Positions 1-64,000 of a stretch of DNA of 64,000 nt are shown piece by piece. This stretch comes from Macrostomum hystrix (taxonomy: Eukaryota; Animalia; Platyhelminthes). The translations under genes and the position numbers were made by a program. Position 1 is the stretch's first letter. The number at the start of each line of letters is the position of its first letter. The stretch lies in NCBI GenBank assembly GCA_950097015.1, contig CATNEN010000005.1:4836001-4900000 (forward strand), given 5' to 3'. The notes under the pieces were generated by a model, which saw nothing but the letters and a program-made list of their open reading frames with translations, had not been told where the DNA came from and made no database searches.

Positions 1-3000
1 CTCTTGCTGCGATTCTAGCTTTGCCTCTCTTGCTGCGATTCTAGCTTTGCCTCTCTTGCTGCGATTCTAGCTTTGTCTCTCTTGCTGCGATTCTAGCTTT
101 GTCTCTCTTGCTGCGATTCTAGCTTTGTCTCTCTTGCTGCGATTCTAGCTTTGCCTCTCTTGCTGCGATTCTAGCTTTGTCTCTCTTGCTGCGATTCTAG
201 CTTTGCCTCTCTTGCTTGGATTCTATCTTTGTCTCTTTTGCTGCGATTCTAGCTTTGCCTCTCTTGCTGAGATTCTAGCTTTGCCTCTCTTGCTGAGATT
301 CTAGCTTTGTCTCTCTTGCTGCGATTCTAGCTTTGCCTCTCTTGCTGCGATTCTAGCTTTGTCTCTCTTGCTGCGATTCTAGCTCTGCCTCTTATGCTGC
401 GATTCTAGCTTTGTCTCTCTTGCTGCGATTCTAGCTTTGCCTCTCTTGCTGCGATTCTAGCTTTGCCTCTCTTGCTGAGATTCTAGCTTTGTCTCTCTTG
501 CTGCGATTCTAGCTTTGTCTCTCTTGCTGCGATTCTAGCTTTGCCTCTTTTGCTGCGATTCTAGCTTTGTCTCTCTTGCTGCGATTCTAGCTTTGCCTCT
601 CTTGCTGCGATTCTAGCTTTGCCTCTCTTGCTGAGATTCTAGCTTTGCCTCTCTTGCTAAGATTCTAGCTTTGCCTCTCTTGCTGCAATTCTAGCTTTGC
701 TTCTCTTGCTGCGATTCTAGCTTTGCCTCTCTTGCTGCGATTCTAGCTTTGCCTCTCTTGCTGCGATTCTAGCTTTGCCTCTTATGCTGCGATTCTAGCT
801 TTGTCTCTCTTGCTGCGATTCTAGCTTTGCCTCTCTTGCTAAGTTTCTAGCTTTGCCTCTCTTGCTGAGATTCTAGCTTTGTCTCTCTTGCTGCGATTCT
901 AGCTTTGTCTCTCTTGCTGCGATTCTAGCTTTGTCTCTCTTGCTGCGATTCTAGCTTTGTCTCTCTTGCTGCGATTCTAGCTTTGCCTCTTTTGCTGCGA
1001 TTCTAGCTTTGTCTCTCTTGCTGCGATTCTAGCTTTGCCTCTCTTGCTGCGATTCTAGCTTTGCCTCTCTTGCTGAGATTCTAGCTTTGCCTCTCTTGCT
1101 AAGATTCCTAGCTTTGCCTCTCTTGCTGCAATTCTAGCTTTGCTTCTCTTGCTGCGATTCTAGCTTTGCCTCTCTTGCTGCGATTCTAGCTTTGCCTCTC
1201 TTGCTGCGATTCTAGCTTTGCCTCTTATGCTGCGATTCTAGCTTTGTCTCTCTTGCTGCGATTCTAGCTTTGCCTCTCTTGCTAAGTTTCTAGCTTTGCC
1301 TCTCTTGCTGAGATTCTAGCTTTGTCTCTCTTGCTGCGATTCTAGCTTTGTCTCTCTTGCTGCGATTCTAGCTTTGTCTCTCTTGCTGCGATTCTAGCTT
1401 TGCCTCTTTTGCTGCGATTCTAGCTTTGTCTCTCTTGCTGCGATTCTAGCTTTGCCTCTCTTGCTGCGATTCTAGCTTTGCCTCTCTTGCTGAGATTCTA
1501 GCTTTGCCTCTCTTGCTAAGATTCCAGCTTTGCCTCTCTTGCTGCGATTCTAGCTTTGCCTCTCTTGCTGCGATTCTAGCTTTGTCTCTCTTACTGCGAT
1601 TCTAGCTTTGCCTCTCTTGCTGCGATTCTAGCTTTGTCCCTCTTGCTGCGATTCTAGCTTTGCTTCTCTTGCTGCGATTCTAGCTTTGCCTCTCTTGCTG
1701 AGATTCTAGCTTTGTCTCTCTTGCTGCGATTCTAGCTTTGTCTCTCTTGCTGCGATACTAGCTATGTCTCTCTTGCTGCGATTCTAGCTTTGTCTCTTGC
1801 TGCGATTCTAGCTTTGCTTCTCTTGCTGCGATTCTAGCTTTGCCTCTCTTGCTGCGATTCTAGCTTTGCCTCTCTTGCTGCGATTCTAGCTTTGCCTCTC
1901 TTGCTGCGATTCAAGCTTTGTCTCTCTTGCTGCGATTCTAGCTTTGTCTCTCTTGCTGCGATTCTAGCTTTGTCTCTCTTGCTGCGATTCTAGCTTTGCC
2001 TCTTATGCTGCGATTCTAGCTTTGTCTCTCTTGCTGCGATTCTAGCTTTGCCTCTCTTGCTGCGATTCTAGCTTTGCCTCTCTTGCTGCGATTCTAGCTT
2101 TGCCTCTCTTGCTGCGATTCTAGCTTTGTCTCTCTTGCTGCGATTCTAGCTTTGTCTCTCTTGCTGCGATTCTAGCTTTGTCTCTCTTGCTGCGATTCTA
2201 GCTTTGCCTCTCTTGCTGCGATTCTAGCTTTGTCTCTCTTGCTGCGATTCTAGCTTTGCCTCTCTTGCTTGGATTCTATCTTTGTCTCTTTTGCTGCGAT
2301 TCTAGCTTTGCCTCTCTTGCTGAGATTCTAGCTTTGCCTCTCTTGCTGAGATTCTAGCTTTGTCTCTCTTGCTGCGATTCTAGCTTTGCCTCTCTTGCTG
2401 CGATTCTAGCTTTGCCTCTCTTGCTGCGATTCTAGCTTTGTCTCTCTTGCTGCGATTCTAGTTTTGTCCCTCTTGATGTGATTCTAGCTTTCTCTCTCTT
2501 GCTGCGATTCTAGCTTTGCCTCTCTTGCTGCGATTCTAGCTTTGTCTCTCTTGCTGCGATTCTAGCTTTGCCTCTCTTGCTGCGATTCTAGCTTTGTCCC
2601 TCTTGCTGCGATTCTAGTTTTGTCCCTTTTGATGTGATTCTAGCTTTCTCTCTCTTGCTGCGATTCTAGCTTTGCCTCTCTTGCTGCGATTCTAGCTTTG
2701 TCTCTCTTGCTGCGATTCTAGCTTTGCCTCTCTTGCTGCGATTCTAGCTTTGACCCTCTTGCTGAGATTCTAGCTTTGCCTCTCTTGCTTGGATTCTAGC
2801 TTTGCCTCTCTTGCTGCGATTCTAGCTTTGCTTCTCTTGCTGCGATTCTAGCTTTGCCTCTCTTGCTGCGATTCTAGCTTTGCCTCTCTTGCTGCGATTC
2901 TAGCTTTGCCTCTCTTGCTGCGATTCTAGCTTTGTCTCTCTTGCTGCGATTCTAGCTTTGTCTCTCTTGCTGCGATTCTAGCTTTGTCTCTCTTGCTGCG

Positions 3001-5490
3001 ATTCTAGCTTTGTCTCTCTTGCTGCGATTCTAGCTTTGCCTCTCTTGCTGCGATTCTAGCTTTGCCTCTCTTGCTGCGATTCAAGCTTTGTCTCTCTTGC
3101 TGCGATTCTAGCTTTGTCTCTCTTGCTGCGATTCTAGCTTTGTCTCTCTTGCTGCGATTCTAGCTCTGCCTCTTATGCTGCGATTCTAGCTTTGTCTCTC
3201 TTGCTGCGATTCTAGCTTTGCCTCTCTTGCTAAGTTTCTAGCTTTGCCTCTCTTGCTGAGATTCTAGCTTTGTCTCTCTTGCTGCGATTCTAGCTTTGTC
3301 TCTCTTGCTGCGATTCTAGCTTTGTCTCTCTTGCTGCGATTCTAGCTTTGTCTCTCTTGCTGCGATTCTAGCTTTGCCTCTTTTGCTGCGATTCTAGCTT
3401 TGTCTCTCTTGCTGCGATTCTAGCTTTGCCTCTCTTGCTGCGATTCTAGCTTTGCCTCTCTTGCTGAGATTCTAGCTTTGCCTCTCTTGCTAAGATTCCA
3501 GCTTTGCCTCTCTTGCTGCAATTCTAGCTTTGCTTCTCTTGCTGCGATTCTAGCTTTGCCTCTCTTGCTGCGATTCTAGCTTTGCCTCTCTTGCTGCGAT
3601 TCTAGCTTTGCCTCTTATGCTGCGATTCTAGCTTTGTCTCTCTTGCTGCGATTCTAGCTTTGCCTCTCTTGCTAAGTTTCTAGCTTTGCCTCTCTTGCTG
3701 AGATTCTAGCTTTGTCTCTCTTGCTGCGATTCTAGCTTTGTCTCTCTTGCTGCGATTCTAGCTTTGTCTCTCTTGCTGCGATTCTAGCTTTGTCTCTCTT
3801 GCTGCGATTCTAGCTTTGCCTCTTTTGCTGCGATTCTAGCTTTGTCTCTCTTGCTGCGATTCTAGCTTTGCCTCTCTTGATGCGATTCTAGCTTTGCCTC
3901 TCTTGCTGAGATTCTAGCTTTGCCTCTCTTGCTAAGATTCCAGCTTTGCCTCTCTTGCTGCAATTCTAGCTTTGCTTCTCTTGCTGCGATTCTAGCTTTG
4001 CCTCTCTTGCTGCGATTCTAGCTTTGCCTCTCTTGCTGCGATTCTAGCTTTGCCTCTTATGCTGCGATTCTAGCTTTGTCTCTCTTGCTGCGATTCTAGC
4101 TTTGCCTCTCTTGCTAAGTTTCTAGCTTTGCCTCTCTTGCTGAGATTCTAGCTTTGTCTCTCTTGCTGCGATTCTAGCTTTGTCTCTCTTGCTGCGATTC
4201 TAGCTTTGTCTCTCTTGCTGCGATTCTAGCTTTGCCTCTTTTGCTGCGATTCTAGCTTTGTCTCTCTTGCTGCGATTCTAGCTTTGCCTCTCTTGCTGCG
4301 ATTCTAGCTTTGCCTCTCTTGCTGAGATTCTAGCTTTGCCTCTCTTGCTAAGATTCCAGCTTTGCCTCTCTTGCTAAGTTTCTAGCTTTGCCTCTCTTGC
4401 TGCGATTCTAGCTTTGCCTCTTATGCTGCGATTCTAGCTTTGTCTCTCTTGCTGCGATTCTAGCTTTGCCTCTCTTGCTAAGTTTCTAGCTTTGCCTCTC
4501 TTGCTGAGATTCTAGCTTTGTCTCTCTTGCTGCGATTCTAGCTTTGTCTCTCTTGCTGCGATTCTAGCTTTGTCTCTCTTGCTGCGATTCTAGCTTTGTC
4601 TCTCTTGCTGCGATTCTAGCTTTGCCTCTTTTGCTGCGATTCTAGCTTTGTCTCTCTTGCTGCGATTCTAGCTTTGCCTCTCTTGCTGCGATTCTAGCTT
4701 TGCCTCTCTTGCTGAGATTCTAGCTTTGCCTCTCTTGCTAAGATTCCAGCTTTGCCTCTCTTGCTGCAATTCTAGCTTTGCTTCTCTTGCTGCGATTCTA
4801 GCTTTGCCTCTCTTGCTGCGATTCTAGCTTTGCCTCTCTTGCTGCGATTCTAGCTTTGCCTCTTATGCTGCGATTCTAGCTTTGTCTCTCTTGCTGCGAT
4901 TCTAGCTTTGCCTCTCTTGCTGAGATTCTAGCTTTGTCTCTCTTGCTGAGATTCTAGCTTTGTCCCTCTTGCTGCGATTCTAGCTTTGCCTCTTTTGCTG
5001 CGATTCTAGCTTTGCCTCTCTTGCTGCGATTCTAGCTTTGCCTCTTATGCTGAGATTCTAGCTTTGCCTCTCTTGCTGCGATTCTAGCTTTGCCTCTTTT
5101 GCTGCGATTCTAGCTTTGTCTCTCTTGCTGCGATTCTAGCTTTGCCTCTCTTGCTGCGATTCTAGCTTTGCCTCTCTTGCTGAGATTCCAGCTTTGCCTC
5201 TCTTGCTGCAATTCTAGCTTTGTCTCTCTTGCTGCGATTCTAGCTTTGTCTCTCTTGCTGCGATTCTAGCTTTGCCTCTCTTGCTGCGATTCTAGCTTTG
5301 CCTCTCTTGCTGCGATTCTAGCTTTGCCTCTCTTGCTGAGATTCTAGCTTTGCCTCTCTTGCTGCGATTCTAGCTTTGTCTCTCTTGCTGCGATTCTAGC
5401 TTTGTCTCTCTTGCTGAGATTCTAGCTTTGCTTCTCTTGCTAAGATTCCAGCTTTGCCTCTCTTGCTGCAATTCTAGCTTTGCTTCTCTT
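1..5490. repeat. 26-bp satellite array (unit CTCTTGCTGCGATTCTAGCTTTG[C/T]CT), truncated by the window start, with ~442-bp higher-order periodicity
   Basis: About 210 near-identical 26-mers. The variant TCTTATG recurs at 780/1223, 3171/3613/4055 and 4419/4861, spacings of 442-443 bp = 17 units. Confidence 0.97.
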
Positions 5491-5956
5491 GGTGCAATTT
5501 TTTTAATATTCAGGGATTGATGCAAACTTTTCAGCTCCGTACTAAAAGCCTTTTTGATAGACCCCCTGTGAGCTCAGTATTGGCCTTCTCTCTTGGCAAG
5601 GTTTTAAAATTCAGGTAACATTTTTGTTACCGTGTTGTGTTTCCTTTGAGTTAACCAGGATATGGGGAAAAACAACACAATAGCACGAAGATTTCTGCTG
5701 ACGTGTACCTCCCTGAGGCCGTTCCGCGGCAATTCCGCGATAATCCCAAGGCAATCCCAAGCATGTGAGCCATGCTGGTAGAATGTTGTAAAGCTTATTT
5801 TCAGGGCTTACAATGTACAAACTAGGAGTATAAAACTCTTAGAATATGCTAGTCCAAACCTAGTCAGTTCCAGACCTCCAAACCGCTAACAGGACACTCG
5901 ACTCATTCTACTCGTACAGGCAAGTAACAAACTGATTTGCCATTGTTAATGCACAA

Positions 5957-7045
5957 TGGGATCAGAGGGAGTGATGGGTTTTGGGATCAGAGAGATTGAT
6001 TGGTAATGGGATCAGAGAGATTGACTGGCAATGGGATCAGAGAGATTGACTGGTAATGGGATCAGATAGATTGATGGGTTATGGGATCAGAGAGAGTGAT
6101 TGGTAATGGGATCAGATAGATTGATTGGTTATGGGATCAGATAGATTGATGGGTTATGGGATCAGAGAGAGTGATTGGTAATGGGATCAGATAGATTGAT
6201 TGGTTATGGGATCAGATAGAGTGATTGGTTATGGGATCAGAGAGACTGATTGGTAATGGGATCAGAGAGATTGACTGGCAATGGGATCAGAGAGATTGAC
6301 TGGCAATGGGATCAGAGAGAGTGATTGGTAATGGGATCAGATAGATTGATTGGTTATGGGATCAGATAGAGTGATTGGTTATGGGATCAGAGAGACTGAT
6401 TGGTAATGGGATCAGAGAGATTGACTGGCAATGGGATCAGAGAGATTGACTGGTAATGGGATCAGAGAGATTGACTGGCAATGGGATCAGAGAGATTGAC
6501 TGGCAATGGGATCAGAGAGATTGACTGGCAATGGGATCAGATAGATTGACTGGCAATGGGATCAGAGAGATTGACTGGTAATGGGATCAGAGAGATTGAC
6601 TGGTAATGGGATCAGAGAGATTGACTGGCAATGGGATCAGAGAGATTGACTGGTAATGGGATCAGAGAGAGTGATGGGTTATGGGATCAGAGAGAGTGAT
6701 TGGTAATGGGATCAGATAGATTGATTGGTTATGGGATCAGATAGATTGATGGGTTATGGGATCAGAGAGAGTGATTGGTAATGGGATCAGATAGATTGAT
6801 TGGTTATGGGATCAGATAGAGTGATTGGTTATGGGATCAGAGAGACTGATTGGTAATGGGATCAGAGAGATTGACTGGCAATGGGATCAGAGAGATTGAC
6901 TGGCAATGGGATCAGAGAGATTGACTGGCAATGGGATCAGAGAGATTGACTGGCAATGGGATCAGATAGATTGACTGGCAATGGGATCAGAGAGATTGAC
7001 TGGTAATGGGATCAGAGAGATTGATGGGTTATGGGATCAGAGAGA
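5957..7045. repeat. 25-bp minisatellite (ATGGGATCAGAGAGATTGACTGG[C/T]A)
   Basis: Direct tandem periodicity of 25 bp, ~43 copies, upstream of the PLD-like gene. Confidence 0.95.
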
Positions 7046-7185
7046 GTTTTTGATCCCATAGCAACTTGTGGCATTCAGATTGTTCTAAAGATATGCAATT
7101 AAATCGTTTTAAATTCCCAATTTTTACAATAATATTTCAGAGCTCTTTTGACGACATTCTGATCGCTTGAAATTGGATTGTCTCG

Positions 7186-10100
7186 ATGGCTGATAATTCA
7201 TCTGATAATTCATCTGATAATTCATCTGATAATTCATCTGATAATTCATCTGATAATTCATCTGATAATCCAGCTGGTAATCCAGCTGATAATCCAGCTG
7301 ATAATCCAGCCGATAATCCAGCTGATAATCCAGCCGATAATCCAACAACGGATGAATCAATCATTTTCAGTAAAGCTGGAATCATCTTCACTAGCACTGA
7401 AGCTAATCAATGGCTTAGTAATTTATTCCAGCGCTGGGTGAAGGAGAACCAAGCGTCGGGAGGAACCGTTCTCATTGCGTCACCGTTCATCGATAATTAC
7501 GGAAAAGAATTTGTTACGGGGGCATCTAATGATACAAATATTAAGGTGACGATTTTCTTTCGACGTAAAGAAAGTAAGCATGCTTACTTCCATTTCAAGT
7601 TCATAGCTTTCCAACCTAATGATGAAGATAAGCCAGCCGAGTTTGTCTACATGTCAGCCAATCTGACACAATGGCACATCAACCCGGGATTTCATCAACA
7701 AGACTGGTGGCTCATGCGCAGGGAACCAAGGTCGAACTTTGAACAGGCGAATGCATTCATGACTGGTACGAAAGAGACTACTACTAGTATTATATTCAAA
7801 TTTTAGTTTGGACGCTAAAGCGGTACCAATGTACAAAACTGAGTGACTAAAAATCCTGTCAAAATCCGTCTGTCTTTGCAGAGCTAAGAAGACATCAAGT
7901 CGCGGAATATCGTAAGTGAATAATGTTTAAATATTGTACCAAAAGTTTGAGAACAAAAAAATAACAATGGGAACAATGAGCTAATAAAATATAATTAACT
8001 ACGAATATAATTAACAAAGTTATCAGTTAACCAAGAGCTATCGAAAAATCATACACATTGAGATTAGACACTGAGATTAGACACTGAGATTGGACACTGA
8101 GATTGGACACTGAGATTAGACACTGAGATTGGACACTGAGATTAGACACTGAGATTAGACACTGAGATTAGACACTGAGATTAGACACTGAGATTGGACA
8201 CTGAGATTGGACACTGAGATTGGACACTGAGATTGGACACTGAGATTAGACATTGAGATTAGACACTGAGATTAGACACTGAGATTGGACACTGAGATTG
8301 GACACTGAGATTAGACACTGAGATTGGACACTGAGATTAGACACTGAGATTAGACACTGAGATTAGACACTGAGATTAGACACTGAGATTGGACACTGAG
8401 ATTGGACACTGAGATTAGACACTGAGATTAGACACTGAGATTAGACACTGAGATTAGACACTGAGATTAGACACTGAGATTGGACACTGAGATTAGACAC
8501 TGAGATTAGACACTGAGATTAGACACTGAGATTAGACACTGAGATTGGACACTGAGATTGGACACTGAGATTAGACACTGAGATTGGACACTGAGATTGG
8601 ACACTGAGATTAGACATTGAGATTAGACACTGAGATTGGACACTGAGATTGGACACTGAGATTAGACATTGAGATTAGACACTGAGATTAGACACTGAGA
8701 TTGGACACTGAGATTGGACACTGAGATTAGACACTGAGATTGGACACTGAGATTAGACACTGAGATTAGACACTGAGATTAGACACTGAGATTAGACACT
8801 GAGATTGGACACTGAGATTGGACACTGAGATTAGACACTGAGATTGGACACTGAGATTAGACACTGAGATTGGACACTGAGATTAGACACTGAGATTGGA
8901 CACTGAGATTAGACACTGAGATTAGACACTGAGATTAGACACTGAGATTAGACACTGAGATTAGACACTGAGATTAGACACTGAGATTAGACACGGACTG
9001 TGATTAGACACGGACTGTGATTAGACACGGACTGTGATTGGACACGGACTGTGATTAGACACGGACTGTGATTAGACACGGACTGTGATTAGACACGGAC
9101 TGTGATTAGACACGGACTGTGATTAGACACGGACTGTGATTAGACACGGACAGTGAATAGACACGGACTGTGATTAGACACGGACTGTGATTAGACACGG
9201 ACTGTGATTAGACACGGACTGTGATTAGACACGGACTGTGATTAGACACGGACAGTGAATAGACACGGACTATGAATAGACACGGACTGTGAATAGACAC
9301 GGACTATGAATAGACACGGACTGTGATTAGACACGGACTGTGATTAGACACGGACTGTGATTAGACACGGACAGTGATTAGACACGGACTGTGATTAGAC
9401 ACGGACAGTGAATAGACACGGACTATGAATAGACACGGACTGTGAATAGACACGGACTATGAATAGACACGGACTGTGATTAGACACGGACAGTGAATAG
9501 ACACGGACTATGAATAGACACGGACTGTGAATAGACACGGACTATGAATAGACACGGACTGTGATTAGACACGGACTATGAATAGACACGGACTGTGATT
9601 AGACACGGACTGTGATTAGACACGGACTGTGATTAGACACGGACAGTGAATAGACACGGACTATGAATAGACACGGACTATGAATAGACACGGACTGTGA
9701 TTAGACACGGACTGTGATTAGACACGGACTGTGATTAGACACGGACAGTGAATAGACACGGACTATGAATAGACACGGACTGTGATTAGACACGGACTGT
9801 GAATAGACACGGACTGTGAATAGACACGGACTGTGAATAGACACGGACTGTGATTAGACACGGACTGTGAATAGACACGGACTGCGAATAGACACGTACC
9901 GTGAATAGACACGGACTGTGAATAGACACGGACTGCGAATAGACACGGACCGTGAATAGACACGGACTGTGAATGGACACGGACTGTGAATAGACACGGA
10001 CTGCGAATAGACACGGACTGTGAATAGACACGGACTGTGAATAGAACGGACTGCGAATAGACACGGACCGTGAATAGACACGGACTGTGAATAGACACGG

Positions 10101-11848
10101 ACTGTGAATAGACACGGACTGTGAATAGACACGGACTGTGAATAGACACGGACTGTGATTAGACACGGACTGTGAATAGACACGGACTGCGAATAGACAC
10201 GTACCGTGAATAGACACGGACTGTGAATAGACACGGACTGCGAATAGACACGGACCGTGAATAGACACGGACTGTGAATAGACACGGACTGTGAATAGAC
10301 ACGGACTGCGAATAGACACGGACTGTGAATAGACACGGACTGTGAATAGAACGGACTGCGAATAGACACGGACCGTGAATAGACACGGACTGTGATTAGA
10401 CACGGACTGTGAATAGACACGGACTGCGAATAGACACGTACCGTGAATAGACACGGACTGTGAATAGACACGGACTGCGAATAGACACGGACCGTGAATA
10501 GACACGGACTGTGAATAGACACGGACTGTGAATAGACACGGACTGCGAATAGACACGGACTGTGAATAGACACGGACTGTGAATAGACACGGACTGTGAA
10601 TAGACACGGACTGTGAATAGACACGGACTGTGAATAGACACGGACTGTGATTAAATATACTTTCATTGATGTTTTAATAGGCAATGCTGCCCGTCGTCAA
10701 CCGGCCAATGATGGTGAGTAAAAGGCAATTTATATTTGTCATTAAGGCTAACAAATATAATTCTGATCATCTATAGCTTTAGCTTTTGCTTTCTGCTATA
10801 TTAACTTCAAACAGAAGGATAGTTTTAAGCAAAATATTATTTTGTTTTATTGATGTGATTTCAAAACTAGAAATATTATATGAATTACGAAGGGTGAATA
10901 GATACTGGTACTCAAATGAAGTTTTGTACGCTTGAGCAAATAGAGATACCATGGGTTTTTATATAGCCATTTTCCCTATTTGTCAAGTTTTTATCGGAGA
11001 TGAATAAAAAGTTTCATTTATTTTCTGCGCAAAACGATTACATATTGGTATTTAGTCTGACCTTGAGAAGTTTCAATCCTTTGCACCCGCTTTTAGGAGT
11101 GGACGATCTCGCACTTGGATTCAGTGGTTTGGGATTACAACAGCAGCAACCACAGCCACCACAGCCACCACAGCAACCACAGCAACAGCAGCAACCACAG
11201 CCACAACCACAGCAACTACATCAGCAGCCAAATGTCGAGTTGGCCATATTCACGCATGTAGAGCTGCTTCAAAAGCTGACAAACAAGCTCGGGCAATGGA
11301 AAAACGGCGACGTGCTGATTGTGTCGCCATTCTTTCAGTGGAATAATCATAATGGCATAAAAACGGAACAGTGTAGCAACACAAATTATCTGAAAAAATT
11401 ATATGAAGATATGGGATCAGCGAACCCATTTAAGTCACTGACAGTCTGCACTCGCGAGAAGCCTGAATATGGAAAAAAACATATAGGCAAATGGTGCGAA
11501 TTTCATTGGCAGTTTCGCGTAGGAAATTCCTTTCACACGAAGCTCCTGGCTTGCCTTAAACCAGATAGACAAGCGGAGATTGTCTACACGTCCGCTAATT
11601 TCAACGAAGCTCACTATGATTTTCCTGGGAACGGAAACTCCCGGAATTATCTCCAGCACGACTCTTGGATTGAGATCGAGGCGAGCGAAGAAGAATTCTG
11701 TAATATTCGAGACCTCTTTGTCAAATCGCAAATCAGGCCGCACGGACTGTGCGATGATCATCATTATCCAAATCTGCAGCATGCTCCATATCAACAGCAG
11801 CATGCTCCATATCAGCAGCAGCAGTATTCAACGACTCAGCCTCAGTAA
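7186..11848 (+). CDS. Spliced gene for a protein with two PLD-superfamily (HKD-like nuclease/phosphodiesterase) half-domains, ~464 aa; exons 7186-7765, 7882-7911, 10681-10713, 11097-11848
   Basis: Domain 1: VLIASPFID...FHFKFIAF...AEFVYMSANLT. Domain 2: VLIVSPFFQ...FHTKLLAC...AEIVYTSANFN. Three phase-1 GT-AG introns (G|gtacga..tttgcag|AG, C|gtaagt..taatag|GC, G|gtgagt..ttttag|GA) join the two ORF-track ORFs in frame: ...NAFMT-E-LRRHQVAEY-R-NAARRQPAND-G-VDDLALGF.... An in-frame stop lies 5 codons upstream of the ATG at 7186. Confidence 0.8.
7192..7350 (+). repeat. Coding 12-bp tandem repeat giving (SSDN)n(PADN)n at the N-terminus of the PLD-like protein
   Basis: TCATCTGATAAT units followed by CCAGC[T/C]GATAAT units, in frame with the ORF. 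Confidence 0.9.
8060..8990. repeat. 13-bp minisatellite GAGATT[A/G]GACACT (intron 2 of the PLD-like gene)
   Basis: About 70 tandem copies. Confidence 0.95.
8985..10651. repeat. 17-bp minisatellite GA[T/A]TAGACACGGACTG[T/C], contiguous with and related to the 13-mer
   Basis: About 98 copies; shares the GATTAGACAC core with the 13-mer. Confidence 0.95.
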
Positions 11849-12667
11849 AATCGGTATCAATTGTCCTCCACCTGGCCACCAAGCAGGAAGAAGGCTTAAG
11901 TCTCAACTGCGGCACAGCAACAAAAGTACACGTGCTGAACAAAAACGATGACTCGAAAGTGATTAAATTCTTTATATGACCAGATATTTATATTCAGTCT
12001 TCCTTTATAGATTTTTTGTGTCAGTGACTTACCCATATAACCGTGCGTCATTTTTCGAAGTTAAAAACGAATGAGTTAAGTGTTGATTGACTATTGGAAT
12101 ATGAGTATGGTAGGTATAGTCACCATTTTAAGGAAGCTTGGACTTGGCTACTATTTTTACTGATTGATTTTTAGCACTAAATCTATGAGATAGACGATAC
12201 ATTCCTTATAAAAATGTAGCTTCTTTTTTATCTTCTTTTGGTTTTTGTAGCCTTTTTTAAAGTTTGCCTTTGTTTATTTTGTGTTTTATTTATACTCAAG
12301 ATATTGCTATTAGCCTTGTAGGGCTGTGTTTATTCACCACAATGCTTAGCACTATGTGACTAACCTGCTGTGCAAAAGTTAGTTGAATACTTGTCTTTTT
12401 CCGTTTATGTAGCCACTGATTAATCCATAGTCAACCTGTTTAGTTATTTCTTACTAGTTTTGCGAAACTATTTTTGATTCATTTTTCTGATAATTGATTT
12501 CATACCAAGTTAAAATCGGGTGATTGGTTATTCGTTTTTTATACATATACTATACTTACTGATTTTTTATATTTATATATTTCCTAACGCACCGATTTTA
12601 TCTAAAATACACCAGACCTCTTTAATGGCAAGAAAACTCTGCTCATTTTCTTATGTTTCACATAGCT

Positions 12668-12920
12668 CGCTCTGTCTAACAGTTGATTGCTCTGTCTAAC
12701 AGGTGATTGCTCTGTCTAACAGGTGATTGCTCTGTCTAACATGTGATTGCTCTGTCTAACAGGTGATTGCTCTGTCTAACAGGTGATTGCTCTGTCTAAC
12801 ACGTGATTGCTCTGTCTAACAGGTTGTATTCTTGTCTAACAGGTGAAATACCAATCTAACAGGCAATATCCCAATCTGACAGGTGATATCCCAATCTGAC
12901 AGGTGATATCCCAATCTAAC
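12668..12920. repeat. 20-bp degenerate minisatellite GATTGCTCTGTCTAACAGGT
   Basis: About 12 copies, decaying toward the right. Confidence 0.85.
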
Positions 12921-13314
12921 AGTGTTTTAAAAGTTTGCGGGTCTATTTTTAGATAAATTATTAATGACAACAAATGAAACGGAGCCGCGCTGCATATAGA
13001 ATATTTAAGAAATAAAAAGAGTAAGATTAGCTAGTATGTTTACAGCTAATGCTTGTACTCGAATGATAAATAAACAAAAGTTTATAATTTCCGGCTACAA
13101 TATTCAAATAGTTCTACTGTAAGTAGAGTCGATTATTATAACAAGCAAAATGGATTGCATCAGGCGAATTGATGATATTAAATAACTGGGAATGAAGTGT
13201 TGCATTGGCAGCAGCATATTTTTGCATTGCAATTTGATAACAAATAGGCAAAATATTTTAATAAAAGCGAATACAGAAAACTAACAAAACTTTTTTTTTT
13301 AACTGGAAACGAAC

Positions 13315-16300
13315 TCAAGGCTGACAGACGGCTGCTCGCCTCTGAGTCAATCCGCAGCCGAATGCCTCGCCAAAGTCTGACAGACCTTGAACTGCCAGTT
13401 CGACTCTGGGAAATGGTGGATGGATAGTTGATGGATGGGTTCTGTCAGTTGATGGATGGGTTCTGTCAGTTGATGGATGGGTTCTGTCAGTTGATGGATG
13501 GGTTCTGTCAGTTGATGGATGGGTTCTGTCAGTTGATGGATGGGTTCTGTCAGTTGATGAATGGGTTCTGTCAGTTGATGGATGGGTTCTGTTAGTTGAT
13601 GGATGGGTTCTGTCAGTTGATGGATGGGTTCTGTCAGTTGATGGATGGGTTCTGTCAGTTGATGGATGGGTTCTGTCAGTTGATGGATGGGTTCTGTCAG
13701 TTGATGGATGGGTTCTGTCAGTTGATGAATGGGTTCTGTCAGTTGATGGATGGGTTCTGTTAGTTGATGGATGGGTTCTGTCAGTTGATGGATGGGTTCT
13801 GTCAGTTGATGGATGGGTTCTGTCAGTTGATGAATGGTTCTGTCAGTTGATGGATGGATTCTGACAGTTGATGGATGGGTTCTGTCAGTTGATGAATGGT
13901 TCTGTCAGTTGATGGATGGGTTCTGTCAGTTGATGGATGGGTTCTGTCAGTTGATGGATGGTTCTGTCAGTTGATGGATGGGTTCTGTCAGTTGATGGAT
14001 GGTTCTGTCAGTTGATGGATGGTTCTGTCAGTTGATGGATGGGTTCTGTCAGTTGATGGATGGGTTCTGTCAGTTGATGGATGGGTTTTGTCAGTTGATG
14101 GATGGGTTCTGACAGTTGATGAATGGTTCTGTCAGTTGATGGATGGGTTCTTACAGTTGATGGATGGGTTCTGTCAGTTGATGGATGGTTCTGTCAGTTG
14201 ATGGATGGGTTCTGTCAGTTGATGGATGGTTCTGTCAGTTGATGGATAGTTCTGACAGTTGATGGATGGGTTCTGTCAGTTGATGAATGGTTCTGTCAGT
14301 TGATGGATGGGTTCTGTCAGTTGATGGATGGTTCTGTCAGTTGATGGATGGGTTCTGTCAGTTGATGAATGGGTTCTGTCAGTTGATGGATGGGTTCTGT
14401 CAGTTGATGGATGGGTTCTGTCAGTTGATGGATGGGTTTTGTCAGTTGATGGATGGGTTCTGTCAGTTGATGAATGGTTCTGTCAGTTGATGGATGGGTT
14501 CTTACAGTTGATGGATGGGTTCTGTCAGTTGATGGATGGTTCTGTCAGTTGATGGATGGGTTCTGTCAGTTGATGGATGGTTCTGTCAGTTGATGGATGG
14601 TTCTGACAGTTGATGGATGGGTTCTGTCAGTTGATGAATGGTTCTGTCAGTTGATGGATGGGTTCTGTCAGTTGATGGATGGGTTCTGTTAGTTGATGGA
14701 TGGGTTCTGTGAGTTGATGGATGGGTTCTGTCAGTTGATGGATGGGTTCTGACAGTTGATGAATGGTTCTGTCAGTTGATGGATGGGTTCTGTTAGTTGA
14801 TGGATGGGTTCTGACAGTTGATGAATGGTTCTGTCAGTTGATGGATGGGTTCTGTTAGTTGATGGATGGGTTCTGTCAGTTGATGGATGGGTTCTGTCAG
14901 TTGATGGATGGTTCTGTCAGTTGATGAATGGGTTCTGTCAGTTGATGGATGGGTTCTGTCAGTTGATGTAAGGGCTCTGTCAGTTGATGGATGGTTCTGT
15001 CAGTTGATTGATGGGTTCTGTCAGTTGATGAATGGGTTCTGTCAGTTGATGTAAGGGTTCTGTCAGTTGATGGATGAGTTCTGTCAGTTGATGAATGGTT
15101 CTGTCAGTTGATGGATGGTTCTGTCAGTTGATGGATGGTTCTGACAGTTGATGGATGGGTTCTGTCAGTTGATGGATGGGTTGTGTCAGTTGATGACTGG
15201 TTCTGTCACTTGATGGATGGTTCTGTCAGTTGATTGATGGTTCTGTCAGTTGATTGATGGGTTCTGTCAGTTATTAGATGATTATTCCTACCTGGATTTA
15301 AGCGGAACATAGGATCTTTGAAGTCTGGCCCTCAGTTCTGGTCTCTCAGTGCCACAGTGACTCTGTAAAATAATGCATGAAATTTTAAGAAAATCCTGAT
15401 TTTAGGAAAAACAAGTTTATAAATGGTGGCTTTACCTGAGCGAATGCCATGAAGACCAGCTGATGAGGCGCATAGCTGACTGTTGGAAGGCCGAGTGGCA
15501 TGTCGGAGCGTCTAGTGAGGTGCGTCCGGTGTGCCAGGTTTGCCACCCTCAGACCCCACGCAAAGGCGAAGGCTTCACGAATAGCCGACTTTGATGTGGA
15601 CTAAATGGTTTTTTGGGAGTTCTCGGATGCTGAACTCCTGCTGCGATTCTAGCTTTGCCTCTCTTGCTGCGATTCTAGCTTTGCCTCTCTTGCTGCGATT
15701 CTAGCTTTGTCTCTCTTGCTGCGATTCTAGCTTTGCCTCTCTTGCTGCGATTCTAGCTTTGCCTCTCTTGCTGCGATTCTAGCTTTGCCTCTCTTGCTGC
15801 GATTCTAGCTTTGCCTCTCTTGCTGCGATTCTAGCTTTGCCTCTCTTGCTGCGATTCTAGCTTTGCCTCTCTTGCTGCGATTCTAGCTTTGCCTCTCTTG
15901 CTGCGATTCTAGCTTTGTCTCTCTTGCTGCGATTCTAGCTTTGCCTCTCTTGCTGCGATTCTAGCTTTGCCTCTTATGCTGCGATTCTAGCTTTGCCTGT
16001 CTTGCTGCGATTCTAGCTTTGCCTCTCTTGCTGCGATTCTAGCTTTGCCTCTCTTGCTGCGATTCTAGCTTTGCTTCTCTTGCTGCGATTCTAGCTTTGC
16101 CTCTCTTGCTGCGATTCTAGCTTTGCCTCTCTTGCTGCGATTCTAGCTTTGCCTCTCTTGCTGCGATTCTAGCTTTGCCTCTCTAGACATAACCTAAGAC
16201 CGAATCCCATGCCAAAACAAAAATGTAAACAAAATGCTGGACCTGCTACTTACATGGCCAGTAGGCAGTAGTGATGCCATGCAGTCCTCTGTATCGGCGC

Positions 16301-18627
16301 CTAGTAGCAAAGGAGGCGAATATCCAGATGCCGCTGTCTGATCTGCAGCCTCAGCTTCACCGACTAGAGCCCACCGAGAGCCTTTGAGTAGGGGTTGAGT
16401 TTGAGTTCATTTAGACCTACTTATCTGTTCATCGATACTATCATATCAAAACTGTGTGTGTATCTGTATCTGTGTGTACGCAAATCACAACTCGGTTATT
16501 TCCACTGAAAGCTGTCAAGCCAAGCATCTATCTTTTGTTAGTTTGTCACGCCAAAAATGTGTATAGCAATGAGATTTGCTTCAATAAAGAATTGCAGCAA
16601 TAATAGGAGTTATACAAATATTCTGACAGACAAAGTGGTAGATAAAAAAGTTGTAAGCTGCAATTGTATTGTGAGCTGCTGCAGCTAAAAGAGCAAATCA
16701 ACCTTTTTTTCTCTTTTCCTACTCAAACTAGAGGAAAGCGACTCACCGACTGCATCAAATGCGCGAGTCATCTCAGTTGCTATGGCGGTGCCGATAATGC
16801 CGAACTTCAGGTAGCTGGCAAAATGCGAGGTTTATTGCATTTTAGCGGTTTAAATGAACTCACTTCTTAGAAACTGCAGTTCTTTTAAAATGTGATTCAC
16901 AATCATAACAATCTGACAAAATGACAATCTGACAAATGACAATCTGACAAATGACAATCTGACAAAATGACAATCTGACAAATGACAATCTGACAAATGA
17001 CAATCTGACAAATGACAATCTGACAAATGACAATCTGACATAATGACAATCTGACATAATGACAATCTGACATAATGACAATCTGACAAATGACAATCTG
17101 ACAAATGACAATCTGACAAAATGACAATCTGACATAATGACAATCTGACAAATGACAATCTGACATAATGACAATCTGACATAATGACAATCTGACAAAT
17201 GACAATCTGACAAAATGACAATCTGACAAAATGACAATCTGACAAAATGACAATCTGACAAAATGACAATCTGACAAAATGACAATCTGACAAAATGACA
17301 ATCTGACAAAATGACAATCTGACAAAATGACAATCTGACAAAATGACAATCTGACATAATGAAAAAATGAAAAAAATGACAAAATGACAATCTGACAAAA
17401 TGACAAAATGACAAAAGGATGGAAGGAAAGCTACGAAAGACTTAATAGACAATTTAGACTCACTATGGCATTGTGTTGTCCCACAGATGAAATGGCCATT
17501 GAAAAAATGCAGCTGGAATGACTGAAATGTTAGAATGTACTTTAATCTACCGTTTAAAAGTGCAAATAGGCAAATAACTGATCAGTTGAAATGAATTAGA
17601 AAATTTATTTGACTTACAAACCGCATTAGCTTCAGCTCGGTAGCTAGGAGACACAGAAGTAATGTCCAAATCTTCTCTAAAATCGTATCTATTATCTTTA
17701 AGTCTTGAACGCGTTTTTGATTGTCGCAGTTTAGTCCAGCCTAGCGCCATCTGCAGTAGGGTCTGGTTCGATGTCAGATTCCACTGGAAAATAATATAAT
17801 TATTCATTTTTGTTTTGACAGTTTCGGGAATCACAGAAATTACAGGTTTCACAGTCATCACAGGTTTAAAGGGTATCACAAGTTTCGAAGGTGTCGCAAG
17901 TGTCACGGTTATCACAGGTGTCACAGGACCCACAAATGTCACAGGTGTCACAGGTATCACATGTTTCAAAGGTATCACAAAGTGTCACAGGTGACACAGG
18001 TAGGTGTCATAGGAATCACAAGTGGCAAAGGTGTGACAGGTTCCACAGGTGTCACAGGTGCCACAGGAATCACAGGTGTTACAGGTGTTTTCACAGGTGT
18101 CACATGTATCATATGTTTCAAAAGCATTCTATATGTCACAGGTATCACAGGTGACACAGATTTCACAGGTACACTGATTTCTCCTCACCTCGAGAAAATA
18201 CTGGTTTAAGAAATCTTGTTTGAGATGCAGTTCACTGTAGCCAACAATGATACGCATTGATTGCACCTGAAAGTTTAAACATTTCGATTTGATCTATTAG
18301 AATCTGTCAGAGGGTGACGGAAAACGAGAACTTTCCAAACCTTCTGGGCAATGGAGTTTTTGACTTGCTGGCTGAGGCGAGGGCTGGACCTAGTCAGATC
18401 AACGAATGCCTCCTTCAATAGGGGCACGAGAACTGCTGACACCTAAATGCGTGAAAAGTTCATCGAATAATTAAATTATTAAGAAAACTATCTATCCTAC
18501 GAGTTGTCAATCAATATTTGCATGAATAAAATTGGTTTAATTATTTGACAAAAAAACAATCTAAGAAAAATTGAGCAAAAGGCAATAAAACGATGAACTA
18601 ATTAATCAATTCTAAATCAACCAACCT

Positions 18628-18660
<33 letters not shown>

Positions 18661-18662
18661 CC

Positions 18663-18709
<47 letters not shown>

Positions 18710-18753
18710 TAATCAATCAATCAATCAATCAATCAACCAATCAATCAATCAAC

Positions 18754-18784
<31 letters not shown>

Positions 18785-18857
18785 CCAATCAAACAATCAA
18801 CCAATCCATCAACCAATCAACCAATCAATCAATCAAACAATCAACCAATCAATCAAG

Positions 18858-18896
<39 letters not shown>

Positions 18897-19582
18897 CAGT
18901 CCATCCATCAACAATCAACAATCAACCATCCGATCAATCAAACAGTGATTCAATGAACCTGTCATCCAATAACTATCATCTGCGCAATGCAAAAGCTACT
19001 AAAAGCAGACAGCCAACCAGTTCCAGCCGCAGTCGACTTTGAGCCTCCTCAAAATAGACCGCGTTGAGTCCGGGCGATCTGAGCAGTCTCAGGCAGGTCA
19101 GCCAGTCCTCCTCGGCGTGCTCCTGGCCATTCAGCTGGGCTGAGTGCCTCAGCGAGTCGCGTCTGGACTTGGCCGAGTAGAACGGCGCAAACCGGAGGAT
19201 GATGCAGAACTCCAGGTACTTTTTGAGATCGCTGGAAAATTTGAGAACGCGAAACATGCTGCTCATGTGCCCGTGCAGCTCATTTGGTGACATTATGGGA
19301 GGGTTAGTGGCAGAGCGGTTAACATGTTTGCCTCGATTCCGCGGTGAGGCCGCACTCATTTGACAGAAGGCTTGGGGGCTTGTCGTGCAATTTACGCCAT
19401 GGAGGGCCAACCTCCAAGGCACAGTGAGAGTGTACACTGCCTGACGATGAGAAAGCCAAGGCAGATGTACACACCTGTGTGCGTGTGTGCTCAGGAGTCA
19501 GCGGAATGGGCAGAAATGCCTCCTCGCTGGCTGCGGGTCTAGTGTCACCAAATGATGTGCCATTGTCCGCAGCCCTTCTTCA

Positions 19583-19614
<32 letters not shown>

Positions 19615-22600
19615 TGACTCTTGAGCGAGCTCACACTCACACAGGTGTGTACATCTGCCCTGACTTTCTCATCGTCAGGCAGTGTACACTCTCACTGTGC
19701 CTTGGAGGTTGGACCTCAAGGTCGTAAATTGCACGACAAGCGCCCAAGCCTTCTGTCAAAGGAGTGTGGCCTCGCCGCGGAATCGAACCCAGGGACCTCG
19801 CTCTAAGAATCGAACTCCCGACCTCTCATTTCGAAGTCCAAGTCTGTAAACACTTGAAAGCAACCTCCCATATGATCGTGAATAAAAAATAGCTTTAAAT
19901 TTGATGGCAATCCGAATCTGCCTGTCATCATGAGTCACCTTTGTTGAGTGGTTCTGAGCAGGGCTACATTAAATACCTATGCAGGTTTGAATGACAGACA
20001 AAACAGCAGACTGACAAGCTTTTAGGCCTCATCATCTTCTTTTTCTACGCAATGCGATCAGAATCAACTGTCACCCGAAGGAAGGCTGCTTTGAAGATCA
20101 CACACGATGTAGAAATCAAACGACAACAAAGATTAGGGTAGACACGCCTTTGATCTTTTCGATGACAGTTTACTTTTCGGACACTGAAGCTACTTAAAGT
20201 AGTACAAATGCTTATGTAAATGACTCACTCATCTCGCAGTCGCTTTAGCAGACTTCCTAATTGATAAAAGTAACCTGGGTTGCCGACCGCGATCACCATC
20301 GAATCGACTGGGTGCTTCGCGTTGCCATGCAGGAATTCAGCAATCAACTTGTCGAACTGAATCTGAAAGCAGGACGGAAGTGAGACCTTCTTAGGTTGCG
20401 TAGGCTGAGAACTGCTCAAATCCTCTATTGAGAACTGCTCAAATCCTCTCTTGAGAACTGATCAAATCCTCTCTTGGGAACTGCTCAAATCCTCTCTTGA
20501 GAACTGATCAAATCCTCTCTTGAGAACTGATCGAATCCTCTCTTGGGAACTGATCAAATCCTCTCTTGAGAACTGATCAAATCCTCTCTTGAGAACTGAT
20601 CAAATCCTCTCTTGAGAACTGATCAAATCCTCTCTTGGGAACTGCTCAAATCCTCTCTTGGGAACTGATCAAATCCTCTCTTAAGAATTGATCAAATCCT
20701 CTCTTGAGAACTGACCAAATCCTCTCTTGAGAACTGATCAAATCCTCTCTTAAGAACTGATCAAATCCTCTCTTGGGAACTGCTCAAATCCTCTCTTGAG
20801 AACTGATCAAATCCTCTCTTGAGAACTGATCAAATCCTCTCTTGAGAACTGATCAAATCCTCTCTTGAGAACTGATCAAATCCTCTCTTGAGAACTGCTC
20901 AAATCCTCTCTTGGGAACTGATCAAATCCTCTCTTGAGAACTGATCAAATCCTCTCTTGAGAACTGCTCGGACTGAGACCTCTCTGAGATCTTCAAAGAC
21001 TATGTACAACGAACTTATCCTCGGCACTTTTTCGCTCACCAGAGATCCATCGGCTTCAAGTCGACGTTGAAATTCGCCAACAGTGAAACGTTCGGCCCTC
21101 ATAAGGGGCTGATCCTTCAGAGGATGATTAGCAGGATGGCTGATCTGAAATTAAAGACATAATATTGCTGTTTAATCCTCTGTCACTCCTTTGCCATGTC
21201 ACTCCGTTCCTATGTCACTCCGTTCCTATGTCACTCCGTTCCTATGTCACTCCGTTCCTATGTCACTCCGTTCCTATGTCACTCCGTTCCTATGTCACTC
21301 CGTTCCTATGTCACTCCGTTCCTATGTCACTCCGTTCCTATGTCACTCCGTTCCTATGTCACTCCGTTCCTATGTCACTCCGTTCCTATGTCACTCCGTT
21401 CCTATGTCACTCCGTTCCTATGTCACTCCGTTCCTATGTCACTCCGTTCCTATGTCACTCCGTTCCTATGTCACTCCGTTCCTATGTCACTCCGTTCCTA
21501 TGTCACTCCGTTCCTATGTCACTCCGTTCCTATGTCACTCCGTTCCTATGTCACTCCGTTCCTATGTCACTCCGTTCCTATGTCACTCCGTTCCTATGTC
21601 ATCATTCGAGCATATTTGTAAACTGAGTCATTAGACGAAATCGATTTGTACAAACCTGAGCCAGAGACTGAAGCACAGTGAGCACACTGTCAGCATAGTT
21701 TTTGCCAACACTGTCTCCAAGGTGTTCCAAATCGTTGACGAGCTGGACAATGAACTGGCGCAGCTGATTTTGTTCGCGTGGATCGGCGAAGTCGCCCAGC
21801 TTCCAGTCCTGATGCTCGTCTAGCTGATTGAGGTGTGGCATGGAAATCAATGTGCTCAACCACATATTATTGAGTCTCAAAATCTCATACTAAATTCAAA
21901 AGTCTCAAAATCTCATACTAGATTCAAACATCTCAAAATCTCATACTAGATTCAAACGTCTCAAAATCCCATAGTAGATTCAAAAGTCTCAAAATCTCAT
22001 GCTATATTCACAAGTCTCAAAATCTCATTCTATATTCAAAAGTCTCAAAATATCATACTACTCGTAAATTCAAAGTCTCAAAACTCATACTAAATTCAAA
22101 GTCTCAAAATCTCATACTAAATTCAAAAGTCTCAAAATCTCATACTAAATTCAAAAGTCTCAAAATCTCATGCTATATTCACAAGTCTCAAAATCTCATA
22201 CTAGATTCAAACATCCCAAAATCTCATACTAGATTCAAACGTCTCAAAATCCCATAGTAGATTCAAAAGTCTCAAAATCTCATGCTATATTCACAAGTCT
22301 CAAAATCTCATTCTATATTCAAAAGTCTCAAAATATCATACTACTCGTAAATTCAAAGTCTCAAAATCTCATACTAAATTCAAAAGTCTCAAAATATCAT
22401 AGTAGATTCAAAAGTCTCAAAATCTCATACTAAATTCAAAAGTCTCAAAATCTCATACTAGATTCAAACGTCTCAAAATCCCATAGTAGATTCAAAAGTC
22501 TCAAAATCTCATGCTATATTCACAAGTCTCAAAATCTCATTCTATATTCAAAAGTCTCAAAATATCATACTACTCGTAAATTCAAAGTCTCAAAATCTCA

Positions 22601-23526
22601 TACTAAATTCAAAAGTCTCAAAATATCATAGTAGATTCAAAAGTCTCAAAATCTCATACTAAATTCAAAAGTCTCAAAATCTCATACTAGATTCAAACGT
22701 CTCAAAATCCCATAGTAGATTCAAAAGTCTCAAAATCTCATGCTATATTCACAAGTCTCAAAATCTCATTCTATATTCAAAAGTCTCAAAATCTCATGCT
22801 ATATTCAATAGCCTCAAAATCTCATATTTAATTAGAGATTTTCAAAATCTTATTGTAAATTCACAAGTCTCAATAAATAGGCAATAAAGTAGCAATATTA
22901 AACTGATAGCCATAACTCCGGTCCTTGAAAAGCAGCTGCGAGAGAGTTGTAAAAATAAACAGACTTCCTGCATTTATTGCTCCGAGCGTAAGTTAATAAC
23001 TTGGCAACCGCGATAGTAAATGATTGTCATCTACCCAAAATATTCCCCAAATATCCCAATATCCCATTCTCATTGGCAGGTGCGACAGTAATTTGAGTAC
23101 GCTGACTGACTCTCGGCTTTATTGTGCTCATATAACTGGGCAGTTATTCCGTATCTGGGGGCCTGGGACTGTGGCGGAGGGGAGGGGAGAAGAGACAGAT
23201 GGGCACAGACACTCCCTTAGTCTCCCTTCAATCCATTTTCGCATAGAGAGCTCAGCAAAAAACTATTTTTTGAGATTGGAATGCTGGATTGAGCAAAAAA
23301 CCATTGATAAACCAAAGCGATGTCAAACAGAATGGGACCCCACGGAGTTCCTGAGAGCCTATGTTTTTTGGTCATCGGTTGGAAGAATTCGGAAAGTCAT
23401 CTGACGATTTATTTTTTGGGATTGGGATAAATGTAAAGAGCCAAGAATAATCCCCCACTATTTACTTTGCACAGTTTATTGACCTAAAACTTGAATGGGA
23501 GATTTCGCTTTCATATACATTTTCAT

Positions 23527-23561
<35 letters not shown>

Positions 23562-23990
23562 CCCAGGACAGACAGACAGACACCCAGGACAGACAGACAG
23601 ACACCCAGGACAGACAGACAGACACCCAGGACAGACAGACAGACACCCAGGACAGACAGACAGACACCCAGGACAGACAGACAGACACCCAGGACAGACA
23701 GACAGACACCCAGGACAGACAGACAGACACCCAGGACAGACAGACAGACAGACACCCAGGACAGACAGACAGACAGACACCCAGGACAGACAGACACCCA
23801 GGACAGACAGACACCCAGGACAGACAGACACCCAGGACAGACAGACACCCAGGACAGACAGACACCCAGGACAGACAGACACCCAGGACAGACAGACACC
23901 CAGGACAGACAGACACCCAGGACAGACAGACAGACAGAGACCCAGGACAGACAGACACCCAGGCAGGCAGACAGACAGACAGACAGACAG

Positions 23991-24032
<42 letters not shown>

Positions 24033-26288
24033 GAGACTGGCGGACAGACAGGCACACATCCATTTCAAATAACGAGTTGAGCAGTTAAAAAAAGCTTGTT
24101 ACTGAGAACAGGACTCACCAGCAGGATTTGCTCTCGCGGTGACCAAGGCGACTCAACCGGTTGCATACGGAACAGAGACTCAACGCCCAGCTCCATTTGG
24201 AGGCATATTATCCGATCGGCTGCAAACATAGTAGAACGATGAGAGAACTCTATACAGGTGATATCTAAACCAACATTAACCCAATGTCTGATGACAATCA
24301 ATTTGAGCATAGACTCATAGATTAATCACTGCTGTCACAGAATCATATGCAGTATGTTTGCTGATGAATGAGATGCAGCACAAACAGGCAAGTCTAGGCC
24401 ACACAATGCCACAATGGCGGCTCATAGGCGGCGCAGAAGAACCAGGAAGCTATACTCATAAGCTAGTGAAAACAGGATGAAATTAGGCAAGCGAGTCAGA
24501 GCCCACACTAGCCATGAGCAACAATGAGCAGAGCGCATAGCACATGCCTGCTAGCCATTTGCCTGCCTGACAGTTGGAGAACAACAAGAAAGTCTGGGAT
24601 TGGGATAAGAATTCAATGAATGGATGGAGGAGGACAGACATCTGGCCGTGTGTGCAGCCTGGGCGGATTTAGAACTGCGGATGCCAGGAGGAGCTGCTGT
24701 GGAGAAGTACCGCCCCCTCTCAAAACCTCGTGCCTAGCGGTTGGTGAGTAGGATTTTGAGTAGTAGACCTTATATGAGCATGCGTGATGAAGGCCTGAGC
24801 TGAGAAGCTTCACCAGGAGGGGATTAGAAATCTACTTGGCAGGGTTTGGGGGGCACCTGCATTATTCAAGGATCAGCAGCTTCTCTACCAGCTATAAGTC
24901 GTCGATGAGGCTTCAATGCAATCGTGCTCAATTTCTAACCAATCAAACAACTCATGCAGAGGCCGCACACACACACATGAACTCACAAAGGAGAAACCGT
25001 GTTTGATAAGAAATTTGTTTACAAAACGTTTGACAATGGGATTTTTCTGTGCAGGATAGATCCTGACAATGCAACTTGACCTAACTTTCCCCTGTAGTTC
25101 AAGACAGGCCAATACACACTCGGAGATGCGGCAAACCGACCGTGTTTGTCTATCACAAACTTGACAGACAAGAGTGGAAAGTTTGCACGAATTAATTCAA
25201 GGTTAAGTACACAGAAATCGATTGTTAACTCGCCGCAAAGTATATGTTTTGTTAACTTTAAGCTCTTCCTAGGACGCTTTTCATTAAGCTATCTGGATTC
25301 GCCTGTTGATTCGTTCGTCCTTTCTTTCTGAACTGTTTGCCCCTTGCGCTCAATTGGCTCAGGTGGGTAGATCGCTAATTAATTTTTCAAGATCTTCCTA
25401 CATTGAGTGTCTTACTACAGCTCACGATAGAGACGGAAATTCAATGAGCTCACTCAATCTGCGCCTGCCCTGGCAAGTATTTAGCAGAGTCTGAAACTCG
25501 TCGCCGCTGGATCCGGCGGAAGTCGGAGCGGAACTCGAGCTGCACTGCGCTAGGCGCGGGTCCTCCACCGAGATGCAGGCCTCGAAGAACTGCCTGAGCT
25601 TCAGTCGCCAGCTGGGCGAATTGTCATCACCTGACTCCAGCATCTCCCGCAGATGATTGTCAACGCCAGCTTGTAGGCGAGTTGATCTCGACCAGACTGA
25701 CACAGTTGGTGGCATGTGGTTCTCATTTAGCCAACCGTCGCACGAGAAGGCGAAGAACTCTTCGCACGGATCGGCGGTCTTGTTCAGCATCTCCTCCATT
25801 TCGGCGGCGGACTTCAGGCAGGCTCGACTCAGGCAGTACGATGCGGGGGCTGACGCGCGGCCGCTGTTGATGTAGCCGCCGCTGCCAGCGCAGTTCGATG
25901 TCTTCTGTGACGGCGGACGAAACGCCGGCAAGTAGCTAAGTAGCAGGAAGGCGCTGACCGCCAGAAGGCCAACTGTGAGGGCGGCGCAGCAGCAGCAGAG
26001 AAACTTCTCGCGACGTCGATAGCCTTCACCATCGTTGACGTCTTCGACGATGTCATTGTTATCGTTTCGACGACGCCCATTGGCAGGTGAGTGACTGGCG
26101 CTTGTGTTGACAACTCGCGCCTGCAGCAGGAACGGACGCGATGTGGAGGCCGGCATGCTCGAAGCCGCATCGCAGCAGCTCAACTGAGCAGTTTCGTAGC
26201 CAAGACCGCAGCTTATCTGGCCGTAGGAGGGACCAGAGAAGCTGGGATAATTTGCGCGCTGCAACCGCGAAGGTATTGACTGAGTCAT
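13315..26288 (-). CDS. Neprilysin/ECE-like M13-family type II membrane protein, probably a pseudopeptidase, ~827 aa; exons 25454-26288, 24119-24219, 21656-21823, 21040-21144, 20229-20362, 19018-19231, 18341-18442, 18189-18266, 17618-17783, 17464-17521, 16747-16814, 16254-16381, 15436-15600, 15292-15362, 13315-13405
   Basis: TM anchor ([23 protein letters not shown]) is followed by the M13 N-terminal signature [35 protein letters not shown]. Later exons match M13 motifs: IVGYSE; [27 protein letters not shown] (VNAFY...IFPAGILQPPF equivalent); [23 protein letters not shown] (NYGAIGxVIGHEITHGFDDxG equivalent); [14 protein letters not shown]; SDFGEAFGC...C. All 14 introns are GT-AG with matching phases, summing to 2484 nt with no internal stop. 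The start Met is less certain. Confidence 0.9.
13425..15272. repeat. 20/21-bp minisatellite GTTGATGGATGGGTTCTGTCA filling the last intron of the M13 gene
   Basis: About 88 tandem copies. Confidence 0.95.
15639..16184. repeat. Second, more homogeneous array of the 26-bp satellite, inside an M13-gene intron
   Basis: Same unit and orientation as 1-5490; ~21 copies. Confidence 0.95.
16905..17415. repeat. 15/16-bp minisatellite TGACAATCTGACAAA(A)
   Basis: Tandem periodicity; intronic in the M13 gene. Confidence 0.93.
17835..18170. repeat. Degenerate ~9-bp repeat (GTCACAGGT-like)
   Basis: Recurrent TCACAGG motif filling intron 17784-18188. Confidence 0.75.
18630..18945. repeat. (TCAA)n microsatellite
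   Basis: Direct inspection. Confidence 0.95.
19297..19615 (+). mobile_element. tRNA-derived SINE, family A, near full-length with (ATT)n tail
   Basis: A-box-like TGGCAGAGCGG at the head; body shared with 7 other copies in the window; simple-repeat tail. Confidence 0.85.
19616..19800 (-). mobile_element. SINE family A copy, inverted tail-to-tail with 19297-19615
   Basis: Reverse complement contains B-box GGTTCGATTCC and the shared body. Confidence 0.85.
20407..20968. repeat. 23-bp minisatellite GAGAACTGATCAAATCCTCTCTT
   Basis: About 24 copies; M13 intron. Confidence 0.95.
21185..21600. repeat. 16-bp essentially perfect minisatellite ATGTCACTCCGTTCCT
   Basis: About 25 identical copies; M13 intron. 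Confidence 0.97.
21872..22870. repeat. ~28-bp AT-rich minisatellite AGTCTCAAAATCTCATACTA[A/G]ATTCAAA
   Basis: Tandem periodicity with repeated variant blocks. Confidence 0.92.
23529..24050. repeat. Compound (GACA)n / CACCCAGGACA minisatellite
   Basis: The same family recurs at 40820-41015 and 41600-41720. Confidence 0.93.
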
Positions 26289-26889
26289 GGCTTGAGCAGT
26301 TGCGAAGCTTATGCTCTTGAGTTCAGGCTACTAAGTGACTTGAAAACTCACGAATTTGATCATATTGCTTAGGCATATCTTGTTCTGCGAGCGAGTCACT
26401 GCGAGTGTCAAATATACATCGATTACTGAGCTCACTTTTTTTGTACTCAAAAGCCTTCTTGGCACGGCGCTGATTGGCCGTTGACATCGGGGAACCAATC
26501 AGGTGACACCTGATAAACAGTAGACAGGAATTTCAAACTGGACGAAAATGCAAAGCGTTTTAAGAGATATTTTTTATAGTTTCACGTGATGATATAACCT
26601 TGAAGAAAATAGGCAACTGATAGACATTATTAAGAATGCATGGCGGCTTTTAATCTGCAGCATTCGCTGCTTATTCCCATGAGAAATCAGAGAACAGTGT
26701 TAAAAGTTGCAGGCAATCGCATGTGGCTCCTCACGTTATATATTCATGAAATATAATTGATTAATATCTGGATTTTATTATCTTGGCAGATTTCTTTGTA
26801 GATACGCTCTCGTAATGTAGTTATATTGGACACATTTCTTCGTCTTTAAATCATTGTATAGTATACTATCAATGCTGTGATAAACACGT

Positions 26890-27060
26890 CCGATCGTCGC
26901 AGAGGTCCCTGAGCTCGATTCCGCAGCGAGGCCACATTCATTTGGGGCGCAGCCGCGGAGAGAAGGCTTGGTGGCTTGTCGTGTATAGAGAGTTTACACT
27001 GCCGGACGATGAGAAAGTCAGGAGAGATGTAAACACCTATGTGAGTGTGTGCCTGCAAAC
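26890..27060 (+). mobile_element. SINE family A, partial copy
   Basis: GAGGTCCCTGAGCTCGATTCCGCAGCGAGGCCACATTCATTTGGGGCGCAGCCGCGGAGAGAAGGC matches the other copies. Confidence 0.85.
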
Positions 27061-27139
27061 AATTTCCGTGCGTGCGTGCTCTGAATATTGCGATAAGAGC
27101 AATACTCCTCAATACTACTCGCAATAATAACTATTCTGC

Positions 27140-27392
27140 CAGTTTCGCTGGCTCCTGAGCACACACGCACACAGATACTGTACGCAGGCACACTCTCACA
27201 CAGGTGTGTACATCTGCCCTAACTTTCTCATCGTCAGGCAGTGTACAGTCTAACTGTGCCTTAGGAGGTTGGCCCTCAATAGCGTAAATTGCACGACAAG
27301 CCACCAAGCCTTCTCTCCGCGGCTGCGCCCCAAATGAATGTGGCCTCGCCGCGGAATCGAGCTCAGGGACCTTGGTGCGAGAGGCAAACGCT
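27140..27392 (-). mobile_element. SINE family A copy, inverted relative to 26890-27060
   Basis: Reverse-complement match to the family body and head. Confidence 0.85.
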
Positions 27393-28083
27393 TTGATTCC
27401 TCAAAGCGTCCTCAAACTGTGATTGAAATACTTATAGTATGAAATTCGTGTACAATGTTTTCACAGCTAGTTTAGCATCAGCAGCTGTGGGATTATCGGA
27501 AACTTAGGAATCGGAAATTCCAACAGTGACTGTGTCCAGTAGCTCACGAAGTGTAGGGAGCTAGAAGAGGGATGTCGAAGAGTGGGCGAGTATGAGTTGG
27601 AGGTGGACAGCACAGGGCAGAGTTAATGCCCCATGGGAGTAAAATGTCTAGTTTTTTTGCATTCCATTGCAGCAGAGACAGCTGGAGTTGGTTCTTGTCC
27701 TCCCCTACTCCTCTGCCAGTTTCTGAGCAGTCTGCTCACTTCCCTGACGCATCATCAGGAAATGCCATTATGCTCATTACCGCAGCCCCGGGCATAGAGC
27801 ATGTATTTTGGCTGACTAAAAAGGGGGATAATAAGAACTGTCTTTAGCGGTCTTGTGTTCGAAAAGACAACAGGGTCGAGAGGAAAATTCCTTGCGACAC
27901 ATAACCGGATTTGCCTTAAAACAGAATGCCTGCATTGGTATACCAGTTCCTGTTGGTGAGTTACCCGCAGACTAGACCTACTTGATAATGGGTGAGTTTT
28001 CGAATTGTTGAAACTTTTTTAAATACTAAACTGCAGGTGAAAATGTTAGTCATTCACCGTTACTCCTGACTGACGCAATTCAC

Positions 28084-28439
<356 letters not shown>

Positions 28440-29184
28440 TCATTTAGATTGACTTCAATTTTTCTCTTTCAAAGAATCTTACAAAAGCAGATCTTTAACT
28501 TACTCTAGAGGATCTTGAAAATGCTTCAAAGACATTTCGATTTGATCTAAACTACAAATTTGATAAAAGTAAAAAAATTACGCACAAAGAGGCGGTTCAT
28601 GCAAGCAATTAATATTTTAGATGCTTTAACTCAGAAAAATGAACTCATTTTTAAGGACACAAATTCCTTATGTAGCTGATACTTTCTTTTTGCTCCTATA
28701 AGACGAGCCAAATCTATTAGTTCGTTTCAAGCAAGCCCAAGAAAACTGTACCACTTTGTCAAAAAACAGAAATTTTAGAACCATATGGCTTGAAAGATAC
28801 ATTGATGTCTCAGAATCTATCCACGTGTGTCTATGCAATGTCCCAATTGCGTGTCTGTATTTAGCAAACAGACTTTACATGCATAATGCAAACACTGCCA
28901 GCTAAACTAGGCGCCATAATCCCCCCGTCTGGCCTCTGCATCCCTAGCTCAAAGATTGTCCTAGAAGATAAAAACAAGAATAGGCTAGGAACCGCTTTTT
29001 TTTCTTAGAACTCATGTCATGAGTACAGCTCTAACTTCAGCAGTATCATCGCCAGCTATTTAATAGCAGACACACAGCGGCGCTATGTATAATTTCAACA
29101 ATTATTATTTACCCATAGCAACGGCAGTTAGTTACGGACACCCCATTAAAACGGATATATTTATACATGTTTAGAATAAAGAAT

Positions 29185-29522
29185 TAATAACAGGGCTGCG
29201 GGCAATGGCACATCATTCGGTGACACCAGATCTGCTGCTAGCGAGGAGGCAATTCTTCCGATTACGCTGACTCCTGAGCACACACGCACACAGATACCGT
29301 ACACAGGCACACGCTCACACAGGTGTGTACATCTGCCCTGACTTTCTCATCGTCAGGCAGTGTACACTCTCACTGTGCCTTGGAGGTTGGCCCTCAATGG
29401 CGTAAATTGCACGACAAGCCACCAAGCCTTCTCTACGCGGCTGCGCCCCAAATGAATGTGGCCTCGCCGCGGAATCGAGCTCAGGGACCTTGGTGCGTTA
29501 ACCGCTCTGCCACTCACCCCTC
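29185..29522 (-). mobile_element. SINE family A, full-length copy
   Basis: Reverse complement starts GAGGGGTGAGTGGCAGAGCGGTTAACGC...GAGCTCGATTCC and ends GCAGCCCTG. Confidence 0.87.
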
Positions 29523-29528
29523 AAAGGG

Positions 29529-29579
<51 letters not shown>

Positions 29580-29800
29580 TCTTCGTACAACACCAGTTGT
29601 CTTTCAGGTATATCGTATAGCTATGATATATGTTTCTGATAAAATATCCGATAGCAACGACAGTTATAATTCAGGAAATAATTGTATTCACGAGTAAAAA
29701 TAAAGTTCTAAAAATGCTTCTAATGTACAATGTAACAGCAGCTTCTAATGTACAATGTAACAGCATCTAATGTACAATGTAACAGCAGCGATTAAAATCG

Positions 29801-31834
29801 CTAGACTTTGGCAGTTCGCTTCTTATTTTTTACGAGATGCTTGGGGCGCGTGGCACTCAGTTCGGCCACAACCGCGCCCGACTGCAGCCGGCCCAGCTGA
29901 AGTCCCTGACGAATCGGCCCAGCCAGGCAGCAGAACCAGACGATGAAGGCCAACGGCAGGATCACGCCGATGATGACACTATTAAAGATGCCAGTCCAGA
30001 TAGTCAGGAATCTGCTGGGCACATCGCTGAGATTATCGCGACAATTTCTAGACCGTGATTCGGCGCCGTGGCAACTGTCGCCCTCCTGCCATGGCGGCGG
30101 GCAGAGACAGTGTCGCTGGCTGACTTTGTAGCCCTCCAGTAGGCCCTCCAAACCAACGCGGCACGTTGATCGCTGCCAGTCTGACCAGGAACACCAGGAG
30201 CCGTGGACGCCTTCGAGGCGACGAAAAAATGCGTCTAATAGCTGACAGTTGGAGTCGCAGTGGCCGTTTGGCTGTTGAGACGGGGGAGTAAATAAACAGT
30301 TCTCGACACTCCCACTGAATCAATTTTATGTGCGTGCGTGCAAGGACCACTAAGGTCCTTGGGTGTGTGGTGCGTGGTGCGTGCGTGCGTGCAAGGACCA
30401 CTAAGGTCCTTGGGTGTGTGGTGCGTGGTGCGTGCGTGCGTGCAAGGGCCACTAAGGTCCTTGAGTGTGTGGTGCGTGGTGCGTGGTGCGTGCGTGCGTG
30501 CAAGGACCACTAAGGTCCTTGGGTGTGTGGTGCGTGGTGCGTGCGTGCGTGCAAGGACCACTAAGGTCCTTGGGTGTGTGGTGCGTGGTGCGTGCGTGCG
30601 TGCAAGGACCACTAAGGTCCTTGGGTGTGTGGTGCGTGGTGCGTGCGTGCGTGCAAGGACCACTAAGGTCCTTGGGTGTGTGGTCCGTGGTGCGTGCGTG
30701 CGTGCAAGGACCACTAAGGTCCTTGGGTGCGTGGTGCGTGCAAGGGCCACTAAGGTCCTTGGGTGCGTGGTGCGTGCAAGGGCCACTAAGGTCCTTGGGT
30801 GCGTGGTGCGTGCAAGGGCCACTAAGGTCCTTGGGTGCGTGGTGCGTGCAAGGGCCACTAAGGTCCTTGGGTGCGTGGTGCGTGCAAGGGCCACTAAGGT
30901 CCTTGGGTGCGTGGTGCGTGCGTGCGTGCGTGCAAGGACCACTAAGGTCCTTGGGTGCGTGGTGCGTGGTGCGTGCGTGCGTGCAAGGACCACTAAGGTC
31001 CTTGGGTGCGTGGTGCGTGCAAGGGCCACTAAGGTCCTTGGGTGCGTGGTGCGTGCAAGGGCCACTAAGGTCCTTGGGTGCGTGGTGCGTGCGTGCGTGC
31101 GTGCAAGGACCACTAAGGTCCTTGGGTGCGTGGTGCGTGGTGCGTGGGTGCGTGCAAGGACCACTAAGGTCCTTGGGTGCGTGGTGCGTGGTGCGTGCGT
31201 GCGTGCAAGGACCACTAAGGTCCTTGGGTGTGTGGTGCGTGGTGCGTGCGTGCGTGCAAGGACCACTAAGGTCCTTGGGTGTGTGGTGCGTGGTGCGTGC
31301 GTGCGTGCAAGGACCACTAAGGTCCTTGGGTGCGTGGTGCGTGCGTGCGTGCAAGGACCACTAAGGTCCTTGGGTGCGTGGTGCGTGGTGCGTGCGTGGT
31401 GCGTGCGTGCGTGCAAGGACCACTAGGTCCTTGGGTGCGTGGTGGTGCGTGCGTGTTGCGTGCACAGTTTAGAACTACAATATTTAATTACAGGTCTATT
31501 TCTGTGCACTAATATCAGAACTTAAGCGACGAAAGTAACATACCTTGTCTGTCTTGTCCTGCAGAGTTCCAAAGCTGCAAGTTCTGGTCAGGTAGTTGGT
31601 GAAATTCACATTTGGCGGCAATCGCTTGAACTTCAGACAAACGCAGCGACGGCGCAAGTCGGCCCGACATTTGCCGCCGGAGTCGGTTCGACAGGCCAGC
31701 TCCGTCCATAGGCTCCAGTGGCACACATAGTCAGGATCGGATAGTTCATCTTCGAATTCCATCACTTCGGCATCGTTGGTGGACAATGCGACAGAGAAAA
31801 ACAGGCCTGGTAGAAGCGCCATAAAGACATTCAT
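29801..31834 (-). CDS. Single-pass type I membrane protein with two thrombospondin type-1 repeats, ~253 aa; exons 31544-31834 and 29801-30271
   Basis: Signal peptide MNVFMALLPGLFFSVALS. TSR-like 1: CHWSLWTELAC...CRADLRRRCVC. TSR 2: GVHGSWCSWSDWQRSTC...SQRHCLCPPPWQEGDSCHGAESRSRNC. TM segment: IWTGIFNSVIIGVILPLAFIVWFCCLAG, then a short basic tail. Phase-0 intron AAG|gtatgt...tactcccccgtctcaacag|CCA. Confidence 0.85.
30330..31445. repeat. Hairpin-containing minisatellite: CAAGG[A/G]CC-ACTAA-GGTCCTTG separated by variable (GTGC)n/GTG spacers
   Basis: About 26 units; 8-bp inverted repeat with 5-nt loop in each unit; fills the TSR gene intron. Confidence 0.93.
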
Positions 31835-32449
31835 TGTAGTAATGGCGTTCAATGTTGCTAACCAAAAATTGAGTACCCTTGGTAAATAAACAAACAAGAG
31901 TTGTTAACGCTAAACCTTTGCTCGCTCGATTTTATCAAATGTGCAACCGAAGTTGAAATATTTTTAGACAATTCAAAAAATCTGTGGTAGATTCAGCTCA
32001 ATATAGTCTATGGCCAAAACCATATCTACAAGAGGCACGAAGGTTCCCCTAGAAACTTCGAAACATACGTTGCTAATCACACTTATAATAGCCGTAGGAC
32101 TTCAAACGCCCATCAAAAAATCTATTGACGCCGGTAGGGTTCTTGTAAGTCACAATCATTCTCTTTTTTATTCCACAGCAATGGCACTTCTCAACTCTCC
32201 TGCTCCTTGATTCACTATTTCGTCTCTCTAGACCAACCACTGCTAGGCCAGATTACATACGCAAATTAAGGCTTTTGACAGGTCATGTGAAAACGTCACT
32301 TTTAATAGTCTTTATATACCATGTATATTTAGTTCACATTGTAACTAGAAACTATATTCTTTACTAATAGACTAGAAAATTGAAAATTTAACTAAACTAA
32401 TTATTTAAAATCATTCTTACGAGTTCAGAAGGCCTGCAGGAACAGGCAC

Positions 32450-32670
32450 AATATTTGGTGACACTAGACCCGCAGCCAGCAAGGAGGCAATTCTGCACAT
32501 TTCGCTGACTCCTGAGCACACCCACACAGGTGTGTGCATCTGCCCTCAAGGGCGTAAATTGCACGACAAGCCACCAAGCCTTCTCTCCGCTGCTGCGCCC
32601 CAAATGAATGTGGCCTCGCCGCGGAATCGAGCTCAGGGACACATTTGACCGCTCAGCCACTCACCCCTCA
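32450..32670 (-). mobile_element. SINE family A copy with an internal deletion
   Basis: Matches the head and the 3' part of the family consensus. Confidence 0.82.
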
Positions 32671-33394
32671 ATAATGCACCTCAGACAAAGCTAATAAGAA
32701 ATGCTGCTTGAGGATTAGAATTGTCACTGGGATTTAGTCTGTGAAGGTGTCGTGTCTGCTTGAACTGAATAAATAAATATTTCATTACCTTCTATGAGGA
32801 CATGTTGCCTAGTGGGTCGTAGATTAATTATCCCCTAATCTTGTGCGTTCGATTAACAACGTCTTGAAAAAACCTGATGTATATCCCTTCCGTTAGACTA
32901 ATGCGTGCAGCTTTTTCTTGGTTTTAAATGTAGCAGCAGCAGCAGCAGCAGCAATCCGATTGCAGATTTAACAAGACCAAAAAGCAGCAGTGGAAGAGAA
33001 AATTTGAGAGAAGGGAGAGACCTCGCCTTGACATATTCTAGCAGCTGTCAATCATTTGAGATCATGCTGGGATGAAGGAGCGGTTGCTAAGATGAAAATC
33101 ATTGTCAGTAATTAACAGCCCCCCAATGGCAGGAAAGCAGCAAGCAGCACAGAGAGTTGGACCAGATAAAGAGAGCAATCGACAACTGATTGATCTTTTG
33201 CATTAGTTCAGAGGCATAGCAGCGATGAAAAATCATGAGAATTAGCGAAAAATGCACCGCAAAATGTACAGCGCGGTGTAGCAATAAGTCTGATCCCCTC
33301 TAAGAACAAACTCATCCTATTGATAGTTTGATATTGGGATCAGAATCTCATTTATAGTTTAGACTTTAGCTTGAGATTAGATCCTATTGGTAGT

Positions 33395-36300
33395 TTGAGA
33401 TCGGGATTAGAATCCCATTGGTAGCTTGAGATTAGGATTAGAATCCCATTGGTAGCTTGAGATCGGGATTAAAATCCCATTGGTAGCTTAAGATCGGGAT
33501 TAGAATCCCATTGGTAGCTTGAGATCGGGATTAGAATCCCATTGGTAACTTGAGATCGGGATTAGAATCCCATTGTTAGCTTGAGATTATGATTAGAATC
33601 CCATTGGTAGCTTGAGATCGGGATTAGAATCCCATTGGTAGCTTGAGATTGGGATTAGAATCCCATTGGTAGCTTGAGATTGGGATTAGAATCCCATTGG
33701 TAGCTTGAGATTGGGATTAGAATCCCTTTGGTAGCTTGAGATTGGGATTAGAATCCCATTGGTAGCTCGAGATTGGGATTAAAATCCCATTGGTAGCTTG
33801 AGATCGGGATTAAAATCCCATTGGTAGCTTAAGATCGGGATTAGAATCCCATTGGTAACTTGAGATCGGGATTAGAATCCCATTGTTAGCTTGAGATTAG
33901 GATTAGAATCCCATTGGTAGCTTGAGATCGGGATTAGAATCCCATTGGTAGCTTGAGATTGGGATTAGAATCCCATTGGTAGCTTGAGATTGGGATTAGA
34001 ATCCCATTGGTAGCTTGAGATTGGGATTAGAATCCCATTGATAGCTTGAGATCGGGATTAGAATCCCATTGGTAGCTTGAGATCGGGATTAGAATCCCAT
34101 TGGTAGCTTGAGATTGGGATTAGAATCCCATTGGTAGCTTGAGATTGGGATTAGAATCCCATTGGTAGCTCGAGATTGGGATTAAAATCCCATTGGTAGC
34201 TTGAGATCGGGATTAAAATCCCATTGGTAGCTTAAGATCGGGATTAGAATCCCATTGGTAGCTTGAGATCGGGATTAGAATCCCATTGGTAGCTTGAGAT
34301 TGGGATTAGAATCCCATTGGTAGCTTGAGATTGGGATTAGAATCCCATTGGTAGCTTGAGATTGGGATTAGAATCCCTTTGGTAGCTTGAGATTGGGATT
34401 AGAATCCCATTGGTAGCTCGAGATTGGGATTAAAATCCCATTGGTAGCTTGAGATCGGGATTAAAATCCCATTGGTAGCTTAAGATCGGGATTAGAATCC
34501 CATTGGTAGCTTGAGATCGGGATTAGAATCCCATTGGTAACTTGAGATCGGGATTAGAATCCCATTGGTAGCTTGAGATTAGGATTAGAATCCCATTGGT
34601 AGCTTGAGATCGGGATTAAAATCCCATTGGTAGCTTGAGATTGGGATTAGAATCCCTTTGGTAGCTTGAGATTGGGATTAGAATCCCATTGGTAGCTCGA
34701 GATTGGGATTAAAATCCCATTGGTAGCTTGAGATCGGGATTAAAATCCCATTGGTAGCTTAAGATCGGGATTAGAATCCCATTGGTAACTTGAGATCGGG
34801 ATTAGAATCCCATTGTTAGCTTGAGATTAGGATTAGAATCCCATTGGTAGCTTGAGATCGGGATTAGAATCCCATTGGTAGCTTGAGATTGGGATTAGAA
34901 TCCCATTGGTAGCTTGAGATTGGGATTAGAATCCCATTGGTAGCTTGAGATTGGGATTAGAATCCCATTGATAGCTTGAGATCGGGATTAGAATCCCATT
35001 GGTAGCTTGAGATCGGGATTAGAATCCCATTGGTAGCTTGAGATTGGGATTAGAATCCCATTGGTAGCTTGAGATTGGGATTAGAATCCCATTGGTAGCT
35101 CGAGATTGGGATTAAAATCCCATTGGTAGCTTGAGATCGGGATTAAAATCCCATTGGTAGCTTAAGATCGGGATTAGAATCCCATTGGTAGCTTGAGATC
35201 GGGATTAGAATCCCATTGGTAGCTTGAGATTGGGATTAGAATCCCATTGGTAGCTTGAGATTGGGATTAGAATCCCATTGGTAGCTTGAGATTGGGATTA
35301 GAATCCCTTTGGTAGCTTGAGATTGGGATTAGAATCCCATTGGTAGCTCGAGATTGGGATTAAAATCCCATTGGTAGCTTGAGATCGGGATTAAAATCCC
35401 ATTGGAAGCTTAAGATCGGGATTAGAATCCCATTGGTAGCTTGAGATCGGGATTAGAATCCCATTGGTAACTTGAGATCGGGATTAGAATCCCATTGTTA
35501 GCTTGAGATTAGGATTAGAATCCCATTGGTAGCTTGAGATCGGGATTAGAATCCCATTGGTAGCTTGAGATTGGGATTAGAATCCCATTGGTAGCTTGAG
35601 ATTGGGATTAGAATCCCATTGGTAGCTTGAGATTGGGATTAGAATCCCATTGATAGCTTGAGATCGGGATTAGAATCCCATTGGTAGCTTGAGATTGGGA
35701 TTAGAATCCCATTGATAGCTTGAGATCGGGATTAGAATCCCATTGGTAGCTTGAGATCGGGATTAGAATCCCATTGGTAGCTTGAGATTGGGATTAGAAT
35801 CCCATTGGTAGCTTGAGATTGGGATTAGAATCCCATTGGTAGCTCGAGATTGGGATTAAAATCCCATTGGTAGCTTGAGATCGGGATTAAAATCCCATTG
35901 GTAGCTTAAGATCGGGATTAGAATCCCATTGGTAGCTTGAGATCGGGATTAGAATCCCATTGGTAACTTGAGATCGGGATTAGAATCCCATTGTTAGCTT
36001 GAGATTAGGATTAGAATCCCATTGGTAGCTTGAGATCGGGATTAGAATCCCATTGGTAGCTTGAGATTGGGATTAGAATCCCATTGGTAGCTTGAGATTG
36101 GGATTAGAATCCCATTGGTAGCTTGAGATTGGGATTAGAATCCCTTTGGTAACTTGAGATCGGGATTAGAATCCCATTGTTAGCTTGAGATTAGGATTAG
36201 AATCCCATTGGTAGCTTGAGATCGGGATTAGAATCCCATTGGTAGCTTGAGATTGGGATTAGAATCCCATTGGTAGCTTGAGATTGGGATTAGAATCCCA

Positions 36301-36480
36301 TTGGTAGCTTGAGATTGGGATTAGAATCCCATTGATAGCTTGAGATCGGGATTAGAATCCCATTGGTAGCTTGAGATTGGGATTAGAATCCCATTGATAG
36401 CTTGAGATCGGGATTAGAATCCCATTGGTAGCTTGAGATCGGGATTATAATCCCATTGGTAGCTTGAGATCGGGATTAGA
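33395..36480. repeat. 31-bp satellite GGGATTAGAATCCCATTGGTAGCTTGAGAT[C/T] with higher-order structure
   Basis: About 100 copies. The CCCTTT variant sits at 33724, 34375, 34654 and 35305, spacings of 651, 279 and 651 bp = 21, 9 and 21 units. Confidence 0.96.
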
Positions 36481-37948
36481 ATCCCATTTTCAGTTGATAG
36501 AGATTGGGATCAGAATTATATTTTCAGTTGATAGAGATTGGGATCAGAATCCCATTTTCAGTTGATAGAGATTGGGATCAGAATCCTATTTTTAGTTGAT
36601 AGAGATTGGGATCAGAATTCTATTTTCAGTTGATAAAGATTGGGATCAGAATTCTATTTTCAGTTGATAAAGATTGGGATCAGAATCCCATTTTCAGTTG
36701 ATAAAGATTGGGATCAGAATTCTATTTTCAGTTGATAGAGATTGGGATCAAAATCCCATTTTCAGTTGATAGAGATTGGGATCAGAATCCCATTTTCAGT
36801 TGATAGAGATTGGGATTAGAATCCCATTTTCAGTTGATAGAGATTGGGATCAGAATCCTATTTTCAGTTGATAGAGATTGGGATCAGAATCCTATTTTCA
36901 GTTGATAGAGATTGGGATCAAAATCCCATTTTCAGTTGATAGAGATTGGGATCAGAATCCCATTTTCAGTTGATAGAGATTGGGATTAGAATCCCATTTT
37001 CAGTTGATAGAGATTGGGATCAGAATCACATTTTCAGTTGATAGAGATTGGGATCAAAATCCCATTTTCAGTTGATAGAGATTGGGATCAAAATCCCATT
37101 TTCAGTTGATAGAGATTGGGATCAGAATCCCATTTTCAGTTGATAGAGATTGGGATTAGAATCCCATTTTCAGTTGATAGAGATTGGGATCAGAATCTCA
37201 TTTTCAGTTGATAGAGATTGGGATCAGAATTCTATTTTCAGTTGATAGAGATTGGGATCAAAATCCCATTTTCAGTTGATAGAGATTGGGATCAGAATTC
37301 TATTTTCAGTTGATAGAGATTGGGATCAGAATCACATTTTCAGTTGATAGAGATTGGGATCAGAATCACATTTTCAGTTGATAGAGATTGGGATCAGAAT
37401 CCTATTTTCAGTTGATAGAGATTGGGATCAGAATTCTATTTTCAGTTGATAGAGATTGGGATCAAAATCCCATTTTCAGTTGATAGAGATTGGGATCAGA
37501 ATCTCATTTTCAGTTGATAGAGATTGGGATCAGAATCCTATTTTCAGTTGATAGAGATTGGGATCAGAATCCTATTTTCAGTTGATAGAGATTGGGATCA
37601 GAATCTCATTTTCAGTTGATAGAGATTGGGATCAAAATCCCATTTTCAGTTGATAGAGATTGGGATCAGAATCTCATTTTCAGTTGATAGAGATTGGGAT
37701 CAGAATCCTATTTTCAGTTGATAGAGATTGGGATCAGAATCCTATTTTCAGTTGATAGAGATTGGGATCAGAATCTCATTTTCAGTTGATAGAGATTGGG
37801 ATCAAAATCCCATTTTCAGTTGATAGAGATTGGGATCAGAATTCTATTTTCAGTTGATAGAGATTGGGATCAGAATCCTATTTTCAGTTGATAGAGATTG
37901 GGATCAGAATCCTATTTTCAGTTGATAGAGATTGGGATCAAAATCCCA
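36475..37948. repeat. 34-bp satellite GGGATCAGAATCCCATTTTCAGTTGATAGAGATT, contiguous with and related to the 31-mer
   Basis: About 43 copies; shares the GGGAT-AGAATCCCATT core. Confidence 0.95.
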
Positions 37949-38590
37949 AGTGCATACGATACTATCAAGGCCATTATTAAGTTGGAGCGCTGAGTCCTGA
38001 GAGGAGCCGAGCGAGTCAAAAATCCATCAGGATATCAATGAAGCTAGGCTATTGTGGGGTTTTAGAAAGTAAATTGTGGCTAAGCCTACTTAGTCATAAT
38101 TAGACCGAGCTATCAATCAATATCCTGGATACCAAGCGAAGTGAGTTGAATATATTTTACAGAAACAGTCACGGGGAGTCGCTGCACATTCAATGACCTA
38201 TACCCGCCAACCTACCGCGCTTAAACCAACAACAATTTTATCTGGAGACGGTTGAGGATAAATTGGAAACACTAATTTTCTGACCCAGCTGAGAGCCAGA
38301 GTCTATAGCTAGTTTAAAAAATTGTTTTTTTCGCTACTTAACGAACAAACCGCAGTTTAGCATATTTTTGCATCTGTTCAAATATTAAATAGAAAAGAAA
38401 GATTAAAAAATGTGACAAACACTTCCGAGTCTTAGATTTGGGTTATGGCGTAAAAAAACCAGAAACTTTGCTCGCTGCTCGCTTCAAAATTAAAAGGTAA
38501 ATGAAGGCAAACACCAACATGTAGTTGCTTGCTCATCTTCAGGGCTTTAACAACTAGCGGAGAGTCACACGCAGCCAAATATATTTAGAT

Positions 38591-39138
38591 CAGGGGTCGG
38601 CAAACTTATTGGCTAGCGGGCCAAAGAGAGAAACTTAAAGACCACAGCGGGCCGCAGACTTTAGAAATATGAGCCAGGGGAGAGATGAGACAGGGGAGAG
38701 ATGAGACACGGGAGAGATGAGACGGCGGGAGAGATGAGACAGGGGAGAGATGAGACAGGGGAGAGATGAGACACGGGAGAGATGAGACACGGGAGAGATG
38801 AGACAGGGGAGAGATGAGACGGCGGGAGAGATGAGACAGGGGAGAGATGAGACAGGGGAGAGATGAGACACGGGAGAGATGAGACACGGGAGAGATGAGA
38901 CAGGGGAGAGATGAGACAGGGGAGAGATGAGACAGGGGAGAGATGAGACAGGGGAGAGATGAGACACGGGAGAGATGAGACGGCGGGAGAGATGAGACAG
39001 GGGAGAGATAAGACAGGGGAGAGATGAGATAGGGGAGAGATGAGACAGGATACTGTAGGTGTTGGAAGGGGCAACGGGCCGGATTTGGGAGCTTCGAGGG
39101 CCACAACTGGCCCGCGGGCCGAAGTTTGCCGAGCCCTG
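38591..39138. mobile_element. Non-autonomous hAT (Charlie/MER58-like) MITE carrying a 16-bp minisatellite
   Basis: TIRs CAGGGGTCGGCAAACTT / AAGTTTGCCGAGCCCTG; perfect 8-bp TSD ATTTAGAT at 38583-38590 and 39139-39146; subterminal GCGGGCC motifs. Confidence 0.93.
38665..39050. repeat. 16-bp minisatellite GGGGAGAGATGAGACA inside the MITE
   Basis: The same unit occurs at 52835-53310 and, reverse-complemented, at 61100-61580. Confidence 0.92.
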
Positions 39139-39197
39139 ATTTAGATGAACAAAAATCAAAATGAGGAGAGAGTGACACGAGTAGAACGCAACGCACA

Positions 39198-39570
39198 CTA
39201 AAACACTTTGAGCTGGCGGCACGCACCTCCCATGGCAAGTTGAGTATTAAGGGATGGCTTCTGCATTTTGATGTACATAGCCTCTAAAATGCTGAGTTTG
39301 AAATCATTTTTGCAGGTATCGATCAATTTAAACCTTTCAGAGGGCTCCCTATTGCAGCAGCTGTTACACGTGAGAAGATGCTCGTGAATAGCAGAGTTTT
39401 TCATCCAATGCTCCCTCACTCTCGTGTACAGGTAACGTTTAGTTTTTCCTATGTAGGAAATGCTCTGATCCTCAGAGCAATGAAATTTATACACAACACC
39501 TGCTGCGAGAGGACGAGGGGCACGGGATTTCAGTCTGCTGACGAACCTGGAAATTTTACATCAAATCGCA
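39198..39570 (-). mobile_element. 5'-truncated Penelope-like retroelement fragment (GIY-YIG endonuclease C-terminus)
   Basis: Translation FVSRLKSRAPRPLAAGVVYKFHC...SYIGKTKRYLYTRVREH...SAIHEH...LSILEAMYIKMQKPSLNTQ matches the VVY..C..YIG.T.R.L..R..EH / LE..YI...PSLN pattern of Penelope endonucleases. Confidence 0.9.
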
Positions 39571-39589
39571 AGAATACTACTAATCTAAT

Positions 39590-40185
39590 CAGGGATTTGG
39601 GATTTATATTCATGAGAATGAATCTGGGATTTGGGATTTATATTCTTGGGCCTGAATAGGGGATTTGGTGTTTCTATTCTTGGGACTGAATCTGGGATTT
39701 GGGATTTATATTCTTGGGCCTGAATAGGGGATTTGGTATTTCTATTCTTGGGACTGAATTTGGGATTTGGGATTTATATTCATTAGAATGAATCTGGGAT
39801 TTGGGATTTATATTCTTGGTACTGAATATGGGATTTGGGATTTATATTCTTGGGCCTGAGTAAGTAGGGGATTTGGTATTTCTATTCTTGGGACTGAATT
39901 TGGGATTTGGGATTTATATTCTTGGGACTGAATTTGGGATTTGGGATTTATATTCTTGGGACTGAATTTGGGATTTGGGATTTATATTCTTGGAACTGAA
40001 TTTGGGATTTGGGATTTATATTCTTGGGACTGAATTTGGGATTTGGGATTTATATTCTTGGGCCTGAATAGGGGATTTGGTATTTCTATTCTTGGGACTG
40101 AATCTGGGATTTGGGATTTATATTCATGAGAATGAATCTGGGATTTGGGATTTATATTCTTGGGACTGAATCTAGGATTTAGGAT
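39590..40185. repeat. ~32-bp minisatellite GGGATTTGGGATTTATATTCTTGGGACTGAAT
   Basis: Tandem periodicity with alternating variants. Confidence 0.9.
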
Positions 40186-40819
40186 TTTAATTTATTGACC
40201 AAATTATACGTAATTAGATAATAATCGATTATAAAAAAATTAAAAAACAGAAAACAGGTATTAAAAAGTATCTAAACAATTTTCGGCGCAAATCGCGCTC
40301 CATTACGGCTTTATCATAGTATATATTTTTCCATAGTCAAAAAAAGAACAAAAAATGGCACACTCGATCACACTAGTCTACTATTAGTAAAGTCCTTTGA
40401 ATTTACTAGTATTACGTGCAAATGGGACATTCTGTCGCATACTAAAAAACTAATTACGCTTATTTAGCATAATTTAGCACAAAGAGCTGAATATAATCAT
40501 ATAATTATAATGAGAAGTAAATTTATAATAATCATTACGCCTATCACAGTTTGAGTACAAACTGCTCGAAAGCATTTTAAAAATTTTAAAGGACAAATTT
40601 TCTTATAAGATTGGACAGAACTAAATAGGCACTGGGATCTCCAACTGAATAAGTATGATTGTTCATATTCTTGCTTGAAACATTTACAAGAAACGAGTTT
40701 TCATTGAAAAAACACGAATACGTACCATTAAAGTCGAGAATGGGTTTATTATGAGTTTTAAACTTTGGTCCAGTTTTAATGCCCAGCAATATCTAATCAG
40801 CTCCGGAAGCTCTGTCTAC

Positions 40820-41015
40820 AGACATCCACCCAGGACAGACAGACAGACCTCATGGACAGACAGACAGGCAGACAGGCAGACAGACAGGCAGACAGGCAGA
40901 CAGACAGGCAGACAGACAGGCAGACAGACAGGCAGACAGACAGGCAGACAGACAGACACCCAGGACAGACAGACAGACACCCAGGACAGACAGACAGACA
41001 CACACCCAGGACAGA
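40820..41015. repeat. (GACA/GGCA)n / CACCCAGGACA compound repeat, continuing at 41600-41720
   Basis: Same family as 23529-24050; interrupted by a SINE. Confidence 0.88.
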
Positions 41016-41600
41016 CTTACTTACTTACTTTGCAGGGGGGCCTGGGGCACTTGACGCACAAACACAGGAACGGCATGCCCCCAGGCCGGCGAACTAGGCG
41101 AGAGCCGCCCATCGCGCCGCCTCCCCTGAGCAGGCACCTCACACACACAGCAGCAAGCCAAGCGGGGAAGGGGGCGGCAGCCGGAGTGCCTCTCACCCCA
41201 GGCCCGCACACGCACAGAGCAGACCAAGCCGGGGCGGAAGGCTGATAGAAATCAGTCCTCAGGGGGGGCGGGTGACGAGTGTACACTTTATCCAATCACG
41301 CTGACGGAAATCCAGATGAGCGCGCGGCGGTGTACACCCGCCCCCCAGCCACCCCCCGCAATGTCTAACGCCCCAGCGCCAACGCACAAACTCATACAAC
41401 GCAGAACAGGCACACAGAAAGGTAGGAGCGAAGCTATTTTTCAAGCTTTGATTGCACGAAATAAGGTGCACCTCCGCCGGTCGCTACTGTCCAAACCCCC
41501 CCCAACAAGTACCGAAATTAATCGTGACCTGAAGGGTGAATCGAACTAGCGTCCTTTGGAGTGCGAGGCAGCGACGTTAGCCGCTGACCCCCCTCGCCCC
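41016..41600 (-). mobile_element. GC-rich tRNA-derived SINE, family C, ~580 bp, with (AAGT)n tail
   Basis: Reverse complement begins GGGGGTCAGCGGCTAACGTCGCTGCCTCGCACTCCAAAGGACGCTAGTTCGATTCACCC (A- and B-box-like) and ends GGCCCCCTGCAAAGTAAGTAAGT. Both flanks read ACCCAGGACAGAC. Only one copy is in the window. Confidence 0.7.
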
Positions 41601-41658
41601 TCACCCAGGACAGACAGACAGACACCCAGGACAGACAGACAGACAGGCAGACACCCAG

Positions 41659-41698
<40 letters not shown>

Positions 41699-41808
41699 GT
41701 CAGACAGACATGCAGACACCCTGGACATACTGTTTATGAGCGGTGCGCAGCAATATTAGTCATATAGTCAACAAACAAATGAATTAGAAAGTTATAACAA
41801 ATCCAGGT

Positions 41809-44800
41809 TCAAGCGTAGTAGCTCTGGCTGACAACAGCATCGGACAGCAGTGACAGCTGATCGGGTGTGAATTTATCCCTGTCCCGCTCCCAGCCGTCCT
41901 GGTGGGTCCGTTTGAAATCGTTCACGGCTTTCCTGGCAGCAGCGCCGGCTTGACCGGACGCCGACATGGCCAGCTGGCACAGTCGGGCCACCAGCTCGGG
42001 CAAATGCTCCGGCACCGTGTAGGGATGCGCTGAGACTGCCGCGCTGAGACCAAGCACACCAGCGTGCCTGAACCATGGGGATAATTGTTGCAGGAGGTTG
42101 CGTATGGCGGTTGAGGGACGATGAAATGAGCAGCTGCGTGTATCGGATTGCACAATGGTAGCATGGGAAAATGGAGAGTTGGGATAATGTTGGGATGGGA
42201 TTATAGCAATATGGGATAATGGTGAGATGGGACTATATTGAGATGGGATACTGGTGGGATGGTGGGACGGGACTATAGTGCGATGGAATAATGGTGGAAT
42301 GGGACTATGTTGAGATGGGATACTGGTGGGATGGGATTATAGTGAGATGGGATAATGGTGGAATAGGATGGGATTATAGTGAGATGGGATAATGTTGAGA
42401 TGGGATTATAGTGAGATGGGATAATGGTGGGATTGGACTATAGTGAGATGGTATAATGTTGAGATGGGACTATAGTGAGATGGGATAATGGTGAGATGGG
42501 ATTATAGTGAGATGGGATAATGGTGGGATGGGACTATGGTGGAATGGGATAATGGTGGAATAGGATGGGATTATAGTGAGATGGGATAATGATGGTATGG
42601 GATGGTATATAAGGTAGATAGGGATACTAATGGAATAGGATATTTCCAGAACAGGATATTAATAGAACTAGCAGATTCTGATTGTGTGGGTTAGCATACA
42701 GAATAGGATATTCCTGGAATGGGAACTTGTAGCTAGATAAAAAAACTCGGCAATAAAAAATGCCGATAGAAATCACCTAGCTATAGGATCCTTTGACATA
42801 GTCAGTCGCCCCATCCGGTGCAGCAGCTCGTTGGTCCAGTCGCACAGACCGCAGGCCATCAGGCCGCTGAGCGCCTGACCGGCGCATTCGCGAACTTCAA
42901 CAGTGGCATCGGACAGGCGGTCCATTATGAGACTAAGGAGGCGCCTAGCATTGAGTTGGAATGCACTGTGATAGGCCAAGCCCTGCAGCAGGCATAGGGC
43001 AGCCCTGCGGCCCTGCCAACTGGTTGGATCCGAGACAGCCGACGAAAGAGCTTCGGCAACAATGTCCGAGTCGCGCGATAGAACCAGAGCGCCGGGAAGA
43101 TGCTGAAGACAGCTGCGCACCTGTTAGCGATTATTAGCACCATTGTAATAGGATGCGGTGACTGTTCGGCTTATCAGATAAGGGTGATTGGAGATATCAA
43201 TAATCTATATATCATTCCAATTTGGGAGAATTTGTGGATTTCAAACCTTGTACGAGCTATACTTGTACTTGTATCCATTCTGAGAATAGGGAGAATTAAA
43301 AAAACTCTATTATCTCATTTGCAGGACTAGAGGATTTCAAAACACACAATTATCCCGTTTAGAGAATTAAGGGGATTTCAGAACACACAATTATCCCGTT
43401 TAGAGAATTAAGGGGATTTCAGAACACACAATTATCCCGTTTAGAGAATTAAGGGGATTTCAGAACACACAATTATCCCGTTTAGAGAATTGGGGGATTT
43501 CTAAACACACTAGTATCCCGTTTAGAGAATTAAGGGGATTTCAAAACACACTATTATCCCATTTAAAGAATTAGGGGATTTCTAAAAACACGATTATCCC
43601 ATTTACAGAATTAAGGGGATTTTAAGACACACTATTATCCCACTTTAAGGATTATGGGATTTCTAAACACGATTATCTCACCTGGAGGATAAGGAATTTC
43701 AAAACACAAATTTATCCTATTTGGAGGATTTAGAGATTACAAAACAGAATTAAATATATAAAAAATAATATTTTAATCTGAGCAGTTCGAGAAATATCAA
43801 AATCCCCACCTTATCATCGTCAGTCTTGATCGATTGCACAGCCCTGCACAGTGGCGCGATAGAGCCGCAGATTAGCTTAGCCAGAGGCCTGCGCAGTACG
43901 GACACGTGACTGGCCAATGCCCAGACCAGAGTTTTAAACGCCGCACTATCAACTGGAGCGTCGGCCAGGGCGGCTAGGAAGGCATCGGCAGCGGAATCGC
44001 CCAGACAATCCAGACAGTGGCTGAGACCAGCTCGCCTGGTTGATCGCACCGATTCGGAGTCGGCGAACAGGTCGGACAGTTGACGCGAGCTGAGCAGATC
44101 ATTGAGCAGAGCTCGCATGCGATTCGGATAGCGCCATTTTCCGTATTGCAATAGCAGGCGGCGCACAGTGAACAGAAGGCAGTAACGAGAGGACGAAGTA
44201 GATCCGGCTGAGTCGGACGCACTGTTGTCAGCCTGGGCATTGAAATCGGCTAGTCGGGATTCGATTGCATCGGCTAGAGGCCACAGGAGAGAGCCGTCTA
44301 GACTGTTGCGTAGGAACCGGTGCACGTAGCTGGAGCGCCAGATGTCCCAGGTGTCACTTGAGGCTTGGCACTGGCGATGATGGGGACAGGTGAGAATTGG
44401 GATTATAGGATAGGATTATCATATTTATTATTATAAGAGATGGAATGCATGTGATTGAGGATTGAGGATCAGAATCCCATACTGATAGTCTAGGATTAAG
44501 GATCAGAATCCCATACTAATAGTCTGGGATTGAGGATCAGAATCCCATACTGATAGTCTAGGATTGAGGATCAAAATCCCACTTGATAGTTTGAGATTGG
44601 GATCAGAATCCCACTTGATTATAGGATAGGATTATCATATTTAGTATTATAAGAGATGGAATTCATGCATGTGATTGAGGATAGAGGATCAGAATCCCAT
44701 ACTGATAGTCTAGGATTGAGGATCAAAATCCCACTTGATAGTTTGAGATTGGGATCAGAATCCCACTTGATAGTTTGGGATTGGGATCAGAATCCCACTT

Positions 44801-47800
44801 GATAGTTTAGAGATTGGGATCAGAATCCCACTTGATAGTTTGAGATTGGGATCAGAATCCCACTTGATAGTTTAGAGATTGGGATCAGAATCCCACTTGA
44901 TAGTTTGAGATTGGGATCAGAATCCCACTTGATAGTTTGGGATTGGGATCAGAATCCCACTTGATAGTTTGGGATTGGGATCAGAATCCCACTTGATAGT
45001 TTAGAGATTGGGATCAGAATCCCACTTGATAGTTTGAGATTGGGATCAGAATCCCACTTGATAGTTTGAGATTGGGATCAGAATCCCACTTGATAGTTTG
45101 GGATTGGGATCATAATCCCACTTGATAGTTTGAGATTGGGATCAGAATCCCACTTGATAGTTGGAGATTGGGATCAGAATCCCACTTAATAGTTTAAGAT
45201 AAAATCTTACGTTGAACAGCGCTGGCAGCAGGCAGGTGTTAAACAGTTGATCTCTATCAGCTGGTAGCCAGTGCTTGGTTCCGGCAATCAGAGCAAACCA
45301 AATGGTGGAGCCCATACTGTGACAGGCTTGGTAGGTCTCAGCCTCAGCAGATTCTGACAGCAAGTCAGCTAGGGGAGAATAAAAGTTAGCCGCACCTTTA
45401 GGACCGGCGACTCGACTGATGCAGGTGACAAAGTGAGCAAAATTGGCTAGGAAATGATCATTGAGACCGCCGCGACTGCGGCAGTAGCCTAGCAGACTGG
45501 ACCAGGTGGCTGGGCTGGCTAGGAAGTCAAGAACCTGCACCGATGGTGATGGCAAATTTAAATGGAAATCAAAGAATAATAAGGACAAACTTAATAATGT
45601 ACATTATTTACATCTACCAATCTACTGCCTAAATCTACAGATCTACAGCAGTCAAGATTAATTAATTACAGTGTAAATCTACTAATCTGCTATCGAAATC
45701 TACTAATATTCTATCGAAATCTACCAATCTTATATCGAAATCTACCGATCTACTGTCCAAATCTACCGATTTACTGTCAAATCTACTGATTTACTGTCAA
45801 ATCTACCGATTTACTGTCAAATCTACCGATCTACTGTCCAAATGTACCGATTTACTGTCAAATCTACCGATCTACTGTCCAAATCTACCGATTTACTGTC
45901 AAATCTACCGATTTACTGTAAAATCAACCGATCTACTGTCCAAATCTACCGATCTACTGTCAAATCTACCGATCTTGTCTAAATCAACCGATCTACTGTC
46001 CAAATCTACCGATCTAGTGTCAAATCTACCGATCTTGTCTAAATCAACCGATCTACTGTCCAAATCTACCGATTTACTGTCAAATCTACCGATCTTGTCT
46101 AAATCTACCGATCTTGTCTAAATCTACCGATCTTGTCTAAATCTACCGATCTACTGTCCAAATCTACCGATCTACTGTCCAAATCTACCGATCTTGTCTA
46201 AATCTACCGATCTACTGTCCAAATCTACCGATTTACTGTCAAATCTACCGATCTTGTCTAAATCTACTAATCAATTTAAAAAAAGTTTCCCCAGCCAACA
46301 TACCAACTGCAGATGCTCATCGATAGCAGCATTAGGCTCAGCGTAATCTGGCTTAGCGTTCGGATTACGAACACGAAAGACGGCACCATTAGGCAAGCCG
46401 AACAGGTGATCGCTGCCGTCCCTAAACCAATCCGCGTGCACCACAGCCGGACCCTTACTATCGGCAGTCGGTGCTGGCAATAGAATCCGGTCAACTCGCC
46501 GTTTCTTCAGCCACACGAAGGCGGCTAGACAGGCAAAGGCGCGCTCTCTGCAGCGCACATTCACATCCTGGGTCATGCGCAGATAGAATTGCAGCCACAG
46601 CCTGCCAGGATGATGCCGCGGGTGCAGGGTGAACTGCATCGAGTCCACTGTTAAATGAGTGCATTTCCAGCCGCTACTGCGCTCCTGCAGCTGGGTCAGT
46701 TCGCTAACCAGCTGCTCAGTTATGACCGGATCGTGACAGCCCAACGACTGAAAGCTGCGAGACATCTGAACAACGCAACTGCCTAGCAACGCTTCCACCT
46801 GCAGATTGTGGAGTTATTGGGCTCATTACAATGACCAGCTACAACTTAATACAATGACCACCTACAGCTTAATACAATGACCGTATGTAGCTTATTACAA
46901 TGACCAGCTACAACTTAATACAATGACCACCTACAGCTTAATACAATGACCCTATGTAGCTTATTACAATGACCCTATGTAGCTTATTACAATGACCACC
47001 TACAGCTTAATATAATGACCTTATGTAGCTTATAACAATGACCATATACAGCTTAATACAATAACCCTATGTAGCTTATTACAATGACCACCTACAGTTT
47101 AATACAATGACCCCATGTAGCTCATTACAATGACCACCTACAGTTTAATACAATGACCCTATGTAGCTCATTGCAATGACCACCTACAGCTTAATACAAT
47201 GACCCTATGTAGCTTATTACAATTACCAGCCACAACTTAATACAATGACCACCTACAGCTTAATATAATGACCTTATGTAGCTTATTACAATTATCCCAT
47301 GTAGCTCATTACAATAACCACACACAGCTTATTAAAATGACCAAATATAGATTCATACAATGACCCCATGAAGATCATTACAATGACCACCTACAGCTCA
47401 TCACCACATGAAGCTTATAACAATGACCACTAATAGCTCATTACAGTGACTATATATGGATAACTAAAATAATCAACTACAGGTCATTACGATAAACTTC
47501 TAGTCAATCACAATAAACCTATGACGCTAATGACAATGACTATCTACATGTTATTTCGAGACCAATAACGGCTTATTATAATGACTACCTAAGGCTCATT
47601 ATGAATATCTGAGCAGATCTCAGACTGGTTAAAAATAATCAAGCGGCAAACCTCAGTTTTGTTGCTGTGATCGGAGAGTTGCACAGTGGCCAAGCAGCGG
47701 CATAGCAGACTACGGGCGAACCAATCGGGCACTGAGAACAGGTGATTCGGTGCCACATAGCCAGCAGCGGAACCGCCTATCATCAAGGTCAGTGCGCCCA

Positions 47801-50800
47801 TCACCTGTAGGGACAATTTAGAGTTTGCAACAGGTAAATAAAAGACAACTGGGAAAAAACGTTACTAATGCAGAGAGAAACAGCAATAGCAGTCAGCAGT
47901 AACTCCATAGCAGCCAAAAGAAACAGCAACGGGCGATTACAGCTTAGCAAGTGGTGAATACAGCATTGGAACCGGTGAATACAGCATAGCAACCGGTGAA
48001 TACAGCATAGCAACCGGTTAGTACAGCACCGCAACGGGCGATTACAGCATAGCAACCGGTGAGTACAGCATAGCAACCGGTGAGTACAGCATAGCAACCG
48101 GTGAATACAGCATAGCAACCGGTGAATACAGCATAGCAACGGGTGAATACAGCATAGCTACGGGTGAATACAGCATAGCAACCGGTGAATACAGCATAGA
48201 AACAGGCACATAAAGCATAGAAACTCGCGTATACAGCATAGCAACCGGTGAGTAGAGCATAGTAACAAGCAAAAAAACAGCAAGGAAAAATAAATTTGAC
48301 CTCCATTCTTTCAGTCAGACCTGATGCTCGCAGTCGCTGGAAGCCAATTGCTCCAGTCCGGGTGCCAGAAGTCTAAATCCGCTACTAATGGGCCCCAGCT
48401 CTGTGCACAATCGAACTAAAGCGTTGGACGCGTCGCTTGACACCATCCGATACGGACTGCCAACTAGGCGCATTAGAACATCGACAATGTCTGGTAGGCG
48501 AGAGTTCGCCAGACTCCAAGCCAGCTGAGAGCGCAGCTGAGTAAAGCCGGTTAGCCGACGCAGTAGCCGGGTGATGGTGTCCTGACCGCGGCCAAGCTCC
48601 AGTATCCAGTCGGGCTCGGCGTTGTCGCGAATGCGCAATATCTCCAGGGTGCTGGCTATGGAGACTCGAGGACCGGGTAGCATCAGGGCGGTGATGCCGG
48701 CTATTGCCTGACGGAGGGTGGGTAAATAGTTTCCGTTTGCTGGTGACGCTACGAACTTAAAATTAATAAAATCAAGTTTTCGATAGTCGCATTGTAGAAT
48801 TGTCGTTTCAGCTTTGGACTTTTGACCAAGAGGTCGAGAGTTCGAATTTTACCGAAAATCAAGATTTGAAGTTAATCAATATTAATATTACTAGAGAATA
48901 TTACTATCTAGTTTGTGAATGGCAGAGTGGTTAACGCGTTTGCCTCTCGCACCAAGGTCCGTGAGCTCGATTCCGCGTCGAGGCCACATTCATTTGTGGC
49001 GCAGCCGCGGAGAGAAGGCTTTGGGGCTTGTGCAATTTACGCCCAAGGCACAGTGAAATTGTTCACTGCCTGACGATAAGAAAGTCTGGGCAGATACATG
49101 TGTGAGCGTGTGCTCAGGAGTCAGCGGAATGGGCAGAATTACTTCCTCGCCGGCTGCGGGTTAAATGTCACCAAATGATGTGCCAGTGACTGCAGCCCTC
49201 ATGCTATACTTTTTTTTAATATAGTCTCAGATCGTCGACTAGTGGTTAGATCTCTGAATAAAGGGTCGAGAGTTCGAATCCTACCCCCTACCGGATATAA
49301 AAATATTTGTCGTTAAAAAAGGGTTAACTTGTCGGTCAATCGAAAGTCAATTAAAACCCTTACTTATGAATAATTGGATGGCAATTATATGAATTTTATA
49401 TTACTAGTTTTGTATTCCTAACACTTTCTTACCTGCTGAATCACCTCGCTCAAATCGGTGGACTCAATAGTCTTAATCAGCCTGACAAACAGATTCAAAA
49501 GCAACTGTCTAACATCGGCACGATTATCATTAGAATTTTGTTCGCCAATTTCTAATCTCAATCGATTGCCTCGCCCAATCAACAGGTGACTGGGCAGGTT
49601 GGGACCCTGGCGAATGCTCATCGATGCCGGATAGTTTGGCGGCGCCTGATTGGCTGGACTGGACGGATCGGCTGATTGGGAATCGCCAGGTTTTGGCGGC
49701 GGCGACATCACCAGCCAGGCGGACTGAGCGAATGCGGCCAGGCACGTGACACAGCGAAGCAGCTCCTGATTGGTTGCATTATAAGCGCTTTAATGAATAA
49801 TGTCGTTCTGGTCATTCACTACTCACTGAATGGTCATTCTGGTCATTCACTAACCACTGAATGGTCATTCTGGTCATTCACTAACCACTGAATTGTCGTT
49901 CTGGTCATTCACTAACCACTGAATTGTCGTTCTGGTCATTCACTAACCACTGAATTGTCGTTCTGGACATTCATTCTGGTCATTCACTACCCTCTGAAGG
50001 ATCATTCTGGTAATTCAATAACCACTGAAGGGTTATTCTTGTCATTCACTAACCGCTGACGGGTCATTCTGGTCACCTACTAACCACTGAAGGGTCATTC
50101 TGGTCACTCACTACCCACTGAATTGTCATTCTGGTCATTCACTACCCATTGAAGCTTCATTCTAATCATTCTAGTCATTCACTACCCACTGAAAGGTCAT
50201 TCTGGTCATTCGCTAACCACTGAATGGTCATTCTGGTCATTCACTACCCACTGAATTGTCATTCTGATCATTCACTAACCACTCAAGGGTCATTCTGGTC
50301 ACCTACTAACCACTGAATGGTCATTCTGATCACTTACTATTCACTGAATGGTTGTTCTGGTCATTCACTCTTATTCAAAAGATCACTTTAGTCCCTAAAT
50401 ACCTGTAAAAAATCTGTTTAATGATTCAACACAGTTTAATTAGTATTTTTTTTTGAGAAACTCACCTGTTTCTCCAACAAATTTTTGCCATCAATGTGGC
50501 TAGCCAACAATTGAGTCTCGGGCCATAGAAACTCATTGGCCATCCAACGAATAAATAGTTTCTCATCCTCCGTTGTCTCGTGCCAATCAATTTTGATGTC
50601 CTTCAAACGAAATCTTTCGCCCCAACCAATTTTGCGATAGGCGTTGCAATCTAGAGTCGGATAGACTTCGGCTAGCATGCCGCCAGTAGTTAGCTGAACG
50701 AACAGTCTAGCAGACAAGCGAGATAGTCGCTTATCCTTGGCCCTCAGACAGCAGTGCAGCACATAGGCTAGCTGATCTCTGCAGGCTAGCATGCCACTGT

Positions 50801-53800
50801 CAATCAGCGTGTCAGCATTGGAAATTGTGCTCTCCATAACTGCCACATCCCACAGCAGCTTGGAGCTGACTCGCTCTTCTAGGGCCACGTCTGGACCGCC
50901 TTCGGCTTCAACTGTGGACACCGCCTGCTGAATTGACCTGGTGGGGAAATAGGGAACAGTGTGCTTTTTTATCTCTGTTAATCTTAAGGAAAAAATCATT
51001 TAAAGTGACAGACGATTCGCATCTAGCGATATTACTAGAGGACCGATTATCCCCTATTATTAGACGACAGATTATCCTTAATTTTTGAGAGGACTGGTTT
51101 TAATCCAAAAACTTATTGCAGGACAGATTATCCCTAATTATTACAGGACAGATAATCCCTAGTTATTACAGGGCAGATTATCCCTAGTTATTACAGGACA
51201 GATTATCCCTAATTATTACAGGACAGATTATCCCTAATTATTACAGGACAGATTATCCCTAATTATTACAGGACAGATAATCCCTAATTATTACAGGACA
51301 GATTATCCCTAATTATTACAGGACAGATAATCCCTAATTATTACAGGACAGATTATCCCTAGCTATTGGGGATTAATTATTATTATTATTGGGAGGTTGC
51401 ATTGGGAGGTTGGCCCTTAAGGGCGTAAATTGCACGACAAGCCCCCAAGCCTTCTCTCTGCGGCTGCGCCTAAAATAAATGTGGCCTCGCCGCAGAATCG
51501 AACTTAGGAACCGTGGTGCGAGAGGCAAACGCGTTAAACGCTCTACCACTTCTGCTCTAGAGGATCGATTCTCCATAACTATTTTAAAGGACATTGAAAA
51601 CGCATCCGATTCCTAATAGAAGAGTAATTTATCCCAAAATAACAGAGAATGACTAATCCCACAAAGCTCAGTATTAGCCATAAATTGAAACTGCAAAAAC
51701 TTACCAAGACACAATAGCTCCGGGCAGAGACCCAGAGAAGGCTGCAAACAATCTCAGAACATTCTTAGCCGCACCGTCTGGTTCATAAGCGGCTCCAATT
51801 GACCAATTCTTGAGCTTGTCGCCCAAAATAGCCTGCACCTCGTCACTGCCTCGCATGAGCATATTGTAGAAGATCTCCAATAGAGGTGTGAGGCCAACCG
51901 AGGCCTTAGAACTAGCGCCGCTGAAACCTGGCGATCCATTTAGCATCGAGTCGATCATGGCCAGTACGCGGTCCATAAACAAAGAGCTGAACTCTTCCAA
52001 TTGGACGTCTAGAGAGATTTCGTGCACCAGCTCTTGGATCAAGGATAGTGCGGACGCTAATCTCAGCGGATTACTCAGCTCTAAGAATGGTAGCACGCTG
52101 CGGATTGAAAAAAGGGATTTACATAACTAATTTTAATCTAAAGAGATGTGAAGAGGTTGTAGCCTAGTGGTTAGGGCGTCTCACGACTTGAAGGTCGGGG
52201 GTTCGATTCCCGAGTCCACTGAAACAATTTGTGTCATTTAGCAAGACACTAAACTCTGCATTGCTTCAGTTCACCCAGCTGTTAAATGGGTACCAGCATT
52301 AGCTGGGGTAATTGAAGGTGGGTGTGGCGTCCCCCCAGTCCATGGACTGAACAGCCCTACGCAGCCTTCAGATGCGCCGCGCAACAGCTGCGGCTGTGCT
52401 GTCGGCTGCACATCCGGCCCCATTGGGGCAGGTGCAATCAATTATTATTTATAGTAATACATCATACTATATTCAGCCTACATAATCCAAAGTTCAATAC
52501 AAGAGCGTACTTTCTTAAATTAAATGCAAAGACATTGTTCAGACAACGGTTTGTTAGTACAGCTGTGATATCTAATCAAATAAGATTAGCCATACTGGAT
52601 TGAAAACTCTTTTTCTACCTAAAACAGTTTAATGCCTGCTTTTTAAAGACAGACTAGTTTAAATATATGCTTAGAGACTTAACTACGAGTATAATTCTCG
52701 TAAGAAGAATAAAGGACAAGAAATTATACCCCAGAAATTCTACCATGAAAATATTTTTCTTAAACAAAATATGGCTCGAATATGGCTAGAATATGGCTCG
52801 TCAACCTCATACTACGTCTTATGCAATCGGATAGAGAAGAGATGAGACACGGGAGAGATGAGACACGGGAGAGATGAGACACGGGAGAAATGTAAAACAG
52901 AGATGTGACAGGGGAGAGATGTGAAAGGGAAGAGATGAGACAGGGGAGAGATGTGATAGGGGAGAGATGAGACAGGGGAGAGATGTGATAGGGGAGAGAT
53001 GAGACAGGGGAGAGATGAGACACGGGAGAGATGTGATAGGGGAGAGATGAGACAGGGGAGAGATGAGACAGGGGAGAAATTAGACTGGGGAGAGATGAGA
53101 CAGGGGAGAGATGAGACAGGGGAGAAATTAGACTGGGGAGAGATGAGACATGGGAGAGATCAGACACGGGAGAGATGAGACAGGGGAGAGATGAGACAGG
53201 GGAGAAATTAGACTGGGGAGAGATGAGACATGGGAGAGATCAGACAACAGGAGAGATGAGACAGGGGAAAGATGAGACAGGGGAGAGATAAGACAGGGGA
53301 GGGATGAGACAGAGAAGACCACGGAGAGTTGATTAGGGCTCACCTGTAAAGCAGAGGCGCCACCTCCTCAGGTGCGTAGCGAACAATAGCCAGGCTTGAC
53401 CTGGAAGCGGTAAGCAACAGGGCGCAGAGTCGATGCGGCTGGCTGGAGTCGAGCATAGCGGGCTGCAGCTCAGAGAACAACCGACGGAGAAACACGGTGG
53501 GATTCAACTGGCAGATGAGATTAGCACTGGAGGCCACATTAATAGTGTAACCTCTGGCGTGTACCAGTACAAAGGCTGGCTCTAGCAGCATGTCGAATAG
53601 GGCCAATCGCTGAGACTCGCTAATGTGGGTCTCTTTAGGCGGATAGCGCCACCAGGCTTTGTGCGAGTGGCCGTGACGCTCGTCTGTGAGCCGATGGATT
53701 AGCTTGGTTAGCAGCTTGCGTATTAGGCAGATAATTGACTGCAAAAGTTCAATAATGGCGATGGTTAATAATCAACGGACATTTTTGTGTGCTTTACAGG

Positions 53801-56800
53801 GTATTTCTTGGGGGCATAATAAGACTCCAATAATATCTCCCACTGACTCACACATAGATTAACTGTCACTAAGACTATCACACACTAACTCACATAGCTC
53901 GTAGATTAACAACTACTAATCCCATCTCACACAGACTTTCATGGGTTAACTGTCACTAATCCCATCTCACACAGACTCACATAGATTAACTGTCACTAAT
54001 CCCATCTCACACAGACTCACATAGATTAACTGTCACTAATCCCATCTCACACTGAATCACATAGATCAACTGTCACTAATCACATCTCACACAGACTCAC
54101 GTGGAGTAACTGGCACTAACCCCATCTCAAACAGACTCACATAGATTAACTGTCACTAATCCCTTCTCACACAGACTCACGTAGATCAACTGTCACTAAT
54201 CCCATCTCACACTGACTCACATAGATCAACTGTCACTAATCACATCTCACACTGACTCACGTGGAGTAACTGGCACTAACCCCATCTCAAACAGACTCAC
54301 ATAGATTAACTGTCACTAATCCCTTCTCACACAGACTCACGTAGATCAACTGTCACTAATCCCATCTCACACTGACTCACATAGATCAACTGTCACTAAT
54401 CACATCGCACACAGACTCACATAGATTAAGTGTCACTAATCCCTTCTCACACTGACTCAAACGGATTAAAACCACTAATCCCGGCCCATACATAACTCAA
54501 ACGGATTACAGGCACTGATCTCATTTACCATTGAAGTGGCAAAGTTTAAGCGGATTAACTTACGGCTAGCCAGCGTCCATTGTTAGACGGATGCATATAG
54601 GGCTCGAGAAGCCGCAACAATCGCTTTATCTCGTTAACGGCCACATCCGACTCGGGTCGAATAGTTCCAATTAGAAGGCCGGCCACTTTTCCTAGAAAGC
54701 GCTCCTCAGCGCCTTTGCCGCGCTCGCTGCCGCCGCTGTGGCCAGACTGACTGGCCGGCAATACTTTCGGCGGCAGGACGGAATTGGGCGACTTGCCAAC
54801 AGGCAGACGGAGGCAGCGGTGAATTAGGCTGCACAGATTGGACAGGTGAGGCTCCAAGTCGATTTGGTCGTGCCAACAGTCTGCCAAGTTGGCCAGGTTT
54901 TGCACTACGGTGGGTTCCGCTTTAGTGCCCACAGCTGATTCCGACCTGGAAGGCAAAGCAGTTCTGAAGCTTTACTTGAAAATTATTCCCTCACTGAATA
55001 GCCTCGTCTAAACTCTGAGAAATATGTTTTCTACTTCTGTCTTTTTAGCCATTTCATATTTATATTCCGCAACCTTAATCTGTTGTAAATCAACTCTAAT
55101 CCCTTGCTGCAATATCTCTAATCCCTAATCCCTTTCTCTAATCCCTAATCCTAATCCTTTTCTATTATATCTCTACCCGAATATATAAACACTAAGTCTA
55201 GGAAGGATAGGATAAGAGAGGATCTGATCTGATCTTATATCTGTACTGTAATGTCTTCCATTGCTGTTATAAATCCACACTAATCCCTTGCTGCTAAATC
55301 TCTACCCTAATCCCTTCCTGCTATATATGTGCCCTAATTCCCTCCTCTTATATCTACTAGTCTAATCTCTTTCTCTTATCTCTCTACCAAAATCTATTCA
55401 TCGAATATCAATGTTAACCTTATCTCTTGCTCTAATATATCTGGCCATTGTGGTCTAATCTCTTCTTGTAAATTGTATCCAAGTCCCTCCTTTTAAGTAG
55501 TTAGTATTTCACTGACCAAAACTTCAGCAGCGGCTTAGCCCACAGTTGAATTGCATCTTCAGGTGACACTTCTGGTAGAAATCTGATAGGCAGCAGGGCC
55601 AAATACTGAGCCTGGGTCTCAAAGTCCACCGATGTGGAGCAGAGTCTTGGCGATAATTCGTTGAGAATTTCTCTGGTGGCATTTGGCGCAAAGTAGGGAG
55701 AAGCCCTGGTCACACAACGATGGAACTGGCCCCAGTTTCTGCGAAACAGCATTAGAGGCGTGCGACATCGAATGACTTTCTTACAAGTAGGCAGAAAATT
55801 CAACAGCACTTTGGCAGAATTCACCAACATATAAACAGCATTCACTAACATTCTTACAACATTCACCAACATCCAGACAGCATTCACCAACATTCATACA
55901 GCATTCACCAACATTCACACAGCATTCACAAACATCTTTGCACCATTCACCAACATCCTTTTAGCATTCACCAACGTCCTTGCAGCATTGACCAACGTTC
56001 TTGCAGCATTCACCAACAGCCTGACATTGTTATAGCCTCCCCCCACCACCCTTAGAGCCTTTACTAAAATTCTACAGGATTTAATAAAATAATCACAGCA
56101 TTTTCTAACATTCTTACATCCTTTACAAACAGTCATTCACCAATATTAACGTTATTAATCAATAAAATTCAATGTTTTATAATACTCACAGCCTGATAAA
56201 GTCATTGCCATGCCTAATAATGGTTGAATAGAAACTCTTGTAGTGTCTAGCCAGATTATAAAACGGACGCCAATCTAACTGCAGGTCACTTGGTTTCAAT
56301 GACTTTGTGCATCTATAAAGAAATTAGAACATTTTTGTAGTGAAGTGATAGATTGACATTGACAAATACAAATTTATCAAATGCTAAAATATTTATTTAT
56401 TTAAAACTAGAAAACTTACTTTAGAAGTTTATACAGTGCATCCATACAACCTTGCTGAATAAGGGTATCATGATCAAGGTTAGTAGTGTGCCTATACATC
56501 AGATGAATCAGTTCCAAGTGTGTCACTTTTGAGAAATGTAGCTCAAACACTAGCAGATAGCTGTAATAAGAAACAATTAAGTGAGTTAAGTATCTAGCTC
56601 ATTGAAATAATGAAACTTTTAGTGTACATTTTTTAAGTTTAACAATACAAAGTTTCTTACTTGTTGAGCTCATTGATCCAATACATGAAGCCTTCATGGA
56701 ACTCATTGTACTCTTCAGCCAATTTTAGGCCTTTTATAATAGCTGTAATCCATGTTGCACTCTCTTCATTCACTGGTGCAATTTCCTTGACTTTCTTGTT

Positions 56801-56830
56801 GAAATTCTTTATCTTCTGATACATGTCATT
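41809..56830 (-). CDS. PSME4: Proteasome activator PA200/Blm10 (PSME4), ~1715 aa; exons 56661-56830, 56420-56560, 56190-56312, 55517-55738, 54564-54945, 53344-53738, 51705-52097, 50466-50937, 49433-49765, 48321-48707, 47652-47804, 46304-46798, 45211-45534, 43810-44370, 42777-43120, 41809-42067
   Basis: C-terminus RHAGVLGLSAAVSAHPYTVP...FKRTHQDGWERDRDKFTPDQLSLLSDAVVSQSYYA carries the PA200 YYA tail. Internal matches include LQLDWRPFY, SPYFAPNATREIL, LEPYMHPSNNGRW, IKIDWHE, EVRECAGQALSGL. Sixteen GT-AG exons in consistent phase total 5154 nt. Probable start ATG at 56824; an upstream exon is possible. Confidence 0.95.
42170..42620. repeat. ~32-bp degenerate minisatellite GGGATAATGGTGAGATGGGATTATAGTGAGAT
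   Basis: Fills the last PSME4 intron. Confidence 0.85.
43330..43740. repeat. 41-bp minisatellite AGAGAATTAAGGGGATTTCAGAACACACAATTATCCCGTTT
   Basis: About 10 copies; PSME4 intron. Confidence 0.88.
44450..45195. repeat. 32-bp minisatellite GGGATCAGAATCCCACTTGATAGTTTGAGATT
   Basis: Related to the 31/34-mers at 33395-37948; PSME4 intron. Confidence 0.9.
45680..46270. repeat. 20/21-bp minisatellite AAATCTACCGAT[C/T]TACTGTC(C)
   Basis: PSME4 intron. Confidence 0.92.
46820..47420. repeat. ~23-bp minisatellite TACAATGACCACCTACAGCTTAA / TACAATGACCCTATGTAGCTTAT
   Basis: PSME4 intron. Confidence 0.88.
47920..48255. repeat. 21-bp minisatellite GCAACCGGTGAATACAGCATA
   Basis: PSME4 intron. Confidence 0.9.
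48915..49200 (+). mobile_element. SINE family A, near full-length copy
   Basis: TGGCAGAGTGGTTAACGCGTTTGCCTCTCGCACCAAGGTCCGTGAGCTCGATTCC head, then the family body to GCAGCCCT. Flanked by decayed tRNA-like heads at ~48815-48855 and ~49235-49290. Confidence 0.87.
49790..50370. repeat. 30-bp minisatellite TTCTGGTCATTCACTAACCACTGAAT[T/G]GTC[A/G]
   Basis: PSME4 intron. Confidence 0.9.
51110..51365. repeat. 25-bp minisatellite GACAGATTATCCCTAATTATTACAG
   Basis: PSME4 intron. Confidence 0.9.
51370..51555 (-). mobile_element. SINE family A, 3'-truncated copy
   Basis: Reverse-complement head with B-box AGTTCGATTC and the shared body. Confidence 0.83.
52153..52450 (+). mobile_element. tRNA-derived SINE, family B, with a CORE-like central domain
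   Basis: A-box TAGCCTAGTGG and B-box GGTTCGATTCCC. Segment 52241-52290 (GCAAGACACTAAACTCTGCATTGCTTCAGTTCACCCAGCTGTTAAATGGG) aligns by eye to the MIR/CORE consensus as recalled. ATT-rich tail. Confidence 0.78.
52835..53310. repeat. 16-bp minisatellite GGGGAGAGATGAGACA
   Basis: Same unit as inside the MITE; PSME4 intron. Confidence 0.92.
53860..54480. repeat. 40-bp minisatellite CACATAGATTAACTGTCACTAATCCCATCTCACACAGACT
   Basis: Period of 40 bp (TGTCACTAAT at 53951 and 53991); PSME4 intron. Confidence 0.92.
55800..56040. repeat. 21-bp degenerate minisatellite CAGCATTCACCAACATTCA[T/C]A
   Basis: PSME4 intron. Confidence 0.82.
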
Positions 56831-57022
56831 CTGAAAAAAGTAAAAAAGGATAGGTTTACATATTTAACAATATGGAATGACTGCTGAATAATAAGCATTA
56901 TAGTCACAAACTATTTCCCAGCATGAGCTTTGCATAACTTTTTTACTTTGATTTCAACATTTAAAATGCTCTAAATTTAGTAAACATAACCTGATCTGTC
57001 TGAAAAGCTAGCTAGATACATG

Positions 57023-57340
57023 TTAGCGACATTTTACCATGCGGTAAAAACCGCTAACTTTACAGCATAGTATAATGTCAACATTACCTTGCGGTGAAGT
57101 TAGAGATTTTTACCGCACTGTTTATAACATGTTAAAAAACCACACTGTTTAACAAACCTTATTATGTAGTGGACTATGCAGAATTTACTGCACTGTTTAT
57201 TGGCTTTGCCAATCAAGAAGCTATTTTTAGTCCACTGCATAGTCCTAGCCTATAATTATTTAAACAATAATGAAATGATGATATTACTAGGCCTATGCTG
57301 TAAAGTGAGCGGTTTTTACTGCGCAGTAAAATGTCGCTAA
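57023..57340. mobile_element. MITE-like fold-back element with ~48-bp terminal inverted repeats
   Basis: TTAGCGACATTTTACCATGCGGTAAAAACCGCTAACTTTACAGCATAG at 57023-57070 matches the reverse complement of 57293-57340 with few mismatches. No clear TSD. Confidence 0.72.
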
Positions 57341-58293
57341 TGTCTAGTCTAGATACAAAGGACATAGGCCCTACATACTCTTAAGCTAGGCTATACGAAT
57401 TAGACCCTAAAATTTCAGCAAAAATTATCTGCATTACTAAAGAGCTGGCCTTAGTTCTACTTGAGTACAGCAACTAATTCATTATTGCAAATTAATGATC
57501 TGGCAAGCAATCCACACAACGTCAATAGCAAGACAACAACCTAATACCTTGAAAGTTGCTTATATTAAATCTTAATGTCTAGGTATCACTATCACTTCTT
57601 TATTAAGAAAACTGAAAAGTAAAAAACACAAAGAACAAAATTGACATATAAGTTCACGATTTAGCAATACAATTGAACAAACAAGAGAGAGCGAATTTTA
57701 CTGAATAATGAAGAGTAGCAGCATATCTTATATAGCAAAGAGCAACACACGTTGAAAACTTAATTTCGTCGAATCATTCTTACAAGCCCGAAAGCGAATT
57801 ATAAACAAATCTTGGCAAGAAAATTTATATTACACGTTTTAACAACTGATACATATTAGCTAAATTGGTTTATAAAGTTTTCATTTTTTCTTTTTCTTGA
57901 AACCTAAACAATAAGTATACTTAATCTTCAAGCAAAATTTTATTATTAGAAACGGTCGTAGGCAACGTATGAGTTTCGTTTTTTGTGACTTAGTCCGCAT
58001 TTGGTCTGAAAAGTTGAGGCTGTAAAAAGATAACAGCATGTATGTTCAAAAACACCCCACAGTGTTCGGCGCGTTACTCGTTATGTCGTTACTAGTTACT
58101 TTTTTTGCAACGTCACTTTGTCCCAACATCATAGAAACTGTTAGCAAATCAACTTAACTTGGCCTTCACACTCCACATTTCGATGTACGCACCTTTAAAC
58201 TCACTGCGTTCAGCGTTCTATTGCATCCGCGTTAAGATATTGTATTACATTTATACATGTACTAGACCAGTAATGAAGTCGGTGACTTATTAC

Positions 58294-59828
58294 GGGATGA
58301 GTGAGCCGTGATGCATATCAAAGTACTACTACTAAAATCTTATGAGTAATCTTATGAGAAATTGGCATAGGTCCCGGGTGTCAAAATTGCTGCAATGTGC
58401 CTTCCATTTCGAAAAGTCGAATTTTCCAACACTAATGCAGCTGCTCATCAGATGCAGCATATAGTATTGGGTACATCGTCTCTGTACATAAAAATTCGCA
58501 AGACCGTTTTTACAAAATTTACCTTTAAAGGTTCGAAAATTTGCATGATTTATTTAATTTCAACGAAAACAACACGTTTTCCAACTGCAAATCAAGATTT
58601 AGCATCTTGAATGTGACGCTGACTTTAAGTTGACATGTCATTCTCTTTCAAACATCCACATGCGTCTATTGACACCATTTTTAGCTCAATGCGACAAAGT
58701 GCACTATCGTAGAAGCAGAAATGGCAAACTTTTTCTCTCATACGTACACCTGTACAGGTACATATTTTAGTACAGATGGCCAACTACTGATACGTGTACA
58801 CGAGTCTAGTATTAAATGAAAGAGGGTCTTGAATGCAATTCAGCAACGCTAAGCGCAACACAAACGGATGCAGCAATCAAAAGTTATGATCGACCGATCC
58901 CGTTTTGCATGTTTTAGCCCCCCGGGCCGGGGGCAAAATTTGGGATTTTCGCATCCACCTTTGGGGCAAGTGGATGCTTAGAAAGTTCAAAATATACATT
59001 TTGTGCGCACATCTGTTGCACTTCTAAAAACTGAAGCCGCATTCGAATCGCACACCAAATACGTTCTGGCCATGCAGTTTTGTACCTCGAAGAATGACTA
59101 AAAATGACCAAAATCTGGTTTTTGGGATTTAATTACCCACATCTTCGGTAAACAACATCCACTCAGTCTGAAACCAACATTTTTGTATAGGCGACACCCA
59201 AGAAAGTTGGTTGACACGTGTTGAAATGCAATTCAAGTCATATGTCTGTGCCATAGAGGCGTCCAAAGTGCACCCTGTACTAAAAGTACTTTAAAAGTGC
59301 AATCTTTTTTCAATCACAAAAGTACACGGTCAAAACATTTCTTTACTATCAAGTAGGCCCATGTGTTGGGGTTACGACACAGCAAGTCAAAGTTTAAAAA
59401 CATGCACATTTTTTCAACCTCAAAAAACGTTTTTGACCCTTTGACCCAGAAGATGGGTCAGCAAGAAAAAATCCATATCAAATCATTGTAGGCTTATATA
59501 GCCCGCATCGACTGGATAGAGTCACTTGGCGACACCATAAAATGCCGAGAAAAGCGCCGAGAAAACAATTTTTGTCATGTCCAAAAAGATCATGTTTTTG
59601 GTTGCCATGGCAGTGCAACCAAAGAGCGTTTCCATGGCAACGCTTTTCACTTCAGTACATAGACCCAAGTCTTTTACATGTTTTGCAAAAAACCGCATCC
59701 AAATCGGTTCAACTGTGGCAAAAGCGGCAATCGTTAAAAGTTGAAAAACGTGCTTTCCTATCCCGACACGTTGGTTACATCTTATCAAGATGAGATATCG
59801 CATCCGTAATAACTGGCTCACTCATCCC
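58294..59828. mobile_element. Possible non-autonomous DNA transposon bounded by inverted GGGATGAGTGAGCC
   Basis: 14-bp perfect inverted repeat at 58294-58307 and 59815-59828; TTATTACGG and GATGC(G)ATATC motifs occur near both ends. No TSD or transposase seen. Confidence 0.4.
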
Positions 59829-61099
59829 AACTACTATATTTCCACCCTGGACCCAATAGAATTTACCAAACATTACACCGAAATAATACATTACGTACTT
59901 CGTTGATTGCATATTTTAATTTTACAGTGCCATCGATAGTCTGAATTACGCAACTGATCAAAACCAGAAATCAATAAGAGTTTCTACAGTTTCTTAATCA
60001 CAGTACTACTTACAGTAGGTCCGAACGTTAATAATCTCTCCTCTTTTTTAACAAGAAAAGCTACGACATGTTCGTTGATTTTTTCATATAGTAACAGTCA
60101 GTACATTATAAAACTACTGTAGAATAAATGTTCCTTCATTGCTTAGAAGGAAATTATTTTTCCGTAAAGCATCTTCTTTCTAAGAGTGTGAAGAAATATG
60201 TGAGAGCAGAGCTGCTCTCAGGCCTGCTCTCAGACATAGAAGGCCGTGTCAAAACGATGTCACAAAATAGTAACTTCAAAAGTCATGTCTATTTTCATTG
60301 TTGCGGTCGCTGATTTATACACAATTGTTTACATCAATTTCTGCGGTCTCCATTCAAATAATTTTTCACTTCTTTTACTAATGGCTAGTTGCTAAGGTCG
60401 CTCGTACTGTTATAGTGTTACGCAGATGAAGAATACTACGGGGAGTTGTCACCCATTCTCGCGGTATATATATATAGATTCCTTCAGTTCTGCGTTGAAG
60501 TGGCGGCGGGCAATTTCTGGCATAAATATTTGGACCAGTTTTGATCCCGCTATATATTTTTTCATGCCTCCATAAGGGATAAGGAGAGAGGATCTATGTA
60601 AAATCACTTCTATAATATTCGTGTGGGGTCCAAACTGCATACACTCATAGATATATGCTTTAGATGACATGCTGAAGCAAGGAGAATAAACAAAAAACTC
60701 CGCGTCCGCGAGGATTAAATGCTGGGTGGTCTATCGACTGGAGGGTGGAGATGTGGAAGCTGCGCCTCCCTCCACTCTTGTTCAGCATCAACAAACTGTC
60801 AGCAGTCGTTGCTGTTTGTTACCACTAAACCGATGAAATGTCCCTTGGAGACAACAGGTTGCTGCATTTTCTAGCTAATAAACAAATTGTCAAACCGCGA
60901 ATCCCCGCATAGATGATGAATTTCGCTTCGGTTTTTGTAAAACTGTTTGCTCATCAGCAAAAGATTCTCGACCTGGACAACTGAAATTCGGGTCTTAAAC
61001 CCTTTAGACTATACTAAATATTTACCTGACTCGAGCAGAGACCACGGCGAGTGGTCCAAAATTTTTCAAATTCTTAGAAAGCATTTTTTAATTTACTCT

Positions 61100-61580
61100 T
61101 AGCCTCATCTCCACCCGTGTCTCATCTCCCCCGTGTCTCATCTGTCCCGTGTCTCGTCTCTCCGCTGTCTTATCTCTCCGCTGTCTTATCTCTCCGCTGC
61201 CTTATCTCTCCGCTGTCTTATCTCTCCGCTGTCTTATCTCTCCGCTGTCTTATCTCTCCGCTGTCTTATCTCTCCGCTGTCTTATCTCTCCCCTGTCTTA
61301 ATCTCCCCCAGTACCTCATCTCCCCCGTGTCTCATTTCTCCCCGTGTCTCATCTCTCCCGTGTCTCATCTCCCCCGTGTCGCTTCTCTCTTCTGTCCTAT
61401 CTCTCCCCTGTCTCATCTGTTCTCTGTCTCATCTCCCCCGTGTCTCATCTCCTCCGTGTCTCGTTTCTCCCGCGTCTTATCTTTCCCGGGTCTCGTCTCT
61501 CCCCTGTCTTAATCTCTCCTCTGTCCTGTCTCCGCCGTGTCTCATCTCTCCCCTGTCTCATTTCTCCCGTGTCTCATCTC
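61100..61580. repeat. Degenerate reverse-complement array of the 16-bp minisatellite (TGTCTCATCTCTCCCC)
   Basis: Reverse complement of GGGGAGAGATGAGACA. Confidence 0.85.
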
Positions 61581-62059
61581 TCCATCTCTACATTGATTTA
61601 ACTCTTAATTTTTGTTACAATGGAAACCTGGTGAACTTTCAGGAAATAATTCCTTAAATTAGTTTTCTTTCGACAAGTCCACAACCTGCACTGGCAATTT
61701 TTATGCTTTCGTTTCTTTACTTAGAGTTTTTAAGTATCAAAGCCACCCGGATTGTTGCTATGGCCGGGTGGACATTGTTTGAAACCATAGAGCACCCGGG
61801 TAGCAACCAATAATACAGCCTCACCGCCGCAGGTTTCCCCAATTTCCCATGCAGACTCCTAATTGACTGCTACAAGGTGCAACAGTAATAAAAATTGCCT
61901 TTATAATGAAGCGATGCGGGATCTTATACCCATGCTAAACATTATTGCAAATCATGGGAAAACGACGGCGTGTGCGCCTTCTCGAATTTCATTTCCTTTG
62001 ATGGAATTGGCCAGGGCATGTGATGGGCGTCTGCCTGGTCTGCCCATTATAAATTAACC

Positions 62060-63375
62060 AGTTGGGATCTAAGAAAATTCAGTTGGGATCTGAGAATATT
62101 CAGTTGGGATCTAAGAAGATTCGGTTGGGATCTGAGAAGATTCAGTTGGGATCTGAGAAGATTCGGTTGGGATCTGAGAAGATTCAGTTGGGATCTGAGA
62201 AGATTCGGTTGGGATCTGAGAAGATTCAGTTGGGATCTGAGAATATTCAGTTGGGATCTAAGAATATTCAGTTGGGATCTGAGAAGATTCAGTTGGGATC
62301 TAAGAAGACTCAGTTAGGATCTGAGAAGACTCAGTTGGGATCTGAGAAGATTCAGTTGGGATCTGAGAAGACTCAGTTGGGATCTGAGAAGATTCAGTTG
62401 GGATCTGAGAAGATTCAGTTGGGATCTGAGAAGATTCAGTTGGGATCTAAGAATATTCAGTTGGGATCTGAGAAGATTCAGTTGTGATCTAAGAAGATTC
62501 AGTTGGGATTTAAGAAGATTCAGTTGGGATCTGAGAAGATTCAGTTGGGATCGAAGAAGATTCAGTTAGGATCTGAGAAGATTCAGTTGGGATCTGAGAA
62601 GATTCAGTTGGGATTTAAGAAGATTCAGTTGGAATCTGAGAAGATTCAGTTAAGATCGAAGAAGATTCCAGTTGGGATCTGAGAAGATTCAGTTGGGATC
62701 TGAGAAGATTCAGTTGGGATTTAAGAAGATTCAGTTGGAATCTGAGAAGATTCAGTTGGGATCTGAGAAGATTCAGTTGGGATCTGAGAAGATTCAGTTA
62801 TGATCTAAGAAGATTCAGTTGGGATCTGAGAAGATTCAGTTAGGATCTGAGAAGATTCAGTTGGGATCTGAGAAGATTCAGTTGGGATTTAAGAAGATTC
62901 AGTTGGGATCTGAGAAGATTCAGTTGGGATCTGAGAAGATTCAGTTGGGATCTAAGAAGATTCAGTTGGGATCTGAGAAGATTCAGTTGGGATCTAAGAA
63001 GATTCAGTTGGGATCTGAGAAGATTCAGTTGGGATCTGAGAAGATTCAGTTGGGATTTAAGAAGATTCAGTTGGGATCTAAGAAGATTCAGTTGGGATTT
63101 AAGAAGATTCAGTAGGGATCTGAGAAGATTCAGTTGGGATCTAAGAAGACTCAGTTGGGATCTGAGAAGATTCAGTTGGGATCTGAGAAGATTCAGTTGG
63201 GATCTGAGAAGATTCCGTTGGGATTTAAGAAGATTCAGTTGGGATCTGAGAAGATTCAGTTGGGATCTGAGAAGATTCCGTTGGGATTTAAGAAGATTCA
63301 GTTGGGATCTGAGAAGATTCAGTTGGGATCTAAGAAGATTCAGTTGGGATCTGAGAAGATTCAGACGGGATTTAA
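62060..63375. repeat. 21-bp minisatellite CAGTTGGGATCTGAGAAGATT
   Basis: About 62 copies; source of the GSEKIQL / RSQLNLL ORFs. Confidence 0.96.
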
Positions 63376-64000
63376 GAAGATGCAGTTTTTTTTCTCCGAA
63401 AATTTCGCAAAATACAAAAATCCGGAACATACTCAGAACAACTGTCACCACACAATCAGCGCACGACAATCACTAAAATATGCTATATACATGACACGAA
63501 CAATTCCGCTGCCCGTGTCAAGAGAGTGGCTTTCGGCCATAGACATTGAAAACACTTAAGAAGCGTAGACATTCCTTCATGTCCAGGTGGGCACAGGCGG
63601 AGTGTCCGCTACAATTGGCAGCTGTTCACGGAGCGTAGCGAGCAATATATATTTTAAACAGAGCAACAACTGACTTTTTTGACAAGTTAAAAGCGCGGTC
63701 AATACAGACAGTGCTTATACAGTGTGAGGCCACCTGGCAGAGTCAGATATATCCGCATCCATATGCGATGGATCTATTAGCTTTATAGTATGTGACAGCG
63801 TGAGGGTTGGGCTCATTGTTCACGTCCAGGGTCCACCTGTGTCGGCTCAACGAGATGCACAACTGTCTGATAGAATAGCTGTTATATGTTTTTCAACCCA
63901 TGAAGCATTTGTAACGGGACCATTTTAAGGTCATCAATTTACAGCTTGGGTGTGTCAATGACAAATACGGAATATGGCGCCGATATAAAATGTCAACGAA

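What the first reader, a model, noticed from the sequence alone, without database searches (positions are those of the whole stretch)
7186..11848. Unassigned two-domain PLD-superfamily (HxK...SAN) nuclease-like gene hidden as two separate ORFs
Seen: two ORFs 3.3 kb apart each carry xLIxSPF, FHxK(F/L)(I/L)A and AE(F/I)VY(M/T)SAN(L/F) motifs, an internal duplication, and two microexons join them in frame into one ~464-aa protein with a polyQ/P linker. Established: PLD-fold enzymes build one active site from two HxK motifs, either as homodimers (bacterial Nuc, BfiI, DISARM DrmC, Zucchini/PLD6) or as tandem domains (TDP1, PLD3/4, DNase II). TDP1-type motifs lack the HKD aspartate and end in SxN/SAN, as here. 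Inference: both His/Lys pairs are intact, so it is probably an active nuclease or phosphodiesterase. The minimal IxSPF-type domains, with no PX/PH, TM or TDP1 insertions, look more like microbial PLD nucleases than standard animal paralogues. It may be a lineage-specific or horizontally acquired DNA-repair, small-RNA or defence nuclease.
Basis: partly seen in the sequence, partly recalled or inferred. Interest (0 to 1): 0.8.

Follow-up and report, generated by a model that had tools for sequence, protein, structure and literature searches.

The report
Orphan two-domain PLD-fold phosphodiesterase gene
The two ORFs are really one spliced, expressed flatworm-type gene whose protein carries two small PLD-fold (HxK...SAN) domains, an almost relative-less family that probably cuts phosphodiester bonds in nucleic acids, although no activity has been tested.

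Summary
ORFs 7186-7806 and 11000-11848 (+) are internal repeats: BLASTP E 2e-5, and the local score beat all 2000 shuffles. Both carry VLIxSPF, FHxK and SAN.

RNA-derived contigs from four runs of one study show the GT..AG joint 10713>11097. They continue upstream of 10681 with the exact 30 letters of microexon 7882-7911. Contig length and a k-mer break at 7315 fit the 7765>7882 joint. So this is one four-exon gene of 1395 nt (464 codons).

No Pfam, NCBIfam, PADLOC, PHROGs or PDB sequence match exists. An exhaustive profile search of 1.84 billion proteins found only three relatives: one Macrostomum lignano protein and two unnamed two-domain proteins.

The motifs are HKN-type, with no Asp at K+5 and K-to-N spacing of 19 and 21. 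The gene is neither a TDP1 orthologue nor a member of any named family.

Not shown: that the two motifs form one pocket, the substrate, and horizontal transfer.

The parts
7186..7765 (+). Exon 1 (580 nt, ends in phase 1): start codon, N-terminal DNSS/DNPA low-complexity repeat, PLD-like domain 1
   Evidence: ORF; GT donor at 7766. RNA contigs carry 451 further letters upstream of microexon 1, which puts their start at 7315, the first unique 31-mer. The part 7186-7314 and the start codon are not confirmed by RNA here.
7189..7344 (+). 12-nt coding tandem repeat (13 copies) that encodes the DNSS/DNPA repeats
   Evidence: TRF; translation
7351..7764 (+). PLD-like domain 1 (138 aa): VLIASPF 7468-7488, H-F-K 7591-7599, S-A-N 7654-7662
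   Evidence: Alignments A1 and A2. All 7 family-invariant residues are present. Atlas feature neighbours are RE_NgoFVII and PLDc_2 clusters. K-to-N spacing is 21, with Gln at K+5.
7766..7881 (+). Intron 1 (116 nt, GT..AG)
7882..7911 (+). Microexon 1 (30 nt; encodes about ELRRHQVAEY)
   Evidence: Its exact 30 letters are the loose end directly upstream of 10681 in contigs of all four runs
7912..10680 (+). Intron 2 (2769 nt), almost filled by a 13-nt minisatellite (8055-8994) and a 17-nt minisatellite (8980-10650)
   Evidence: TRF; spliced out in RNA contigs
10681..10713 (+). Microexon 2 (33 nt; encodes about RNAARRQPAND)
   Evidence: Contig pieces 10681-10712 joined to 11096-11125 in 4 of 4 runs
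10714..11096 (+). Intron 3 (383 nt, GT..AG). It contains the ATG at 11000 that made ORF 2 look like a separate gene.
   Evidence: Joint 'skips 383, GT..AG' at depth 94-171, against unspliced contigs at depth 7-10
11097..11848 (+). Exon 4 (752 nt including the stop codon): poly-Q/P linker, PLD-like domain 2, Q-rich HAPYQQQ tail
11138..11224 (+). Poly-Q/P linker between the two domains
   Evidence: Translation; TRF rows 11144-11220
11225..11725 (+). PLD-like domain 2 (167 aa): VLIVSPF 11312-11332, H-T-K 11534-11542, S-A-N 11591-11599
   Evidence: AlphaFold model with pLDDT 77 and pTM 0.78. Only PLD-fold matches appear at the top of the lists. K-to-N spacing is 19, with Leu at K+5.
11849..12100 (+). 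3' UTR, at least this far
   Evidence: RNA contigs cover 11096-12100 and carry 276-541 more letters beyond the laid stretch

Best explanation
This is one four-exon, expressed gene of a Macrostomum-like flatworm genome. It encodes a 464-codon soluble protein with no signal peptide or membrane segment. The protein has two small PLD-fold domains (138 and 167 aa) joined by two microexon-encoded basic stretches and a poly-Q/P linker. Each domain keeps an HKN-type motif: HxK at the start of a strand, a hairpin, then SAN. Inferred: the two domains pack as an intramolecular pseudo-dimer, as in TDP1 and PLD3/PLD4, so that the two His-Lys-Asn sets form one active site. One His attacks a phosphodiester to give a phospho-histidine intermediate, and the other acts as general acid/base. 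The substrate is most likely nucleic acid, by nuclease or DNA/RNA-end phosphodiesterase activity. Shown: gene structure, expression, the internal duplication, the fold of domain 2, motif conservation and the rarity of the family. Inferred: the single pocket, catalysis and the substrate.
Confidence: 0.6

Rival explanations
1. It is the lineage's highly diverged orthologue of TDP1, and so a 3'-phosphotyrosyl / 3'-end DNA repair enzyme.
For: It has two HKN-type motifs in one chain, no HKD Asp, and K-to-N spacing of 19 and 21 against 18 and 21 in human TDP1 (PMC5778467). The M. lignano relative P0001 is named 'Tyrosyl-DNA phosphodiesterase' by its source. Some Atlas neighbour clusters carry PF06087.
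Confidence: 0.12
2. It is a catalytically dead PLD-fold scaffold, like FAM83, MITD1 or the TrmB sugar domain, that binds a ligand or partner rather than cleaving anything.
Against: His, Lys and Asn (Thr in one domain) are kept in both domains of the window protein. H and K are invariant in all 7 domains of the family despite 16-35% identity. That pattern is expected for catalysis and not for a scaffold.
Confidence: 0.15
3. It is an anciently captured bacterial or phage Nuc/NgoFVII-type PLD nuclease that later gained introns and duplicated in tandem.
For: The nearest language-model and shape neighbours are bacterial and phage clusters of 144-242 aa carrying RE_NgoFVII or PLDc_2. The best solved matches are bacterial NucT and NgoAVII. 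Earlier notes of this scan report bacterial-type nucleases in this genome (s1-300448, s1-388045; not tested here).
Against: No prokaryotic or viral protein reached E 0.001 in the exhaustive profile search or in the word searches. The motif is HKN, not the HKD of Nuc/NucT. The gene has spliceosomal introns and typical host low-complexity regions. Similarity of fold says nothing about the route of descent.
Confidence: 0.1
4. They are two separate single-domain genes, each starting at its own ATG, whose products act as homo- or heterodimers.
For: Each ORF begins with ATG. The M. lignano relative P0001 has only one domain as annotated. Low-depth unspliced contigs cover 10794-11125.
Against: Spliced contigs joining microexon 1, microexon 2 and exon 4 are about 15-20 times deeper than the unspliced ones in all four runs. 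Contig length fits the link to exon 1. The joined frame is open throughout. Relatives P0002 and P0003 have two domains on single contigs.
Confidence: 0.03

Closest known systems
TDP1 (tyrosyl-DNA phosphodiesterase 1; Pfam PF06087)
   Same: One chain holds two PLD-fold domains. The motifs are HKN-type without the HKD aspartate, with TSAN-like ends and similar K-to-N spacing (19 and 21 here; 18 and 21 in human TDP1, PMC5778467).
Minimal HKD nucleases: Nuc, NucT, Zucchini/PLD6, and the N-terminal domains of BfiI, NgoAVII and NgoFVII
   Different: Those proteins have a single domain and form the site by homodimerising, whereas here two diverged copies are fused in one chain. This protein has no Asp at K+5 (Gln and Leu instead). 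No sequence-level similarity was detected.
PLD3 / PLD4 endolysosomal exonucleases
   Same: They are animal proteins with an intra-chain pseudo-dimer of two PLD domains acting on nucleic acids (PMC10690185).
FAM83 DUF1669, MITD1 and TrmB PLD-like non-enzymes
   Different: Those proteins lack the catalytic His. Here His and Lys are invariant in all domains of the family.

Membership tests
PLD superfamily (fold level) | PLD alpha/beta fold of the domain | tested here: met
PLD superfamily (fold level) | HxK at the start of a strand, followed by a hairpin and a (G/T)SxN-type Asn | tested here: met
   The sequences are FHFK...MSAN and FHTK...TSAN. In the model HxK opens strand 106-111 and SAN follows strand 117-122. 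H and K are invariant in 7 domains. Superposition of these residues on catalytic residues of solved enzymes was not inspected.
PLD superfamily (fold level) | Two motifs brought together into one active site | tested here: inconclusive
Two motifs lie in one mRNA. The only two-domain model (relative P0002) had pLDDT 59 and pTM 0.44, and its TM to tandem PLD proteins was 0.2-0.25.
Pfam PLD-clan families (PLDc, PLDc_2, RE_NgoFVII, Tyr-DNA_phospho) | Score above the family's gathering threshold | tested here: not met
   No PLD-clan family appears even at E 10 for either ORF or for P0001-P0003.
TDP1 | HKN motifs instead of HKD, two per chain | tested here: met
   (no Asp at K+5; Asn at K+19 and K+21); PMC5778467.
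TDP1 | Sequence homology to TDP1 (PF06087 or solved TDP1 chains) | tested here: not met
TDP1 | 3'-phosphotyrosyl-DNA hydrolysis | not testable with these tools
   Needs a biochemical assay.
HKD nucleases (Nuc, Zucchini, BfiI, NgoFVII) | HxK(x)4D(x)6G(S/T)xN signature | tested here: not met
   The residue at K+5 is Gln (domain 1) or Leu (domain 2), and K-to-N spacing is 21 and 19 instead of 15. The signature itself is quoted from established knowledge and from PMC10690185.
HKD nucleases (Nuc, Zucchini, BfiI, NgoFVII) | One PLD domain per chain, with the active site formed by a homodimer | tested here: not met
   The window gene fuses two diverged domains. Only the M. lignano relative P0001 is single-domain as annotated.
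PLD-like pseudoenzymes (FAM83, MITD1) | Loss of the catalytic His | tested here: not met
   His and Lys are present in both domains and invariant across the family.

The most novel reading that the evidence does not exclude
This is a fast-evolving nucleic-acid phosphodiesterase restricted to flatworms (or a few lineages). It would have been built by tandem fusion of a minimal Nuc/NgoFVII-size PLD domain that independently arrived at TDP1-like HKN chemistry. It could be of ancient microbial origin and serve genome defence, germline small-RNA processing or a lineage-specific DNA-repair task, and so would be a new functional class of animal PLD nuclease.
Probability: 0.15. Interest if true: 0.7.

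Novelty: new variant of a known kind. Interest (0 to 1): 0.5.

Why it matters
PLD-fold nucleases in animals are few, and each turned out to be biologically important: TDP1 in topoisomerase repair, Zucchini in piRNA biogenesis, and PLD3/4 in the control of innate nucleic-acid sensing. This gene is expressed and correctly spliced, and it has two intact catalytic motifs. No family model recognises it, and it has only three relatives among 1.84 billion proteins. It is therefore a cheap, well-defined candidate for a new enzyme activity in a regenerating flatworm model group. It also shows how genes split by minisatellite-filled introns and microexons are missed: the closest public relative may itself be a truncated model carrying a doubtful automatic name.

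Tried and rejected
- Family scans (Pfam, NCBIfam, PADLOC, PHROGs) of both domains and of the relatives gave nothing relevant.
- PDB sequence searches with ORF 2 and with profiles A1 and A2 gave only chance hits.
- Word-index protein searches with ORF 2 and with alignment A2 gave nothing.
- tblastn of both domains against the window found no further paralogue in the 64 kb.
- The full-length fold of relative P0002 was too poor to read the inter-domain geometry.
- The domain tree puts window domain 1 with domain 2 plus P0001 (support 87/95) and apart from the N-domains of P0002 and P0003. All branches are saturated. Domain 1 also lacks the same insertion that those N-domains lack. So I do not decide whether the duplication is ancestral or independent.
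- The source organism of P0002 and P0003 (Logan runs SRR25569778, SRR25569782, SRR25569786) could not be identified from papers.
- The P0001 locus is not on record, so I could not look for a missed upstream domain in M. lignano.
- A short ENA 'member' of the P0002 cluster lies on a contig (L003) that tblastn does not match to P0002. I disregarded it.
- I laid reads only on 10655-12100, because the tool turns away stretches with long repeats and intron 2 is 2.6 kb of minisatellite.
- The reading 'two separate genes' is rejected.

Full report
**1. The observation**

The window is eukaryotic DNA rich in minisatellites. ORFs 7186-7806 (206 aa) and 11000-11848 (282 aa) on the + strand exist as described. 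Their products align at 28% identity over 151 columns (BLASTP E 2e-5). They share these motifs:
- IFT..E..Q.L.N..W
- VLIxSPF
- NYxK
- FHxK..A
- AExVYxSAN
- H..PG
- QxDxW

A local-alignment score of 79 compares with 29.9 +/- 5.3 for 2000 shuffles, and none reached it.

**2. One gene, not two**

All have GT..AG borders and sum to 1395 nt, in frame.

Four public runs of one study hold the locus as Logan contigs. Their kind is not on record, but the contigs are spliced, so they derive from RNA.
- In all four runs a contig skips 10713>11097 (383 nt, GT..AG) at depth 94-171. Unspliced contigs across that intron have depth 7-10.
- The same contigs continue upstream of 10681 with AGCTAAGAAGACATCAAGTCGCGGAATATC. 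This is letter for letter microexon 7882-7911. Intron 2 (2769 nt, filled by a 13-nt and a 17-nt minisatellite) is therefore removed as predicted.

I could not lay the first intron, because the tool turns away long repeats and allowed only one call. Each contig does carry 481 letters upstream of microexon 2. With a 7765>7882 splice that places its start at 7315. Position 7315 is exactly the first place where 31-mers of exon 1 stop being repeated by the 12-nt coding array, which is where a de Bruijn contig must break. With intron 1 retained the start would be 7431, where nothing predicts a break.

The ATG at 11000 is intronic. The first 129 nt of exon 1 and the start codon are not confirmed by RNA here.

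**3. What the protein is**

Neither exon product has a hydrophobic stretch (maximum Kyte-Doolittle 0.65 over 19 residues), so there is no signal peptide or membrane anchor.

Sequence methods find no family:
- Pfam, NCBIfam, PADLOC and PHROGs gave nothing.
- PDB sequence and profile searches gave nothing.
- Word-index searches gave nothing.

An exhaustive HMMER search with the profile of the two domains covered 1.84 billion representatives and found three proteins at E <= 0.001:
- P0001 is from Macrostomum lignano (298 aa). It has one domain, 32% identical to domain 2 (E 1e-19). Its source names it 'Tyrosyl-DNA phosphodiesterase' automatically.
- P0002 (463 aa) and P0003 (369 aa) come from unnamed Logan assemblies. 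Each has two domains on one contig.

None of the three has a Pfam hit. Across the seven domains the F of SPF, H, K, A, S, A and a His five residues after the Asn are invariant. The Asn itself is Thr in one N-domain.

**4. Fold**

AlphaFold2 on domain 2 with that 7-row alignment gave pLDDT 77 and pTM 0.78. HxK opens strand 106-111 and SAN follows strand 117-122, which is the PLD hairpin.

- Foldseek against the PDB returned only PLD-superfamily chains in its top 50: the PPK1 C-domain, FAM83, NucT, NgoAVII, Zucchini, PLD3/4, Nuc and TDP1. E-values ran from 2e-4 upwards, with TM about 0.5.
- A search of all 48,161 representative chains that does not lean on Foldseek put PLD-fold chains at ranks 1-26: NucT 8.1, FAM83B 8.0, NgoAVII 7.7, SauUSI 7.4, F13 7.2, Nuc 7.0, BfiI 7.0, Zucchini 6.9, yeast TDP1 5.8 and human TDP1 4.4.

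Independent support comes from language-model neighbours. For each domain, searched separately, these are clusters carrying RE_NgoFVII, PLDc_2 or Tyr-DNA_phospho, scoring 0.92-0.94. Shape neighbours in the ESM Atlas are phage and bacterial PLDc_2 clusters with TM 0.53-0.58.

**5. Which kind of PLD protein**

The motifs are HKN-type. There is no Asp at K+5 (Gln and Leu instead), and Asn lies at K+21 and K+19. This resembles TDP1, with H263/K265/N283 and H493/K495/N516 (PMC5778467), more than the HxK(x)4D(x)6GSxN of Nuc-type enzymes. The domain size and the structural ranking, however, resemble the minimal Nuc/NgoFVII-type domains.

TDP1 membership fails on sequence and ranks low on structure. 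I therefore file the protein as an unassigned family of the PLD superfamily. It is neither a TDP1 orthologue nor an HKD nuclease.

**6. Mechanism (inferred)**

In TDP1 two HKN motifs of one chain form one site. One His is the nucleophile and the other the general acid/base, acting through a covalent phospho-His intermediate (PMC5778467). PLD3/4 likewise form an intra-chain dimer (PMC10690185). The window protein keeps both sets intact, so the same arrangement is the most likely one, with nucleic acid as substrate.

I could not show the pocket. The stand-in, full-length P0002, gave a poor model (pLDDT 59, pTM 0.44). It hits tandem PLD proteins (PPK1, TDP1, PLD3, PSS) at E 3e-10 to 1e-5, but with TM only 0.2-0.25.

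**7. Origin**

The genome is probably a Macrostomum-type flatworm. This is a lead from earlier notes of this scan and fits the best hit being from M. lignano.

No prokaryotic or viral sequence relative was found, so horizontal transfer has no sequence support. Fold-level likeness to microbial nucleases cannot decide descent.

A domain tree groups domain 1 with domain 2 plus P0001 (87/95), apart from the N-domains of P0002 and P0003 (100/99). That would suggest an independent duplication. All branches are saturated, though, and domain 1 lacks the same insertion that those N-domains lack. The question stays open. P0001 may be a truncated gene model.

**8. Verdict**

Activity, substrate and the single pocket remain inference. 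The gene is a new, nearly relative-less family within a well-known superfamily, and is of moderate interest.

Noticed in passing
window 1-5499 and 15635-16184: The same 26-nt minisatellite unit (CTCTTGCTGCGATTCTAGCTTTGCCT) forms a 5.5-kb array upstream of the gene and a 550-nt array about 3.8 kb downstream of it. The gene therefore sits in an island between two blocks of one repeat family.
   Followed up: no
window 7912-10680: Intron 2 of the gene is almost wholly two abutting private minisatellites (13-nt unit at 8055-8994, 17-nt unit at 8980-10650).
   Followed up: partly
window 7189-7344: A 12-nt tandem repeat lies inside the coding sequence and encodes the DNSS/DNPA repeats at the N-terminus. 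It is also the place where the RNA contigs break.
   Followed up: partly
P0001 (UniRef100_A0A1I8G658, Macrostomum lignano): The source names this protein 'Tyrosyl-DNA phosphodiesterase', yet it has no Pfam hit at E 10 and only one PLD-like domain. The name looks automatic, and the gene model may lack an upstream domain exon.
   Followed up: partly
L003 (ENA ERZ2916313 contig, 2148 nt): Short ENA proteins (40-56 aa) are listed as members of the 90% cluster of P0002. The one contig I fetched shows no tblastn match to P0002, so this is probably a clustering artefact.
   Followed up: partly
window 10794-11125: Low-depth contigs (7-10, against 125-170 for the spliced form) retain intron 3 in all four runs. 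This indicates a minor unspliced or pre-mRNA fraction.
   Followed up: no
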